Shown here piece by piece: positions 1 to 64,000 of a stretch of DNA of 64,000 nucleotides. A program made the position numbers and the translations under genes. Below the pieces are notes generated by a model. That model saw only the letters and a program-made list of their open reading frames with translations. It did not search any database and was not told where the DNA came from. Source of the stretch: a virus (Duplodnaviria; Caudoviricetes); IMG/VR virus record IMGVR_UViG_3300011008_000032, positions 20,728 through 84,727 of that record; one strand, written 5' to 3'. How positions within the stretch are numbered: position 1 is the first letter of the stretch; every line of letters starts with the position of its first letter.

Positions 1-1550
1 AACCTAAAATAGATTTCTTTTGCATCTAAATATGTACCAATAGCTCCCGACTCTTTCATTTCAAGGCGGAATAACTTTTCGATTAGGTGCCTCTCTTCAT
101 CGGTTAGATTGCGGGGATTATGTCTCATTGACCACTGGTTTATACCAATTATCGTTCCCCAATAATGCCAGCCCATATTTTTTAGACCAGTCCAATAGAG
201 TTCTATGGTTTCTGCTGATAAGTCAGTTATATCTGTCCGCCCGAATATTTGTTTCATGTCCTTAATTGTTCTTGAAGAATAAAGAGCAACACTCTCTACT
301 CTACTAAGAAGTTCTTTATTTACTCCAAGGATTTTATACACACTCCCTTTACGCTCGTTTATCTTGTCGAGCATAAAAGTTTCCTTTAAGTTTGATATAA
401 CTTCATCCCCGTATCTCATATAATGCTTGGCCAATTCCTTATATCCCGACTTATATAACTTCTCTATAATCGGATGTCTAAGCACCGAAATGAGGTTTTT
501 AAGGAAGGCGAAAGAATTACGTTCAATATTATCAAACATTTCCATATTCCACTTGATAGGTTTCCATTCTAATAATTTTTCAAAGTTAATCCTTCGAAGA
601 TTATTATCATAGAAATAAACTATCGAACTCAGGTTTTTACCCACAACTCTATATCCATTAAGTGTGTTTTCCATAATGGATACTTTTCCTTTATTATCAA
701 TGAAAATCCTCGCAGCCTCCTTACTTGTTCCGGTAGACTCATACTTATGAGTATTATAATTATATATTTTTTCTGCTTCGAATAATCTGAACACCGCATA
801 TTTATCGTCAAGTATATTGAGCTCAATCGTATTCCCTATGTAATTCCTCACCGGGAGTTCATATGTCAAAAGTTTTGCGGTTAAATCACTTATAGGTCGT
901 TCTTTTTCTTTCTTAATAAACTTTGCTAATTCCCAGAAATTTGATATTGCTATTTCTGAATGTAGATATCCTATTGGTGCCGTATTGCATCCACAAAATT
1001 CCTGCAAAGTTTCTTCGAGATTGTTAGGTTTTTTTCTCCCGTATGATGCCATACCATTCAACTCTCTTATAAGTGTGCGGTTATAAAATCTTCCGTCGTC
1101 CTCTCTCCAAAGACGATTTCCATATTCATCATAAGGAAGCATAGTCTTTCTATCTATAAACAACCGGTTCCAACCATATGTATGATATCGTTCATATATC
1201 CATTCCCGTTTTTCTCCTTTTCGACCACGACTTCCGTCTAACATTTCCACTTTTGCAACCTCAAGTACGTCGTGCCCTATGTTCTTAACATATGCTCCTT
1301 TATATCCATAAGATGAAGGAGAACAATAGTCGTATCTTTCGTAACATCTTTCGTAACCATACGAATACCACTTTATTATTTCCGGCTTCTCATTTACGGT
1401 TACAACTCCGTTATACGGAACATAATATTTTTTGTAGCTACCTAATTCTTTATTATGTCCTTGCCAACTTATTGCAAATATAGGACAGAACTTTTGATCA
1501 GGCTCCGTATGATTCGCTGCATATCTCTTAATAAAGTTTTCTGTTTTCAT
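1..1550 (-). CDS. PcfJ-like phage protein (partial, 3' end runs off the window)
   Basis: Manually translated open frame from ATG at 1550 (RBS AAGGAG) to the window edge, >516 aa, MKTENFIKRYAANH...; the segment HPIIEKLYKSGYKELAKHY resembles PcfJ-family proteins; the diagnostic C-terminal domain is outside the window. Confidence 0.55.
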   Translation of the reverse strand, partial: MKTENFIKRYAANHTEPDQKFCPIFAISWQGHNKELGSYKKYYVPYNGVVTVNEKPEIIKWYSYGYERCYERYDYCSPSSYGYKGAYVKNIGHDVLEVAKVEMLDGSRGRKGEKREWIYERYHTYGWNRLFIDRKTMLPYDEYGNRLWREDDGRFYNRTLIRELNGMASYGRKKPNNLEETLQEFCGCNTAPIGYLHSEIAISNFWELAKFIKKEKERPISDLTAKLLTYELPVRNYIGNTIELNILDDKYAVFRLFEAEKIYNYNTHKYESTGTSKEAARIFIDNKGKVSIMENTLNGYRVVGKNLSSIVYFYDNNLRRINFEKLLEWKPIKWNMEMFDNIERNSFAFLKNLISVLRHPIIEKLYKSGYKELAKHYMRYGDEVISNLKETFMLDKINERKGSVYKILGVNKELLSRVESVALYSSRTIKDMKQIFGRTDITDLSAETIELYWTGLKNMGWHYWGTIIGINQWSMRHNPRNLTDEERHLIEKLFRLEMKESGAIGTYLDAKEIYFR

Positions 1551-1612
1551 AATTATTATTCTCCTTCATCTTAGGGGGCAGCCGAATGACTGCCCGGCCT
1601 ACCGCGTTTTAA

Positions 1613-2116
1613 TTAATACAAGTAATCATCTTCATCGTCATCAAAGTCGTCGAGTTCCGTTTCCAGATTCTGCAACTCGATCGTTGCTTTTGCTATAAGC
1701 AACTGTTTGACAACGTCATCCGCCATCGGTATTCCTTCCATATCATCGAGGTTTGCAATTTCCGTTGTGCCGAGATAGATTCTCTTTGTACCATATGAAA
1801 TCAGCATTTCATTTCCAAGTACATCGACCGCCTCGCTGGGTTTAATCTCGTTTGCCGCTATGGTTATGGCATTGCGGATATAGTCCGCTGCCTTGTAGAC
1901 ATCTCCGTTAGTAGCCAACACAGCTTCACGAATTAACTTAATACCAGCCTGCTTATCGCTTTCGCTTACATACCCGAACATCAATATGGGTTCCGGCTTA
2001 TTGTTAATGATTGGTATAAGACCGCCGTTTCCGTTCTGCTGAAAGTCGATTGCGAACTGTCCTTCGGTCTTAAGGTTTTCGTTTGTGTTGATAATAGCGT
2101 CGTTTTCGTATGACAT
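1613..2116 (-). CDS. hypothetical protein with acidic C-terminal tail
   Basis: ORF track 1613..2266; the likely start is ATG at 2116 (MSYENDA...) behind AAAGGAG. Confidence 0.7.
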   Translation of the reverse strand: MSYENDAIINTNENLKTEGQFAIDFQQNGNGGLIPIINNKPEPILMFGYVSESDKQAGIKLIREAVLATNGDVYKAADYIRNAITIAANEIKPSEAVDVLGNEMLISYGTKRIYLGTTEIANLDDMEGIPMADDVVKQLLIAKATIELQNLETELDDFDDDEDDYLY

Positions 2117-2130
2117 TTTAATTCTCCTTT

Positions 2131-2295
2131 CTAATCTTCCGTAATGAAAATTCTGCATCGGACTCCGTAGTAACGCTCGACAAATTCTACATTTGCGTAG
2201 AAATCCTCGTCGTTGAAGTCGTAGGCACGACTGATATGGATCTGTTCTCCGTTGTTGGTTATCCAAGAAAAGTGAAACTTTGTTGTGTTTGTCAT
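2131..2295 (-). CDS. small hypothetical early protein (54 aa)
   Basis: Manual translation MTNTTKFHFSW...IFITED; RBS AAAGGAG; tight packing with neighbours. Confidence 0.6.
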   Translation of the reverse strand: MTNTTKFHFSWITNNGEQIHISRAYDFNDEDFYANVEFVERYYGVRCRIFITED

Positions 2296-2886
2296 AACGT
2301 ATTCTCCTTTCCGTTATCCATGATGATTGCTACCATTGTGCCAATTAGTGCTACTGTAAAGACCGCCGCTCCTATCATTTCCCGTTCACCTCGCTTTCTT
2401 TGCCGTAATATAATAATAGTTTCCGCAACCGATTTTGATTACAGTAATACGGTCACGCTTATATCCCATTTGCGTTAGTATGTTAATTGCATTAGGCACG
2501 TCGCTTCCCTTTACATCTGTAAAAGTCGTGACATCGCACATAAATTTCTGCATTTGCGCTTACACCTCCAATACATAATCCGGCACTATATCAAGCATAG
2601 TCGCTGCAATGGAAAGCCAGATTTTCTTTCCGCTTTTAGTGCGGATAAGAACGCGGTTTTCCGTTATACAATCTCGTTTGCAATTATATTTTGCGAGTAT
2701 TGCGTCTAACTTTGATAGATCACATCTTAACATAGTTATTCTCCCTTGTCAAGAATTAATTTTCCCTTGTATCTACAAGGATTTCGGCAATATAGTCTAA
2801 ATAGTCGCTCTCGCTTGCAAACAAGCGGTACTCTCCATCTACATATCCCATGTAGCCGGTGGAAGTATGATAACCTTTGATTTCCA

Positions 2887-3141
2887 TTATGCCCATTCCT
2901 CCCGAATATTTCCATTGGGATCAAACATCCTTAAATCTTTTCCGCAATTTGTAGACAAGACTTCGTCTATTGTCATATTTTCTGTTTCTGAAATATAGTT
3001 AAGTGCCCATTCAAGCAGAGTACATATTGCCTGCTTTTGCTGCTGGGTTTTTCCCAGCGGATTTTCCGTTAATACAGAATTCATTTTTTCTGTTATATTG
3101 TTATTTATTCTGCGTAGTTTTTTAATGTCATACTTGTCCAT
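2887..3141 (-). CDS. small hypothetical early protein
   Basis: ORF track 84 aa; RBS AAGGAG. Confidence 0.65.
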   Translation of the reverse strand: MDKYDIKKLRRINNNITEKMNSVLTENPLGKTQQQKQAICTLLEWALNYISETENMTIDEVLSTNCGKDLRMFDPNGNIREEWA

Positions 3142-3154
3142 TTGTTTTCTCCTT

Positions 3155-3337
3155 TCATTTAAGGTACAGATGTTCAGTTCCGTTGAAATTTAGCACGTAA
3201 GTGTCTGCGTTTTCAGATACCATATAACAATTATGAATAGCAGCACTCTTGCCAAGGCAAATCCCTAAAATAAAAGCCATCGCAATTACTGCGGTGGCTA
3301 ATATGATCCTGACTTCGAGTTCGTTGTCTTTGTTCAT
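3155..3337 (-). CDS. small membrane protein
   Basis: 60 aa with one hydrophobic segment IILATAVIAMAFILGICLG; RBS AGGGGG. Confidence 0.6.
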   Translation of the reverse strand: MNKDNELEVRIILATAVIAMAFILGICLGKSAAIHNCYMVSENADTYVLNFNGTEHLYLK

Positions 3338-3500
3338 TACCCAATACCCCCTTTAATTTAGGCAAGTTTCCATTTGTTGTCGTAAGTGTCAAAGAACGCA
3401 TCATACCCACGTTTCCGCAATTCAGCCAGAGATGTTCTGATGTTATGCGGAGTTGGTCTGGCGTTCATTCCAAAAATAATCTCATCCAACGTAAATCCAC

Positions 3501-3698
3501 TCATAGTGTCACCTTCCCTTCAAATAGTTGCGTTGCAAAACTTGACGTAATACCCCATTCCATAATGATCCGGATAGCATAGATACAATCACGCCTACAT
3601 AATTTTCCATCGGCGTTAAGTTGACGCACTTTTGCTATGCGTTCCTTTTTGCTTTTGCGCGACCTAATAACCCACTCATATTTATGCATTGACTGCAC
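3501..3698 (-). CDS. small hypothetical early protein
   Basis: ORF track 65 aa, co-oriented and overlapping neighbours; start uncertain. Confidence 0.45.
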   Translation of the reverse strand: MQSMHKYEWVIRSRKSKKERIAKVRQLNADGKLCRRDCIYAIRIIMEWGITSSFATQLFEGKVTL

Positions 3699-3960
3699 CA
3701 GTAAGGATTAAGTTTGCGCATACTACCAGCATATCTGACATTTCATTAAAGGTACAAATACCCCTTTGATACTGTCTGTTGATAGCATTAGATACAGCCG
3801 TAATGTCATCGTTGTAATCTCTCATTAGTGTTAATACATTCAAAAGTGCCATAGTGTTAAACCACCTTTCATAATATAGATAGACTTATAGTGATAGTGC
3901 GTTCCTACCCACCTATTGCGTGGAAACAATGTCCACGTACTCAATGAATAAGCCCACAAG

Positions 3961-3990
3961 AAAAGGCACCACTACTTGAGTGATGCCCTT
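3961..3990 (-). terminator. intrinsic terminator after the 270-aa gene
   Basis: Minus-strand stem GGCAUCACU/AGUGGUGCC followed by UUUUCUU. Confidence 0.7.
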
Positions 3991-4016
3991 GTTCTAGGAT
4001 TATTCGGGGATTTAAT

Positions 4017-4829
4017 TTATTCGGCTATTACACCTACTACAAGTGTGCAAACCACTTTGTTAAATCTATCCCAGTTATAAGTTGTGTTACCTTCCTTGTC
4101 GGTCTTAGCGGATATGAGCGTCTTGGCTACTGTACCACTGTATGAGATACTACCGTCCTCATCCTTGCTAAATTTGTTAGTGTAACCCTGAACATATGCA
4201 TCCTGTATCATATAGATCCGGTTCTTATCGAACTTAATGCGTACTTCGTCGGTGTACTCGTTGGCTGTGGGAAGTGACAGTGATACCTTGAGTATCTTCT
4301 GAATTGAACCCTGTGCTATCTTATAGTTATCCTTGACCTTTTTGGTTAAGGACATAGCACCGTCATCGGTTATGGCGTTCGTGTAGTCATGGCATACCTC
4401 AAGTGCCTTATACAGCTCCTCATTGCCGTTGAGTGACTGGAGTGCTATCTTCTCAAGTTTGGAGTTACCGGCTGTGGCAATAAGGCGGAGTAATCGGATA
4501 ACATTTTCCTTGACGTTATCGCCTACTACCATACCCTTGACAACCTTATCATAGGACTTCTTGCACTCGGATACTTTAGCCTCATACCCCTTGATGTCCT
4601 CTTTGAGTGCCTTAATCTTATCTTCAAAACCCTTAATCTCATTATCTGTGTACTTGTAAAAGCCGTTCTTCATAGGCTTCTTGTTACTCTCGATCTTCTT
4701 CTCAAGACCGGAAATCTGTGCGTGTGCTAATTCAATGAGCATAATGAACTCACTGTATGATACAGCCGTTGCGAACTCTACTCTCTGTACGTCGTTGATG
4801 GTTGCTGCAAAAATGTTTGTTTTAAGCAT
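4017..4829 (-). CDS. hypothetical protein (270 aa, coiled-coil N-terminal half), first ORF of the leftward early transcript
   Basis: Long ORF with RBS GAAAGGTAGGA and codon usage typical of high expression; no family recognised. Confidence 0.8.
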   Translation of the reverse strand: MLKTNIFAATINDVQRVEFATAVSYSEFIMLIELAHAQISGLEKKIESNKKPMKNGFYKYTDNEIKGFEDKIKALKEDIKGYEAKVSECKKSYDKVVKGMVVGDNVKENVIRLLRLIATAGNSKLEKIALQSLNGNEELYKALEVCHDYTNAITDDGAMSLTKKVKDNYKIAQGSIQKILKVSLSLPTANEYTDEVRIKFDKNRIYMIQDAYVQGYTNKFSKDEDGSISYSGTVAKTLISAKTDKEGNTTYNWDRFNKVVCTLVVGVIAE

Positions 4830-4866
4830 GGTTAATTCCTACCTTTCATTATAATAGATTATTAGT

Positions 4867-4948
4867 GTCCTCACTCTGTATTGATACGGACTTGTGACCG
4901 GCACATAAGACTTATTTTTTGTGGTGCTTATGTGGTTACATTAAGAAC
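4867..4948 (-). ncRNA. twister self-cleaving ribozyme, type P1
   Basis: Minus-strand RNA GUUCU-UAA-UGUA-AC-CACAUAAG...CUUAUGUG-C-CGG-UCACAAGU-CCG-UAUCAA-UACA-GAGUG-AGGAC. P1 GUUCU/AGGAC, P2 UGUA/UACA, P3 8 bp, P4 CGG/CCG, pseudoknots T1 CAC/GUG and T2 AC/GU (covaried from the usual GC/GC), conserved U^AA cleavage site. Confidence 0.88.
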
Positions 4949-4949
4949 G

Positions 4950-5445
4950 TATAGTTTTTGGCACATTCTCACATGGTATATACTCACTTTACTGATCTGA
5001 TAAAATCATTACGCTTTACCATGCCTACCGACCCTTCCTACCTACGCCCATAGGTGTATTAACTCACTAAACGGCTACAACTTGTGGCGGAGTTTTTGTG
5101 TAGGTACACAAGGCATAATCCGCACCGTTGTGAGTATAGGCACAACGTATAGAAGTAATACAAGTCAGAACATCTGACAGCCTGAACGTCAGGCGGAAAA
5201 CCGCTATACGTTGCGAGTGCCTCTATATAGATCGACGTTACTCCGCATTTCAGCGACCTATCGGTGTGCCTACTTCCTTGAAGTCTTACCGCACTTACTA
5301 ATTGCACCGTACCGCCTATGAACTACAAACAATGCGGATTAATTGCAAGTCAAATCTTGGCTCTTTCAGTCACTCGGTAAACCTTATCCCTATTGACCGA
5401 CCGTCGATATTAAGTTTTCAAAGTACCCCGTCCCCCTTGGGACAA
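4950..5445 (-). ncRNA. candidate large structured non-coding RNA or leader upstream of the twister
   Basis: No credible ORF; less AT-rich than flanks; many helices: 5143-5152/5204-5213 (10 bp) enclosing three hairpins, 5117-5124/5333-5340, 4972-4978/5017-5023, 5096-5111. Confidence 0.45.
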
Positions 5446-5478
5446 TAACATTATCTCACAATCCTAGGTATTGTGCTA
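5413..5478 (-). promoter_or_regulatory. putative extended -10 promoter with operator-like palindrome and boxA-like element
   Basis: Minus strand TG-A-GATAAT (5458-5450); near-palindrome CACAATCCTAGGTATTGTG (5457-5475); GTACTTTGAAAACT (5426-5413) resembles the Firmicutes rRNA boxA. Confidence 0.4.
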
Positions 5479-5680
5479 AAAAACTATAATTTTTTTTCGC
5501 ATTTGCTGGATTTATGCGGGTTAAGGGGGTATTTTTAACGCTAAAAAATCCCCGAAAACGTGATATATGCGTACCAGTTTCACCCACACATCAACCCCAA
5601 AAACTACCGATAAAACTACTCATCATCCCATCTACCATCCCAATCGCCTTCCGCATCGTAAAACCACCCATAAAACCAGT

Positions 5681-5727
5681 TTATGCATAAATCATGCATA
5701 TTATGCAAATTTCGTGTATATTATGCA
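5681..5727. repeat. three phased TTATGCA heptamers
   Basis: TTATGCA at 5681, 5701 and 5721 (exact 20-bp period), plus CATGCA at 5693. Confidence 0.75.
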
Positions 5728-5760
5728 TTCAATCCGCAGAATCCCCGTAATACCGCGCAA

Positions 5761-5799
5761 AATTAAACCCTTGAATTATATCCAAAATAATGGTATGAT
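5761..5799 (+). promoter_or_regulatory. sigmaA-type promoter with conserved upstream AATTAAACCC
   Basis: TTGAAT-17 bp-TATGAT; the same AATTAAACCCTTGA motif precedes the promoter at 6675. Confidence 0.65.
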
Positions 5800-5827
5800 A
5801 TGGTTGAAGAATTGGAGTGGATAATAA

Positions 5828-5861
5828 TAAGTATTATTTGTTTATTAAGTATTATTTGTTT
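5828..5861. repeat. 16-bp direct repeat TAAGTATTATTTGTTT x2
   Basis: Copies at 5828-5843 and 5846-5861. Confidence 0.8.
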
Positions 5862-5920
5862 TAAGATCTGCCAAAAAGAAAGTGGATTTTCCATTTTGAC
5901 TTGACAAAAAGAAAGTAGAG

Positions 5921-6670
5921 GTGGTTGTTATAGGTGCAAAAAACATAGATATTATATGTCCAAATAAGCTGGTCACGTTTTTTGACTCAACTCCACTTTT
6001 GGTCTATTGTCTCTCTCAAAACGCTTATAAAATAGGCAGAAATTGTGTCAGATGGGAAACTATCGCATATTTAATGAAGTGCCCTGTACCGGTGCAGCAA
6101 AAAAAGAAAAAACAAATATTGGACGCATTAGATAATTTATGTGACCTGGGATTTATAAAGAAAGAAAATTATTGGGGATATATAATTGATGCCAATTCAT
6201 TCTATAATCAAACGGAAGGTTTTGAAAGATGTTCTTATGAAGCATTAATGACTCTCAGAGATAATGCCCCTCTCTTTCAACATTATATGTTAATCAAAAA
6301 AGGATTGATTAACGGTAGGTGTACTTATGATATTAATTATTTCACAAAGATGGAGAACGTGAGTGAGCGCACTATTGCCAGACGTAACCAAGAGTTGGTC
6401 AATTTGAAATTAATAGATATATATAGAACGGTCAAAGATGATAAATACGACCGCAATGTTTATGTGCTTCATAATGATAAATATGTTGCCGGCCAGAATT
6501 TTAGCAATATTGACCGCAGCATATCCCAGCGGTACAATTCTTTTGTAAAGAATCCGGATAAGTTTACCCCTATTATGCGCAAGACGCTGCGTAAGCAGGT
6601 GGAAGAATATAACGCCCGCAATCCGGATCGAGCAAAAGATCTGGTTGCCTTTGATACCGAGATAAATTAA
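5921..6670 (+). CDS. putative winged-HTH DNA-binding protein (regulator or replication-initiator-like)
   Basis: 249-aa ORF with two HTH-like segments (TIAYLMKC...ILDALDNLCDLGFIKK; FTKMENVSERTIARRNQELVNLKLI); start codon uncertain. Confidence 0.5.
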   Translation: MVVIGAKNIDIICPNKLVTFFDSTPLLVYCLSQNAYKIGRNCVRWETIAYLMKCPVPVQQKKKKQILDALDNLCDLGFIKKENYWGYIIDANSFYNQTEGFERCSYEALMTLRDNAPLFQHYMLIKKGLINGRCTYDINYFTKMENVSERTIARRNQELVNLKLIDIYRTVKDDKYDRNVYVLHNDKYVAGQNFSNIDRSISQRYNSFVKNPDKFTPIMRKTLRKQVEEYNARNPDRAKDLVAFDTEIN

Positions 6671-6703
6671 ACCCTTGATTTATTCGAAATTATATAGTAT
6701 AAT
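6665..6703 (+). promoter_or_regulatory. sigmaA-type promoter for the GT-RNA polymerase operon
   Basis: AATTAAACCC-TTGATT-17 bp-TATAAT. Confidence 0.75.
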
Positions 6704-6736
6704 TAAGCTGAGGGATAATAATAGAAAGGAGTCATT

Positions 6737-6898
6737 ATGTACGAAGAATTGAAACTACGCTACTCTTCTTTCGATTTTGCTTCCGCAATAGACGAGATAC
6801 TCGCATGGGAAGCGGAACTTACAGAAGAGAATCAGATAAAGAAAAATGTATTGCGCGGAGTTCTGGATATTATTCTTGACAACTGCGTATTTGAGTGA
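6737..6898 (+). CDS. small hypothetical protein (53 aa)
   Basis: Manual translation MYEELKLRYSS...ILDNCVFE; RBS AAAGGAG. Confidence 0.65.
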   Translation: MYEELKLRYSSFDFASAIDEILAWEAELTEENQIKKNVLRGVLDIILDNCVFE

Positions 6899-6908
6899 AG
6901 GAGCCCCT

Positions 6909-8297
6909 ATGTATCCTAAATTTAACTTATATTGTTATTACCCGCAATTTAATCATATGTATGCCCCGAAATATTTCGACTGGGTTACTGATGGGAGCGG
7001 GGTAATTAATTTTTGGGTAGACGATTATATAACAAAACAACCTACTGTCTGTAACGGGCGGGCTGATATGGCTATGCTTATAGAGCCACGTACTATACAG
7101 CCAACTATTTATGAATATGTAGAAAAGCACAGCAAAGACTTTTCTCTTATATTTACTCATGATGAGAGAATACTTAAGTTACCGAATGCGCGGCACATAT
7201 TCTTTATGAACTGGTATAAGACTTATGATGTACCTAAGACCAAGGCTATCTCAATGGTATGTTCTGATAAGGTAATGTGTAACGAACACAAGCAGAGGCA
7301 GAAGCTTGCGGATATGCTGGGAGATCGGGTAGATCACTACGGGATGTATAAGGGTGGTTATAAGTGTGATTATTATGAGTGTCGTGCCGAGTATATGTTT
7401 GAAGTTGTAGTGGATAATAACTGGAGTGGGTATTGGCTTTCAGAGAAGCTCGCTAATCCATTGGCTAGTAAGACTATCCCTATTTATTTAGGAGGCCAAT
7501 ACTTTCCGGATGATATAGATACCCGCGGAATACTCACTGTTGATTCTATAGATGAGATTCCGGATTTAGTTACTCATATACTCGGAGCACCTGAATACAT
7601 ATATAATAATCTTCTCTATTATGTCGAGAAAAATTATAACACGGTTATTAATAAATATCACGTATTTGAAGATTGGTTTTATCAGGAATATAAAGATGAA
7701 CTGAATAAGTATGCGAGTCTTAGTGTAATTAGTAATAACTGTATGGGAGGCTGTTTACTTCATGATCTTAAGATACCATACCAGTCTCCTACTGTAAGTC
7801 TTCAAATACTTCCGGAGGAGTATCCAAAGTTCTGTGAAAATATAAAGTATTATATGCAGCAGGAAGTGAAGGAATGCAAGGCCGAGGATCTTTCGGAGAA
7901 ACATAAACAATATCTTATGAATATGTTTGATAAGATACCCGAGATGCCTTATGGATTGTGCGGTGACATTTTGATTTGTTTTCAGCACTATCCTACTTTT
8001 GAAGACGGAAAGGTTATGTGGGATAAGCGGGCTAAGAGATTTGACCCTAATCATGTGGCATTTATATTTTATTCGAGAGATCAAAAATATAATAAATATG
8101 TGCAAGAATTTATTGATTGTAATTTTGATAAGGCCGTAGTATTTACCGAGAATTATAATATGGATTTACCAGTTGAGCATCATGAAATTATACCTCCTAC
8201 CGGTGGGCATTTTTTAGATCCACGTGGAGATGGTCATAGGCATTATGAATATTGGTTTAATCCGGCAGATTGGGTACGTCGAATTAGAAATATATGA
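6909..8297 (+). CDS. GT10 (alpha-1,3-fucosyltransferase-like) glycosyltransferase fused to a DUF1919-like domain
   Basis: YMFEVVVDNNWSGYWLSEKLANPLASKTIPIYLG matches the GT10 motif; VISNNCMGG...PYQSPTVSL matches DUF1919; start ATG 6909 after AAGGAG. Confidence 0.7.
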   Translation: MYPKFNLYCYYPQFNHMYAPKYFDWVTDGSGVINFWVDDYITKQPTVCNGRADMAMLIEPRTIQPTIYEYVEKHSKDFSLIFTHDERILKLPNARHIFFMNWYKTYDVPKTKAISMVCSDKVMCNEHKQRQKLADMLGDRVDHYGMYKGGYKCDYYECRAEYMFEVVVDNNWSGYWLSEKLANPLASKTIPIYLGGQYFPDDIDTRGILTVDSIDEIPDLVTHILGAPEYIYNNLLYYVEKNYNTVINKYHVFEDWFYQEYKDELNKYASLSVISNNCMGGCLLHDLKIPYQSPTVSLQILPEEYPKFCENIKYYMQQEVKECKAEDLSEKHKQYLMNMFDKIPEMPYGLCGDILICFQHYPTFEDGKVMWDKRAKRFDPNHVAFIFYSRDQKYNKYVQEFIDCNFDKAVVFTENYNMDLPVEHHEIIPPTGGHFLDPRGDGHRHYEYWFNPADWVRRIRNI

Positions 8298-8308
8298 GGT
8301 ATTAGATA

Positions 8309-11155
8309 TTGTTAGACAAACAGATTAATCTTTTTAAAGTAGATACCAGCGCTTTTCTTACAGATGAAGAAAAATTACACAGAGATAAACTTGTCAAAAT
8401 TAAAAAAGAACGTCAATGGTTATATGAAAAAAAGAAGGTTTCAAATCGTGAAAGTACATTAGAAAAAACAATACGTAAATATAAAGATTGTGATCCTAAT
8501 GATTATTTAAAAGATAAATATACACGTGCTTTTATATTAAAAACCAGAATAATAGACGAACTTGAAAAAGAGTGGAAAAAATATATATTACAATCGGCAA
8601 AGGATGGGGTTGAATATAATAAAAAGCATAAGCGCAAACATATTCGTAATTTAGATGAAAGATATTTATCTTATGAAGATGTTAATGATGGTTCTCGTAA
8701 AATTAATCTTTCAAATGTTGTTGCTATGTTTGAATCTACATTAAGCCGCAGCTTCAATATTCAAACCGATGAACTTACATATGATATTTTTATTGTTGAA
8801 ATATATTATTACGATATTGCTCAGGATATTATATGTAATGGATTCAATTATAATGGCAAGCATTATGTATATTTTTCTTCGTCTGCCGGTCAGATTAGAA
8901 CTAAGAAAGCTGTATTTGTAGAAGAACAAAAATATGAAGCTTGTAAATTAAAGTTAATGTGTGGGCTAACCGTAGATAAAATAAACGAATGCGGCGGAAT
9001 GAATATTAATAAATATCTCGCATATATAGCACTTACAAATTCTGCTACTGATCTTTGGGAAGATATTTTTGGTTTTGATTTTGATATAGATAGAACTATT
9101 GTAGTAGACGATTTTGAAACTTTAGTTAAATGCAAAGTTGATAATATTGATTATGAAACTTATGAGATCACTCCTGGGGTTGAAGAAGAAATACCTATTC
9201 CTCATACTGATGGATGTGGAATGATTGATCCGAATATATGTAAAAAGAATTTTATGATTAGATTACCATTTATTAAGGGTCTTCTTGGCAGTTTTGATTT
9301 TAAAAGATTCGTATCTGAAAACGGTCGATCTTCTACTGTTAAGGATATATGGGGAAAAGAATACGATGTAATTAAAGATGATATTCAGATTATATTTACT
9401 AAGTCTCAACTTAAGATGTATAAGTTTTATGATTCTTGGGATCAATATAAAGAATATTTTAAGAAATACAAATGCGAAGCTGGGATATGTAATCTTGAAG
9501 AAGACAATATACTAAATGCAAAGATAAATTATCAGATGCTCCAAACATTGTATGATGCTACCGATGAAGAAATAATGGATATGTGTAGTATTCCGAATAA
9601 AAAGATAAAAGAGATTTCAGATAGTTTAGATAATGCATTAGACTTCTTTGGAGTTAAATTGACAGATGAAGTCGAAAATCATAAAGACTATTTTCAGAAA
9701 GCGTTACGCATATATCCTGAATTATTATCTGATCCAGCCACAAGAAATGATCTTAAAGATTTAAAAAAGAGTTTAGTAAAAAAATATCGTAGTGGCAAAC
9801 TTGATGTTTCAGGAAAATTTACTTTTGTTCTTCCTGATCTTTATGCTTTTTGCGAATGGTTATTTTGTGGAATACAAACTCCAAAAGGATTGCTGGAAGA
9901 TAAGGAAGTATTTTGTAGACTTTATGAAGGATCATCTAAGTTGGATTGTTTAAGATCTCCTCACTTATACATTGAACACGCAATACGGAATAATGTTTGC
10001 AATAAGAAATATAGAAATGAATATTTGAGAGATTGGTTTACAACAGATGCTATATATACGAGCACTTACGATCCTATAAGCCGGATACTTCAGCTTGATG
10101 TCGATGGAGATAAACTTTTAGTTCTTGCTCAACCAAAGTTAATAGAAATGGCCGAACGTGTAACTCATGACGTGTACCCTCTATATTATGAAATGAAAAA
10201 AGCAAACGCTGAAAAGATTAATTCGGAGAATATATATAGAGGGCTTGAATTAGCATTTACTGGTGGAAGAATCGGAGGTATTAGTAATAATATTACAAAG
10301 ATATGGAATTCAGAGAATATAACCGAAGAAGCGAAAAATGTTATTAAATGGTTATGTATGGAAACCAATTTTACAATTGATTATGCTAAAACATTATTTA
10401 AGCCGGTGCGTCCTAAAGCTGTAGATGAATTAATTAAAAAATATTCAAAATTAAAAGTACCATACTTTTTTCAATATGCTAAAGATAAGGAAATTGAACA
10501 ATGTGAAGATATCAATAATAGTATGATGAATAGAATAGTTAAAGCAATTAATGAAAATAAAAATATGTTCTATTCTATTAAAAATCTTGCAGATGTAGAT
10601 TATCTGATGTTGCTAAAAGATAAAAATGATTCTTATTACAATGAACAAATCAATAAAAGATTTGATTCTCTTAATAAAAAGTATAGAAACAATATCAACA
10701 TAGATGAAGATGATACAAATAAAAATAATATTAAAATAATAGCTAAACAAGTACAGGACGAGTTAGAAAAAATTGAGCCTGATCGAGATAAAGTTATTAA
10801 TTCACTGATATCATTTTTATATAAAAAGAAATCCGAAAGAAAGAAAAAACTTCTTTGGTATGTATACGGTGAAGAGTTATATCATAACCTTTGCAATAAT
10901 ATTGACAACTCTTCTATCTGTGGTAAATGCGGAAAAAGAACGACCGAATCTTTAATTCGAAATAAATGTTTTGAATGTAGAGTCAAAGAAATGAAAGAAA
11001 AGAGTATTAAACTCATTAAGTGTAAAGATTGTGGAAAAGAATTGACACTATCTCCTTCCTCACGTACATGTCGTTGCGATGATTGTAAAAAGAAAGAAAG
11101 GCGGGAACATAATCGTCAAATGTATATAAATCGTAAAATTCAACCAAGTTCGTAA
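8309..11155 (+). CDS. yonO: YonO-like single-subunit DNA-dependent RNA polymerase with C-terminal Zn-finger extension
   Basis: 948 aa; motifs SAGQIRTKK, PHTDGCGMI, IRLPFIKG, RSPH and catalytic QLDVDGD (10091-10111); SPbeta-like position before HU; four CxxC pairs at the C-terminus. Confidence 0.88.
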   Translation: MLDKQINLFKVDTSAFLTDEEKLHRDKLVKIKKERQWLYEKKKVSNRESTLEKTIRKYKDCDPNDYLKDKYTRAFILKTRIIDELEKEWKKYILQSAKDGVEYNKKHKRKHIRNLDERYLSYEDVNDGSRKINLSNVVAMFESTLSRSFNIQTDELTYDIFIVEIYYYDIAQDIICNGFNYNGKHYVYFSSSAGQIRTKKAVFVEEQKYEACKLKLMCGLTVDKINECGGMNINKYLAYIALTNSATDLWEDIFGFDFDIDRTIVVDDFETLVKCKVDNIDYETYEITPGVEEEIPIPHTDGCGMIDPNICKKNFMIRLPFIKGLLGSFDFKRFVSENGRSSTVKDIWGKEYDVIKDDIQIIFTKSQLKMYKFYDSWDQYKEYFKKYKCEAGICNLEEDNILNAKINYQMLQTLYDATDEEIMDMCSIPNKKIKEISDSLDNALDFFGVKLTDEVENHKDYFQKALRIYPELLSDPATRNDLKDLKKSLVKKYRSGKLDVSGKFTFVLPDLYAFCEWLFCGIQTPKGLLEDKEVFCRLYEGSSKLDCLRSPHLYIEHAIRNNVCNKKYRNEYLRDWFTTDAIYTSTYDPISRILQLDVDGDKLLVLAQPKLIEMAERVTHDVYPLYYEMKKANAEKINSENIYRGLELAFTGGRIGGISNNITKIWNSENITEEAKNVIKWLCMETNFTIDYAKTLFKPVRPKAVDELIKKYSKLKVPYFFQYAKDKEIEQCEDINNSMMNRIVKAINENKNMFYSIKNLADVDYLMLLKDKNDSYYNEQINKRFDSLNKKYRNNINIDEDDTNKNNIKIIAKQVQDELEKIEPDRDKVINSLISFLYKKKSERKKKLLWYVYGEELYHNLCNNIDNSSICGKCGKRTTESLIRNKCFECRVKEMKEKSIKLIKCKDCGKELTLSPSSRTCRCDDCKKKERREHNRQMYINRKIQPSS

Positions 11156-11331
11156 AAATGAAAAAATTAATTTTTCTTATATTTTACTTGACAAAATTAA
11201 TTATTATTATTATTCGAAATTCTGCCCTTTTAGGGATACATTAAAAATTCCCATAAAGGGCTTAGGATTTACACGAATAATGTTAATGATATCCCAAACA
11301 AAAATACTAAGACAAAAAGGAGAAACAAAAA

Positions 11332-11604
11332 ATGACAAAAAAGGAACTTGTAAAGGAAATTTCAACAAACACAGGATTTACTCAGAAGGATGTTATGACC
11401 GTTGTAGACTCAGCCATAGATGTAATCACAAAGACTGTATCTAGTGATGAGATCTCGATTACCGGGTTTGGTAAGTTTCTTACAACACAGAGATCTGAGC
11501 GTATTATGAGAAATCCTTCTACTGGAGAACAGGTAACCGTTCCGGCTAAGAAGTCTCTTAAGTTTAGACCTGCAAAGGCATTTAAGGACTCTGTTAATTC
11601 ATAA
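11332..11604 (+). CDS. hup: HU family DNA-binding protein
   Basis: MTKKELV...ITGFGKF...R..RNPSTGEQVTVPAKKSLKFRPAK signature. Confidence 0.95.
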   Translation: MTKKELVKEISTNTGFTQKDVMTVVDSAIDVITKTVSSDEISITGFGKFLTTQRSERIMRNPSTGEQVTVPAKKSLKFRPAKAFKDSVNS

Positions 11605-11677
11605 GGCCCTCCCCCCCTCTACCGAGGATATTGCTCTTCGTTCGCGTCCTGCGGACGGAGGGCAAAATAAAAATGAA

Positions 11678-11866
11678 ATGAGGAAAAGGATATTGATACA
11701 AATTAATAAACGTGAAAGATTTGAATTAGAAAAACTTGGTTTTAGAATGGGAGATCATATCTTCCATACCGTATCAAATAAGAAAAAATATTATATTTCT
11801 GAGTCTCCTAAAATTAAACAGGCTCTTTGGAATATAAGAGAGAACGAGGTAAGAAATAATGAGTGA
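11678..11866 (+). CDS. small hypothetical protein
   Basis: 62-aa ORF overlapping the next start codon. Confidence 0.55.
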   Translation: MRKRILIQINKRERFELEKLGFRMGDHIFHTVSNKKKYYISESPKIKQALWNIRENEVRNNE

Positions 11867-12464
11867 GCCTAAAATGACTTATAATTTAGCACTTACAGAC
11901 AAATTTGATATTGAAGACTATGAAAACAGACGATTATATCTAAATACAGAAATAGATGAAAGTATAATTACAAGTATAGCTTACCATATTCTTAGATATA
12001 ATAGATTAGACAAAGACATACCCATTGAAAATCGGGAACCTATTATATTGTACATCAATAGTCCTGGGGGCACCGTCGCGGATGGGTTCGGTTTGGTAGA
12101 TGTGATCTTACAGTCTAAAACTCCCGTTTATACCGTTAATCAAGCACAATGTTCTAGTATGGGTTTTCTCATCTTTATAGCGGGACATAAAAGATATAGT
12201 ATGAAACATAGTGAATTCTTGATGCATGATGGTAGTTCATTTGCGTGGGATTCTACTGCTAAAGCTAAGGATAGAATTGATTTTGAAGCAACCGAATTAG
12301 AAAAATATACTAAAGAGTATATTATTAGTAGAACAAAGATAGACGATTCTTTATATGATGAAAAATATCGTGTCGAGTGGTATATGATGGCGGATACGGC
12401 TTTAAAGTATGGTATATGTGATTATATCGTCGGTGATGATTGTGATATAGATGAAATAATATAA
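11859..12464 (+). CDS. clpP: ClpP-like serine protease subunit
   Basis: LYINSPGG, catalytic Ser in SSMG, His in LMHD. Confidence 0.88.
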   Translation: MSEPKMTYNLALTDKFDIEDYENRRLYLNTEIDESIITSIAYHILRYNRLDKDIPIENREPIILYINSPGGTVADGFGLVDVILQSKTPVYTVNQAQCSSMGFLIFIAGHKRYSMKHSEFLMHDGSSFAWDSTAKAKDRIDFEATELEKYTKEYIISRTKIDDSLYDEKYRVEWYMMADTALKYGICDYIVGDDCDIDEII

Positions 12465-12481
12465 ATTAAAGGGGATAATTA

Positions 12482-12688
12482 ATGGCAAACTTTAAACGCA
12501 CATTAAATACTAATGGTAAGTTCAAAATGCTTGCCATTGCAGACGGAAATAAATTTATAGACTATGAGACTGGTGAGTTTGTTGATGTACCTGACATTAT
12601 TGGAAAGTGTATGGGTGATCAACCTTTTGATTTAAATGTAACTCAAAAGTCTGAAACGGATATTACTCCGGATAATAAAGAGGGGTGA
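12482..12688 (+). CDS. small protein, YonK-like by position
   Basis: 68-aa ORF directly before the phosphoesterase, as in SPbeta order; assignment by synteny only. Confidence 0.55.
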   Translation: MANFKRTLNTNGKFKMLAIADGNKFIDYETGEFVDVPDIIGKCMGDQPFDLNVTQKSETDITPDNKEG

Positions 12689-13878
12689 TACCGTTGGATC
12701 TCAAAAAGCAAAAGAATGAAAGTGAATTACAATATATCTGGAGATTGTCTTTAGCTAAAGATTCAGGAACTCTTGATATGACCTGGGATGAACTTGCAGA
12801 TGTTTTTAATGAAAATCTTAAAACAGATTATGGTAGTTCAGCTTTCAGAAAGAAATTTCAGATGGCGCAACACTTTTACGATGATGTGTTTTCTAAGATG
12901 GATGACTCCGAGATTTCTCAAGAATTTGCAAAACAAAAAAGAGAGCTTGAGAGATTAAAAATACAATATAGGGACGAGCGTAATGCGTGGAATAAACAGA
13001 ATTATATTGAAGCACGTGTAGAACAAAAACTTGATTATCTCGAAGAAGAACTTCAGGATATAGGGAAACTAAATTTCCCAGAACACGAGTATATTGAAAC
13101 AAAAAGCGATAATGATATGTTAGTAATACTTTCTGATTTTCATATTGGGCAATGTTTTGATTCTATTTGGGGAAAATATAATTCTGATATAGCTGCTAAA
13201 AGAATAGAACAACTAGCTGAAAATGTTAGAAAAATTTCTCATAGACATAAATGTGAAAATTTATATATATCTATTCAAGGAGATTTAATATCAGGATCTA
13301 TCCATAAAAGTATTGCTATAACAAATAGAGAAGATGTAATAACTCAAATAAAAATTGCATCAAAATTAATAATTTCTTTTTGTTATGATATGAGTAAATA
13401 TTTTAAAAATGTATACGTCGCTAATGTTGCTGGAAATCATTCAAGAATAGATAAAAAAGATGATGCCCTTCATTCTGAAAGATTGGATGATCTTGTAGGA
13501 TGGGTAGTAAACTCTTCTCTTCAACATATTAAAAATATACATTTTTATAGTAACAGATTAGATATTGGAATATCCGAAATGGATATTCGTGGTAAAAAAT
13601 ATGTTGGCGTACACGGGGATTATGATCGATATACGAAAAGCGGAGTGGAAAGTTTAGTAATGCTAATTGGATATCTTCCATATGCTGTGACGTTTGGACA
13701 TCTTCATGTATGTTCTCTAGATGAGTGTAATGGAATCAAAATGATAAGAGGTGGTTCTCTTGCAGGCACCGGTGATCAATATACAATTGAAAAAAGATTA
13801 TATGGCAAACCCTCGCAAATGATTTGTATTTGCAATGATAGAGGAATTGAATGTTATTACCCTATAGAACTTGATTAA
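12685..13878 (+). CDS. calcineurin-like metallophosphoesterase (YonJ-like)
   Basis: SDFHIG, QGD, GNH, HGD and GHLH motifs. Confidence 0.88.
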   Translation: MIPLDLKKQKNESELQYIWRLSLAKDSGTLDMTWDELADVFNENLKTDYGSSAFRKKFQMAQHFYDDVFSKMDDSEISQEFAKQKRELERLKIQYRDERNAWNKQNYIEARVEQKLDYLEEELQDIGKLNFPEHEYIETKSDNDMLVILSDFHIGQCFDSIWGKYNSDIAAKRIEQLAENVRKISHRHKCENLYISIQGDLISGSIHKSIAITNREDVITQIKIASKLIISFCYDMSKYFKNVYVANVAGNHSRIDKKDDALHSERLDDLVGWVVNSSLQHIKNIHFYSNRLDIGISEMDIRGKKYVGVHGDYDRYTKSGVESLVMLIGYLPYAVTFGHLHVCSLDECNGIKMIRGGSLAGTGDQYTIEKRLYGKPSQMICICNDRGIECYYPIELD

Positions 13879-13893
13879 GAGGAGAAATTAATT

Positions 13894-14484
13894 ATGATGG
13901 TTGTCGATGATTTTAATGAAATACTTGAAATACTTTTAGACAATGTAACATCTGAAGATTGTGGCCATGCATGTTATGTCTCCAATGAAGAAGATATAAC
14001 AAAATTTCTTAGTGTTGTTAATATGTGTACAGATGCTACGCCAGAACTTATTAACTTTAATAATGCAAATTCAAATGAATATGTATTTGAATTTGATTAT
14101 GATGAAGAAATTGGTCTTTCTTATAGCATATGGCCGGCAGCGGATGAGGATGGTACCTATTTTTCTAATTACGGATTGTGTCTTGTAGATAAATCTATTT
14201 CTGAAGATTTTGAAGATGATTACAATACCGAGCTGAGTATTCATGATGAGGATTATATTCATCCAATCAGGATAAAGATTGGTAAAGATGAAAAAGAAAC
14301 TCCTAAAAAAGGAACGGGTATAAGTTCATCTGAATCTACGAGAATAGATACAAATGATGACGGAACTATTTCTGGATTTACTAAGAAATGGGAAAATGAT
14401 CATTCATTCTTTACGTATACATATCATAGCACTAACGAAGACGATGTTTTAGATGTTATGGAAAGATTTGGAATTAAGCAATAA
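13894..14484 (+). CDS. acidic hypothetical protein
   Basis: 196-aa ORF, RBS GAGGAG. Confidence 0.75.
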   Translation: MMVVDDFNEILEILLDNVTSEDCGHACYVSNEEDITKFLSVVNMCTDATPELINFNNANSNEYVFEFDYDEEIGLSYSIWPAADEDGTYFSNYGLCLVDKSISEDFEDDYNTELSIHDEDYIHPIRIKIGKDEKETPKKGTGISSSESTRIDTNDDGTISGFTKKWENDHSFFTYTYHSTNEDDVLDVMERFGIKQ

Positions 14485-14678
14485 CCATAGATAGGAAGTA
14501 CTGTTGTGAAAGGCAACTTGGCGAAGTAGTCCAACAACTACTTGTAGTGTGCGAAGCAGTTAGATTTCTGAGCGAGCAGTACCGGCATCACGGACGCATG
14601 ACCGTCGCATAAAAAATCAAAGTAGAACAGTTTATTTGAGAGGTGCAACTCCTCTCCTACTATTTGGAGGAAACAGAT

Positions 14679-15218
14679 ATGAAAAGAATATTATCAATGC
14701 TTACAATTGCATATATGGTAGTAACTACATTGTTACCTTTTGTATTTAATGGCGGTGTTGATAATAATGCCGTTAGATATAAAAGTGATTCAGATATTAT
14801 TTATTTAGATTCAGAGGCTATTGCATTATCTAACGCATCTGATTCTGATACTGGTTTACGAGCCGAAGCATTAGAAGCATTTAATCAAGTGAATGAAATT
14901 CGTGCAGAAGCTGGATTAGATAGATTAGTTTGGGATCAGAATCTTGAAACTGTAGCATCAGTTAGGGCTGAGGAATGTAATACTAAGTTTTCACATACAC
15001 GTCCCGATGGGCGTGAGTGGTACACCGTTAACAGTAAGATTCAGGGTGGTGAGAATTTAGCTTACGGATTTGATACGGCTGATGATGTGGTAGAAGCATG
15101 GATGGATTCTCCTACTCATAAAGATAATATTCTTTATGATGAGTTTACAGGAGGCTCAATTTCTATTTATCAAAATGATAATGGAACTTATTATTGGGCT
15201 AATGAATTTAAATATTGA
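14679..15218 (+). CDS. CAP/SCP-domain protein with N-terminal signal or membrane anchor
   Basis: QVNEIRAEAGL...FSHTRPDG...GENLAYG...AWMDSPTHKDNIL; hydrophobic N-terminus; start ATG 14679 after GGAGG. Confidence 0.88.
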   Translation: MKRILSMLTIAYMVVTTLLPFVFNGGVDNNAVRYKSDSDIIYLDSEAIALSNASDSDTGLRAEALEAFNQVNEIRAEAGLDRLVWDQNLETVASVRAEECNTKFSHTRPDGREWYTVNSKIQGGENLAYGFDTADDVVEAWMDSPTHKDNILYDEFTGGSISIYQNDNGTYYWANEFKY

Positions 15219-15236
15219 GTAAAAGGATGTGATTAA

Positions 15237-16295
15237 ATGGCAAGGCTAAGAAGTTTTAAAACGCCTGAGGAAATAAAAAAAATGCCGATTAGTAATGTTC
15301 GAGAAGAATATAATAAATTGGCTTATGATTATGAAAGAATTACAGAAAATAAAATTCTTCTTTGTCCTTGTTGTAATACATGGCAATCCGCTGAAGATGG
15401 ATTTTATATGGATAAAAGATATGCGACAAATCGCTATCCGGTTTGTAAACGTTGTCTTTTGAAAAAAGTTGAACAAAGACAAAAAGACACAGATGAACCT
15501 AATGAAACAAAAGAATCGGTTCAACATGTACTTCAAATGATGGATAAAGTATATGATGATAATTTTTATAATGATTGCGTAAAAGGAGCTCTTGATGGTG
15601 TAAATGAAAAACAACGTCATTCTCCATTTACGTCGTATATTGTCGGTATACAGTCATTGCCGCAGTGGAAGGGTAAAGGTTGGAAAGATTCAAATTTTGG
15701 TGACGCAGCCATGTCTGTGGACGAAGAAGAAACTAGAATTATTCAAAAAACTGTTAAAGCTGGCCGAAAAAGATTTGGATCTGGGTATACAGATGATGAG
15801 TATATGATTCTTGAAAATGAATACCAAGATTGGATTACAAGATATGAATGTAATACAAAAGCACAAGAAGAAGTTTTTGAGAATCTTTCTATATTAAAAC
15901 TATTAAAAAAGAAAGCTTTATTAAAAGGTGATTCAACTAGAGATTTAGATAAACAGCAACAAGATTGGCTCGATGCTGGTAAATTAAAACCTAAACAAAA
16001 TACAAGTGATACTCTTTCTGAGGCACAAACTTTTGGAACATTAATACAAAAATATGAAGAAACTCGTCCATTACCAGAAATGGATGATGAATTTAAGGAT
16101 GTAGATAAAATAGGTTTATATTTTGATGTATTCTTTAGAGGTCATACAAGTAAAATGTTGGGCTTAAAAAATGCTTTTTCAAATATATATGAGCGAATAA
16201 TGAGTAAATATACTGTAACCAAACCGGAATATTCCGAAGAAGAAGATAGCGAAACTATTTTCGCTAAAGTATTTGGAACTCAAGATGACGAATAA
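15237..16295 (+). CDS. Zn-finger protein upstream of large terminase (putative small terminase, YonG-like position)
   Basis: CPCC...CKRC; overlaps the terminase start; function by synteny. Confidence 0.55.
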
Positions 16296-16491
16296 AAAGA
16301 CTATAAACGAGGTTGCTCATGAAAAATCTGAAAAGCTATTAGATGGAATTGCATATTGGGGAAGTTTTTACAGGTGTAATCCACATAGATTTGTTAAAGA
16401 ATATCTAAATATAACACTTAAGTTGTTCCAAAAAATAATCATCTTTATGATGATGGTAAGTACTAATTTTATGTATCTTGCTAGCCGTGGT
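16285..16491 (+). CDS. large terminase subunit, exon 1
   Basis: 69 codons ending ...ASRG; joins 16778 to rebuild Walker A ASRG|QGKS; spliced protein 581 aa. Confidence 0.88.
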
Positions 16492-16777
16492 CAACAAAAA
16501 AATAGGCCTAGCCGCATAGAAATATGTGGTTTCATAGAGGGGAAAATCGGTAGATGCTTAACTGCCAATACCGAGGTAAAATCATAGATTGCGAAAGGCT
16601 ATGATTCACCGTAACGCATAGAGATTGAATAAATATAATATCTCCACGAGTCTCCTCCGCCCTAACGTAAAGTCGAGGGTGAAAATATATGCTAGACTGG
16701 AATGGAATTAACCATTCGATGAAAATGAAGGAAACTTCCAGAGCTATGGATAAAAAGCCATAGGTTAATAACAATCG
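16492..16777 (+). mobile_element. group I intron without ORF, in terminase Walker A
   Basis: Exon ends in U and intron ends in G; IGS GCCGC pairs exon GUGGU; P3 GAGGGG/CUCCUC; P7 AACGCAUA/UAUGCU keeps the G-C of the G-binding site. Confidence 0.88.
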
Positions 16778-18316
16778 CAAGGCAAGTCATGGATTATTGC
16801 ATTATATTGTGTAGTTAGATGTATCTTGTTTCCTGGTACTAAAATAGTAGTTGCCTCTGGAGTAAAAGCACAAGCAATAGAAATTATATCAAAAATAGAG
16901 ACTGAATTTTTAAAAAACTATTCTTGGGGATCTCAAAATTTAAAGAACGAAATATCTTATATTTCTACTTCGCCAAACAATCCTGTATGTGAGTTTAAAG
17001 ATGGCTCATATATACATGTAGTTACATCAAATGATAATGCTAGACATAACAGAGCTAATATTATAGTGGTTGATGAATTTAGGCTTGTTGATCTTAATAC
17101 AATAAATACGGTATTAAGAAAATTCTTAACTGCTCCTCGTCAACCAGGATATCTTAATAATCCTAAATATAAACATTTAGAAGAAAGAAACTGTGAAATA
17201 TATGCTAGTTCTGCGTGGTATCAAGCACACTGGTCATATTCAAAAGCCAAATCATATTTTTCAAATATGTTGGATGATAAAAGAAAATATGTATGTATTG
17301 GATTACCATATCAGCTTGCAATAAAAGAAAGATTATTGCCTCGTGCACAAGTTGAAGATGAAATGTCTGAAGAAGATTTTGATCCTATTTCTTGGAAAAT
17401 GGAAATGGAATGTATTTTCTATGGTGATTCAGATGGAGCGTTTTATAAATATGATGATTTATCAAAGTGTCGAAAAATTAAAACTGCATATCTTCCACTT
17501 TCTATGTACGAAAAACGTGGTATTAATGTTCCAGATTTAGCTCCTCAAGAAAGACGAATAATGTCTGTGGACGTAGCTCTCATGGCTAGTAGAAAACATA
17601 ATAATGACGCTGCTGCTATGTGGATTAATGTAGCCATTCCTAATGGAACGGTATACATGAGTAATTATGTTTTTATTAAAACTTTTGAGGGATTAACTAC
17701 GGACGAATTAGGCATAGAAATAATGCGTAATTTTTATAAATATAAATGTACTGATTTAGTATTGGATACACAAGGAAACGGTTTAGGCGTATATGATTTT
17801 ATTATCAAAGAGCAATATGACGCTTCTACCGGAGAAACCTATGAAGCTATGACTTCGTGTAATAATCAAGAAATGGCTGAAAGATGCAAAGTTAAAACAG
17901 CAAATAAAGTTGTATGGTGTATTAAGGCCACTGCAGATTTTAACTCAAACGCAGCTCAATCATTACGTGCAGGCATAATGAACGGTAATATTAATCTTTT
18001 GTGTGGAGAATTTGAGGCAGAAGATATAATAAAAAAACTTCCTAATTATGCAAAAATGTCAGATCGAGAAAAAGCAGATTTAATGCTTCCATATGTTCAA
18101 ACTGGTTTTGCCATAAATGAAATGATTAATCTTGAATATGAAATTGTAAATAATAAAGTAAGGATCAAAGAACGTAGTGGTATGCGTAAAGATAGATTTT
18201 CTAGTATTCAATATAACAATGCTATAGTACAAGAATTAAATACAAAATTAAAACCTAAAAATATTGAACAAGATATTAGAAATATGTTTCTTATTCGAAA
18301 AGCTCATAGAGTATAA
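16778..18316 (+). CDS. large terminase subunit, exon 2
   Basis: QGKSWII...; Walker B IIVVDE; nuclease acidic motifs SVDVA, DTQGNG, KDRFSS. Confidence 0.9.
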   Translation, partial: QGKSWIIALYCVVRCILFPGTKIVVASGVKAQAIEIISKIETEFLKNYSWGSQNLKNEISYISTSPNNPVCEFKDGSYIHVVTSNDNARHNRANIIVVDEFRLVDLNTINTVLRKFLTAPRQPGYLNNPKYKHLEERNCEIYASSAWYQAHWSYSKAKSYFSNMLDDKRKYVCIGLPYQLAIKERLLPRAQVEDEMSEEDFDPISWKMEMECIFYGDSDGAFYKYDDLSKCRKIKTAYLPLSMYEKRGINVPDLAPQERRIMSVDVALMASRKHNNDAAAMWINVAIPNGTVYMSNYVFIKTFEGLTTDELGIEIMRNFYKYKCTDLVLDTQGNGLGVYDFIIKEQYDASTGETYEAMTSCNNQEMAERCKVKTANKVVWCIKATADFNSNAAQSLRAGIMNGNINLLCGEFEAEDIIKKLPNYAKMSDREKADLMLPYVQTGFAINEMINLEYEIVNNKVRIKERSGMRKDRFSSIQYNNAIVQELNTKLKPKNIEQDIRNMFLIRKAHRV

Positions 18317-18381
18317 ATGAACCCTATTCGCCTCTTAATAATGCGTACCATTTAGGGTCTTTTTGCCGGAAAGGAGGCATT

Positions 18382-18531
18382 ATGAAAATAGATGCATATA
18401 TGGGTAATGTCTCCTTTTCAAGATTTGTTGGCACAAAAACACTCAAAAAAGGAAAAGATATTAAAAACGATAAAGCCGAATATAAATATCGCGTTGAAAA
18501 GCGAGGACAATATATAGATATAAAAATATAA
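18382..18531 (+). CDS. small basic hypothetical protein (49 aa)
   Basis: Manual translation MKIDAYMGNVS...; RBS AAGGAGG. Confidence 0.55.
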   Translation: MKIDAYMGNVSFSRFVGTKTLKKGKDIKNDKAEYKYRVEKRGQYIDIKI

Positions 18532-18544
18532 AGGAGGGTGCCGT

Positions 18545-20092
18545 ATGGCTAATCAAAAAAGTGCTACTAGTGGCACTCCAAAACGTACTGCTGCAGAACT
18601 TAAACAGTGGTATGAAGAAAATCGAACTAAAATAGAAAAATATACCAGGGCTAAGGATGGTGCTGAAATATTAACGGATTTAACACAGAGTTTTAATCCG
18701 ACTAAGGTAAGTACGATTAATAAAGAAGAACTTAGAGCGTGGTTTAAAAGTATAGGTTCTAATGAAAAGAATTTTAGAAAGACTGCAAGATATTTGTATT
18801 ATAGATCTAATGTATTTTATAGACTTGTAAATTGGTATGCGAATATGTTTGATCTAAATGCAAGAAAAGTAACACCGGAATATAATATTGTTAAAGGTGG
18901 TGACGCTAAAAAATTTCTTCAGTCATATTCTGATACATTAGATTGCTTAGATATATTAAATATACAAAATAATATTCTAGAAGTACTTATTAACGTATTC
19001 ATAGAAGATGTATATTATGGATTAATTATTAAAGATGATACTGGCTCTTTCTTTTATAGACTTGATCCAGATGAATGTATCATAGATGGTAAATATTACA
19101 CTGGTAATTATTCATTTGGAATGGATATGAGTAAATGGGCATCTTCAAAGAAACAAAAAATAATTGAAATGATTGGGGAACCTCTTGTTAGTATGTATAA
19201 AGAGTATGAGCAAACTCGTGCTAAATATATACATGTGCCTGGGGAGTACTCTGCTTGTTTTAAATTTAGAACAGATTTACCTAATCTTGTACTTCCGCCA
19301 TTTGCTCCATTATTTCTTCAGATTGCAGCATTAGAAGATCTCGTGGATATTCAGGCAGAGGCTGATGCGTTAGCTATTTATAAGCTCATATATATGCCTT
19401 TGAACGTATTGTCTGGAACAAAAGAATCTGATGATTTCGAAATAAGTCCTGATATAGCTAAAGATTATTTTAAGAGTCTATTAGACGCTATACCGGAAAA
19501 TGTTGCTGGAGCAATGGTACCCGGTAAAGAGTTAAAAGTTATAGATTTCGAAAATACTAATGATAAAGAAGTAAACTCTGTTGAGACTGCTTCAAATCAG
19601 ATATTGCAGACTGCTGGTGGTGGAGCTGTAATAAATTCTTCCAAGATCACTTCAACTGCTGCTTTTAATGCATGGTTAAAATCTGAAACTGAATTTGCTA
19701 TATCTCCTCTTCTGCCGCAAATAGAAGGATTTACGAATTTACAGTTATCATTTATGTCTAAGAAAGCGGCAAAGGTGAGTTACTTTCCTATATCTGTATA
19801 TACAAAAGACGACTATGCAAAGCGTATGCTTGAATCTGCACAATACGGATATACCAATAGAATAGCATATGGGACATTAATAGGTATATCTGAACGTGAA
19901 CAACTTGCTAGTATATTCTTAGAAAATGAAGTTCTTAAATTACAGGATAAGATGATTTATCCTCTTACATCTTCATTTACTTCTAGTGGTGGAATTACTG
20001 AAGATGGATATACCCCCGAGATAGGACAAGGGGCCCCGGTAAAGGATGCTGGAGACCTTACTCCCGAAGGCGAAAGAAGTCGAAATAGGTGA
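18545..20092 (+). CDS. portal protein
   Basis: 515 aa directly after terminase; YYRSNVFYRLVNWYA pattern typical of SPbeta-like (YonE-like) portals; synteny. Confidence 0.8.
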   Translation: MANQKSATSGTPKRTAAELKQWYEENRTKIEKYTRAKDGAEILTDLTQSFNPTKVSTINKEELRAWFKSIGSNEKNFRKTARYLYYRSNVFYRLVNWYANMFDLNARKVTPEYNIVKGGDAKKFLQSYSDTLDCLDILNIQNNILEVLINVFIEDVYYGLIIKDDTGSFFYRLDPDECIIDGKYYTGNYSFGMDMSKWASSKKQKIIEMIGEPLVSMYKEYEQTRAKYIHVPGEYSACFKFRTDLPNLVLPPFAPLFLQIAALEDLVDIQAEADALAIYKLIYMPLNVLSGTKESDDFEISPDIAKDYFKSLLDAIPENVAGAMVPGKELKVIDFENTNDKEVNSVETASNQILQTAGGGAVINSSKITSTAAFNAWLKSETEFAISPLLPQIEGFTNLQLSFMSKKAAKVSYFPISVYTKDDYAKRMLESAQYGYTNRIAYGTLIGISEREQLASIFLENEVLKLQDKMIYPLTSSFTSSGGITEDGYTPEIGQGAPVKDAGDLTPEGERSRNR

Positions 20093-20097
20093 GGTAA

Positions 20098-20262
20098 ATG
20101 AAACAGTTTTATATACGTACTCGTGATGAAGTTACTAAAAACAAATTGATTAAATATAATTTCACTCTCCTTAAAAAGGAGGGTGATTTTTATATATTTA
20201 TAAATGATGGAACTCAGAAGAAAGGAACTGACAATGAAAAAGCGTTTGATGACATTGTCTGA
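20098..20262 (+). CDS. small hypothetical protein (54 aa)
   Basis: Manual translation MKQFYIRTRDEVTKNKLIKYNF...; RBS GAGGT. Confidence 0.55.
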   Translation: MKQFYIRTRDEVTKNKLIKYNFTLLKKEGDFYIFINDGTQKKGTDNEKAFDDIV

Positions 20263-21823
20263 TTTATATAATTTCTATGCGACCCAAGGTAAAACGCAGA
20301 AATTTAATTGCGAGAAAACTGGAGAACCAATAGCGGTTCAAGTTGATGGTAAATTAAGTTTTTCTAAATCAGACGCTATGGAGGGATTATATCCCACTAG
20401 GGTTCAGCTAAATTTCATTGGGGATAATCTAAACAATTCTAGGATAGAAATGAAAGCTCAGGAAAATGCACTTTCATCTTCTAAGTTTAGGCCCCTTCTT
20501 GCATACATTCATGAAGTGGATGGAGAACCACAGTTCTATGGGCATAACATGCATGAAAATGAAAAAGATGAACTTGTCTATGATGAGCAACCTGTTGGTG
20601 TAATAGCAGAAGAAGCTCATATTGAACATGATGACGAATATGATAAAGACTATGCAGTTGCAAATGGGTATATATGGGAAGAATATTCTGATGCTGCATA
20701 TATACTCGAAAGAGATGAAAAATGTGATGTATCTGTAGAATTATCTATTAGATCTTTATCATATAATGCCAAAGATAAAATCTTAGTTCTTGAAGACTTT
20801 TATTATTCGGGATGTACTATTCTCGGAGTAGATGAGGATGGTGTCAAAGTAAAACCTGCTATGCCCGGAAGTAATATTACTCTCGCTGACTTCAGTGCTG
20901 ATTGTGCTGATTCAGATAAATTGGAACAGATTTCTAATCAACTTAAAGAGTTGATTTCTAAATTTGAATCCATAAAAAATACTTCAAGAAAGGAGGACGT
21001 TCCAGTGGCAGAAGTTGAATTAATGGAAAATGCTGAAGAAGCTGTTGTACAAGAAGAGCAAATAGCCGAGACCACTGAGGGAGAAGTAACTGAAGTTGAA
21101 CTTGAGTCAACTGAGACGACTCCTGAAGAAGTGGAAAATGTCGAGGAAAACATGGAAGTCGAAAATGAAGTTCCAAACGATAATCATTCTGTGAAATTCT
21201 CTGTTACCGATGGTGAAAATACAAAAGATTTTTCATTAAGTCTTAATGAAAAACTTTATGCTATGAATTCACTTGTTAATGAAACATACGGCGAACTTGA
21301 TAATGAGTGGTATGACGTACAGGTATTTGAAGATGAAAAGATTGTTGAAATGTACGGTTTCTTTACCGGAAAAGCATATAGACAGTCTTATAAGATGAAG
21401 AAAGATTCATTCCAGCTTATAGGTGATCGTATAGAAGTATTCGCTAGATATTTATCACAGGACGAAATTAATGCTCTTGAAAAGATGAAATCAGATTTCT
21501 CAGAACTTCAGACTACTTATACTGAGAAAGCAGAGCTGCTTGAAAAGTATGAGTCAGAGCCTACAAAGATGGAAATACTTAATGCTACTAAGTATAGCTA
21601 TGTTGCAGGAACTGAAGAATTCGATGAATTAGTAAAGAATCATTTTGATCTTTCCGTAGAAGATGTAACTAAGAAAGCGGATGAAATACTTCTTTCATAC
21701 GCTGAGTCTGGTTCTCTTAAATTCTCAGTAAATGAAAAGAAAGAACATAAGGATATTAATCCTATCCCTTATGTTGAAAAAGAAACGAAACCTAGCAGAT
21801 ACGGTAATCTGTTTAGTAGATAA
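20234..21823 (+). CDS. prohead protease/scaffold protein
   Basis: N-terminal protease-like region (HNMH, EQPVGV, SVEL) followed by a very acidic coiled-coil scaffold; sits between portal and capsid genes. Confidence 0.7.
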   Translation: MKKRLMTLSDLYNFYATQGKTQKFNCEKTGEPIAVQVDGKLSFSKSDAMEGLYPTRVQLNFIGDNLNNSRIEMKAQENALSSSKFRPLLAYIHEVDGEPQFYGHNMHENEKDELVYDEQPVGVIAEEAHIEHDDEYDKDYAVANGYIWEEYSDAAYILERDEKCDVSVELSIRSLSYNAKDKILVLEDFYYSGCTILGVDEDGVKVKPAMPGSNITLADFSADCADSDKLEQISNQLKELISKFESIKNTSRKEDVPVAEVELMENAEEAVVQEEQIAETTEGEVTEVELESTETTPEEVENVEENMEVENEVPNDNHSVKFSVTDGENTKDFSLSLNEKLYAMNSLVNETYGELDNEWYDVQVFEDEKIVEMYGFFTGKAYRQSYKMKKDSFQLIGDRIEVFARYLSQDEINALEKMKSDFSELQTTYTEKAELLEKYESEPTKMEILNATKYSYVAGTEEFDELVKNHFDLSVEDVTKKADEILLSYAESGSLKFSVNEKKEHKDINPIPYVEKETKPSRYGNLFSR

Positions 21824-21843
21824 ATTTTAAGGAGGAAAATTAA

Positions 21844-22299
21844 ATGGCTATTAGATATGCTATTGAATCCCATGCTTGGGGTGCACCTGCTAAAGTCCTT
21901 GCGGCTGAAGGCGGAAAGCACATTTATAATGTTCAGATTTCTGAAGATTACGATAATACTAACTTCTTAGCTAAAGATGCTTGGTTATCATTTGACCTCT
22001 ATTCGGAGAAGGCCGCTACTGGTTTTTCCGGTATAGTTCGTGAGCAGGCTGCTAATGGAAATTATTATGTAGAAGTTGTAGATCCCGGTGACGCTCTCTT
22101 CGTTTACAATGTTCCGATTATTGAAGAAGAGTTTACCAATAACTTTAAGAAAGAATCTAATTTCTTTAACGCAGCTGGTGATGTAGTTCGTGCATATGAA
22201 CTTGCAGCTGGTGATATTCTTGAGATTTCTGAAGCTGGATTTACTGCAGCTCCTACTATTGGTGCTACGGTAGCTATCAGCGGTAAGAAACTTGCATAA
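21844..22299 (+). CDS. capsid decoration/stabilisation protein (putative)
   Basis: 151 aa, small beta-rich protein immediately before the major capsid gene; highly expressed codon usage. Confidence 0.6.
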   Translation: MAIRYAIESHAWGAPAKVLAAEGGKHIYNVQISEDYDNTNFLAKDAWLSFDLYSEKAATGFSGIVREQAANGNYYVEVVDPGDALFVYNVPIIEEEFTNNFKKESNFFNAAGDVVRAYELAAGDILEISEAGFTAAPTIGATVAISGKKLA

Positions 22300-22321
22300 T
22301 TAAGGAAAGGAGGAAACATTA

Positions 22322-22698
22322 ATGACTAACGAAATTAAAAATCTTATGTTCGACCTTTCCGCAGGTCGTAGTATTTATGACGCAGAGTCAAACAGAGAAA
22401 TCTCTGCAGCAGAAGCAAATGAAACACTTAAGAATTTCTGCATAAATGAACTTGGACTTACAGATAAGTCTACAGAGCGTGATATCAGGAGAGCTATGAA
22501 GTCTCAGAAGGGTATTGAGCTCATGCAGGTTATTGAGGAGATCCTTGACGAGAAGATCGCTACTGGTTGGAAGGACGACGAGTTCTTTGATCAGTTCGTT
22601 GAGATAAGAAATCTCGCAGATGGAGATAAGAATGAGTTCTGGACACAGAAGGATATCATTCTTAACCTTGAGCGTGTTTCGGGCGATCATCATGACCT
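22322..22698 (+). CDS. major capsid protein, exon 1
   Basis: Ends ...SGDHHD-CT; joins 23826 (T ATA GTT CAG) to give DHHDLIVQKL; spliced length 1068 nt = 355 aa. Confidence 0.85.
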
Positions 22699-23825
22699 TA
22701 ACTATAGGGCCTGTGTAGTGAAAGCTGCATAATAAATAATGCATTGAATTGCTGGAAAATCCTAAAGACAACTAAACCACAACGTAATGATGAAATAAGC
22801 ATAAGCGTGACGGTTACGAAAGTAGAAAAAATTAGTTGTATGGAAACGAGGTTAAATCCCCTGTTTTTTTATAATGGACAATCAGCCTCTAAGCCTCGAA
22901 TAGAGGAAAGATCAACGACCATCCCATTGGTTGTAGAAATACAACAACAGGAGTACGGCACAAGTGTGTGGGTGAAAATCCCTTAAATGGAAGTGGTGCA
23001 CATCCCAAGTGGATGAAGATATGGTCTGTTCACAAATGAAAATTTGTGGAGTAGAAATACTCAACCGGGAGTAACGTCCCGATAAAATATTTTCCGAAAA
23101 GAGATAAATTAATATGAGAAAAAATATTAGGTGTGGCATTTATTGTATTGAAAATATAAATACAAATAAAAAATACATAGGTCAATCAGTTAATATTGAT
23201 GACCGTTGGTCTAAACATAAAAGTGAATTGCGTAGTAATTCTCATGATAATGATTATCTTCAAAAGGCATGGAATAAATATGGTGAGGATAATTTTCGAT
23301 TTTATATATTAGAGGAATGCAATAGTTCAGATTTAAATGAACGTGAAATCTATTATATAAATTTATATCAAACATTAGATTATAAAAATGGATATAATTT
23401 AAAAGAAGGCGGTCAATATGGCGCTGTTTCAGAATATGGAATTTCCAAAATAAAACAATCACTAAAAAGAGCATATGAGAATACTGATTTAAGAGAAAAA
23501 CGTAAACTTGATGTTCTTAAACAATGGGCCGATCCGGTTATCAAATCAAAGATACTTGGTAAAAATAACGGCATGTATGGTAAAACACATACAGAAGAAG
23601 CTAAGAAGAAAATATCTGATGCTCAAAAAGGTAGAATTTCTTCTAGACGCAATTTGCAACCAGTACTTTGTATTGAATTAAATAAAATATATAGTTGTGC
23701 CGCCGAAGCAATGAAAGAATTACATCCTGCTTCTTCAATTTTAGAAGTATGTAAAGGACATAGAAAAACTGCCGGTGGCTATCATTGGAAATTTTTATCG
23801 GAAAATATATAAGTTAAACATATAG
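22699..23825 (+). mobile_element. group I intron with GIY-YIG homing endonuclease, in major capsid gene
   Basis: P1 CCU|U/AGGG with U.G; P10 exon-2 UAUAGUU pairs AACUAUA; core P GAAUUGCUGGAAA, Q AAUCAGC, R UCAACGACCA, S AAGAUAUGGUCU; terminal G at 23825. Confidence 0.9.
23114..23812 (+). CDS. intron-encoded GIY-YIG homing endonuclease
   Basis: GIYCIEN...KKYIGQS..I..RW; NUMOD3-like GMYGKTHTEEAKKKIS; C-terminal NUMOD1/IENR1-like HTH. Confidence 0.93.
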   Translation: MRKNIRCGIYCIENINTNKKYIGQSVNIDDRWSKHKSELRSNSHDNDYLQKAWNKYGEDNFRFYILEECNSSDLNEREIYYINLYQTLDYKNGYNLKEGGQYGAVSEYGISKIKQSLKRAYENTDLREKRKLDVLKQWADPVIKSKILGKNNGMYGKTHTEEAKKKISDAQKGRISSRRNLQPVLCIELNKIYSCAAEAMKELHPASSILEVCKGHRKTAGGYHWKFLSENI

Positions 23826-24516
23826 TATAGTTCAGAAATTAAACGAAGGTCAGTCTCAGTCAATTCCTACGAGTGTATATGGTATCAAAGTTGGTGCCTT
23901 CATTCGTGAATTTGTTCTTGGACGTAAGAATTGGTCTGAGTTTACTGATGCCGTTGCTAAGGCATTTGTAAATGAGATCAAGAATGTAACATATAGAGAG
24001 TTTATGAACGCAGGTTCTAAAATCCCTGTATCAGCTCAGTTTAATAAGACTGGTTCTCTTACAGCAGCTACAAAGGATACATTTGATACTCTTCTTGAGG
24101 ATGTATCCATGGCTAATGATGGAGCTCCGGTAGTTATTATGGGTACTAAGACAGCTCTTAGAAACCTTAACGCACTTAGCGATGTTAACTGGAGAGCTGA
24201 TTCTCAGAAGGAATCTGTTGCTCATTCTGGTATGCTTGGTGATTATGAGGGTACAGTTCTTATTGAGATACCTAATAGGTTTGCAAAGAACGATACAACT
24301 CAGAAGCTTATCGATAGTACAAAGCTTCTTATTATGCCTCTTGTAGACATTAAGCCCGTTAAGTTTATCGATGGCGGAGAAACAACTCTTGAAGTATCTG
24401 AAATCGGTGAGACGATGGATGATCGTCAGACATATGAAGTACAGAGACGTATGGGTGTAGGTACGATTATTACTCGTTATTTTGGAACCTGGAATCTCCA
24501 GACAGCATCTGTATAA
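23826..24516 (+). CDS. major capsid protein, exon 2
   Basis: In frame with ORF 24004..24516; highly expressed codon usage; followed by a hairpin. Confidence 0.85.
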
Positions 24517-24569
24517 TATTTATGGAGAGGATAATTAATCCTCTCCTATTTGATTAAAAGGAGAATAAA

Positions 24570-25094
24570 ATGGCAACAAGTATGAAGAAAACAACAACTT
24601 CTAAACCTAAAGTTGAAGAAACATCAACAAAAAGAGTATTTGAACCAAACGATTTAATTCCCTGTAAGTCTATTACTGCTGGCGAATTACTTATGGAAGG
24701 TTATAAAACTAAATTTGTTTATAGATGGGCAGATTATGACGATGTTCAAGAAGTTGAGTATCAGGACTTAGCCTATGATATTCGAATTCAAGGGCGCTCA
24801 TACTCTAAGTATCCCAGATTTATTATTTTAGATGATGATTTTATTGAACAGAATCCGGTTCTTAATGAAGTATATTCTAAAATATATACCATTTCGGATT
24901 TACGTAAAATATTAGAAATGACACCTGCTGAAATAAAGAAGACTGTAAATACTCTTCCTAAGGGAGCGAGGGATTCATTAAAAACAATTGTTTCAACGGC
25001 TATAGCCAATGGTACACTTGATTCTGTTAATAAGATTAAGGTCTTTGATGAGATATTCGAAACTGAGATGGTTCAGACGTTGTTTGATGCTTAA
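24570..25094 (+). CDS. virion-associated protein following capsid gene
   Basis: 174-aa ORF with strong RBS; role by synteny (YonA-like position). Confidence 0.65.
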   Translation: MATSMKKTTTSKPKVEETSTKRVFEPNDLIPCKSITAGELLMEGYKTKFVYRWADYDDVQEVEYQDLAYDIRIQGRSYSKYPRFIILDDDFIEQNPVLNEVYSKIYTISDLRKILEMTPAEIKKTVNTLPKGARDSLKTIVSTAIANGTLDSVNKIKVFDEIFETEMVQTLFDA

Positions 25095-25111
25095 TTAATA
25101 GGAGGTACGTG

Positions 25112-25576
25112 ATGGCCTCGTTGTCTTATGACGAAATATTCAGCGACTTCTTGGGGAGCGTCACGGATTATGAATTAGCATCTATTAACATAGATGATAT
25201 GTATGGTCTGATGACTGAGTATCTCCATAAAGCGTTGTCTTTGTCTTATGTTCGCAGATTATTTAGTTCTGTAGAATTTGATGATACTATTCAGAGCTTT
25301 ACTTTTGAATTAGATAATCAAGTCGATGAAGCCGCGGACTTAGATTTTGTAAAATATATTTTGTCTAAAGGTATGGTGATTGAGTGGTTAAAACCACAAG
25401 TAAGAAGTAAGATTAATATAGCTCAGTTCTTCGGCGGTAAAGAACAAAAATATTATAGCCAAGCTCAACACTTATCAGAACTTCGAGGATTATTAGAAGA
25501 TACACAACTCGAAATGCGTAAAGCAATAAGAGATCGTGGTTATATCTATAATCCGTATTTGAAGGGAGGTAAATGA
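25112..25576 (+). CDS. putative head-tail adaptor
   Basis: Helical ~155-aa protein in neck-gene position. Confidence 0.55.
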   Translation: MASLSYDEIFSDFLGSVTDYELASINIDDMYGLMTEYLHKALSLSYVRRLFSSVEFDDTIQSFTFELDNQVDEAADLDFVKYILSKGMVIEWLKPQVRSKINIAQFFGGKEQKYYSQAQHLSELRGLLEDTQLEMRKAIRDRGYIYNPYLKGGK

Positions 25577-25911
25577 TGTGGAGGCATAAGTATGGCGAAT
25601 TTAATTCTAACCAAATCGAAGAAACTAAGAAATATATTCGCAAACAAATTTACTTCTTACTTCTTTATGTAGATCCAAATACTAAAGACGAATATCCAAA
25701 TGTGAATGTTGAGAGTGCATTCAATAATATATTAAATAAGCTCGGAGGATTAAATGAACTACTCTTCTATCCTACAGAATTAGTAACCGTTTTAAGTCTT
25801 TTAGAGCAAGCTCTCATCGAATATACTAGTCCAAATTTTAATTTTGGAACTTATCGAAAATTAATTCTTGATGCTGGAAATGAGGTTTTAAAGATCAAGG
25901 AGGTGAAGTAA
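25573..25911 (+). CDS. hypothetical neck-region protein
   Basis: 112-aa ORF, coupled start/stop. Confidence 0.65.
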   Translation: MMWRHKYGEFNSNQIEETKKYIRKQIYFLLLYVDPNTKDEYPNVNVESAFNNILNKLGGLNELLFYPTELVTVLSLLEQALIEYTSPNFNFGTYRKLILDAGNEVLKIKEVK

Positions 25912-25912
25912 T

Positions 25913-27067
25913 ATGCCATCTCCTACTGATTATAGAAAACTTTTAGGAAATAAAACTATTGGTCAAGCCCATAAAGATATGTCTGATAAAATAATGGATT
26001 ATACTTGGTGGAATGATATACAATCTCGTGTTATATATTTATTCGACTATTGGCATGATAAGAACAAGACTTTTCTCAATGATATAAAAATTGATGAAGA
26101 TAATATGACTCCTATTGATGCTAAATTTGTAATGTATAGTTCTCAGACGTTTGACAAGGATGCGGTAACTTTCCATCTACAATTTAGGCCAGGACAACAA
26201 TGTAATGTTAATTATTATGATGAGTTTTTCAAAAAGCCATATGACGCATTATTTCCAATTGGATTGTATGCACTCATTCCTGACGAACAAGGAATTTATA
26301 ATCGTTGGCTTATAGTTGAAAAGGCAAACTATAACGTTACACAGTTCCCTACATTTGAGATTTTACGTTGTGATAAAGTATTCGAATGGATTTTTGATGG
26401 GAAGAAATATAGATGTCCAGGCGTTCTCAGAAGCCAGAATAGCTACAACTCCGGTATTTGGGAGGATAACTCCGTGACATTTCCGGAAGATCAATATAAA
26501 TTCTGCGTTCCTATTAATCGAGATACTGAAAACCTTTATCAAAATCAAAGATTAATAATTGATAATAAGGTAAACTCAGAGCCACGTACTTGGCAAGTAT
26601 CCAAAATTAATCGTATATCTCCAAATGGGATAGTGCGAATAACGTTGGCACAGGATAGATTTAATTCGGAAAGAGATTATATTGAAAAAGATTCTGATGG
26701 AAATATTATTGGTCAATGGGCAGATTATCTTACACAACCAATAGAACCAATGGATCCCGATTTTTCCGATTTATTCGAAGCAGAGATAGGTTATACAGGC
26801 GATAAACCTGAACTCAAAATTGGTGGACGGTATAAGAAATTTAATATTGAATTTAAAGATGGAGTATTCAGAAGTGGTAGTTGGAAATGTTTTATTAATG
26901 GAAGTGAATTCACTAATGTAACGTATAAGACTACCGGCATGAAAATAAATGAAATTGGTATCCGTTTTGACGGCGGAGAAGATTACATGGACTCTATTCT
27001 TACATTAAAATATATAACTGATGATGGTAGTGAAATACCATTAGATGTCAAGATTGTTTCTTTATAA
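25913..27067 (+). CDS. putative head-closure protein with C-terminal extension
   Basis: 384 aa; WLIV...ILRCD...TWQVSKINRISPNGIVRITL pattern; neck position. Confidence 0.55.
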   Translation: MPSPTDYRKLLGNKTIGQAHKDMSDKIMDYTWWNDIQSRVIYLFDYWHDKNKTFLNDIKIDEDNMTPIDAKFVMYSSQTFDKDAVTFHLQFRPGQQCNVNYYDEFFKKPYDALFPIGLYALIPDEQGIYNRWLIVEKANYNVTQFPTFEILRCDKVFEWIFDGKKYRCPGVLRSQNSYNSGIWEDNSVTFPEDQYKFCVPINRDTENLYQNQRLIIDNKVNSEPRTWQVSKINRISPNGIVRITLAQDRFNSERDYIEKDSDGNIIGQWADYLTQPIEPMDPDFSDLFEAEIGYTGDKPELKIGGRYKKFNIEFKDGVFRSGSWKCFINGSEFTNVTYKTTGMKINEIGIRFDGGEDYMDSILTLKYITDDGSEIPLDVKIVSL

Positions 27068-27079
27068 TGAGGTGATATT

Positions 27080-27715
27080 ATGGAAAAAGATATTAAAGAA
27101 ATATTACTCTCATTTAAAAAAAACGCTGACTGCGATGATATAGTCGTAAAAGAAAAAATCAAGCACATGCTTATAGATAATGAATTGATTGTAGAAGTAT
27201 TAGATAATCCGGATTTAGAGGGTTGTGAACCCGATGAATATCTTGGAGTAAATATACTACCCTACTATTTAATTGAGCAGGTGCAAACACGCACTAATAA
27301 TTTCATTTGCTATGAAGTCAGTTATGATATGGCTCAAAGTTATCAATATAGTAAATCACATAATGCACTTAATTCAACTGTTAAAACCTTAAATGTAGTC
27401 TTTCATATTCTTTGTGATGAAAAAAATATTGTAGAGAGAAATACCGGTATAGCACGACATGATTTGCTTGCTGCTTTAATCATAGATCAATTTAATTGGT
27501 GTAATGAATTTGGTAGGAAGCTTATTTTAGTTTCAGATACTCCAAGTACTGTAGATAAACACTATGCTTGTAGGACTTTAGTATTTCAACAAACTACTGA
27601 TAACAATATTGTTAAAACACTAGAAGATGGAGCAAGGTTTATTAATAAGGTTAATGACTACCGAAATAAAACTCATAGAGTAGAAAACGGCGAGGACAGA
27701 TCTTTTAATGGCTAA
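27080..27715 (+). CDS. putative tail completion/terminator protein
   Basis: 211 aa; position before major tail gene. Confidence 0.5.
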   Translation: MEKDIKEILLSFKKNADCDDIVVKEKIKHMLIDNELIVEVLDNPDLEGCEPDEYLGVNILPYYLIEQVQTRTNNFICYEVSYDMAQSYQYSKSHNALNSTVKTLNVVFHILCDEKNIVERNTGIARHDLLAALIIDQFNWCNEFGRKLILVSDTPSTVDKHYACRTLVFQQTTDNNIVKTLEDGARFINKVNDYRNKTHRVENGEDRSFNG

Positions 27716-28517
27716 AAAGATAATTGATGGTCAAAAAGTAGACAAAAAACTTAAATTGCGGTATCCGCAAATTGAGTTTGATAAACTACAGATGTACTTT
27801 GGATTCCCATATGTAATAGATTTAGAATCTGCTGAAGGTAGTATAACCGTATCAGTTCCTACTATGAGAACTTTAATTGAATTAGGTGAAAAGCGATTTC
27901 TACAATCTATCAATATTTTTACCACTAACACTACCGAATATAGGTTGGTGTTATGGGAAGCTGGTATTGATTGGAATGAGATATCTGATTTTGAGTTATT
28001 TTGCATGTTATATAAACAAATTGATCCAGAAATATCCAAAGAGATATTAAGTGGAATTGATTTAAATGATTTTGAATTATACAAAAAAAATGAAATCATT
28101 GTTTTATATAATGAAAAATTAAATATTGAAATAAACGAGGAAGTGTATCAACACATTGCTCAATATTTACGAATAGTATTTAGAATAACCCCTCAGGAGA
28201 AAATTACAAAGGATAAATATCTTAAAGATATGTATATCCATAAAGATCAAATGGAAGCAGAGCGGAGGAAAAAGAAGGCCGAAACCGAAGGGAATAGTAC
28301 TTCTATACAACCTCTTATTTCTGCCTGTGTAAATCATCCGGGGTTTAAATACAAACTTAATGAAGTCTTAGACTTAGGAATATATGAATTTTATGACAGC
28401 GTAGGTAGATTAAATATTTATGAAAGCACTACCGCTGTCTTGAGAGGAATGTATTCAGGGTTTGTTGACGGATCCAAGTTCAAGTCTGATGACTTCAATT
28501 TTATGAAAGAACTTTAA
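27708..28517 (+). CDS. conserved tail-region hypothetical protein
   Basis: 269-aa ORF, coupled to upstream gene. Confidence 0.65.
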   Translation: MAKKIIDGQKVDKKLKLRYPQIEFDKLQMYFGFPYVIDLESAEGSITVSVPTMRTLIELGEKRFLQSINIFTTNTTEYRLVLWEAGIDWNEISDFELFCMLYKQIDPEISKEILSGIDLNDFELYKKNEIIVLYNEKLNIEINEEVYQHIAQYLRIVFRITPQEKITKDKYLKDMYIHKDQMEAERRKKKAETEGNSTSIQPLISACVNHPGFKYKLNEVLDLGIYEFYDSVGRLNIYESTTAVLRGMYSGFVDGSKFKSDDFNFMKEL

Positions 28518-28559
28518 CAGCACAGTGCTGATAAAGAAATATTATTAGGAGGAAAAAAC

Positions 28560-29384
28560 ATGTTCAGATTAGGTAATTTCAACATTGATGAAATCATCCA
28601 GGGAACTGCCGAGAACTTCAAGGGTGAACTTCTCTTCTCTCTTGATCAGCTTTCTTCTGCATCTATCGAGATTTCTTCGGAGTCTACGGATATCACAGAT
28701 AAGGCTGGTAACGTTGTTAGAACAATCTATCGTTCTAAACAGGGTACCTTTACGGCTACAAACGCATTCCTGCATCCGCAGATCATGAATGCTGCTTCCG
28801 GATCAGATATTGAGAATGCTTCGGCTACTCATCTTGTATCTATGCCTAAGTTCCAGATTATTAAGGCTGGTGCTACTGTTACACTTGACAGTAACATAGA
28901 CGACGATTCACTTAAGGTAATTGGTATCTTTGGTAATGGCGCTAACTCTGAGGCTCTTGAGAAGGATACAACTGCTTCTGAAGGTAAGTATGCATATGAT
29001 GAGACCACAAAGAAGATTACTCTTCCTGATGCTGGTGAGGATATGCCGGTTAACTACCTTGTTAAGTATGATCGTAACGTTGACAACGGAATGAAGCTTG
29101 TTAATACGGCTGATAAGTTCCCGAAGACAATGGTACTTACACTCTACTGCTCATATGTTGATCCTTGTGATGACACTCTGAAGGCTTGCTACGTTCTGCT
29201 TCCTTCATTCCAGCCTTCACCTGAGACAACAATCAACCTTAGTGCCGATGAGCAGGAAATGGACTTCAACGGATCTATTCAGGTAGATTACTGTGGCGGA
29301 GATAAGCTCCTTTATGCTATCTACTTCCCGGATGAAGATGCTGTTAAGTCTGCAATTGCTGGAGATGACACACCTTCGGTTTAA
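28560..29384 (+). CDS. major tail (tube) protein
   Basis: 274 aa, beta-rich, highly expressed codon usage like the capsid gene, followed by a hairpin. Confidence 0.7.
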   Translation: MFRLGNFNIDEIIQGTAENFKGELLFSLDQLSSASIEISSESTDITDKAGNVVRTIYRSKQGTFTATNAFLHPQIMNAASGSDIENASATHLVSMPKFQIIKAGATVTLDSNIDDDSLKVIGIFGNGANSEALEKDTTASEGKYAYDETTKKITLPDAGEDMPVNYLVKYDRNVDNGMKLVNTADKFPKTMVLTLYCSYVDPCDDTLKACYVLLPSFQPSPETTINLSADEQEMDFNGSIQVDYCGGDKLLYAIYFPDEDAVKSAIAGDDTPSV

Positions 29385-29448
29385 TAGACTAAATTAAAAT
29401 TTAGGAAGAGGGAGTCAATTCCCTCTTCCAATTTTTGAGGAAAATGAT

Positions 29449-29757
29449 ATGGCTCATGAAAGAAATTGTATTGTATGCGGCAGACAATATAGATATTGTC
29501 CTAAATGTAGGGAATTCGAACATTTAGAAAAATGGCATACAAATTACTGTAATGAACAATGTAAAAATGTTTCTTCGATTATTAATAGATATGCCTTTAA
29601 ACATATTAATAAATCTGAAGCAAAAAAACTTTTAGAAGAAAATAATATTACAAAAGATAATAATATACTTCCAAAGTATAAAGTATATATTGATGAAATA
29701 TTAACACCTGCTCCTAAGGGCAGAAAAAAGAAGAAAGTTATTGTGAATGAAGATTAA
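29449..29757 (+). CDS. Cys-rich Zn-finger-like protein
   Basis: CIVC...CPKC...YCNEQC. Confidence 0.7.
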   Translation: MAHERNCIVCGRQYRYCPKCREFEHLEKWHTNYCNEQCKNVSSIINRYAFKHINKSEAKKLLEENNITKDNNILPKYKVYIDEILTPAPKGRKKKKVIVNED

Positions 29758-29762
29758 TTTAA

Positions 29763-29820
29763 AAAGGGGATATATTTATTCGCAATAACGATTTGTGTTT
29801 AGATATATCCCCTTTTTTTT
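29763..29820 (+). terminator. intrinsic terminator-like stem-loop
   Basis: AAAGGGGATATAT/ATATATCCCCTTT followed by a T run; long loop. Confidence 0.55.
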
Positions 29821-29844
29821 ACTTGATTAAAAGGAGTTAGGCAT

Positions 29845-30081
29845 ATGCAGAAATATGATGAATATTATAGATTTAGTACTGTTACTGGTAAAAGCTATGA
29901 CATATTTAAGACCGTTAAAATACTAAATATTTTACAGGTTGCTTCATATATGGATCATGGTGTTTTCCCGGTAGATATCAAGGTTAGTCTTGATGAAAAT
30001 AAAAGACGATGTTTGGTTTTTTATTTTGATAGAGAAGGATCTAAAGAAGTTTATGATAAGTGGTGCAAACACGAATTATGA
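29845..30081 (+). CDS. small DUF5659-like protein
   Basis: NILQVASYMDHGVFPVDI...LVFYFDR pattern. Confidence 0.55.
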   Translation: MQKYDEYYRFSTVTGKSYDIFKTVKILNILQVASYMDHGVFPVDIKVSLDENKRRCLVFYFDREGSKEVYDKWCKHEL

Positions 30082-30092
30082 GGTGAACTGAA

Positions 30093-31199
30093 ATGATATA
30101 TATGGATACTGCCGCTTCAACAATGCCGTCAGACGAAGTTATTAAATGTCTGAAGGATAATTTGAATATATATGGCAATCCATCATCTCTTCATGATGAA
30201 GGAGAAAAAGCTCATAAATTAATTTCGAATACAACTGATATAATATCGAGAAAAATAAATTGCTGTAAAAGCGAGATATATTATACATCCGGCGCTACTA
30301 TGAGCAATAATTTATTTATTCAAGGATTCTTAAGAGCTCATAAAAACGCTAAACTTGTAATATCTAAAATTGAACATAATGATATTATTGAATTATCAGA
30401 TTATATAGATAAACAAAAGAAATATAAATATGTATATAGAGTGCCTGTTGACTTTAATGGATTTCTTAATGTTGATTGTCTTGACACATTGTTAAAAGAA
30501 TTAGATGGCAACTGTGTATTAGTTTGCATACAGGGGGCTAATGGAGAATGTGGTTCAATTCAAGACATCCAAAGAATTTCTCAAATAGTACATTCGCATG
30601 AAAATATGTATTTATTTTCTGATATGACACAATACATACCATATTATAAACTTGACGTGCGTCAAGTAAATTTAGACGGAATGTCAATGTCCGGTCAAAA
30701 AATACATTGTATTAAAGGAACTGGATTATTATATATAAAAAATGGAGTTGATATAGATCCGCTGATATTTGGAGAACAAGGATTGATTGGTGGAACTGAG
30801 AATGTACTTGGTATAGCTTGTCTAGGAACTGCATTTGATAGGATTAAATATAACCATAAAGAGTTAATCGAAAAAAGAGATTATTTTATTAAAAATATAC
30901 TTGAAAAAACAAATGCAAAATTAGTAGGAAGTATGAATAATAGATTGCCTAATAATATATACATTAAAGGCGAATATAGTGCAGAGAGCATGGTAGTCAT
31001 GTTGAGTGACTTAGATGTGTGCTCTTCTGCTGGTTCTGCCTGTTCATCGAATGGAAATAAACCATCTCACGTTTTATTGGCAATGGGTTATTCTCCTGAA
31101 GATGCTAAAAAATGTATACGTTTTACTATAGATAACAATACTTCCTATCAAGACATTGACTATACAATAGATACATTTCAAAAGCTATCAATCGTATAG
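30093..31199 (+). CDS. iscS: cysteine desulfurase (NifS/IscS-like, PLP-dependent)
   Basis: IYMDTAAST, NPSSLH, SGATMSNN, EH, DxxQ, PLP Lys in SGQKIH, GGTENV, catalytic GSACSS. Confidence 0.92.
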   Translation: MIYMDTAASTMPSDEVIKCLKDNLNIYGNPSSLHDEGEKAHKLISNTTDIISRKINCCKSEIYYTSGATMSNNLFIQGFLRAHKNAKLVISKIEHNDIIELSDYIDKQKKYKYVYRVPVDFNGFLNVDCLDTLLKELDGNCVLVCIQGANGECGSIQDIQRISQIVHSHENMYLFSDMTQYIPYYKLDVRQVNLDGMSMSGQKIHCIKGTGLLYIKNGVDIDPLIFGEQGLIGGTENVLGIACLGTAFDRIKYNHKELIEKRDYFIKNILEKTNAKLVGSMNNRLPNNIYIKGEYSAESMVVMLSDLDVCSSAGSACSSNGNKPSHVLLAMGYSPEDAKKCIRFTIDNNTSYQDIDYTIDTFQKLSIV

Positions 31200-31210
31200 A
31201 GGGAAATTTA

Positions 31211-33106
31211 ATGAAACTTTTAAGTATAATCATTCCGTGTTATAATGCGGAACCATATATAAATGAATTACTAGATGTATTAAATAAACAAATAAATGAT
31301 AATGTGGAAGTTATTATTGTAGATGACGGAAGTAAAAAACCATTTACTACAGATTATAAATGGGCGAATGTAATTAGACAAAAAAATGGTGGTGCTGCAG
31401 CTGCTCGTAATACAGGAATAGATAATGCTACCGGTGAATACATTGCATTTATTGATGCTGATGATTTAGTCGTAGATAATTACATTACCACTATTACTAA
31501 GAAAATAGAATCCGAACACTTTGATTATTGTTATCTTAGTTGGAAAGCTTTCGGAGGATGGAATTGTGATGTAAAGCTTAAAACTATAAATGATAAGTTT
31601 CCTCCATTTAATCTCTGTCTTTGGAATAGAATTTACGCCAGAGATATGATTGGAGATGTTCGTCTTAATACAAATAAACCAATAGCTGAAGACGCTGAAT
31701 TTATACGCGATGTTAAAGAAGAAGGAAAGAAAAAGGCTTTTATTGGAGAATATATGTATTTATATAGATCTAATACTCCGAACTCTTTAACTAAACGTTT
31801 TGGCGAAGGTAAATTAGATATGCGTCGTGTTGTTTATAATTTCAAGAAAATAACTCCGGATATGGATTATTTGATTGAAGAAACGAAAGAATTAGATAAA
31901 GTTGCCGAAGTAATTATTATGACTACAGACAACCAGATCCCCGAATTAGAACAACACGCAATGGTGATGATGCCCTCTCCTATCAAAGGAACTGAATTAA
32001 GAGGTGAGCCGACTAATCTGTTTACAAAGATAGATTTACCTATTAAAACTCAGGTTGTTATATATACATCTAAGACTTATGCAATAGGTGGGATAGAAAC
32101 ATTCACATATAATTTTTGTATGAATATGAAGGACTTATATGACATTATTGTCCTATATGACATTATGGATATTAACCAGATTAATAGATTACGAGAGCAT
32201 GTATGTGTAATGAAAAATGATGTTACTAAAACAATTAATTGCGACACATTAATTGTCAATCGTATAACAGATAAAAATCCCCCTAATGTTATTTTTAAAC
32301 AGAAGGTTCAAATGGTTCATTCGTGTAAATTAGAGAATACGTACAAGATCCCTACGGATAATGATTATCTTGTACCAGTTTCTCGAGCTGCTTATGAATC
32401 ATATAATACTACTATTCCAAATTGTCATGTTATAAATAATATGACGTATAATCCAGAGCCACGAAAAATATTAAAACTAATCTCTGCTACTCGTCTTACT
32501 TTTGAAAAGGGCGAAGATCGAATGATTAAATTGGCTCGAAAACTGGAGTCAAATAAAATACCATTTTTATGGTATATGTTTACCGAAAAACACCTTAAAG
32601 AAAATGTACCTGAAATTATATATATGAAACCCACATTGAATATTATAGATTATATTGTCGATTCAGACTATCTTGTTCAATTATCAGACAGTGAGGGTTT
32701 TTGCTATTCTATTGTCGAGGCATTAGAATTAGGAGTTCCTGTAATAACAACTCCTATTACTGTTTTAGATGAAATCGGATTTAAAAATGATAAGTGTGGA
32801 TATACTATTCCTTTTGATGTTAATGTTTCTGATGAATTTATAAATAACCTTTATCAAAATATTCCTAAGGTTAATTATAAATATAGTAACAAAAAACGAA
32901 TTCAAGAATGGCAGAGTATTTTAGGTGATACTATTCCGGTGGGAGGATATTATTATAATGGGGATGAAATGGTTAGGGTTAAATGTATTGTGAAGTATTA
33001 TAGCATGGCATTAGAGAGAGAAATTAATGTTGGGGAAATACTGGAAGTAACTCGTGAGCGAGCAAATGAATTAACAGCTCATTCAGTTGCGACAATATTA
33101 AAATAG
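31211..33106 (+). CDS. bifunctional GT2-GT4 glycosyltransferase fusion
   Basis: N-terminal SIIIPCYN...VDDGS...ARN.G...FIDADD (GT-A/GT2); C-terminal GGIETF...RL..EKG...SEGFCYSIVEA (GT-B/GT4). Confidence 0.9.
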   Translation: MKLLSIIIPCYNAEPYINELLDVLNKQINDNVEVIIVDDGSKKPFTTDYKWANVIRQKNGGAAAARNTGIDNATGEYIAFIDADDLVVDNYITTITKKIESEHFDYCYLSWKAFGGWNCDVKLKTINDKFPPFNLCLWNRIYARDMIGDVRLNTNKPIAEDAEFIRDVKEEGKKKAFIGEYMYLYRSNTPNSLTKRFGEGKLDMRRVVYNFKKITPDMDYLIEETKELDKVAEVIIMTTDNQIPELEQHAMVMMPSPIKGTELRGEPTNLFTKIDLPIKTQVVIYTSKTYAIGGIETFTYNFCMNMKDLYDIIVLYDIMDINQINRLREHVCVMKNDVTKTINCDTLIVNRITDKNPPNVIFKQKVQMVHSCKLENTYKIPTDNDYLVPVSRAAYESYNTTIPNCHVINNMTYNPEPRKILKLISATRLTFEKGEDRMIKLARKLESNKIPFLWYMFTEKHLKENVPEIIYMKPTLNIIDYIVDSDYLVQLSDSEGFCYSIVEALELGVPVITTPITVLDEIGFKNDKCGYTIPFDVNVSDEFINNLYQNIPKVNYKYSNKKRIQEWQSILGDTIPVGGYYYNGDEMVRVKCIVKYYSMALEREINVGEILEVTRERANELTAHSVATILK

Positions 33107-33159
33107 GAACGTACTCGGGTGTCCTTCGGGCCCCGGGTCTTTTTTTGAGGAAAAGGATT

Positions 33160-33648
33160 ATGAAAGAAACAAGATTAGTTTCTATTGATTCATCAACAAC
33201 TTCCACAGGAATTGTTTTATGGATTAATGGAAAAATTAAAGAGTATAAAAGATTAGTGCCAAAAGTTAGTCGTCCAACAGAAAAACGAATAATGGAAATG
33301 GCGAAACTTATAACTTGTACATTAGATGAATGGAAACCAATTGTTATATATGCAGAAACTCCACAGGGAAAATCTAATATAAAATTATCAAGAATGTTAG
33401 GTCAGATACTTGGAATAATAATTGGTTGGTGCTCAAGTAATAATTGTGAATTTAACGAAGTAAATCCATCATGGTGGAGAAAATGGAATTATTGGGATCA
33501 AGGGAAACTTGAGAGAGATGATTTAAAACTACTTAGTATAAAAATGGCAAAAGAAATTCATAATATTGAAACTGATTGTGATGATTTATCTGATGCTATA
33601 CATATAGGTCAGGGTGCATTAAATTATTTCGAAAGTTTAGAATTATAA
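33160..33648 (+). CDS. RuvC-like Holliday junction resolvase
   Basis: VSIDSSTTSTG, conserved E, D.SDAI.IG. Confidence 0.8.
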   Translation: MKETRLVSIDSSTTSTGIVLWINGKIKEYKRLVPKVSRPTEKRIMEMAKLITCTLDEWKPIVIYAETPQGKSNIKLSRMLGQILGIIIGWCSSNNCEFNEVNPSWWRKWNYWDQGKLERDDLKLLSIKMAKEIHNIETDCDDLSDAIHIGQGALNYFESLEL

Positions 33649-33753
33649 TTTGTTAAATACACGGCAACGTCAGGAAGTCATGAGCCTGACGGAAGAGTCT
33701 CCCACTCTTCTGCCGTGTTTTTATTTGGGAGTTTTATTTGGGGAGAAATAAAA

Positions 33754-34944
33754 ATGATTGATAATACAAAAGAAATAAGAGCACAATTAATAAATGATTT
33801 AAAGAATTATCTTATAAAAACTAATTATAAGATACCTGAAAATATTTCTAAAACATTTAATAGCAAGAATGGATTAAGAGATCAATATACATATAAAAAA
33901 TATCTTGGAGGAGGATTAAGTAACTGGTTAGAACTTTCTGGTATGGAATTAACATCAGATCAAAATAAGTTAATAAATACAAGAGGAAAGAAAAAAGAAT
34001 TGTCTAAAAATGAAGTTATTTATCGTATATGGGAAATGGATGAAGCTCTTGATAGATATATTATGTATGACGATTTTAGAGATAAAAAATGGGGTGTAAC
34101 TATTTCTGATATTATTAAATATTGGGGATCGGTAAATAAAATGAAAGAGGCTTTATATCTAGAAATAAATCAAGAATCTATGATGGACAAATCTCTTTCA
34201 AAAAGTGCATTTGATACAACAATAAAAAATATATCAAATTATATAAAAAATGAATTAAGTAAAGATTTTACATCAGAATATGAATTAGATAATAATATAT
34301 GTTTATTGTTTAATACGGTAAAAACCAACACTTTAAGAAAAGCATGTATAAAATATTACAACATTTCTCTACCTAAAAAGTTTTTAGAATATGGTATAAA
34401 AATGGGTACTCCGGGTAGAGGAATTAAATATACTTTTAAAGACGGAGAATTAACTACTAGTCAATTTGAATATTTATTTTCAATTTATTTACGTAATTTG
34501 GGATTAAAATATAACATCAACTATTATAGAAATGTAAAATATAGGCAATTTATTAAAGACTATAAAGGTAATAAAAATTGTGATTATGTTATTTATTACA
34601 ATGATCGAATTATATACATAGAAATAGCCGGTGTAATACGAGATTATAAAAAACTATATTATTCTAAAACATCAATAAACAGGAAATCTAAAGAGAAATA
34701 TAGACTTGATTTATTGGAAAAAGAAAAAATGTTAAAAGATAATAATCTTGAGTACTATATTTTATTTCCTTGTGATTTAACAATTAATAATATTATGAAT
34801 ATTTTAAACACAAAAGATCCTCAAAATACTAGAGATAGAATTAATAAATTTTTCTTTAGTAATATTGATTGGAGAAAAATACGAGAAAAAGGTGAATTAA
34901 AATATTTAAATACTTCAAAAATAAAAGTAGATTATGGAGAATAA
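33754..34944 (+). CDS. free-standing putative homing endonuclease (PD-(D/E)xK-like C-terminus)
   Basis: Endonuclease-associated repeat IIKYWGSVNKMKEAL; C-terminal CDYVI...YIEIAG; very AT-rich. Confidence 0.6.
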   Translation: MIDNTKEIRAQLINDLKNYLIKTNYKIPENISKTFNSKNGLRDQYTYKKYLGGGLSNWLELSGMELTSDQNKLINTRGKKKELSKNEVIYRIWEMDEALDRYIMYDDFRDKKWGVTISDIIKYWGSVNKMKEALYLEINQESMMDKSLSKSAFDTTIKNISNYIKNELSKDFTSEYELDNNICLLFNTVKTNTLRKACIKYYNISLPKKFLEYGIKMGTPGRGIKYTFKDGELTTSQFEYLFSIYLRNLGLKYNINYYRNVKYRQFIKDYKGNKNCDYVIYYNDRIIYIEIAGVIRDYKKLYYSKTSINRKSKEKYRLDLLEKEKMLKDNNLEYYILFPCDLTINNIMNILNTKDPQNTRDRINKFFFSNIDWRKIREKGELKYLNTSKIKVDYGE

Positions 34945-34946
34945 TA

Positions 34947-35966
34947 ATGGAGAAAAACGCTCAAAGAAGTGATGAAATTACTGATGAAATGTGGGCTGAA
35001 GTATCCAGTTTTAATAAAAAAATGGCAAATGACTATTTAGAAGCTCAGACACATTTATCAGATCAATCACTTAAACAATATAAATCTTGTTTAAAAATAT
35101 TCTTTTGGTGGGTTAAGGAATATTTAGATAATAAGGATTGTGTTGATATTAAAAAAAAAGAATTTATTAAATATCTTAACTGGTTAACCAATCGTGGATT
35201 ATCCGAATCTGCAATAAAAGTTAAAAAATCATGTATAAGTGCCTTTTGTAATTATATTGTTAATTATTATGAAGATGAATATCCAACATTTAGATCTTTT
35301 GTAACTTCAGAAATGAAAGTAATACAGACAGGAAATGTGTATGAAAAGAAACCTTTAACCTCCAAGGAATATGATGATTTATGTTTAAAATTAGAAGAAC
35401 AAGAACAATGGCAAATATTAGCATGGTTAAAATTTAGCTATTCTACGGGTTGTAGACGTGCAGAATCTAGACAGCTTTTAAAGGAAGTAATAAATTATGA
35501 TCCTATAATAAAAACAATATCTATTATAGATAAAGAAGGAAATAAAATTAATGTAGAATCTAAATTTTATAAGACACATAAAATTAGATGCAAAGGACGT
35601 TCTAAAGTTGGTAAAGTACGACAACTCCAGTTTAGTCAAGATGCTATGGATGCTATAAAAAAATGGTTGGAAGTACGTGGAGATGATGATTGTCCATATG
35701 TTTTTGTAAGTAGCGATAAAAATGGATATCATCAGGTGAGTGAAACAACTTTTAATTTATGGTGTACAACTATGCTTAGTAAATTAGTTGGGAGACGAGT
35801 GCATCCTCATCTATTAAGAGAGAGTAGAGCTACAAACATAGTTGTTGAAGAAGGTAGATCAATTGAGACGGCTCAAAAGCTGTTAGGGCATGAATCTAGT
35901 GAAACAACTACGAAACATTATGTTATTAGAGAAGATATAGAAGATGCGGATGAAGCTTTTATATAA
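34947..35966 (+). CDS. tyrosine recombinase (XerC/D-like)
   Basis: TGCRRAE, HPHLLR, LLGHES, TTKHY: complete R-H-R-H-Y catalytic set. Confidence 0.93.
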   Translation: MEKNAQRSDEITDEMWAEVSSFNKKMANDYLEAQTHLSDQSLKQYKSCLKIFFWWVKEYLDNKDCVDIKKKEFIKYLNWLTNRGLSESAIKVKKSCISAFCNYIVNYYEDEYPTFRSFVTSEMKVIQTGNVYEKKPLTSKEYDDLCLKLEEQEQWQILAWLKFSYSTGCRRAESRQLLKEVINYDPIIKTISIIDKEGNKINVESKFYKTHKIRCKGRSKVGKVRQLQFSQDAMDAIKKWLEVRGDDDCPYVFVSSDKNGYHQVSETTFNLWCTTMLSKLVGRRVHPHLLRESRATNIVVEEGRSIETAQKLLGHESSETTTKHYVIREDIEDADEAFI

Positions 35967-36330
35967 TGAATAATTACATATTATACAGAGCCTTTAAGGG
36001 CATTAATAAATGAAAGAAAGTCGTTAGAGTCTTTCAGCAGAAGCGGTATCTATATCAATTCTGTACTTATATTTATTTCTTTAAGAAATTTCTTAATGCC
36101 TTGTTTGCGGTGCAAGGTTTAAAAACCGCTAATGTATTATGAACTAACCGTGTGACCAAATAATCAGAGCATAATACTTCTTATCAGCCCGTCTGATGGC
36201 GCACATTTAATCCGGTTAGTATGTTTGACCTCCGTGGGTTACGGGGTCGTTAAAATGTAGAATATAGCTCAATAGTACGTTGGAGAGGGTTAACGCCCTC
36301 TCCTATTTATTTGATCAAAAGGAGAAAAAT

Positions 36331-36570
36331 ATGTTAGTTAGAATAATAGAATATAACTACAATGAAGAAGATAAATTGACAGGCGGTCAAATGCTAGCCG
36401 CTACAGAAGTTGAAAATTGTGATACTTTTTTATCTATGATGCAAAATATGAAGGGAAAAGATATTAAGATTGACGAAGATTGGTACACGTTTGAGGGTGA
36501 TTATCTTTTAAATTTTCCAAAAGATGAGGATTCTATTATGTGTCTTGATATATTTGTTTGTTGTTATTGA
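36331..36570 (+). CDS. small hypothetical protein
   Basis: ATG 36331 after AAAAGGAG. Confidence 0.65.
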   Translation: MLVRIIEYNYNEEDKLTGGQMLAATEVENCDTFLSMMQNMKGKDIKIDEDWYTFEGDYLLNFPKDEDSIMCLDIFVCCY

Positions 36571-36588
36571 TTAAGAGGAGAATTGTGA

Positions 36589-37077
36589 ATGAAAGTTGAT
36601 GAATTTATTAGAAAATATAATAGCGCAAAAGATAAGGATAAATTTCTCACAGATTGTATAAAAACGCAGTATATACCATATAGAATTAAAATTGCGGACT
36701 GCGATGGAATTATAAAGGCTAGTACTGGGATAAATGGTGTTTTTAAAATAAACACTCCGGCACAGTTTATGATGTTTACTATTCAAGTAATTACAAGATA
36801 TACAGAAATTGAAAAAGATGATGATATTCTTGGATTATTTGAAAAGCTTGATGAGTTAAATCTTATTAACGCAATCACTTCAAAAATTCCTGAGCGTGAG
36901 TTTGCTTCATATAATACTATTCTTAATATGATACAGGATGATTATATGGAAAATAATCGCACACTTCTATCTTTTATAGAAACTAAGGTTAGTGCTTTGG
37001 GATTATCCTTAGATGCAATATTAGACGCAATACAGAAATACGTTCCTCAGGATATGCCTGAGGTGGCAGACGAATAA
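36589..37077 (+). CDS. putative tail assembly chaperone
   Basis: 162 aa, helical, two genes before the tape measure. Confidence 0.5.
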   Translation: MKVDEFIRKYNSAKDKDKFLTDCIKTQYIPYRIKIADCDGIIKASTGINGVFKINTPAQFMMFTIQVITRYTEIEKDDDILGLFEKLDELNLINAITSKIPEREFASYNTILNMIQDDYMENNRTLLSFIETKVSALGLSLDAILDAIQKYVPQDMPEVADE

Positions 37078-37093
37078 GCATGTTTTTTCGGAG

Positions 37094-37128
37094 GAGCAGT
37101 TGGGGTTATAGCCACTGCTCTATTTTTT
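37094..37128 (+). terminator. intrinsic terminator
   Basis: GAGCAGT/ACTGCTC stem followed by TATTTTTT. Confidence 0.7.
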
Positions 37129-37164
37129 ATTGGAGAGGTAGTTCTCTCCTGATTGGAGGGAATT

Positions 37165-37779
37165 ATGAATAAAGATTTAAGAAGATTGATGAGACAGATT
37201 GAAAAAGATGTTGAAAAAAAATGTGCAAATGTTCTGACAAATACATATGAAACTGTTACAGAACAAATTGAAGCGTCTTTTGAACAAAGTCTTGATGCAT
37301 TTTATGAACACAAAGCGTTCTGGAATAAAAATTATAAAGAGTTTACTAGTACTCCTAGAAGGTACAAACGTGGATATAATTTATATTATGCATCTAATCG
37401 TTTTAGTGGATTATTACGAACTGTAGAAGAAATAGAATATGATAAAGCAAATGTTGCTTTAGGTGGAGGTAGAAGAAAATTATTTGGATTTGGTCATGAT
37501 AAAAATGATAATTCTCCCGTAGCAGGAATTTGGGTAAGTGGCAATTATATACCGGGAAATCCATATGGTTATAATAAAAATGAAATATTTGAAAGAGCAT
37601 ATGCCGAAGGTATACATGGTTTTAAAAGAGGAGAACCTGTAATAGGTCATGCTCCACTTATGATGAAACCTACACCAGAAAGATTAATGCATAAAGCCTT
37701 TTGGCATATTAGATCTCGAAGAAACATCAATGGAATTATTGATGAAAATATTAAGAGAGAATTTGAATTTAATGAATAA
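37165..37779 (+). CDS. hypothetical tail-region protein
   Basis: ATG 37165 after GGAGGG; directly before the tape measure. Confidence 0.7.
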   Translation: MNKDLRRLMRQIEKDVEKKCANVLTNTYETVTEQIEASFEQSLDAFYEHKAFWNKNYKEFTSTPRRYKRGYNLYYASNRFSGLLRTVEEIEYDKANVALGGGRRKLFGFGHDKNDNSPVAGIWVSGNYIPGNPYGYNKNEIFERAYAEGIHGFKRGEPVIGHAPLMMKPTPERLMHKAFWHIRSRRNINGIIDENIKREFEFNE

Positions 37780-37793
37780 GGAGGTGAAAGTAA

Positions 37794-40700
37794 TTGGCAT
37801 ATAATTATACCATTAAATTCAATGGTGATATTTCTAATATAGAAAGTTTATTATCTAAGAAACTTATAAAAGAAATACAAAAAGTCGAAGAAAATAAAAT
37901 TACTTTTACTTTTGATATAAAGAACGGAGTAGATGATCTACAAGATAAATTAGATGAAATTGCTAAGTTTTTAGATCCTACTATTGGAGTTCAATTTAAA
38001 TATGAAGTAAATAAAAAACTATTAGAAGGTGTCAAGAATGATCTACAGAAAGAAATAAACGAAGGGTTTGGAGACTCTAAAAACGCAGAACACCTAAGAA
38101 AAGTAATAGAAGAAATTACTTCTCAAATGAAGGAACTTGAGGGTTTAGGAGCTAATCCTGATTATATTTCGAATATTAGTTCGGAAGCTCAAAAGGCCCA
38201 AGAAACAATAGAAGCACTTGAAAAAAGTGTTGAAGATTTAAATAAGAGATTATCTCAAAGTGTAAGTATTGATGAATTTGATGAATTAAAAAAACAAATA
38301 GATGAAGCTAATCAAAAAATAAATGAGTTAGTTGATAAAAACGAAGAGCTCCAAAATGAATTAAATGGTAAGGGCGACTATCATTTTAGTTATTATTCTG
38401 ATTTTGTAGAAGCACAAAAACAAGCTGAAGAATTACGATCTGAAGTTGAACGTCTTAACGAAGAATTATTAATGGCTTCTGCTGGCGGAGGATCTGGAAC
38501 CGGTAGCAATGACACTCTTGGATTTAATTTATCGGCAATTAACAGAATTGTTGCTGCCGTCGAAAAAATTAGTAATGCAATTGGTGAAATGCCAGAAGAA
38601 GGACAGAACCTTCTGCATTTTATTCAAGAAGTAAATGAATCACTAAAAGAAGTTTATGCTAATGTACAAGAAATAAGTCTTGTTGGAACAAATGTTCATA
38701 TTGAGATGGGTGACACCCAATCAATTGAAACTAAACAATATTTAAGAAAACAATTTAAAATATATAAAGAATCGTATGAGAAATTCTTTGGTGGTAAGTT
38801 TATTAATCCAACTAATGTGTTCTCTGCTATTGCTAATGATAAAAAATATGGTGAAATATTTGGTTATGACGTAGAGAAAGTCAAAAGCAGATATGGTATT
38901 GATGAAATTACATCATTAAAAGACACTGAAACCCAGGTTAAAAGAATAATTGAATTCTTTAATACCATTGATGCTGTAATAAAATCAAGAAAAAAGACAC
39001 CCGGCTATGATAAAAACTTTGAGTTTAATAAGGAATTAAATTTAGCAAATAGTCGTGCTAAACGTGTTGTAAAAGAACGTGATATTACCACTATTGACGA
39101 GGAAATGAAGGCCATAGAAAATGGCGTTGGTAAAGATATCCTTGCTAAACTTAATGGTGATGTTAAAGAAGAAATTTCTGATGATGTTAAATCATTAGAT
39201 GATATTGTGTCTAAACTTGAAGAGATCAGAGTTATTTTGGAAAGAATAACTTCTGAAAACAGTTTAGGGCAAGTATTTGATGGTGTTATTAGTAAACTTG
39301 AAGAATTTAAGAATGTTCTAAGCACAATTAACTATGATAAAATAGCCTCTATTACAAATGAAAAAGGTGATGTTCAAAAATGGTATAGGGGTGTTAATGG
39401 TGTAAAAAGCGGATTCTTATCTAATGCAGATGATGGTCAAACGTATTGGACAACTAATATAGAATTAGCTCAAAGATATGCTGAAGAAGTTGGTAAGGTA
39501 TATGAAGCAGAATTAAAAGCTAAAAATGTTTTAGAGTTGGATGCTGAAGGAAAAGGATCTGATGAAGTCGAGTTTATTGGGACTCAGGAAGGTAAGGATG
39601 CCGCAGAGTCTCTTATAGGAGCAAGAAACGCGCTCAATAAATATAAAGAAGACTTAAACGAACTCTATGCTCAATTAAATGAAATTCCTACTTTTGAGAT
39701 ATGGGAACGTAGTGATAAAAATAATGAGATAGAATTAAAAAAGAGTCAGATTAAAGATTTAGAAAACGAAATAGAGATTTTAGAATCAAAGGTTGAAGAT
39801 TCTATAATTCTTGGTACTCATGATATTTCTGCGTGGGCACAGAATAATGGATATGATGGCATTATATTTAATAACGTTAAAACAGCCGTAGATGATATAG
39901 AAAAGCTTGGCTCTACTATGGTAGTATTTTCTGCCGATCAAGAAGCTGCATTAAAAACTATCACTGATGCTTCAAGTGGTGACGAAGAAAAGCAAAAAAT
40001 ACAAACTCTTTCTGAAGAATTAGAAGAAGTTATTAAGACTATTCAATCTAAAACAGAACAATTTGAAATTGAGAAACAAGTTGTTAACAATGTCGTAGAG
40101 GAAGAGCGTAATAAATTATATGAATTAATTACTACGTTATCAGAAGTTCAAGCAACGATTGAATCTGCTTATAGATCATTTGATGGTTTTTCTAATGTTA
40201 ATATTGATTCGTTAGAGTCTTTTTTTACATCTTTAAAAAAGAGTATTGAGAACATAGATTTTGGTAGTGGATTTCTTAGTCAGATAAATGAGATTCTTTC
40301 AAAAGGTGAAGAATTAAAGAATCTTGCTAAATCACTTGATACGCTTTCTAAAAATAAAGGGGCATCAAAAGCCGCTAAAAAAGCTACCGGCACTAATTCT
40401 AAAAAGAGTAAAAGTGAAAAAGAAAAAATAGAAGAAGTTAAAAAGGCATATAAAACTTTAATATCTACTGAAGAGAAATTTCAGAAATTAGAGAATAAAA
40501 AGTCAAGATCCGATTTAACTAAGGATGAAGTTTATACATATACAAAATTAAATGAACAACGTGAACAAGCTAAAGCGATTATTAGTGAAGCTTCCGAAGA
40601 AGTAAAAAAAGAAGTTGGATTAGAGCAAAAACGTTTGGATGTTGCTAATCAAATTACTAAAGCTTTAGAAGAACAAAATAAAGTTGAAGATAAACAAAAA

Positions 40701-41726
40701 TCAGATAAATTAAAATCTAGTCTTCAATCTATGATAGATAAAACCGAACAAATGTCGGTTAATCCAAAATTCATAGAATCATTTAGAGACGAATTAAGCG
40801 CAGCCGCTGTTAAAGCTACCAAGGCTTTAAATGGAACTGATGATGAAATAATAGAAATAACTGCTGATTTAGATAAATTAACTTCTAATATTCCAAAAGA
40901 TAAATTAGAAAGTAGTTTTACTAAATTAGAAAAACTTGGATTAGATGTTGCGAATGTATTAAATAATAATACGGCAATGAGTTATAAGTTACGGAGAGAA
41001 TTTGAACTTTTAGCCGCAGAAATACAGGAAGCATTAGATTCAGGAAATTGGAATGATGTAGGTGGTCTACAAAAATTTCAGCAAAAGTTAATAAGTCTTC
41101 AAAGGACTATGAAACAAGCCGGACAAGATGGCGATTCAATGTGGAGAAGAATTGGTAATAGACTTGCCGATATGAATTCTAAAATGATCGCACAATATTT
41201 GTCTTGGCAAGATATTATTCGTTATATAAGGCAGATATCTGGTGAAGTTATAAAGCTTGATACTGCTCTTACAGAATTAAGAAAAGTTTCAGATGCTCCA
41301 GACGACCGTTTACAACAGTCACTTGGAAAATCTACTGAAACAGCAAAAGAACTTGGAGCCACAATTGAGGATGTTATTAATGTTACGGCGGACTGGGCAC
41401 GTTTAGGTTACAACGTAGACGAAGCAGAAGAACTTGCAAGGGTTACTACCCTTTTCAAAAACGTTGGTGATAATATGTCTGCCGAAGATGCAAGTTCATT
41501 TATGATCTCAACTCTTAAAGGTTTTGAGATGGAAGCTGATCAGGCAATGGATATCGCTGATAAGTTTAATGAAGTTGCTAACAATTTTGCCATTGATACA
41601 ATGGGAATAGGTGACGCATTACAAAGATCTGCTGCATCATTCAATGCCGCCAATACAGATTTAAATGAAAGTATTGCATTAATTACTGCTACTAATGCAG
41701 TCGTTCAAAATCCGGAAAGTGTCGGT
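37794..41726 (+). CDS. tail tape measure protein, exon 1 (includes ART-like insert)
   Basis: TTG start after GGAGGTG; 1311 codons of coiled coil leading into the tape-measure core (IKLDTALTELRKV...ADWARLGY...QNPESVG). Confidence 0.88.
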
Positions 41727-43034
41727 AAATAATATGCCGACTCATACAGTAATGTATGATTATAAAAAGTAGCTATATCGGTTAAAATCCAGAGATGGTT
41801 AAGACCGAGGTAAGATTTATAAATACTTATTTTTTACACGTCAATTAGGAAGGGCGTGTATTTTTATGTCCAAAAGGAGGAATATGCCTGCCAAAGGACA
41901 ACTAACAGGAATTTTTATTAAATGTGAAAATTGTGGTAAAGAAGTATATAAAACTCAATCACAATATAAAAAAGCTTTACATCATTATTGCTCTAATAAA
42001 TGTCAAAAAATAGTACTACATAATCTCACATATGAAAATAGGAAATGTGAAATATGTGGGAAAGAATTTGAGGTTAGTAAAAAATCCACACAAAGATTTT
42101 GTTCTACAAATTGTCAAAAAATATGGCAAACTCAACAAGTGGGAATCCTAAATCCTAGATTTAATCGTAGTGAATATAACTGTGATTATTGTGGTAAAAC
42201 AATATATGTTATGCCTTGTGAATTAAAACTATTTAAAAAACATTTCTGTTCTGATGATTGTAGAATTAAATGGTATGCTGAAGATTATTCTCAAAGACCA
42301 GAATGGAGAGAAGAATCTCGTATTCGAGCTGTAGATATATTAAATAGTGGAACTATAAGTACAACTAATACAAAACCTCAAATTATAATAAATAATTTAT
42401 TAGATAAATTACAAATACCATATAGAAACGAAGAACCTTTTGATTACTATTCTGCCGATAATTATTTATATAATAATAATTTGATCATTGAAGTAATGGG
42501 AGATTTTTGGCATGGGCATGGTTCGCCAATTAAATATCAATATAATAATTTATATGATATACAATTAAAAAATATAAAAAGAGATAAATTAAAATGTATG
42601 CATATAAAGAATAAATATAATATAAATATTTTATATTTATGGGAAAATGATATTTATAAAAATATAGAAATGTGTGAAAAATTAATAATACTATATGTTC
42701 AAATGAGTGGGAAATTAAATAATTATCACTCATTTAATTATTATTTTGACAATGAAATAAAACTAAATTCTAAATTAATAATACCATATCAGGACATAGC
42801 TGCGTAATTTAATGCCTAATCATTTGAATTCGTAGTATAAAATAAGTATTTATAAAAAACCGTAGAGACTGTAATGGTTTATGTGGTGACATATAAACCT
42901 CCGCTACTCCCCTATTTACATAGGGTGAAGATCCAGTCCGAACTGCAAATATAATCTAGAAATGAAATTGCAGAGATAAGCAGAAATGACTTATCCGCCT
43001 ATTGTTTATAATAGGTCATAAAAGTAACAGTTTG
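41727..43034 (+). mobile_element. group I intron with endonuclease ORF, in tape measure gene
   Basis: P1 GUCGGU/GCCGAC with U.G; P3 GUAGC/GCUAC; R CCGUAGAGACUG; S AAGAUCCAGUCC; ORF flanked by stem UUAUAAAUACUUAUUUU/AAAAUAAGUAUUUAUAA; terminal G 43034; splice gives SVG|TMWKTVSARIRG. Confidence 0.9.
41866..42807 (+). CDS. intron-encoded endonuclease: CxxC Zn-finger repeats plus Vsr/DUF559-like nuclease domain
   Basis: Three C..CGK...CS..C repeats; IIEVMGDFWHG...KRDKLK; Vsr-like (EDxHD-type) fold by motif. Confidence 0.75.
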   Translation: MSKRRNMPAKGQLTGIFIKCENCGKEVYKTQSQYKKALHHYCSNKCQKIVLHNLTYENRKCEICGKEFEVSKKSTQRFCSTNCQKIWQTQQVGILNPRFNRSEYNCDYCGKTIYVMPCELKLFKKHFCSDDCRIKWYAEDYSQRPEWREESRIRAVDILNSGTISTTNTKPQIIINNLLDKLQIPYRNEEPFDYYSADNYLYNNNLIIEVMGDFWHGHGSPIKYQYNNLYDIQLKNIKRDKLKCMHIKNKYNINILYLWENDIYKNIEMCEKLIILYVQMSGKLNNYHSFNYYFDNEIKLNSKLIIPYQDIAA

Positions 43035-46000
43035 ACAATGTGGAAGACGGTTTCTGCTCGTATACGTGGGGCGAAAGCAGAATTAGAAGAAGCCGGAGAA
43101 GACACCGAAGGAATGGTTGAGTCTACATCAAAACTACGAGCTCTTGTAAAAGGGTTTACTGGTTTTGACATTATGGAAGACGAAAAAACCTTTAAATCTA
43201 TTTATGATATAATACTTGGAATTGGCGAGAAGTGGCAAGATTTAAATGATATAGATCGCGCAGCTCTTCTTGAAGCTTTGGCGGGAAAAAGAGCTGGGAA
43301 CGCTCTTGCGGCTGCTCTTAACAACGTAGACGATCTTAAAGCTGCATATGAAACTGCTCTTAATGCATCTGGTTCCGCTATGAAGGAACAAGAGAATTAT
43401 GAGAAATCTATTCAATATTCAATTGATAGATTAAAAGCAACTGCTCAAGATTTAGCTCAAGACTTTATGAGTTCTGATTTTATTAAGGGGGCAGTTGATT
43501 TTCTTAATAAAATCTTAGAGTTATTAGATGCCATTGTTGAAAAAACTGGATCTTTAGTTCCCATTCTAACCGCTTTAGGTACAGCATATGCATCCGTTAA
43601 AGTTGGAAAAACTACAACAGATGCAATTGGTAGTCTTAAGGAATTATTAGATTTAGGTAAAAGTAAAAAATCATTTTCATTTGGTGGAATAATAGATTGG
43701 TTAAAACAACCAGCCTTTAAAAACGCTACACAAACAATGACAGAATTATCTGACGCTGCGGCAAACACAGCAGTTGAAGTTAACGAAACATTAGATATAA
43801 TGGCAGGTGCTCAAGGTGCTGCAACTTATTCAGAAGCAATGGGAAGTGCCGCAGCTAGTACAGCGGCGTTAGAAACCACTGCCGCTGGCGCAACCATAAG
43901 TGTAGGGGCATTATTAGGTATTATTGCTGCTGCGGTGGCTGTAGTGGCTGGCGCAGTTATTATTTATGATGCACTTACTATTTCAGTTGAAGAAGCAACT
44001 GAATATATGGATAAGTGGAATAAAACACTTGATGAAAATAAAAAGAAATTAGAATCTCAAAGACAAGTTGCTGAAAAAGCAAAAGAATCTTATTTTGAAT
44101 TAGCCGAAGGTGTTAATACTCTTAATAATCAAAATATAAATCTATCTGATGAAGATTATAATGAGTTTATAAGTTTAAATAATGAACTTGCAGAACAATT
44201 CCCAGAATTAATAACTGGAATTGACACTGAAGGTAATTATATTATTAATCTTGGAGATAATGCGGCACAAGCGGCTACAAAACTTCAAGAATTAATAGAT
44301 AGGCAAGAAAGACTAAATAATATTGAAATTGCAAACTCATTGTCTGAAACATTTGAAAACTCTAAAGTGTTAATGGAAGACAATGAGAAGTCTGCTAAAA
44401 GTTTTGAATTTCAAATTGAAAACTTTAAAAAAAGCCTATCTGATTTAAATTCAGAAATTTTAAGTGATAAGATATCAAGCAATAACATTGAGACAATGAA
44501 TATGCTTGTAAAATCACTTAAAGACTCAGGTTTATATAATGATTTAATAGATCAGGGTTTAGCTGGGTACGAAGATAGTTTAGATGAATATGGGAATATT
44601 ATTTCTGAATTCTATATAAATACCACTACTTTAAGTGAAGAACAAAAAGCAGCTTTAAAAGATGTAATAGATACCAATTCTGCTATTGTTAAACAAGATT
44701 TAATTGATTCAATTAATTCACTAGAGACACAATTAGAGAATGAGGCATTTAAATCTGATGCTACTTGGCAATCTTTTGTTTATGAAAATCTTGTACCCGC
44801 TATGCATTCTAAAGCCGGGTATAATACTCTTTCTGAAAGTGGTAAACAGCTTGCAGACGCTTTAGTTTCAGGATTGTCTTCTGGTACTGCATCAGCAATG
44901 GAAAATTATAAAGATCCATATGAATATATTCAACAAGAAATAATTCCTCATTTGGATGAATTAGAAAATCAAGTATTTAAATCTTTAGATGGTAATGATT
45001 TAAATATAATGGATCTTTTTAATGGAGATTTATCTAATGAAGAATTGGTAAATCTTTATACTCAAATTCAAAGTTATTTTAAAGCAAATGGGATAGAATT
45101 ATCATTTAAAGTTGGAGAGGATGCTCTTGAAACAGATAATGAATTTAATTCTAACCTTGAAAATATAATAGGTTACAATCCTCATACTAAGAAATATAGA
45201 GAGGAAAAAGAAAAGTTAGTAGATATTACAAAAGAATTATCTACTGAAGAAAAGAAAACATGGAATAGCGTAATAAGTGGTGCAAAAAATGCCGACGAAG
45301 CAATACAACTTTGGAATAAACATTTAGAAGAAACTAGTCAATTATTAGACAAAATTTCTAATAAACCTTTATCTACTTCTGAAACTATTGACGAGCTTGA
45401 TAAACTTGGAAATAGTTTAAGTCCTTTAGATAAAGCTTTTTCAGAGTTATATGATAAAGATGATATGGAAGTAGATCTTAGTAGTATAAAGGCTATTAAG
45501 GATTCTCTTCTTGAATTAAATGAAAACTTTGATCTTTCTTCTGTTGAGACACAATTAGAAACATTATATAACGCTAAATCTCCACAAGAAGCTCAAGAAG
45601 CTGTAAACGATTTATGTACCGCTTTTTTAAATACTTCTACTATTCTTGAAAAAATAGATTCGAATAACAGAGATTTAATTGAATCCGATTTAAAAAGGCT
45701 AGGAATTACTAATTCTCATATTTTGGTACTTGATGCTTTAGATAAAGCTGGTAAACAATTGACAGATACTGAAAAAGAAGAATTAGCTACTATTCGTGGT
45801 ACTTCTGTAGGATTAAAAGAAACAACAGAATACTACGAAAAGAATACAAAAGCTGGATATGACGCTGTAGATGCCACTAAAGCTGAAAGAGATGAATTAT
45901 ATAAACAAGCTGAAGCAGCTAATTTAGACGTTGTTGCTCTTGGAGAATTAGAACTTGCACAAATAGCTTGTAATAATGCTAAGATGGATTTTAGCCAACA

Positions 46001-49000
46001 ACTTTCAGCATTGCAAGATTTATTTGAACAGCTTAATTTGGATACAACTGCTGCATATGGTTTAGCGGCAGCTTTAAGTTTCAAAAATCAAATGGAAGTA
46101 ACTGGTCATGGAACACAGTATGAATTTTGGTCAAATAAATCAGAATCGGAAAAAAAGGCGTATCAAGATGAATTAATAAACAATGCTATTGAAGATGCTC
46201 GTAAAAGCTTATCGGCAGCATATGAACCAATTAAGGCCGATTACTCAAATAGTCCATCTGTTAAAGCAGCTAAAGAAGCTAGCTCTGCAGCTAAGGATGC
46301 AGCCGAAACATTTGATTGGCTTGAAACTAAGATTCAACGTTGTGAAGAAGAAATTCAACGTTTAGATAAAACTGTTTCGGCAACATATAAAGGTTGGTCT
46401 AAACGTAACGGTGCTATTGCGTCTGAATTAGACAAAGTTCGTGAAAAGATTCAACTTCAGATGACCGCTTATGATGTTTATATGAAGAAAGCTAATTCTA
46501 TTGGTCTTAGCGATACATATAAACAACTTGTAATGCACGGCGGTTTAAAGATCGAAGAAATTTCTGACGAAAACCTAAAGAAACAAATAAATGATTTTAA
46601 GACATTTTATGAGAAAGCGATAGCGGCTAAAGATGCTGTTGAAGATTTAAATGCTCAACTTACACAGTTAGCAAAACAAAAGTTCGATAACGTCAAATCT
46701 GAGTTCGAAGGCTTCACATCTGAGATTGAACACTTTGTCAATATGATTGATAAGGAACTCTCTCATGTTGAAAACATGGAGAAGATTGCCGGTAAATCAT
46801 TCTATACGGCAAAGATGGATCAGGACGAACAACGACTTGAAGAACTCAACAAGGAGCGTACTGCTCTCCTGCAGGCACTTCGTGAGGCCGAGGCAAATGG
46901 TGTTGAGGAAGGCTCTGCTGATTGGATTGCAATGCGGAATGATATCTACTCGGTAGACGAAGCGATTGCGGATTTAACGTATGAACTCGAAGACCTCAAG
47001 AAGAAACTTAAGGAAGTCGCTAAATTAAACTTTGACGATCTTAAAAGCCAGTTCGAGAATGCATTAAGCCTTATAACTGGTCAAGTTGATCTTACGGATG
47101 CGGTAGTATCTATGACTCAGAATGCTGGATATATAGCATCTCGTGAATACTATAAAGCTCTCATAGAGGGGTCTAAAGAAAATGTAACCGCTTTAAGAAA
47201 AGAATACACAAGACTATCAGATGAGTTGACAAAAGCAATGTCATCTGGAGATATAGAAAAATATGACAAACAATGGTACGAAATGTCTAATTCTATATCT
47301 AACGTTAAGAAAGAACTCGTAGATGCAGCTAATGCAACTATAGAGTATGCTAATGCACTCCGTCAGATCGATTGGGATGTATTTGATCGTGGTCTTGATA
47401 GGATATCGAAACTTATAGATGAGGGACAATTCTTTATCGACCTGCTTGAATACAGCAAGTTGTTTGATAAAGATACCGGGGCATGGACAGATGAAGGAAT
47501 AACTACTCGTGGTCTAATGGTTGAAAGATATCAGGAATATATGGATCAGGCAAATGCTTATGGTTCTGAGGCCGAAGAAATTAGAAAACTATTAGAAGGA
47601 GATCCTAAGAACGTTCAATTAGCAGATCGCTATTATGAATTAATAGATGCACAACAGCAGGCTATTCTGAATGCAAAGCGCGAAAAGAAAGCAATTGAAG
47701 ATTTATATAAGAACGGATACGATAATTTACTAGATGTATTGCGTAAACTTATTCAAGAATATAGAGACGGCTTGAATGCCGCTAAGGATTTATACGATTA
47801 TCAAAAAAATATAGAGAATCAAACTGCCAACATAGGCAATATTGAGAAGCAAATTCAAGCTTATAGCGGTAGTGCTGATTCGGAAGAAACTCGTGCTACT
47901 TTACAGAGACTTAATAGTCAACTTAAGGAAGCACAAGAAGAATTACAAAAAACAGAATACGATAAATATATAGAGGATCAAGGTAACTTACTCGATAGTT
48001 TCTTAGAACAACTTGAAGATTGGTTTAATAGTAAGATAGACGAATCAAATGCTTTGTTCGAAGAAGCTGTTGCTGCAACAAATCTTAACGGTAAACTTAT
48101 AGACGACACACTCCATGAGGAAGCTGCCGCTGTAAATTACCGTATGACAGATGAGTTTGCGAATATATGGGATCAGTATGCTGCCGAGGATGGTATTGCT
48201 GCTGGCACACTTAATATTCTTACCCTTACTAATGAAGTAACTACGGACATTCGTGCAAAGATGGAAGAACTTCCTACCGAAGCACGACTTGAAGAGTTCT
48301 TTAATAGTGATGATCTTAGACTTCTTCAGGAACTTACGAGTGTTAAGTATAATACAGCTGGAATGATAGATGCTATTAACTCTACTAATTCTGCACTTGA
48401 TCAGATTAAGAGTAATATAGTTGAGTATTCCGGTATACTTGGTCAAAAGATTGATTATGCCGGAGGACAAGTTACAAGTGCTATTAATAGTCTTGAATTT
48501 AGTTCCGGCAATACAAGTTATAGTGCACCAAGTGGTGGAGGCGGAGGCGGTTCTACTACTACTCAAACACCAAAACAGGATACTTCTACTAACAAAACCA
48601 CTCCTCAGTATAAAAATTATTTTGTTACTGTACAAAAAGAATATGATGATAGGGGTTATAAATTAAATAAACCCATAGTTAAAGAAACTTATAATGATAA
48701 AACTCTTGCAGAAGCTCAAAAATTAGCCGATCAGTTAATTAAAAACGGGAAGAATTCCGGAGGATATGTTGTTAGAGTTAATCACTATAAACGAGGCGGT
48801 TTAGTTTCTGATAATAAAAACTTCCTCGACTCTATAGCTCGTCTCCTTGGTGAAGATCATATGGTTGCTGCCAAAGAAGGGGAACGTATTCTCACTGAAG
48901 AACAAAATAAGGCATTTGAAAAGATGGTAAATGCTAATTTCACACCTCTTAATGATGAAGAAAGAAATAAGTACACCATAGATAAGATGATAGAAGGAAT

Positions 49001-49211
49001 GACGCATATACAAACTCCTAATGTTGGTAATGTGTCTAATATTGGTAATACTACTACGGTTGGTGATATTAATATTACTCTTCCGAATGTTACCAATAAA
49101 GAAGAATTTGTCCAATGGCTTAGAACAGATGGACAAGTGGAAAAGATAATTCAATCTCTCACGATAGGTCGAATGATGGGAAAGAATTCTTTTGATAAGA
49201 TGAAATACTAA
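43035..49211 (+). CDS. tail tape measure protein, exon 2
   Basis: In frame with ORF 43002..49211; hydrophobic Ala-rich segment, long coiled coils, C-terminal HYKRGG; spliced total 3369 aa. Confidence 0.88.
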   Translation, partial: TMWKTVSARIRGAKAELEEAGEDTEGMVESTSKLRALVKGFTGFDIMEDEKTFKSIYDIILGIGEKWQDLNDIDRAALLEALAGKRAGNALAAALNNVDDLKAAYETALNASGSAMKEQENYEKSIQYSIDRLKATAQDLAQDFMSSDFIKGAVDFLNKILELLDAIVEKTGSLVPILTALGTAYASVKVGKTTTDAIGSLKELLDLGKSKKSFSFGGIIDWLKQPAFKNATQTMTELSDAAANTAVEVNETLDIMAGAQGAATYSEAMGSAAASTAALETTAAGATISVGALLGIIAAAVAVVAGAVIIYDALTISVEEATEYMDKWNKTLDENKKKLESQRQVAEKAKESYFELAEGVNTLNNQNINLSDEDYNEFISLNNELAEQFPELITGIDTEGNYIINLGDNAAQAATKLQELIDRQERLNNIEIANSLSETFENSKVLMEDNEKSAKSFEFQIENFKKSLSDLNSEILSDKISSNNIETMNMLVKSLKDSGLYNDLIDQGLAGYEDSLDEYGNIISEFYINTTTLSEEQKAALKDVIDTNSAIVKQDLIDSINSLETQLENEAFKSDATWQSFVYENLVPAMHSKAGYNTLSESGKQLADALVSGLSSGTASAMENYKDPYEYIQQEIIPHLDELENQVFKSLDGNDLNIMDLFNGDLSNEELVNLYTQIQSYFKANGIELSFKVGEDALETDNEFNSNLENIIGYNPHTKKYREEKEKLVDITKELSTEEKKTWNSVISGAKNADEAIQLWNKHLEETSQLLDKISNKPLSTSETIDELDKLGNSLSPLDKAFSELYDKDDMEVDLSSIKAIKDSLLELNENFDLSSVETQLETLYNAKSPQEAQEAVNDLCTAFLNTSTILEKIDSNNRDLIESDLKRLGITNSHILVLDALDKAGKQLTDTEKEELATIRGTSVGLKETTEYYEKNTKAGYDAVDATKAERDELYKQAEAANLDVVALGELELAQIACNNAKMDFSQQLSALQDLFEQLNLDTTAAYGLAAALSFKNQMEVTGHGTQYEFWSNKSESEKKAYQDELINNAIEDARKSLSAAYEPIKADYSNSPSVKAAKEASSAAKDAAETFDWLETKIQRCEEEIQRLDKTVSATYKGWSKRNGAIASELDKVREKIQLQMTAYDVYMKKANSIGLSDTYKQLVMHGGLKIEEISDENLKKQINDFKTFYEKAIAAKDAVEDLNAQLTQLAKQKFDNVKSEFEGFTSEIEHFVNMIDKELSHVENMEKIAGKSFYTAKMDQDEQRLEELNKERTALLQALREAEANGVEEGSADWIAMRNDIYSVDEAIADLTYELEDLKKKLKEVAKLNFDDLKSQFENALSLITGQVDLTDAVVSMTQNAGYIASREYYKALIEGSKENVTALRKEYTRLSDELTKAMSSGDIEKYDKQWYEMSNSISNVKKELVDAANATIEYANALRQIDWDVFDRGLDRISKLIDEGQFFIDLLEYSKLFDKDTGAWTDEGITTRGLMVERYQEYMDQANAYGSEAEEIRKLLEGDPKNVQLADRYYELIDAQQQAILNAKREKKAIEDLYKNGYDNLLDVLRKLIQEYRDGLNAAKDLYDYQKNIENQTANIGNIEKQIQAYSGSADSEETRATLQRLNSQLKEAQEELQKTEYDKYIEDQGNLLDSFLEQLEDWFNSKIDESNALFEEAVAATNLNGKLIDDTLHEEAAAVNYRMTDEFANIWDQYAAEDGIAAGTLNILTLTNEVTTDIRAKMEELPTEARLEEFFNSDDLRLLQELTSVKYNTAGMIDAINSTNSALDQIKSNIVEYSGILGQKIDYAGGQVTSAINSLEFSSGNTSYSAPSGGGGGGSTTTQTPKQDTSTNKTTPQYKNYFVTVQKEYDDRGYKLNKPIVKETYNDKTLAEAQKLADQLIKNGKNSGGYVVRVNHYKRGGLVSDNKNFLDSIARLLGEDHMVAAKEGERILTEEQNKAFEKMVNANFTPLNDEERNKYTIDKMIEGMTHIQTPNVGNVSNIGNTTTVGDINITLPNVTNKEEFVQWLRTDGQVEKIIQSLTIGRMMGKNSFDKMKY

Positions 49212-49271
49212 TTTAGTATTAGTGGAGGGCATAGTTTAAAATATGCCCTCCTATTTATATGGAGTAAAAGG

Positions 49272-49439
49272 ATGAAAATAAAATATATTTTTAGTTTAAG
49301 AATGGCTGCTTATTTAATGAATAATGGATGTCCAATTAAAGGTGTGCGTCCTAATGCTAAAGTAAAAAACAAAGACGTATATGTATTTGAGGATACGGAA
49401 AAATTAAATATGTTAATTCATCAATATCAAAAACAATAA
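49272..49439 (+). CDS. small DUF5659-like protein (55 aa)
   Basis: Manual translation MKIKYIFSLRMAAYLMNNGCPI...VYVFEDTEKL. Confidence 0.6.
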   Translation: MKIKYIFSLRMAAYLMNNGCPIKGVRPNAKVKNKDVYVFEDTEKLNMLIHQYQKQ

Positions 49440-49457
49440 TTGTACAAAGGAGCAACT

Positions 49458-50585
49458 ATGGGTTTTAATAGTTATTATGTGGATTTATGTGTAAATAACA
49501 AAACAATAAATAGATATGAAAAACTAGGATATATAATGCCTAAAAAATTTAATGAAAAGAAAAAGAAAATAGTATATGATACTTCTCAAACTATAAAAGT
49601 TTATGTTAATGATTTACCTCAAGGATCCGGTGCTATAATGGATTATTCTTGCGATAATTGTGGTCGAAAAATTGATGTGGAATGGAGAAGATATCTTAGA
49701 TATAACTTGGATGGAAAATATTATTGTAAAGATTGTAAACACGATAATCCAAAATTTATTAAAAGGTTAAAACCAAGAAATAAAATTTCTAAAAGTAGAA
49801 GTAGTTCAGATTATAATATATTTATTAGAACAGTATTAAAAAGAGATAATTATTCTTGTCGTTGTTGTGGTGTTAAATCTAAAAATGGAAATTTAGAAGT
49901 CCATCATTTAAATGGATATCAATGGTTTATTGAGGGGAGAACAGACCCGGCTAATGGTATAACATTATGTGTTAAATGTCACGATAATTTTCATACTTTA
50001 TATGGAAAAATAAGAAATACAAAAGAGCAATTTGAAGAATGGATCAATCAAAAATTAGAAAATTTAAATAAGTATGATAAGATAACAGAATTTCCAAAGG
50101 TATATTGTATTGAAGATGACATTGTATATGAAAGTATTTATGATTGTGCAAAAATATTAAATTGTAGTAGTTCATATATTTATCAAATATGTCATGGTAC
50201 TAGATATACGTATAAAGGCAAACATTATGTTTATTATGATAAATATAATAATATGACAACTGAAGAGATTAATAGTTTATTATCCAATAATCGTTCTTAT
50301 AAAAAAATAATAAATTTAGAATTTGGAAATCTATTTAACAGTACGAAGGAAGCTTGTAATGTATATTCTATAAAAAGTGATAAAAATATGTCGGCGTGTT
50401 GTAATAAACGCAGAAAACATTCTGGTAAATATAATGGAATTTATCTTTCTTGGATATGGTATGAAGATTATATAAGACTGTTAAATGATGAGAAGATTGA
50501 TTTAATAGAGAAACATTTAGGGACTCTTGAAAGAGAGTCTTTTTTAATGCAACAATATAATTTGTTTAAAGATAAAGCTGTATAA
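49458..50585 (+). CDS. free-standing HNH homing endonuclease with NUMOD1/IENR1-like repeats
   Basis: RDNYSCRCCG...LEVHHL...NGITLCVKCHDNFH; two C-terminal HTH-like repeats. Confidence 0.9.
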   Translation: MGFNSYYVDLCVNNKTINRYEKLGYIMPKKFNEKKKKIVYDTSQTIKVYVNDLPQGSGAIMDYSCDNCGRKIDVEWRRYLRYNLDGKYYCKDCKHDNPKFIKRLKPRNKISKSRSSSDYNIFIRTVLKRDNYSCRCCGVKSKNGNLEVHHLNGYQWFIEGRTDPANGITLCVKCHDNFHTLYGKIRNTKEQFEEWINQKLENLNKYDKITEFPKVYCIEDDIVYESIYDCAKILNCSSSYIYQICHGTRYTYKGKHYVYYDKYNNMTTEEINSLLSNNRSYKKIINLEFGNLFNSTKEACNVYSIKSDKNMSACCNKRRKHSGKYNGIYLSWIWYEDYIRLLNDEKIDLIEKHLGTLERESFLMQQYNLFKDKAV

Positions 50586-50604
50586 ATGAAAGGTAGTTTT
50601 TAAT

Positions 50605-50883
50605 ATGTTTGAGACTAAAAGGATTGAAATGTTAGAAAAACGCTGTAGAGCTCTGCAGGAAGATAATCAGGAGCTCAATAAGCGTAATATGGAATTACAG
50701 GGAGAAATTAAAAGTCTCCGAGGCATTATTGATGCTGCAGATAAATATACCGAGGAACATCGCAAGGCGATGGTACTGCTTAACGAATCTCGTGCTCGTT
50801 ATGATCTTGCTTATAAGCAAATGATGAAATTGAAAAAAGAATATGAAACACGTATGGAAAAAGTTCTTAAAGGATTCGAATAA
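50605..50883 (+). CDS. coiled-coil hypothetical protein
   Basis: 92 aa heptad pattern. Confidence 0.7.
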   Translation: MFETKRIEMLEKRCRALQEDNQELNKRNMELQGEIKSLRGIIDAADKYTEEHRKAMVLLNESRARYDLAYKQMMKLKKEYETRMEKVLKGFE

Positions 50884-50904
50884 TTGTGAAAGGAGAGACA
50901 GCTT

Positions 50905-51786
50905 ATGTATTTAGTTGATTTCATTTATGATGGCTACAAGCTGTCTAATTTTGGTTGTATGGTTGGATCTGCGGTAACAGGCAATAATGATTCTATAGAG
51001 ATGGGATCATCTGTAAAACTTGAAACAGCAATAAATCATGGTTCTTATGTATCTGAAATCATTAATGCAGATTACCCAGATGTATATACTATAACATTTG
51101 ATATATTTAAGAATCCTTGTGGTAAATATAATGATGTGTTTGAAGATAAAGAAATAACATGGTTTATGCGTTGGCTTAATCGTAAAGATTATCATAAGTT
51201 TCAACCTATATATAATAATGCTCAAGATTTTTATAAGATATTTTATATGGGTACTTTTACAGATTGTAAGGCTATAAATATCCAGGGACAGGTATATGGT
51301 TTTACATTAACATTTACATCCAACTCCCCCTTCGGATATTTGGATTATCAACCAACAACTTATGATGTTGTAAATCATGGAGACACTTTTGATATAACAA
51401 ACCCATACAGTAAACTTGAAGAAACTCTCTCTGGAGGAGTATTAACTATATATGATGAATCTGAAGAATTGGGTTGTGTTTATCCAAAGAGTTTTGTTGT
51501 AACACTTTCACAGGCCGGTAGACTTGTGATATGGAATAATTTTGATAAAAAGGATAGATATACGGAAGTAAAAAATTGCGTAGCTGGAGAAGTTCTTACA
51601 TTTGATTGTATTCATAAAGTTATCACTTCAAGTGTAGAACATGAAAAGTTATATAACGATTTTAATTATGTATTCCCAAGACTCAATAATGAATTCTTTG
51701 ATAGAATGAATAAATTTTATATAACACTAAATTCTCAAGTTATAATTGATTACAATCCGATTAGAAAGGTAGGTGTAATTGCATAA
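50905..51786 (+). CDS. distal tail protein (Dit-like)
   Basis: FIYDG.KLS.FG start, WL...Y.KF, TLTF.SNSPFGY; position after tape measure. Confidence 0.75.
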   Translation: MYLVDFIYDGYKLSNFGCMVGSAVTGNNDSIEMGSSVKLETAINHGSYVSEIINADYPDVYTITFDIFKNPCGKYNDVFEDKEITWFMRWLNRKDYHKFQPIYNNAQDFYKIFYMGTFTDCKAINIQGQVYGFTLTFTSNSPFGYLDYQPTTYDVVNHGDTFDITNPYSKLEETLSGGVLTIYDESEELGCVYPKSFVVTLSQAGRLVIWNNFDKKDRYTEVKNCVAGEVLTFDCIHKVITSSVEHEKLYNDFNYVFPRLNNEFFDRMNKFYITLNSQVIIDYNPIRKVGVIA

Positions 51787-54700
51787 TGGTTGACCTTACC
51801 TTTGATAATGGGACAGTTGAGAGATTTACTCTCGTGCTCTCTCAGCGTGATTACACACATTTAGGACAAATATCTAATACAAAAGGAATAAAGTTTAAGG
51901 GAAATTTAAATGCAGCCGATGAGCTCGCATTTGAAGTTTGTAAAGAACTTGATGGACATGAAGAAATACTTTGGGATGATATATATGATCTCAGATTAGT
52001 ATGGGTACGGGAATTAGATGAGTACTTTGAGATTGACGTAGAATCTACAGATACAGTTAATATTACGAAATATATCACGGGTAAATCTCTATGCGAGTCT
52101 GAACTTTCTCAGACTGGATTACATGATATAGAAATTAACACTGCTGATGATATAGCTCGTGAAGATTATGATCCTAATTATCCTACTGTCTTCTATAGAC
52201 CTCTTAATAATTTAGATCCTGATAGTGAAGAATATAAAAAGAAAAAGAACTCTTCTCTTCTTCACCGTATTATGGATAAAGTACCCGCGTATAAGATTGG
52301 GCACGTAGATGAAACACTTATGAATTTACAGAGGATTTTCTCTATTTCAGATACTACTCTGTATGATTTCATGGTTGGAGAATGTTCTGAGCAGTTTAAT
52401 TGTCTATTCCAGTTTGATTCTGCAACAAGGACTATTTCGGCTTATGACCTTAAAACAACGTGTCATAATAATCATTGCCCTTATTACGTTAATGAAAATC
52501 ACGAATATTATTCTGGTGATAAGCATTACAAATATAAAGGGTTATTTAACGATAGATGCCCTATCTGTGGTAGTACAAATATAACTTCCTTTGGAGAAGA
52601 TACTACAGTATTTGTATCAACAGAAAATCTTACTGATGAAGTAAAATTTGATACTGATGTAGCAAGTCTTAAAAACTGTTTTAGACTTGAGGCCGGTGAC
52701 GATAATATGACCGCCGCAGTAATTAACAGTAATCCAAACGGAACAAGATATATCTATGAGTTTAATAACGATTCTAAAAAGGATATGCCTGAAGAGTTGG
52801 TTACTCTTATAGATAATTATGATGATTTATATAATGAATATAATAATATAAGAGATATGGAATTAGATGAATCTCTTATAGATGCTTTTAATGCTTTATG
52901 TGCAAAATATGATAACGATCAAGATTATCATAAGGGCGACGAATGGAAACCCATTACTCTTCCGGTATATGGATATAAGAATCTTATACCCCATTATTAT
53001 AATTGTATTGATTTTTATCAATATCTTAAGTCGAGTCTTATGCCGGTAGTTAGTATTGAAAAGACTACCGTAGAACAAGAAAAGCAAAAATTAATAGATG
53101 CGTTAATCGATGATAGATTAGTAGGTGTATCAACAACTCCCAAAGTTGTGGCTACTGTAACAAGTGCTGTACAAAACCTTTGCAAGCTCTATGTTAATAC
53201 TGGCCTTGTTAAGGTTAAAGCAGAATCGGATACGTGGGATCCGGATAATTGGCAGAGTTGGGATGGTACTATCACTTTAACTAGTTTTGAGGATGATACT
53301 GATAAAGCGATTATTCATATTCCCGAAGATACTTCTGGATCTCTTACTGTCACTCTTGATTTTGCTACTTTCATGGATCAAAAAATTAGCAAGTATATCA
53401 AACGTTCTAAAGAATCTGTAGAGTTATATGATATTCTTAAGATAAAAGATTTAAATACTTTTAAGGATCAATTGAAATATTATAGCTCAGCTAGATTACA
53501 ATCATTTCATGATGCATTGGCAGCTGTTATAGGTATACTCGCAGAAGCAGATCAGGGACATGACGGGTTTGAAAAAAGAGTATTCTCAACTGGTGAAACT
53601 GCTAATCCCCATGAAGAAGGATTATATGAGAAGAATGCTGTAGATCAATTTCAATATGATTTAACAGCTGATACAGAAGTAGTCGAAGGTAAAGAATATT
53701 ACGAAAAATCTACCACCGTTCTTAAATCATTATTGTATGATGATTTTTACAAAGAATACTATTTAAAGCTTCAAGCTGCTGAAGAAGAATTAAATCTTCG
53801 AAATCAAGAGATTGAAATAGTATATGGTACTCAGGATTCTAATGGCAATATATTAACCAAAGGTGTTCTGCAGTATATTATGGACTCGATCATTAAAGTG
53901 CAGCAAGCCCTTAATTTTAAACAGTATATATATAATAACACTGATCCAAATAGTTATGATTTATATAATGTTTATACAACTTATATTCGTGAAGATACAT
54001 ATAGTAATTCAAACTATATATCCGATGATTTAAATAATGATCAGTTATTTGAGAACGCTGGTAAATTCTTAGAGATTGCCAAGGACGAATTACATAAATC
54101 TGCTACATATCAACATTCTATTACAAGTAATCTTAATAATCTAATGGCAATTGATGAATTTAAGCCATTGCTTGATAAATTTAATCTTGGCAATTGGATT
54201 AGAATTCAAGAGGATGAGCGTGTATATAGATTACGACTTATCTCCTATTCTATTGACTTTGATAATTTATCAAAACTTGATACTGAATTTTCTGATGTGA
54301 CTATTACTGCTGATGGTATGAATGATGTTATGTCTGTTATTAAGCAAGCATCAAGTATGGCTTCTAGTTATAGTTATACTCAACAGCAAGCAGAAACTGG
54401 TTCTAAAGTACAAACTAATTATATAGATAATTGGCTTGAGAATGGTCTTAGCTCAGCACTTATTAGAATTAATAATAATGATGACGAAGATATATCTATA
54501 GACAACACAGGAATTCTTGCTCGGTCTTATGATGATGTGTCAGAAACACATGATCCTGAACAGTTAAGAATTACTCATAATGTTATTGCATTTACCGATG
54601 ATAATTGGCAAAGTGTCAAAACATCATTAGGTAAATTCAGTATGACTCATCATTACGTAAATTCTGATGGATTAAACTTAAATAAAGACGCTATAAGTCG

Positions 54701-55850
54701 TTACGATGAATACGGTCTTGTAGCTAACGCCGTCCTTTCTGGATGGGTAGTTGGTAGTTATATAGAAGGCGGAAATATTATCGCTAGTCATTACCAAACT
54801 CCTGGCAACGAATCATATATTGATATGAGTGATGATGTCAAGACAGACGGTAAAAAGATGTTTATAAAATTAAAAGATGCTTTTACCGTTGATAAAAATG
54901 GAAACGCTAAGGTCAAGGGCGAGATAACTGCTACTAGTGGTAAAATTGGTAATTGGACTTTAATGCCGATTACTAGTGATTATTTTTATGGAGCCGGTGC
55001 ATTATATTATAAGGATAAAGATTCAGATATTATGGGTTATGATCCATATACAGCAATATTATCTCCTAAAGGGTGTTATATGAAACCCGGTGCCAATCAG
55101 ACAAGATTTGGATGGAAAGCTAATTCTGCTACTGACGAAGAGATATTTATATTAGGCGTTGGACAATATTTTGGTGTAAATAACGAAGGTAAATTATATG
55201 CTAAGAATATTAATGTTTCAGGAGAAATAGTTGCTGAAAGTGGACAAATTGGTGCTTGGCATATAGATCTGTTATCCTCTAACCCTGATGACTATGAGGT
55301 TGGAAGTGGAGCTTTATACTACAATGCTGAAAATCCTACAAATACTTATCTTCTAGCTCCTAATGGGACTAAGAATAATTATGGTTTGTCAGATTCGAGT
55401 ATTACTGCTAGAAAATGGAATATACGTTTTGGAAACAATTTTGGTATAGACACCAATGGAAATGCCTTTTTATGTGGAAATATATATGCCAATGCTGGTA
55501 ATATTGGTGGTTGGACTATAGAGTCCGAAGGATTAAAAAAAGCTGTTGGTAGTTATGCTACGTGGGTAACTCCAGAGTATATACATTTAGTACATTCTCC
55601 TTCATGGAGACAATTTCTAATAAATCCCGGGAGGGATCTTTTTGGAATAGTTGTTAATTATACTTCTGGCGGAGGTTTTGTTGTAACTAGCGGATCCGGT
55701 ACTATAGATCACACATCATCATTAAAAAGAGATAACTACGTTTGTATATCACCTACCGGAATATCAAAAAATGGTGGTGATACTGTTGTATGGTATAGTA
55801 GTATGAGTAGTATTATTGACGATAGATTACGACATCATGGTTTAATATAA
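51786..55850 (+). CDS. tail tip/baseplate hub protein (Tal/YomG-like) with C-terminal fibre-like region
   Basis: 1354 aa following Dit; Cys-rich insert CHNNHCP...CPICG; repeated G.I.A.SG.IG.W motifs at the C-terminus. Confidence 0.72.
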   Translation: MVDLTFDNGTVERFTLVLSQRDYTHLGQISNTKGIKFKGNLNAADELAFEVCKELDGHEEILWDDIYDLRLVWVRELDEYFEIDVESTDTVNITKYITGKSLCESELSQTGLHDIEINTADDIAREDYDPNYPTVFYRPLNNLDPDSEEYKKKKNSSLLHRIMDKVPAYKIGHVDETLMNLQRIFSISDTTLYDFMVGECSEQFNCLFQFDSATRTISAYDLKTTCHNNHCPYYVNENHEYYSGDKHYKYKGLFNDRCPICGSTNITSFGEDTTVFVSTENLTDEVKFDTDVASLKNCFRLEAGDDNMTAAVINSNPNGTRYIYEFNNDSKKDMPEELVTLIDNYDDLYNEYNNIRDMELDESLIDAFNALCAKYDNDQDYHKGDEWKPITLPVYGYKNLIPHYYNCIDFYQYLKSSLMPVVSIEKTTVEQEKQKLIDALIDDRLVGVSTTPKVVATVTSAVQNLCKLYVNTGLVKVKAESDTWDPDNWQSWDGTITLTSFEDDTDKAIIHIPEDTSGSLTVTLDFATFMDQKISKYIKRSKESVELYDILKIKDLNTFKDQLKYYSSARLQSFHDALAAVIGILAEADQGHDGFEKRVFSTGETANPHEEGLYEKNAVDQFQYDLTADTEVVEGKEYYEKSTTVLKSLLYDDFYKEYYLKLQAAEEELNLRNQEIEIVYGTQDSNGNILTKGVLQYIMDSIIKVQQALNFKQYIYNNTDPNSYDLYNVYTTYIREDTYSNSNYISDDLNNDQLFENAGKFLEIAKDELHKSATYQHSITSNLNNLMAIDEFKPLLDKFNLGNWIRIQEDERVYRLRLISYSIDFDNLSKLDTEFSDVTITADGMNDVMSVIKQASSMASSYSYTQQQAETGSKVQTNYIDNWLENGLSSALIRINNNDDEDISIDNTGILARSYDDVSETHDPEQLRITHNVIAFTDDNWQSVKTSLGKFSMTHHYVNSDGLNLNKDAISRYDEYGLVANAVLSGWVVGSYIEGGNIIASHYQTPGNESYIDMSDDVKTDGKKMFIKLKDAFTVDKNGNAKVKGEITATSGKIGNWTLMPITSDYFYGAGALYYKDKDSDIMGYDPYTAILSPKGCYMKPGANQTRFGWKANSATDEEIFILGVGQYFGVNNEGKLYAKNINVSGEIVAESGQIGAWHIDLLSSNPDDYEVGSGALYYNAENPTNTYLLAPNGTKNNYGLSDSSITARKWNIRFGNNFGIDTNGNAFLCGNIYANAGNIGGWTIESEGLKKAVGSYATWVTPEYIHLVHSPSWRQFLINPGRDLFGIVVNYTSGGGFVVTSGSGTIDHTSSLKRDNYVCISPTGISKNGGDTVVWYSSMSSIIDDRLRHHGLI

Positions 55851-55870
55851 AAGATTAAAAGGAGACTAAA

Positions 55871-56086
55871 ATGGATAAACCACTATCAATAAAAATACAG
55901 GAATTTCAACAAGCAATTTCCAAAGTAATTGATCAATCTGAACTTCCTATATATATATTAAAATACCAAATTAAAGATTTATTATTTGAAATTGAAAAAG
56001 TTGAGCAAAATTTTACTCAAAAAGAAATTTCAGAATATTATAAATCTCAAGAACAATCAGAGGAGGAAACTCCTACAGAAACTTAA
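55871..56086 (+). CDS. small hypothetical tail-region protein
   Basis: 71 aa, strong RBS. Confidence 0.65.
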   Translation: MDKPLSIKIQEFQQAISKVIDQSELPIYILKYQIKDLLFEIEKVEQNFTQKEISEYYKSQEQSEEETPTET

Positions 56087-56101
56087 TGAAAGGAGTAAAA
56101 T

Positions 56102-57835
56102 ATGGCTGTAACAAGTGTTATTGGTAAACAAATTATCAATGTTGATAATGATACCAATTATTATTTCGTTGTTGCCCCTCAAGGTGACAGTCAGGCCAGA
56201 TATGTGGATATAACATTGACCACAAATGGCGGTACTCCATATATCATACCAACTGGTAGCACTATTATTCTTGAAGGTAAGAATGCCGGAGGGTATAACA
56301 TTTTTAATTCATGTGATTTATCTCAAGATAGAATGGATGAAATACGTGTTCCACTTACAAATGGCGTTTTATCTTTTGCTGGAGTAGGAAAATATATCAT
56401 TGGTATATATCACAATGAAACATATATTAATTCTTTCTCATTTAATATAGTTGTTACTGAGGCTCCGTATGATGTAATTGCTTTAGAAGCATCAGATTCA
56501 TATGAAGCATTAAATGAAATAATAGCGAGAGCTGCTGATTCAAATGGATGGATAGTAAATACTATAGATCCAATTATTGATGCCGAATGCCCCGAAGGTA
56601 CGCATAAAAATGATTATTATTTAAATGCAAATACTGGAGATGTTTTTTATGCCAAATTAGATACAACTACTAATACTTTAAAATGGGATAAGGTAATTAA
56701 TGAACTTACACATGAACAATTAAATATTCTTGAAAAAATGTATGTTCGTTATGCGGATGATATTTATGGAGGCGGGTTCAGTAAAATTTCAGTAGGTAAG
56801 GCTTATATAGGTTTTTATGGATCAGTTAACAAAGAAAATGACAGTGATCCAAATTTAGATATAAATATTCCTTCAAATTATCATTGGTCTTTATTAGGCG
56901 AAATGGTTAATGAAAACTTATCTACTGTTTTATATGGTACGAGTAATGATAAAACTATAGAACCATCAGTGTGGTCTACTGAAATACCAGATGTTGAGAA
57001 CGATGAATTTTTATGGACTAAAGTAGATTTAGTATTTGTAAGTGGGGCACATGTAGGATATAAAACAGCTGTTGCTTATCATATAGATGCTGGATTTGCT
57101 GAAAATGCTGTAACAGCTTCAGTCATTCCTTCTCTAGGGAAACCCAATGTTAATGTGACTGAAAGCGGCGGAGCGGTTAATAAATCTTTTGATTTAGCAT
57201 TTGAAATTAGGGGTGGAACTTGGAAATTTGGTACACAATTATCTGGTTCAGGATCTATAACTAGTACTATTTTTAATGAAACTAATACTGTTGTAGGAGA
57301 TACTTATGTCAACACTACAACCAAACAAGTATATGAATGTACCTCCGTATCCAGAGCTAATTCAATTTGGAATCAATCATTTGCTCTTGATACTATTACC
57401 GTAATTGACGATTTAAGTAATACACTAAGATTTTATGGAACAATAATACCTGGAGATACTTCAATAATAATCAATGAGTCTAATCCTCATTCGGGGAATG
57501 CTTTGTTGAATATTTTAAATGATTCTGATGCATCCGGTGATACATATTGTTATCATATAGGATTTAAATGTTCAAAACCAAAAGTTGCACCTCGTTCGTA
57601 TATTGTAAATATTGGAGATAGTAAAATAACTGCTAGCCTTGAATTTAGAAATGTGGCAAAAAATATGGAGATAATTCCTGTAGGAACAGAAAATCCCCAA
57701 GCCTTAGGGTGGTATGAGGTTAATCCATCGTCTTCTACGGGATATTCATTAACAGCAGATACTTCCGTAATTTTAACTAAAAAATATTACGAAACTGCAG
57801 AAATATGTATGGAAGTAATAAAGAAGAATCGATAA
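56102..57835 (+). CDS. BppU-like baseplate/receptor-binding adaptor protein
   Basis: N-terminal PQGDSQARYVDITL...PYIIP matches BppU N-domain pattern. Confidence 0.65.
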   Translation: MAVTSVIGKQIINVDNDTNYYFVVAPQGDSQARYVDITLTTNGGTPYIIPTGSTIILEGKNAGGYNIFNSCDLSQDRMDEIRVPLTNGVLSFAGVGKYIIGIYHNETYINSFSFNIVVTEAPYDVIALEASDSYEALNEIIARAADSNGWIVNTIDPIIDAECPEGTHKNDYYLNANTGDVFYAKLDTTTNTLKWDKVINELTHEQLNILEKMYVRYADDIYGGGFSKISVGKAYIGFYGSVNKENDSDPNLDINIPSNYHWSLLGEMVNENLSTVLYGTSNDKTIEPSVWSTEIPDVENDEFLWTKVDLVFVSGAHVGYKTAVAYHIDAGFAENAVTASVIPSLGKPNVNVTESGGAVNKSFDLAFEIRGGTWKFGTQLSGSGSITSTIFNETNTVVGDTYVNTTTKQVYECTSVSRANSIWNQSFALDTITVIDDLSNTLRFYGTIIPGDTSIIINESNPHSGNALLNILNDSDASGDTYCYHIGFKCSKPKVAPRSYIVNIGDSKITASLEFRNVAKNMEIIPVGTENPQALGWYEVNPSSSTGYSLTADTSVILTKKYYETAEICMEVIKKNR

Positions 57836-57869
57836 AAAGGATATTTATTAAATAGAAAGGAAATATGAA

Positions 57870-58340
57870 ATGGAATATATAGATTTATTTAATCAGATAT
57901 CCTTAGGCACTCTTATTGCGTGGATACTTGCTATTGGTTTTCTTGTTTTAGGCATATATAAATTTGTAGAAAAATATCGTGTATTTAGAAATGATTTTGA
58001 AAAAAGAAATAAAAAAGTTTTAGAACATGATGCCACGATAGATAATATCAATAAAGACCTCATTGAGATGAATAATAAGATAGATAACATTACTGATATT
58101 TTAAACAAAGTAGTAGTGGATGCAGATCAGCGCGAAGCAAGACGGCTAAGGCGTGAAATCTTGAAATTCAGTGATAATATCAGAAATGGTAAAACTCCTT
58201 CAAAGGATGCATTCCAAGATATTATTGAAAGTAATGCTGAATACGAAAACATAATAACAAAGAGACAAATTAAGAATGGATTTACTGAACATGAAATGAT
58301 ATTCATAGAGAACAAGTATGATGAACTCTACGGAGGATGA
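57870..58340 (+). CDS. membrane-anchored coiled-coil protein (holin-module)
   Basis: N-terminal TM segment followed by coiled coil. Confidence 0.6.
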   Translation: MEYIDLFNQISLGTLIAWILAIGFLVLGIYKFVEKYRVFRNDFEKRNKKVLEHDATIDNINKDLIEMNNKIDNITDILNKVVVDADQREARRLRREILKFSDNIRNGKTPSKDAFQDIIESNAEYENIITKRQIKNGFTEHEMIFIENKYDELYGG

Positions 58341-58344
58341 TCAT

Positions 58345-58716
58345 ATGACAAAGATTGAAAAAATAATGGAGATCATGGCTCGTAGATATGCCAAACGACA
58401 GAAATTCAAACAGAAGTTAAACAAGATTAAATACGGTGAAAATGGTAAGCGAAAAATGGCAATGGGTAAGAAATTAACAATATTCTTACTCATTAATTTT
58501 ACGCTTATAGAACTCTATACTTTATATATTATGTATTATTTGAGAGATATAAGCGCTCTTCCAACCCTTATTACTGCAGTAATAGGTGATGCCATAACAC
58601 TTATTGTTTATCAGATTAAATCTCTTAAAGAAAATACTTCTAACACCGGATTTATGTATGAACTTAGAATGAAGGATGCCGAAAATGGCATAGTTGATGA
58701 CGAAGCCGTTGGATAA
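58345..58716 (+). CDS. two-TM membrane protein (holin-like)
   Basis: Two hydrophobic segments then KSLKENT; start ATG 58345 after GGAGG. Confidence 0.55.
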   Translation: MTKIEKIMEIMARRYAKRQKFKQKLNKIKYGENGKRKMAMGKKLTIFLLINFTLIELYTLYIMYYLRDISALPTLITAVIGDAITLIVYQIKSLKENTSNTGFMYELRMKDAENGIVDDEAVG

Positions 58717-58731
58717 CAAGGAGAAATTAAT

Positions 58732-59052
58732 ATGAGTATTACTTTATTTATAACAATATTAACAATTGGTGGAATGGTTACTGCTCTGCTTACGGAAGCA
58801 ATCAAGAAGATGTATGCAAACATGAAGAAAGATTACTCAGCTAATATTATCGCACTTGTAAACGCGATAGTTGTTGGTTGTGGTGGTACTGCTGTTGTAT
58901 ACATGCTTATGAATATACCGTGGACTGTTAATAACATCATTTGTATGATTCTTATGGCGGTAGCGGTATGGATTGCAAGCATGCTTGGTTTTGACAAAGT
59001 ATTGCAGACAGTAAATCAGATAGCAAATATAAGTAAAGAAAAGTCTGAATAA
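58732..59052 (+). CDS. putative holin
   Basis: 106 aa with three hydrophobic segments, ending GFDKVLQTVNQI. Confidence 0.65.
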   Translation: MSITLFITILTIGGMVTALLTEAIKKMYANMKKDYSANIIALVNAIVVGCGGTAVVYMLMNIPWTVNNIICMILMAVAVWIASMLGFDKVLQTVNQIANISKEKSE

Positions 59053-59083
59053 AACTTTTCTTTTATTTAGTTAAGGAGGAAAC

Positions 59084-59293
59084 ATGGTTTCTTGTACAAA
59101 ATACAATAGGGATCAGGATTATGCTGAATTCTATGCTGATACAAAAGCAGAACTGGCAAACCTCCCGAATCTTACCCAAGATGGTAAGGCAGAATTACAA
59201 CACATGAATAAGGTCAGCGCAGGTTCGATATGTTTACTCGGTGACAGTACTGTATATGTACTCAAGGGTAATAATACTTGGGGATTACTATAA
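59084..59293 (+). CDS. small hypothetical protein
   Basis: 69 aa; ADTKAELANLP...AGSICL...VYVL..NNTW. Confidence 0.65.
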   Translation: MVSCTKYNRDQDYAEFYADTKAELANLPNLTQDGKAELQHMNKVSAGSICLLGDSTVYVLKGNNTWGLL

Positions 59294-59302
59294 AATAGGG
59301 AG

Positions 59303-60835
59303 GTGATTATTATAGATGCTGTAACTCTCGCCCTTTGTCGGCGTTATGTAAATGATTCCCTTATTGGTATTGGAGCTCTTAAAGGTGCTCCGTGTGAAGT
59401 TGATAGTATATCAAAAACTGATTTAACTACGACTATTACTCTCAAATGGACGGACACTACCGGAACGGATCACTTTGATTCTTTTGATATAGAAGATGGT
59501 GTTGGAATTACTGGTGCATCTATAGATGATAATGGTAACTTAAAAATACTTCTTACTGACGGAACTGAAATAGATTGTGGAAAGGTAAATTCACAATTTA
59601 CTACTCTTCCAACTCCCAGTGCTTCTAATGTTGGAGCTGTTCTTCAATATGTAGGCTCTACCACTTCTCAATACACAAAAGGATATTTTTATGAATGTGT
59701 ATTAGACGGAAGCGTTTATAAATGGGAACAAATAGACGTGCAAGAAGGTGGCGGTGGCCCTGTACAACCGGCAAAGATGTTGGTTGGCACAATGCTTGCA
59801 GCTAATTGGGTAGGCAATACTCAAACTGTTACTGTAAATGGAGTAGATGCATCAACCAATGGTGTAATCGGTCTTTTAAATTCGGCAACGGATACTGAAA
59901 TTGCAGATGCAAGAAAGGCTCTTCTTACGGTTACATCTGTTGGAACAAACACGGTTACTTTTAAATGTGAAAAAGTTCCCGCTGGTGATATCAGTTTCGG
60001 AATTCTTATTCCGGGCGGTGGTTCAGGCGGTGGTGGATCCGCAGAACTCATGAATGATTTAACCGCCTCTTTAACAGTTGGAGGCATTAGAAGTGGCGAA
60101 CATTATCCCGCAGGAACATCTCTAGAGACGATTCTTAATAATCTCTTAAATCCTGTAATGTTCCCGACTCTTACAAATCCTTCAGCAAGTATATCTGGTG
60201 GTACTACTCTTATCGAAAAAGGTGCAACCGAAAGCAGAACAATCACGGTTTCGTTCAATCGTGGTTCAATTAATCCTGCATATGGTACATCTGGTTATAG
60301 GTCTGGAGCTGCAATAGATTATTCATTGAATGGTGGAACTGCTCAATCTGGAAATACGTTCCCTCTGACTATTACTGAATCCAATAAAACTTTCAAGGGT
60401 AAAGTTAATTATTCAGCAGGTGAACAGCCCAAAGATAGCAAGGGCAACAACTATAGCTCTCCTCTTCCGGCTGGATATGTCGAAACGAGCACATTGACTT
60501 ATGAGTTTGTAGAAGCTATATGGGCAAACACGGCTGATATTACTACTGTTGCTAAAACTGCTCTTGTGTCTAAATCTGCTAAACAAAAAGATTTAGTATT
60601 TCCTGCTCAAACTGTAGCTAATCCAGAAGTATTTGATATACCCGATTCGTGGACGGTTACGGCAATTCAGGTTAAAAATGATCTAACTGGATCATGGGAT
60701 GATTGTTCGGCTGAATTTACACAATCGAGCGAAACGCATCCAGACGCAAGCGGAGCTGCTGTTAATTATACAAGATATACTTTTAATTTAGGATATGATA
60801 CAGGCTCAAGACAAATTAGGGTTAAATGGTCTTAA
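59303..60835 (+). CDS. modular fibre/adhesin-like virion protein A
   Basis: Thr/Gly-rich beta-type modules; C-terminal ~260 aa paralogous to the next gene; start uncertain. Confidence 0.6.
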   Translation: MIIIDAVTLALCRRYVNDSLIGIGALKGAPCEVDSISKTDLTTTITLKWTDTTGTDHFDSFDIEDGVGITGASIDDNGNLKILLTDGTEIDCGKVNSQFTTLPTPSASNVGAVLQYVGSTTSQYTKGYFYECVLDGSVYKWEQIDVQEGGGGPVQPAKMLVGTMLAANWVGNTQTVTVNGVDASTNGVIGLLNSATDTEIADARKALLTVTSVGTNTVTFKCEKVPAGDISFGILIPGGGSGGGGSAELMNDLTASLTVGGIRSGEHYPAGTSLETILNNLLNPVMFPTLTNPSASISGGTTLIEKGATESRTITVSFNRGSINPAYGTSGYRSGAAIDYSLNGGTAQSGNTFPLTITESNKTFKGKVNYSAGEQPKDSKGNNYSSPLPAGYVETSTLTYEFVEAIWANTADITTVAKTALVSKSAKQKDLVFPAQTVANPEVFDIPDSWTVTAIQVKNDLTGSWDDCSAEFTQSSETHPDASGAAVNYTRYTFNLGYDTGSRQIRVKWS

Positions 60836-60847
60836 TTTTATAAATAT

Positions 60848-62518
60848 ATGGCAAGAATTAAAGGTACTTTAAAACTTTCTTCTAATATTGAACCTCAGGT
60901 GGGTGCGCCCTTAGACGCGAGAAGTATAGTCCCTACCGAAGCTGACTTGTATGCCGCAGGAAGTTTTGATTATAGCTATATTGGTATGATCGTATCAGTT
61001 CAAGCAACTGGTGATGTATATATTTTGAAGGCAAAGCCTACGACTGTAGAAGGGAACTGGGATAAAGTCGCAGGTGGCGGTGATATGAGCAATTATTATA
61101 CTAAGACTCAAATTAACGAGGGTTGGTATAACAAAGAGCAAGTTGATGCTATTATCGCTTCTGTTTATAAGCCTGCCGGAAGTGCAACTCTGGCCACTCT
61201 TCCTACATTGGCTAAAGATGTACTTGGTAATGTTTATAACATGACAGAAGATTTTACAACTACTGCAGATTTCGTTGAAGGTGCCGGTAAGAAGTATGGC
61301 GTTGGATCTAATGTTGTTGTAGTTGATCTTGGTTCTGGAGAATACGTTGCAGTTACTCCTGTTGGGGATGAGAATCCTTCTGAAGAGGGCTGGTATGAAT
61401 ATGATTCAGAAGCAGCCAAATATGTTTTAAGCACTGATACTGAAGTAGATGGAACAAAAACTTATTATGTAATAGATACTAATTATAAGTTTGATGTTCT
61501 TCCCGGTTTCGTTGATCTCTCTGGATATCAGTTAAAGTTTCAGGTATCTGAACTTCCTGAAGCTAGTGAAGATGAAGAAGGTAATATTTATCAGTATATA
61601 GGTGCTTCTACAAGCGATTACATCAATGGATATTTCTATATTTGTCAAGAAATAACTCCTGCAACCGATCCTAAAACTTACGAATGGGTAAGAAAGAATG
61701 TTCAGGACATGGGTGGAACGGGCGAACTTTCTGATGTTCTTAATGTAACTAAGGCTGCTGGTGGTATTGCGGTTGGTGCTACTTATAATGCTGGCACTAT
61801 CTTTGAGAAACTCTGGAGAGATTTGCTTAATCCTCTTGAGTATCCTACATTCACTGCTCCTTCTGCATCACTTAGTGCTACTGGGGCAAAGATTCTTGAA
61901 ATAGGTGACACATTAGAGACAACAATTACCGCAACATTTAACCGTGGTGCAATTACACCTGCGTATGGAACGAGTGGATATCGTGCAGGTGCCGCTGAAT
62001 CTTATTCACTTAATGGTGGCACTGCACAGGCTAGTAATACATTCACCGTAACAGTAGATGAAACCAACGATACCTTTACTGTTACTATCGCATATGCTGA
62101 AGGTGAACAGCCTAAGGATAGTTCTGGTGCTGATTATGACACTCCGCTTTCTGCTGGTACTGTGACATCTTCTGCGCTTACATATGAATTTGTAAATGCA
62201 CTTTGGGCAAATACAGCTAGTATTACGGATGTTGCTAAGTTAGATCTTGTCAGCAAGTCTGCCAAGATTAAAGAGTTTACATTCCCGGCTGCAACTATCG
62301 CAAATCCCGAGATTTTCGATATTCCTGCAGATTGGACTGTAACTGCAGTTGAGGTATTAAATACTCTTTCTAATACTTGGGAAGATTGTTCAAGCGAGTT
62401 TACAGTTAGTGATACTGTTCATGATGATGCAGCTGGTACTGAAACTGCTTATAAGAGGTATACATGTAATCTTGGCTATGCTATGGGTACAAGACAGGTT
62501 AGAGTAAAGTGGTCTTAA
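60848..62518 (+). CDS. modular fibre/adhesin-like virion protein B
   Basis: N-terminal PLDAR module shared with the next gene; C-terminal region shared with the previous gene. Confidence 0.6.
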   Translation: MARIKGTLKLSSNIEPQVGAPLDARSIVPTEADLYAAGSFDYSYIGMIVSVQATGDVYILKAKPTTVEGNWDKVAGGGDMSNYYTKTQINEGWYNKEQVDAIIASVYKPAGSATLATLPTLAKDVLGNVYNMTEDFTTTADFVEGAGKKYGVGSNVVVVDLGSGEYVAVTPVGDENPSEEGWYEYDSEAAKYVLSTDTEVDGTKTYYVIDTNYKFDVLPGFVDLSGYQLKFQVSELPEASEDEEGNIYQYIGASTSDYINGYFYICQEITPATDPKTYEWVRKNVQDMGGTGELSDVLNVTKAAGGIAVGATYNAGTIFEKLWRDLLNPLEYPTFTAPSASLSATGAKILEIGDTLETTITATFNRGAITPAYGTSGYRAGAAESYSLNGGTAQASNTFTVTVDETNDTFTVTIAYAEGEQPKDSSGADYDTPLSAGTVTSSALTYEFVNALWANTASITDVAKLDLVSKSAKIKEFTFPAATIANPEIFDIPADWTVTAVEVLNTLSNTWEDCSSEFTVSDTVHDDAAGTETAYKRYTCNLGYAMGTRQVRVKWS

Positions 62519-62535
62519 TTTAGGAGGTGCACTAA

Positions 62536-63996
62536 ATGGCGCGAACAAGAGGAACATATACTCTCTCTGCTAATACAGAAATTTTAGCCTCTGCACCTCT
62601 TGATGCAAGAGAGAGGGTACAGTTAAAAACAGATTTAACAGCAGCAGGCACATTTCCATATCCTTACGAGGGTATGGAAGTGTATGTTGTTGAAGAAAAA
62701 AAGAAGTATAGATTGATCGGTGATGATCCTACGGTTTCTGGAAACTGGCAAGAAGTTGGTATTCAGGTTGAAACACTTCCTACTGCAAGTGCTGATGAGT
62801 TAGGAAATATTTATCAATACATTGGCGAAAGTGGTACTTATACTCATGGTTGCTTTTATGAGTGTGTTAAATTAATTGTACTTGGAGAATCTACTTATGA
62901 ATGGAAAATGCTAAATGTAATAAAAAATCCCGTTGTTAGTGCGGAACAGCCTTTTAATGTTAAAGACTATGAAGATGAGACTGTAATTGTTTACTCAGGA
63001 GAGGATCTTTATGATTTTAAACAAGGGCATCATTATATAGTTAAAAATAATATAGGTATGGATTTGTATTACTTAGCTGTAACTCAAAAAACTGGAGAAG
63101 AACCTTTATTTGCTTTCATTAAAAACAACCCCGCGCAGATAGGAGAGCATTTTTATGATGTTTCAGGATTTTGCATAGGAATCCTTACTGATATAACCGA
63201 TGTTTCGGCATCATTTTATCTTTTTAGTTCTCAAACCGTTAAGACTTATGATAACCCTCAAATTACAGACACTACTGCTCACTTTTCAGCAACCGATTAT
63301 TTCGATATTGGTGGAGGCGGTAGTAGTTATCAGTTTAGTGAAGATTTTGTTAATGAAGATAACAATGTATCTCTTGTGCCTGAACAAAGAATTTTCACAG
63401 GTACTCAAGCAGAGTGGGACGCATTAACTACTGAAGAAAAACTTACTTATGGACAAGTAAATATTACCGATGATGAGAGTGACCCAAGTGTTGTAGTAGA
63501 TGCAGTTACTAATGGTGATATGCATGCCGTTACAAGTAACGCAGTATATGATGAATTAAAAAAGGTGCAATCTCAAACTTATGAATGTTCTGGCCTCTTA
63601 ATTAATAGTCTTGCAGGCGAGATTTTGGGGTACGGACGTGCGACAGTAACCTTAAAAGATGGAGTAGCTGAAATAAAATTTTCAGCTAGGATACATTCAA
63701 ATACTATGACATCTACTTTTAGCTGGGGCTTAAATAGAGATTTATTACGTACTTTAATACCTAGTTTACCACAAATAACTCCAGTAAATACAAATTCTAA
63801 TTTACTATTTTTTGCTGCAAATGGTACTGCTTTAATTGACCTTATGGGTTATGGTGCCATGGCTTCAGGTCAAAATCAATTTTGGATACCCGCAAGAATG
63901 TATCAAACAAGCGGGGGCACAGGCGTTTGGGGTTCTGACCAATTCACAGTTAATTCGTATATTACGGGTACTGTATATGGAACATATACAGTTTAA
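62536..63996 (+). CDS. modular fibre/adhesin-like virion protein C
   Basis: PLDAR module plus YQYIG module, then a unique C-terminal region. Confidence 0.6.
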   Translation: MARTRGTYTLSANTEILASAPLDARERVQLKTDLTAAGTFPYPYEGMEVYVVEEKKKYRLIGDDPTVSGNWQEVGIQVETLPTASADELGNIYQYIGESGTYTHGCFYECVKLIVLGESTYEWKMLNVIKNPVVSAEQPFNVKDYEDETVIVYSGEDLYDFKQGHHYIVKNNIGMDLYYLAVTQKTGEEPLFAFIKNNPAQIGEHFYDVSGFCIGILTDITDVSASFYLFSSQTVKTYDNPQITDTTAHFSATDYFDIGGGGSSYQFSEDFVNEDNNVSLVPEQRIFTGTQAEWDALTTEEKLTYGQVNITDDESDPSVVVDAVTNGDMHAVTSNAVYDELKKVQSQTYECSGLLINSLAGEILGYGRATVTLKDGVAEIKFSARIHSNTMTSTFSWGLNRDLLRTLIPSLPQITPVNTNSNLLFFAANGTALIDLMGYGAMASGQNQFWIPARMYQTSGGTGVWGSDQFTVNSYITGTVYGTYTV

Positions 63997-64000
63997 TTAA

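Follow-up and report, generated by a model that had tools for sequence, protein, structure and literature searches.

The divergent intergenic region of this virus genome harbours, on strong covariation in every stem and both pseudoknots, what we take to be a genuine type-P1 twister ribozyme, located on the minus strand of the window (i.e. the whole stretch of 64,000 nucleotides analysed here). The best explanation of the locus, and one that we consider very probable, is that the twister is functional and cleaves a leader RNA from the mRNA of the downstream genes, the precursor being transcribed from a promoter near 5450.

At the head of a leftward accessory arm of about 25 kb, the twister sits in a divergent intergenic region of 1.1 kb. 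All genes between the start of the record and 4829 are on the minus strand and comprise many small open reading frames (ORFs), a peptidase, an HD hydrolase and integrases, while all genes of window positions 5921-64000 are on the plus strand and include a DnaD-like replication protein and large ORFs up to the window end. Given its host-type promoter and its 25 kb of accessory gene content, the leftward arm is plausibly "early". The replication-side arm also encodes a 483-aa protein (6846-8297, plus strand) with a fucosyltransferase-like GT10 C-terminal domain and a DUF1919; its neighbour, a 948-aa protein, belongs to PHROG 8308 (function unknown) and had no match among PDB sequences.

Architecture of the element

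All the parts of a twister that a sequence-only reading had claimed on the minus strand (P1, the UAA, P2, P3, L4, T1 and T2) are found in place when the sequence is read at the corresponding positions (Table 1). Between P2 and P1, the 3' strand of L1 reads G4876 A4875 G4874 U4873 G4872, and the junction that precedes the 3' strand of P2 reads AUCAA. Stems P1 to P4 were recovered by an unconstrained minimum-free-energy fold. Together, the sequence, the Rfam match described below and this fold show the topology of the P1 type: the 5' and 3' ends lie in P1, P3 is closed by a loop and there is no P5. The distance from the predicted cut to start codon 4829, which had been put at about 110 nt, is 113 nt of 5' UTR when counted from A4942, and 37 nt separate the end of P1 from the start of the first gene.

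Table 1. Positions of the twister, its parts and the surrounding features in the window, in the order of transcription
Feature	Position	Strand	Basis or remark
Sigma-70-type promoter-like site: TTAGCA, 18 nt, TG-a-GATAAT (extended -10)	5450..5479	-	Consensus match only
Conserved non-coding leader, probably structured, about 500 nt, ends 12 nt before P1	4949..5443	-	Alignment, RNAalifold
Complete type-P1 twister ribozyme, both P1 strands included	4867..4948	-	Rfam, model R1, relatives
P1 5' strand GUUCU, partner AGGAC at 4867-4871	4944..4948	-	5 bp including one G.U
Predicted scissile dinucleotide U4943^A4942, then A4941	4942..4943	-	UAA = RF03160 model positions 5-7
P2 5' strand UGUA, partner UACA at 4877-4880	4937..4940	-	Covariation
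T2 5' half A4936 C4935, partner U4890 G4891 in L4	4935..4936	-	Covariation
P3 hairpin: 8 bp (4934-4927 with 4909-4902), loop of 17 nt	4902..4934	-	Covariation
P4/L4: C4900-G4887, G4899-C4888, G4898-C4889, U4897.A4892	4886..4901	-	Covariation and structural rule of PMC5408937
L4 loop UCACAAGU	4897-4890	-	Read from sequence
T1 5' half CAC, partner GUG (G4872-G4874); A4893 opposite A4875	4894..4896	-	Covariation
Guanine equivalent to the active-site G (env22 G48), directly 5' of A4875	4876..4876	-	Mapping from PMC5408937
Shine-Dalgarno region AAAGGUAGGA, 7 nt from the ATG	4837..4846	-	Read from sequence
Gene of the 270-aa orphan protein, first downstream of the twister	4017..4829	-	ORF list

The element departs from the twister-P1 consensus mainly at two pairs of sites, a C-to-A change in L4 with a G-to-U change in L1 and a G-to-A change in L2 with a C-to-U change in L4. 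Both departures are compensated, because the changed positions are exactly the partners of T1 and T2: T1 becomes CAC/GUG in place of CCC/GGG, and T2 becomes AC/GU in place of GC/GC. Two other differences concern the junction before the 3' strand of P2, which is UCAA where the consensus has UAAA, and the outermost position of P4, which is a C4901.U4886 mismatch.

Covariance-model searches

A twister-P1 covariance model, the check that the sequence-only reading had named, returned a significant match over its full length. Run in E-value mode, the Rfam family RF03160 (twister-P1) matches positions 4868-4947 over model positions 1-68 of 68 with 46 bits, which corresponds to E = 4e-9 for a stretch of 501 nt and to E = 5.1e-7 for the whole window searched with 4227 families; it is the sole match to a ribozyme family in the 84.7-kb virus record in this mode. 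The score is under the gathering cut-off of 67.2 bits, which is an annotation convention and not a structural feature, and a default Rfam scan of the window at the gathering level is silent for this reason. The missing bits were lost at the compensated T1 and T2 positions, in the long P3 loop and in the junction. Since the nested RF03160 model treats the T1 and T2 positions as unpaired, the Rfam score gives no credit for the compensatory changes. With our own model R1, built from the window family with nested pairs only, the window copy scores 102.6 bits.

Relatives of the locus

The 270-aa protein encoded after the twister has seven homologues in the protein index (76-96% identity). All eight readable metagenomic contigs that carry homologues also carry the twister, about 35-40 nt before the ATG, and a GGAGG- or GAGG-like Shine-Dalgarno sequence is retained. 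Several compensatory changes set relatives apart from the window copy: P1 is GUCUG/CAGAC in L114 and L115; P2 is UACA/UGUA in L113 and UGCU/AGCA in L114-116; P3 of L114-116 has a wholly different sequence, fully paired and with a long insert; and some relatives have C-G in place of the P4 pair G4899-C4888. In L115, the centre pair of T1 is C-G (CCC/GGG) instead of A-U. The outermost P4 position is A-U, G-C or G.U in relatives and C.U in the window copy and its closest relative, L109, and the junction of the window copy and its closest relatives is UCAA or CUAA, not UAAA.

Searches elsewhere for this locus were negative: blastn of positions 3800-6000 against INPHARED phages gave no close relatives, no related locus was found in IMG/VR with the 270-aa and 948-aa proteins or in GTDB genomes with the 270-aa protein alignment, and the 270-aa protein had no usable match in PHROGs, Pfam or the ESM Atlas.

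Covariation and catalytic positions

Model R1 gathered 17 type-P1 twisters. The aligning model contains nested stems only, T1 and T2 having been added by hand after the alignment; the alignment is thus fitted to the nested stems, so that the counts for these lean toward the structure and those for the pseudoknots do not. With this reading of the counts, 96.4% of the cells are paired (25-41% in slid controls), double changes occur in 22 of 26 pairs (19 of the 21 nested ones), and the covariation score is 0.542 against 0.143 after shuffling, a value that none of 500 shuffles reached. Stem by stem, P1 is paired in 90% of cells with double changes in 5/5 pairs, P2 in 100% with 4/4 covarying pairs, P3 in 97.7% with 8/8 covarying pairs and P4 in 94%, the G4899-C4888 pair being C-G in three sequences. 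Both pseudoknots are paired in all 17 sequences. The centre pair of T1 is A-U in 15, C-G in one (L115) and G-C in one (L106); as its outer pair, 16 sequences have C-G and the remaining one U-A. For T2, which the sequence-only reading had described as a covaried AC/GU, the description holds: the changed pair is intact throughout, as A-U (14 sequences) or G-C (three).

The positions linked to catalysis can be compared with published rules. Twisters require stems P1, P2 and P4, P3 being optional, and a double pseudoknot formed by T1 (L4/L1) and T2 (L2/L4); a highly conserved A lies 3' of the scissile bond in J1-2, and L4 contains an invariant G-C pair plus a U.A pair (PMC5408937). In the env22 twister, the A 3' of the scissile bond (A6) is the proposed general acid, and the active-site guanine G48 directly precedes A49, which pairs with A34 (PMC5408937). 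Judged by position in the sequence, A4942 corresponds to env22 A6 and G4876 to env22 G48. In the 17-sequence alignment, UAA is present at the cleavage site of 16 sequences and its A 3' of the scissile bond is invariant, while the guanine at the position of G4876 is found in 17/17. The bases for A4875.A4893, U4897.A4892 and G4898-C4889 are present in the window copy and in 17/17 sequences, as far as sequence can tell. Where the window copy has C in the junction, unrelated twisters have A, U or C, and the next two A's are invariant in 17/17.

The upstream promoter and the leader RNA

A conserved promoter about 500 nt upstream, no conserved ORF in between and a gene 37 nt after P1 agree with the leader position that had been claimed for the element. 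The promoter-like site was recognised by its match to the consensus, and its hexamers and TG are conserved in five other aligned contigs (four distinct sequences). The intervening segment is 71-98% identical among aligned relatives, whose proteins are 76-96% identical. RNAalifold gives it a multi-domain fold with 121 pairs, 25 of them with double changes, and 94.5% pairing as against 33-39% in slid controls, values that come from five sequences only and from a structure derived from the same alignment. The case for a conserved structured RNA is therefore good but not final. No Rfam family matched the leader at E <= 1, and 4949-5443 looks like a new structured phage RNA, the 3' end of which would be defined by the twister.

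Three other candidates in this region were rejected: the 82-aa ORF at 5059-5307 as a gene (a relative with 98% identity has the frame interrupted), a promoter formed by TATAAT at 4853-4848 (not conserved in relatives), and a helix predicted by RNAalifold in which the P1 5' strand would pair with the leader sequence AAGAGC (broken in 2/5 sequences). Upstream of the promoter, about 140 bp (5450-5589) are almost invariant in relatives and contain an A/T tract and a GGGG...CCCC inverted repeat, and TGCATA(A) occurs three times at an exact 20-nt spacing (5727, 5707 and 5687), within 5682-5727 on the minus strand. These repeats and the near-invariant region could be operators or iterons of a divergent control region.

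Proposed mechanism

We propose the following sequence of events. Host RNA polymerase would most likely start at the conserved promoter near 5450 and transcribe, in this order, the structured leader of about 500 nt, the twister, the Shine-Dalgarno sequence and the 270-aa gene that opens the 25-kb arm. Once P2, P3, P4, T1 and T2 have folded, the twister would cut this precursor, the 2'-OH of U4943 attacking its own phosphate. The predicted 5' product is the leader of about 500 nt, including 4943-4948 and thus ending in ...GUUCUU with a 2',3'-cyclic phosphate; the predicted 3' product is an mRNA that begins with a 5'-OH A4942 and has the compact twister body (P2, P3, P4, T1 and T2) as its 5' end. 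The cut would uncouple the conserved structured RNA from the coding transcript, and determine how the mRNA 5' end is built, chemically and structurally. We infer three things for this locus: that the RNA cleaves, that leader and mRNA are transcribed together from the 5450 promoter, and that RNA stability or translation is affected.

The direction of such an effect is harder to foresee. After twister cleavage, the fold of the 3' fragment reportedly buries its 5' end (PMC8782182), and such burial could shield that end. With the glmS ribozyme, in contrast, cellular RNases degrade the mRNA once it has been cleaved (PMC6765202). The two precedents point in different directions and the sign of the expression effect is thus not predictable. 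If the leader carries an RNA-tethered antitermination signal, the cut would also separate that signal from the elongating polymerase. More tentatively, and as a possibility that falls somewhat short of probable, the twister may be the 3'-end maturation device of an undescribed, ornate phage non-coding RNA of about 500 nt, which the leftward promoter would produce first, releasing this RNA and resetting the mRNA 5' end in the same reaction. If this is true, a bacterial or phage twister would gain a defined and testable job.

Alternative explanations

The segment just 5' of P1 raises the question of where transcription starts. The block ACCATGTGAGnATGTGCCAAAAA (window 4955-4979, minus strand) is invariant in 9/9 contigs, a conservation that exceeds that of the ribozyme stems, and it resembles the TGTGAGATAATG of the upstream promoter. 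It could hold a second promoter (TG-t-GAGAAT near 4973-4965), in which case a real twister would sit at the extreme 5' end of its transcript and clip a triphosphorylated 5' tag of about 10-15 nt to leave a 5'-OH mRNA, the 500-nt RNA being either separate or a read-through product. We consider this unlikely: the promoter scan did not call the site, there is no credible -35 and the hexamer is GAGAAT or GAGTAT. Moreover, RNAalifold pairs the block with invariant segments upstream, GCAUGGUA with UACCAUGU (8 bp) and GGCAC with GUGCC (5 bp); these helices are themselves invariant, so that covariation cannot decide their pairing. This modelling favours a role of the block as 3' domain of the leader RNA over one as second promoter. 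A pattern scan of IMG/VR for the block before P1 gave no match, and a metagenome scan gave nine loci, of which three are members of the family (L117, L120 and L122) and six are chance matches.

The remaining alternatives bear on the ribozyme itself. The twister fold may have been kept while cleavage became slow or absent, the element being selected as a structural 5'-UTR element with a protective or regulatory role. Such a loss would fit the UCAA or CUAA that replaces UAAA in the window copy and its closest relatives, the C.U mismatch at the base of P4 in the window copy and L109, and the fact that many predicted ribozymes fail in vitro (PMC8782182). However, all the nucleotides linked to catalysis are kept (the cleavage-site A, G4876, A.A, U.A and G-C), the junction change is of a kind that unrelated twisters tolerate in nature, and both pseudoknots, which build the active site, have been preserved by selection; a twister that hardly cleaves is thus, in our view, quite improbable. 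Finally, a chance resemblance, in which an AT-rich intergenic hairpin happens to score against the twister model, could draw on the score under the Rfam cut-off and on weak RF03160 matches (E <= 1) in 2 of 14 control genomes. It is scarcely credible in the face of a full-length match at E = 5e-7, compensatory changes in six helices across relatives and the failure of all 500 shuffles to reach the observed values, and we regard it as refuted as far as comparative data allow. The reading that best accommodates these observations remains the functional twister that would separate the leader from the mRNA.

Relation to known systems

The window copy is a further example of a known element and not a new kind of element. 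It shares with the type-P1 twister (RF03160, clan CL00120; Roth et al. 2014, reviewed in PMC5408937) the topology, both pseudoknots, the U^A site, the catalytic G and the architecture of L4, and it differs from the RF03160 consensus in T1 (CAC/GUG), T2 (AC/GU), the junction (UCAA) and the score (46 bits versus 67.2). With the type-P5 twisters of phage operons (RF02684), it has the L4 15-mer in identical form and both the T1 and the T2 variant in common, and after these twisters, too, a Shine-Dalgarno sequence and start codon follow at a distance of a few nucleotides up to a few tens. The RF02684 twisters, however, are circularly permuted (open at P5), usually lie between genes and often occur in arrays (11 copies in one IMG/VR contig), whereas the window copy is a single type-P1 element at the head of an arm and follows a long non-coding RNA. 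Large structured RNAs of phages and the RAGATH RNAs, which occur close to hammerhead and twister ribozymes, are also represented in Rfam (for example by RF03153 and RF03104) and similarly place a conserved structured non-coding RNA beside a twister in phage DNA; unlike these, the leader of about 500 nt matches no Rfam family and directly abuts the ribozyme.

The glmS ribozyme of Gram-positive 5' UTRs is a self-cleaving leader RNA that leaves a 5'-OH mRNA (PMC6765202), as predicted for the window copy. It differs in that it needs GlcN6P as a cofactor and in that its cleavage leads to degradation by cellular RNases. We know of no ligand dependence in twisters.

Earlier work has described twisters next to phage genes and immediately ahead of gene starts, with transcript processing as the proposed role, and the role of bacterial and phage twisters is still open (PMC6765202). 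The present locus is worth keeping because of its clean layout, with one promoter, one structured RNA, one ribozyme and the first gene of a long arm. This simplicity would allow a direct comparison of active and inactive ribozyme variants, in release of the 500-nt RNA as well as in expression of the genes downstream. The natural compensatory series, e.g. the CCC/GGG of L115, is also of value.

The same loop variant in other phage twisters

IMG/VR contains 107 stretches with the exact L4 15-mer, a number near chance expectation, and 45 of the 101 distinct contexts are unrelated. The other contexts (about 56 of 101) are twister-shaped, about 48 resembling the permuted P5 type and about 8 the P1 type, and all of them carry GAGUG and AC, the T1 and T2 variants of the window copy. 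The permuted contexts pass the Rfam Twister-P5 cut-off, and in 38 of the 48 a Shine-Dalgarno sequence and start codon follow closely. By contrast with their permuted counterparts, none of the type-P1 twisters with CAC/GUG and AC/GU that were scanned (L017 2171-2240, L049, L064, L090 and L104) attains the RF03160 gathering score. Because these other examples of the loop variant all fall below the cut-off, Rfam RF03160 under-calls the CAC/GUG plus AC/GU pseudoknot subclass, which is common in phage DNA; the window copy thus exposes an annotation gap.

Several loci seen during these scans have features of their own. In L017, the P1 3' strand GGAGGA doubles as the Shine-Dalgarno sequence of the next gene. 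The 67-kb phage contig IMGVR_UViG_3300032046_000022 contains eleven type-P5 twisters at the Rfam level (L016 5153-8645 and L052 402-2093), each a few nucleotides before a Shine-Dalgarno sequence and start codon, and all share the L4 15-mer of the window copy. The IMG/VR locus L106 (2650-5696, minus strand) carries type-P1 twisters at 5696-5632, 3736-3661 and 3348-3284, interleaved with RAGATH-4 (5282-5149) and RAGATH-36 (2778-2650), and one of its twisters has UGC/GCA as T1, a doubly compensated variant.

Follow-up and report, generated by a model that had tools for sequence, protein, structure and literature searches.

The minus strand of a 64,000-nt stretch of phage DNA (the whole stretch that we analysed, hereafter ‘the window’) encodes a structured RNA that is genuinely new; its borders are well defined, its known distribution is narrow, and it takes up ~500 nt at 5445–4944. 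The comparisons described below show this region to be a conserved, strand-specific and non-coding structure. We give an even chance to the further proposal that a ribozyme makes the 3′ end of this new large structured RNA, which would thus be set free, early in infection, as a separate non-coding molecule.

The window was taken from an IMG/VR virus record of 84.7 kb, and the source phage is SPbeta-like. The YonO-type single-subunit RNA polymerase encoded in the window is 42–44% identical to its counterparts in SPbeta-group Bacillus phages and Clostridium phage D-1873, in matches that span 92–99% of its length; portal, terminase and exonuclease genes are also present. The structured element sits in a divergent control region that separates an initiator-type, DnaD-like gene (5921–6670, plus strand) from a set of small genes read leftward as a unit. 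Promoter, RNA, twister ribozyme, the gene for a 270-aa protein and a terminator are all read on the minus strand, and as laid out in the sequence the transcription unit runs in that order, with just this one gene between twister and terminator.

The RNA region is conserved in six further metagenomic phage sequences, at 70–98% identity. The 270-aa protein has seven close relatives (76–96% identity), and their contigs share homologous DNA with the window as far as ~5615. An earlier note on this DNA had seen no credible ORF across the ~500 nt, and the homologues agree: gene callers place no gene in the RNA region of the related contigs, no open frame is conserved there, and the window’s own 87-codon frame is broken in L002, a sequence 98% identical to it. 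Identity in the RNA region exceeds that at the third codon positions of the adjacent gene, both for L005, L007 and L009 (70–81% versus 58–63%) and for L002 (97.8% versus 85.6%), and we therefore consider the RNA region to be under purifying selection. In the alignment, invariant blocks of sequence alternate with stems in which a change on one side is matched by a change on the other; L005 and L009 carry a lineage-specific inserted hairpin.

At present, on the sequences that we could collect, the family comprises seven members from one small clade. Blastn of the RNA against GenBank phages returned no match, and searching IMG/VR by way of the 270-aa protein or the YonO-like protein yielded no close relatives. 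Five RNA pattern scans (IMG/VR three times, JGI metagenomes and GTDB species genomes once each), the hits of which were sorted with nhmmer and two covariance models (R1, 5137–4957; R2, 5271–5137), recovered only the known clade (L012, L030 and L037) and chance hits. Applied to the whole phage record, R1 and R2 have the window copy as their sole match, and they match none of 12 distant loci; R1 likewise finds nothing in 80 IMG/VR loci of the 270-aa gene family, or in 155 bacterial genomes (151 of one family and four others).

A consensus fold was obtained by applying RNAalifold to the five full-length sequences; this gave 116 pairs, 24 of which show compensatory changes, and the same structure was then counted on all seven sequences. 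In that count 93.5% of cells are paired, as compared with 32–40% when the 3′ partners are slid by 1–3 columns, and double-sided changes occur in 33 of the 116 pairs, as compared with 1–5 in the slid controls. Covariation among homologues, which the earlier note had proposed to look for, is thus seen in this fold. Furthermore, none of 500 shuffles reached the observed values, a control that overstates significance among related sequences; the slid controls are free of that weakness. Several G-U pairs are invariant and would give A-C mismatches on the other strand, so the minus strand is the folded RNA strand. Dense pairing, which the earlier note had taken as a sign of structure, is unremarkable on its own and is no evidence, since MFE folding gives z-scores of just −2.0 (minus strand) and −2.5 (plus strand). 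What 5445–4944 does combine is a conserved, covarying structure on one strand with an absence of coding potential. Its best-supported parts are helices 5214–5200/5156–5142, 5135–5124/5075–5062, 5350–5341/5303–5293 and 5265–5260/5032–5027, together with hairpins 5194–5180, 5178–5164 and 5055–5040.

The elements of the fold, all on the minus strand, can be followed from 5′ to 3′. The RNA opens with a 5′-terminal hairpin (5429–5444; six pairs, 86.7% of cells paired, one compensatory) and then the 5′ strand of a predicted 5-bp helix that closes the whole molecule (5427–5423/4964–4960; 92% paired, all changes being from U-G to C-G). There follow a hairpin at 5366–5400 with a large, near-invariant loop, GGUUUACCGAGUG (7+2 pairs, 97% paired, one-sided changes only), and, at 5293–5350, a variable-length helix (5350–5341/5303–5293) with five compensatory pairs among its ten; the latter encloses a poorly conserved insert, and L007 has a deletion inside it. 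Positions 5243–5284 hold, in the consensus fold, hairpins 5284–5272 and 5256–5243, the invariant GAAGUAGGCAC, and the 5′ strand (5265–5260) of a long-range helix, 5265–5260/5032–5027, which has one compensatory pair. The top pair of hairpin 5256–5243 changes from C-G to A-U and U-G among the aligned sequences.

Two multi-helix domains come next. The first of these, at 5138–5222 (18+12 pairs), is closed by 5222–5219/5141–5138 plus 5214–5200/5156–5142. Here the earlier note had drawn a 10-bp helix (5143–5152/5204–5213) that encloses three small hairpins as a four-way junction. The helix is real and is longer than drawn, with 14 pairs at 5214–5200/5156–5142, ten of which are compensated on both sides; two of the hairpins, 5194–5180 and 5178–5164, also covary (three and two compensatory pairs, respectively), but the third (GCGG 5204–5201/CCGC 5196–5193) is broken in four of the seven sequences, and the junction is therefore three-way, not four-way. 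In the second domain (5027–5135), which includes the 3′ strand of the long-range helix (5032–5027), compensatory pairs number six in helix 5135–5124/5075–5062, zero in 5123–5119/5091–5087, two in hairpin 5111–5096 and three in hairpin 5055–5040. The stem that had been placed at 5096–5111 is thus present, with its two compensatory pairs. Its loop, ACCUA (5108–5104), may take part in a pseudoknot with GUAGG at 5276–5272, one example of how the invariant loops could interact. A second long-range helix, of 8 bp, had been suggested for 5117–5124/5333–5340, and this one falls: apart from the window, only the 98%-identical twin can form it, two to four of the eight pairs are kept in L005, L007 and L009, and GCGGA at 5123–5119 pairs locally with 5091–5087, not with the distant 5333–5340. 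The 3′ domain (4960–5024) consists of an 8-bp helix, 5024–5017/4978–4971, and inner stems, 98–100% paired and without variation, ahead of the 3′ strand of the closing helix (4964–4960). The stem that had been drawn at 4972–5023 is accordingly there, and is invariant; bearing in mind that the helices of this domain do not vary, covariation speaks neither for nor against them.

The 5′ border of the RNA is marked by a sigma-70-type promoter (5450–5479, minus strand), recognised by a consensus scan and by its conservation in homologues. The scan gives a −35 element TTAGCA (5479–5474), an 18-nt spacer and an extended −10, TG-A-GATAAT (5458–5450). Both hexamers and an upstream A/T stretch are kept in five homologues, and the spacer changes in sequence at constant length; we read this pattern at 5479–5450 as a classic phylogenetic promoter footprint, and it bears out the extended −10 promoter that had been put forward as a putative one. 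Transcription is predicted to start at ~5446–5443. An extended −10 of the form TGAGATAAT is also found upstream of the leader in the distant locus L069. Beyond the promoter lies a further conserved block (5480–5600, minus strand), near-invariant in five homologues, unlike 5600–5900, which diverges among them. The block contains an A/T-rich, UP-like stretch at 5500–5480 and GTGTGGGTGAA near 5590, and nhmmer reports a weak match to it in the distant locus L072; it is probably a regulatory site at the DNA level, outside the RNA. DnaA-box-like words occur near 5590 and in the equivalent region of L069.

At the 3′ border stands a type-P1 twister (Rfam RF03160; 4868–4947, minus strand), which scores 46 bits, below the Rfam gathering score of 67.2, with an E value of 1.5e-8 in the local search and 5.1e-7 over the whole window; at gathering thresholds, Rfam gives no match in the whole window. 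This assignment is strengthened by the homologues: the twister is present in all seven sequences, and 13 of its 21 alifold-predicted pairs are compensatory, which upholds the earlier placing of a twister next to the ~500-nt region. The core (UAA at the cut site and the GUCACAAGUC-type loop) is invariant or nearly so in the seven sequences, the P1, P2 and P4 stems are kept by compensatory changes, as is proper to a type-P1 twister, and only two pairs are flagged as non-canonical in the alignment to the full-length model. L005, L008 and L009 carry a different, longer P2 insert. The family consensus predicts a cut at 4943/4942, by which nearly the whole ribozyme would stay on the downstream mRNA.

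The 270-aa ORF (4017–4829, minus strand) is the first gene of the leftward early unit. An exhaustive profile search gives 74 representative relatives of the protein, all of ~260–290 aa, and one subfamily of the gene occupies at least 112 IMG/VR loci, in large phages. The protein has no match in Pfam, PHROGs or PDB sequence profiles, and tblastn against GenBank phages was uninformative. AlphaFold2, supplied with a deep alignment, predicts a long helical hairpin and an alpha/beta C-terminal part, the C-terminal domain being residues ~105–270 (pLDDT 95.8); structure searches (Foldseek against the PDB, and VIA-align wide) brought up nothing more specific than uncharacterised phage proteins and generic coiled coils or helical hairpins. 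To the top Foldseek row, TasH (E 0.09, TM 0.17–0.26), we attach no weight. The gene is followed by an intrinsic terminator (3946–4005, minus strand), identified from the folds of seven homologous intergenic regions: its stem (3988–3965) and U-run (3964–3958) are nested in an outer helix (4005–3993/3958–3946), and both levels covary. A terminator had been noted after the first gene, and it is there as this two-level hairpin, with stems that have changed yet still pair in the seven homologues.

We hypothesize that these elements work as follows. Early in infection, host sigma-70-type RNA polymerase would start at the extended −10 promoter, and the ~500-nt transcript would fold into the closed, multi-domain structure to which the covariation points. 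Transcription would run through the twister into the 270-aa gene, and would stop, at least partly, at the conserved terminator. If the twister behaves as its family consensus suggests, self-cleavage at 4943/4942 would free the folded RNA with a 2′,3′-cyclic phosphate end, a 5′ product in which a 12-nt tail and five P1 bases follow the 500-nt RNA; the mRNA after the cut would begin with the ribozyme body and a 5′-OH. We infer that the released RNA may act on its own, most likely with the 270-aa protein or in the same early process; a role for the RNA together with this co-transcribed protein is suggested only by their constant linkage.

More distant relatives of the 270-aa gene have leaders of their own. 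At every distant locus examined, the gene lies behind a long, gene-poor stretch of 0.6–1.9 kb, and 57 of 77 IMG/VR loci have at least 600 nt upstream that lack an ORF of 80 aa or more. These distant leaders show no detectable homology to the window RNA, and the pattern of interchangeable end-makers described next thus concerns the gene family, not the window RNA family. Directly upstream of the gene, L069 has an Rfam tRNA hit (30.2 bits, above the Rfam tRNA gathering score), and L066, L072 and L083 have tRNA-like minihelices made of acceptor plus T-arm; in L083 the tRNA-like domain of tmRNA also gives a partial hit (E 9e-4). The minihelices are presumptive RNase P substrates; ARAGORN calls none of the tRNA-like elements. 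L081 and L082 have instead a hammerhead-like three-way junction, with a CUGACGA...GAAA core and a GUC site, that was spotted by eye in the MFE fold; Rfam did not report a hammerhead in L081. In L070, L071 and a large IMG/VR subfamily, a terminator hairpin is found directly upstream of the gene, and in 17 representatives of the largest subfamily Rfam detects no ribozyme and no tRNA. At L083, the homologous gene overlaps at its 3′ end with a RAGATH-1 hammerhead-like match. The motif ACACUAA recurs just after the processing element in several loci. In the leaders of the large subfamily, paired hairpins carry GGGUAA loops and compensatory pairs are many, and these leaders are probably a second, separate RNA family; GGGTAA was also considered as a motif common to all leaders and was rejected, being absent from the window clade.

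All four devices (twister, hammerhead, RNase P-type substrate and terminator) would define the 3′ end of the upstream RNA. A generalization that we offer tentatively, as possible rather than probable, is that the widespread family of ~270-aa early proteins of large phages may always pair with an upstream, lineage-specific large structured RNA, its 3′ end being made by one or another of these interchangeable devices.

The serious rival to release of a discrete RNA is a reading in terms of cis-antitermination: the 500 nt would be a cis-acting leader, a regulatory or processive-antitermination element in which a boxA-like site and the structured RNA would modify RNA polymerase, and which would govern the 270-aa gene and read-through of the terminator into the early genes beyond it, in the manner of lambda PL-nutL-N-tL1. 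We regard it as possible but doubtful. The arrangement does recall lambda PL-nutL-N-tL1 and rRNA boxA: an early promoter is followed by a boxA-like word, a first gene, a terminator and further early genes. The element is the first feature after the early promoter; the terminator behind the first gene is strong and conserved, and the small early genes behind it have no obvious promoter; and in the largest subfamily the terminator hairpin between leader and gene amounts to a classic attenuator or riboswitch layout. A terminator in front of the gene, as many relatives have it, would suit a cis-regulatory leader just as well as a discrete RNA. The boxA-like leader that the earlier note had described is also there as a word, GTACTTTGAAAACT (5413–5426, minus strand), the core of which, CTTTGA, is conserved in all five full-length sequences, as is, equally, the sequence that flanks it. 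But the window has three occurrences of a degenerate boxA-like pattern where chance alone predicts 3.0 (the host’s own boxA may differ), and the first boxA-like bases (within 5427–5423) lie in the predicted closing helix with 4964–4960; as an antitermination signal, the motif is at best a candidate. Of the cassette that had been envisaged, therefore, the promoter, the large RNA and the ribozyme are conserved, whereas its antitermination part comes down to a boxA-like word at chance frequency.

Other features also set the present arrangement apart from lambda PL-nutL-N-tL1: it has no recognisable boxB-type hairpin or N-like protein, and its leader, at 500 nt, carries a predicted ribozyme cut. 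Known antiterminator RNAs are far smaller than this (~70 nt for put, ~120 nt for EAR). Moreover, the antiterminator RNAs HK022 put and lambda nut stay tethered to the elongating polymerase; a self-cleaving ribozyme or an RNase P site would cut such a nascent tether, and cleavage of the leader fits poorly with this mode of action. No cis-regulatory family of Rfam matches the element. We favour a discrete non-coding RNA over a purely cis-acting leader because each of the four devices would define a 3′ end, and only the terminator among them is a usual platform for regulation.

It is also conceivable, though in our view improbable, that the mRNA is what the ribozyme serves. Twister, hammerhead and tRNA-like elements would then act as insulators, fixing a structured 5′ end for the 270-aa mRNA regardless of the upstream sequence, and the leader would have some unrelated role. 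The processing element of the 270-aa gene family does always lie ~60–110 nt before the start codon, the RAGATH-1 match at the 3′ end of the L083 gene raises the prospect that the mRNA may be trimmed on both sides, and the recurrence of ACACUAA just after the element would also suit an insulator. Left unexplained by this reading are the conservation of 500 nt above the level of third codon positions, with 33 compensatory pairs, and the terminator that takes the cutter’s place in most relatives.

To place the RNA among known classes, cmscan was run on 4300–6200, both strands, at E ≤ 10; it reported only twister-P1, mir-297 and RMST_3, the latter two being noise. Over the whole window at E ≤ 0.01 it reported the twister only. 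The Rfam search for ROOL, GOLLD and other large motifs that the earlier note had advised thus brings up no family except the sub-threshold twister: the covariance models for ROOL (RF03087) and GOLLD (RF01998) do not match, and drum, RAGATH and other ribozyme-associated Rfam motifs are absent from 4300–6200 at E ≤ 10. Since no Rfam family matches, ‘new class’, which the earlier note had held out as an alternative, is the fitting description, and the RNA is set apart from the Rfam families. That the RNA belongs, as a very distant member, to a large family already described (ROOL, GOLLD or a motif published outside Rfam) we consider very unlikely: its size, phage origin, metagenomic source and RNA-processing neighbours are as in ROOL and GOLLD (PMC12286853, PMC5737381), but no Rfam 15 family appears at E ≤ 10 in 4300–6200 beyond the twister and the two noise hits. 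Least credible of all is conservation at the DNA level, as a replication origin or a single-stranded DNA structure beside the DnaD-like initiator gene (5921–6670): the position in a divergent control region and the DnaA-box-like words (near 5590 and in the L069 equivalent) would be in keeping with it, but the G-U pairs that never vary can form on just one of the strands, the promoter and the ribozyme are both oriented so as to read across the element, and the DnaA-box-like block is upstream of the promoter, outside the structured part.

ROOL and GOLLD are nevertheless the closest known kind to the window RNA in size and habitat. These RNAs measure several hundred nucleotides, fold around multiple junctions and conserve many of their unpaired nucleotides; they come from Firmicutes phages and metagenomes, often beside tRNAs, themselves signals for RNA processing, and their function is unknown (PMC12286853, PMC5737381). 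The analogy that had been drawn with them holds for size, for phage origin and for the RNA-processing elements nearby, but not for membership. The window RNA is shorter (~500 nt), is known so far from one small clade, and is placed directly between a promoter and a protein gene, with a 3′ end that would be made by a predicted self-cleaving ribozyme. It shares the phage location of ROOL and GOLLD; tRNA-like elements occur only at distant loci of the gene family, and there is no tRNA gene within the 64-kb window.

The closest precedent for an RNA that would work with a linked protein is provided by the DUF3800-associated RNA motifs, drum and skipping-rope (Weinberg et al. 2017, PMC5737381), in which many dissimilar structured RNAs accompany DUF3800 genes. 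The 270-aa family resembles this case in that one protein family goes with mutually unlike RNAs (the window RNA, the GGGUAA-hairpin leaders and others). On the other hand, the 270-aa protein has no Pfam match and so is not DUF3800, the RNAs here are much larger, and they always precede the gene, on its own strand, separated from it by a cutter or a terminator. The neighbourhoods of bacterial and phage twister and hammerhead ribozymes, which were the basis of the RAGATH searches, are likewise comparable: there is a twister here, a hammerhead-like fold in L081 and a RAGATH-1-like match in L083. The distinguishing feature of the present case is that a candidate substrate, a conserved structured RNA, lies immediately 5′ of the cut. 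In MALAT1–mascRNA, RNase P cuts at a tRNA-like element and thereby makes the 3′ end of a long non-coding RNA, in a eukaryotic, nuclear setting with no downstream mRNA. In L066, L069, L072 and L083, the long non-coding leader likewise gives way at its 3′ side to a tRNA-like element; a twister would do an equal job without a host enzyme. We also considered and rejected a ColE1-type primer RNA (a 2′,3′-cyclic phosphate end cannot prime), a group I or group II intron, and a retron or guide-RNA scaffold, none of which has a matching feature here.

Large, intricately folded RNAs of bacteria and phages are, to our knowledge, rare, and each new class so far has led to unusual biochemistry. The window RNA offers strong covariation from very few sequences and clean borders at a promoter and a predicted ribozyme cut; its link to one particular, highly conserved protein gene also makes tests easy. 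We know of no settled natural role for the twister and hammerhead ribozymes of bacteria and phages, and here the gene context may explain what phage ribozymes are for: the recurrence of a twister, a hammerhead-like fold, a tRNA-like element or a terminator before one gene family suggests a testable answer, namely release or termination of an upstream functional RNA. For the twister, the concrete natural job that we propose is to cut an RNA free from the message behind it. If the ~270-aa proteins are indeed always paired with such RNAs, with 3′ ends made by interchangeable devices, RNA and protein would constitute a new kind of phage RNA–protein system, and self-cleaving ribozymes of bacteria and phages would have a general natural role as makers of the 3′ ends of non-coding RNAs.

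Homologues of the 270-aa gene, which in the window lies downstream of the ~500-nt structured RNA and its twister-P1 ribozyme, are accompanied at distant loci by other RNA-like elements. In the largest subfamily of this gene (IMG/VR loci L084-L163), paired hairpins capped by GGGUAA(C/U) loops precede a terminator-like hairpin in the leaders, about 100-400 nt 5' of the homologous gene. Hairpins of this kind also occur in L070 (2240-2310), L071 (2290-2350), L083 (410-450) and L081 (620-650 and 1140-1160). RNAalifold analysis of 20 distinct sequences found compensatory changes in 41 of 85 pairs, and we consider that these leaders probably represent another structured RNA family, larger than that of the window and not yet described.

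At four distant loci, tRNA-like elements stand directly 5' of the homologues: L066 (2864-2935), L069 (2349-2418), L072 (about 2389-2432) and L083 (about 666-708). Each combines an acceptor stem with a T arm whose loop reads UUCAAAU or UUCGAUU; only the L069 element passes the Rfam tRNA threshold, and ARAGORN called none of the four as a tRNA. About 70 nt 5' of the homologue in L081 (1174-1232), and also in L082, we found by hand a candidate type-III hammerhead, with CUGACGA, GAAA and a GUC site, for which the three-way junction is the minimum free energy fold; Rfam reported no match to this candidate. In L083, a separate match to the RAGATH-1 hammerhead-like model (1558-1643; 30 bits, E 0.046) falls short of the gathering score and overlaps the homologue at its 3' end.

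In the window, a conserved outer helix (3946-4005, minus strand) encloses the terminator that follows the 270-aa gene, and 3' of this terminator lies a purine-rich word, UAGGUGGGUAGGA (about 3905-3925, minus strand), that is conserved in most homologues. Strong conservation also marks a block 5' of the promoter that heads the ~500-nt RNA (5480-5600, minus strand): part of it, GTGTGGGTGAA, recurs in the distant locus L072, and at the equivalent place L069 has repeats of the DnaA-box-like TGTGGATAA. This block, beside the DnaD-like gene, may be an operator or an origin-related site.

As for other genes of the window, the terminase appears split in two pieces (ORFs 16273-16587 and 16826-18316). 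Rfam, searched across the whole window at gathering thresholds and at E up to 0.01, returned no group I intron, including none at the candidate sites in the genes for terminase and capsid (16285-18316, 22322-24516). A YonO-type single-subunit RNA polymerase is encoded at 8309-11155 (plus strand; PHROG 8308, E 3e-244), with 42-44% identity to those of SPbeta-group phages; because of this polymerase, we place the metagenomic phage among the SPbeta-like viruses.
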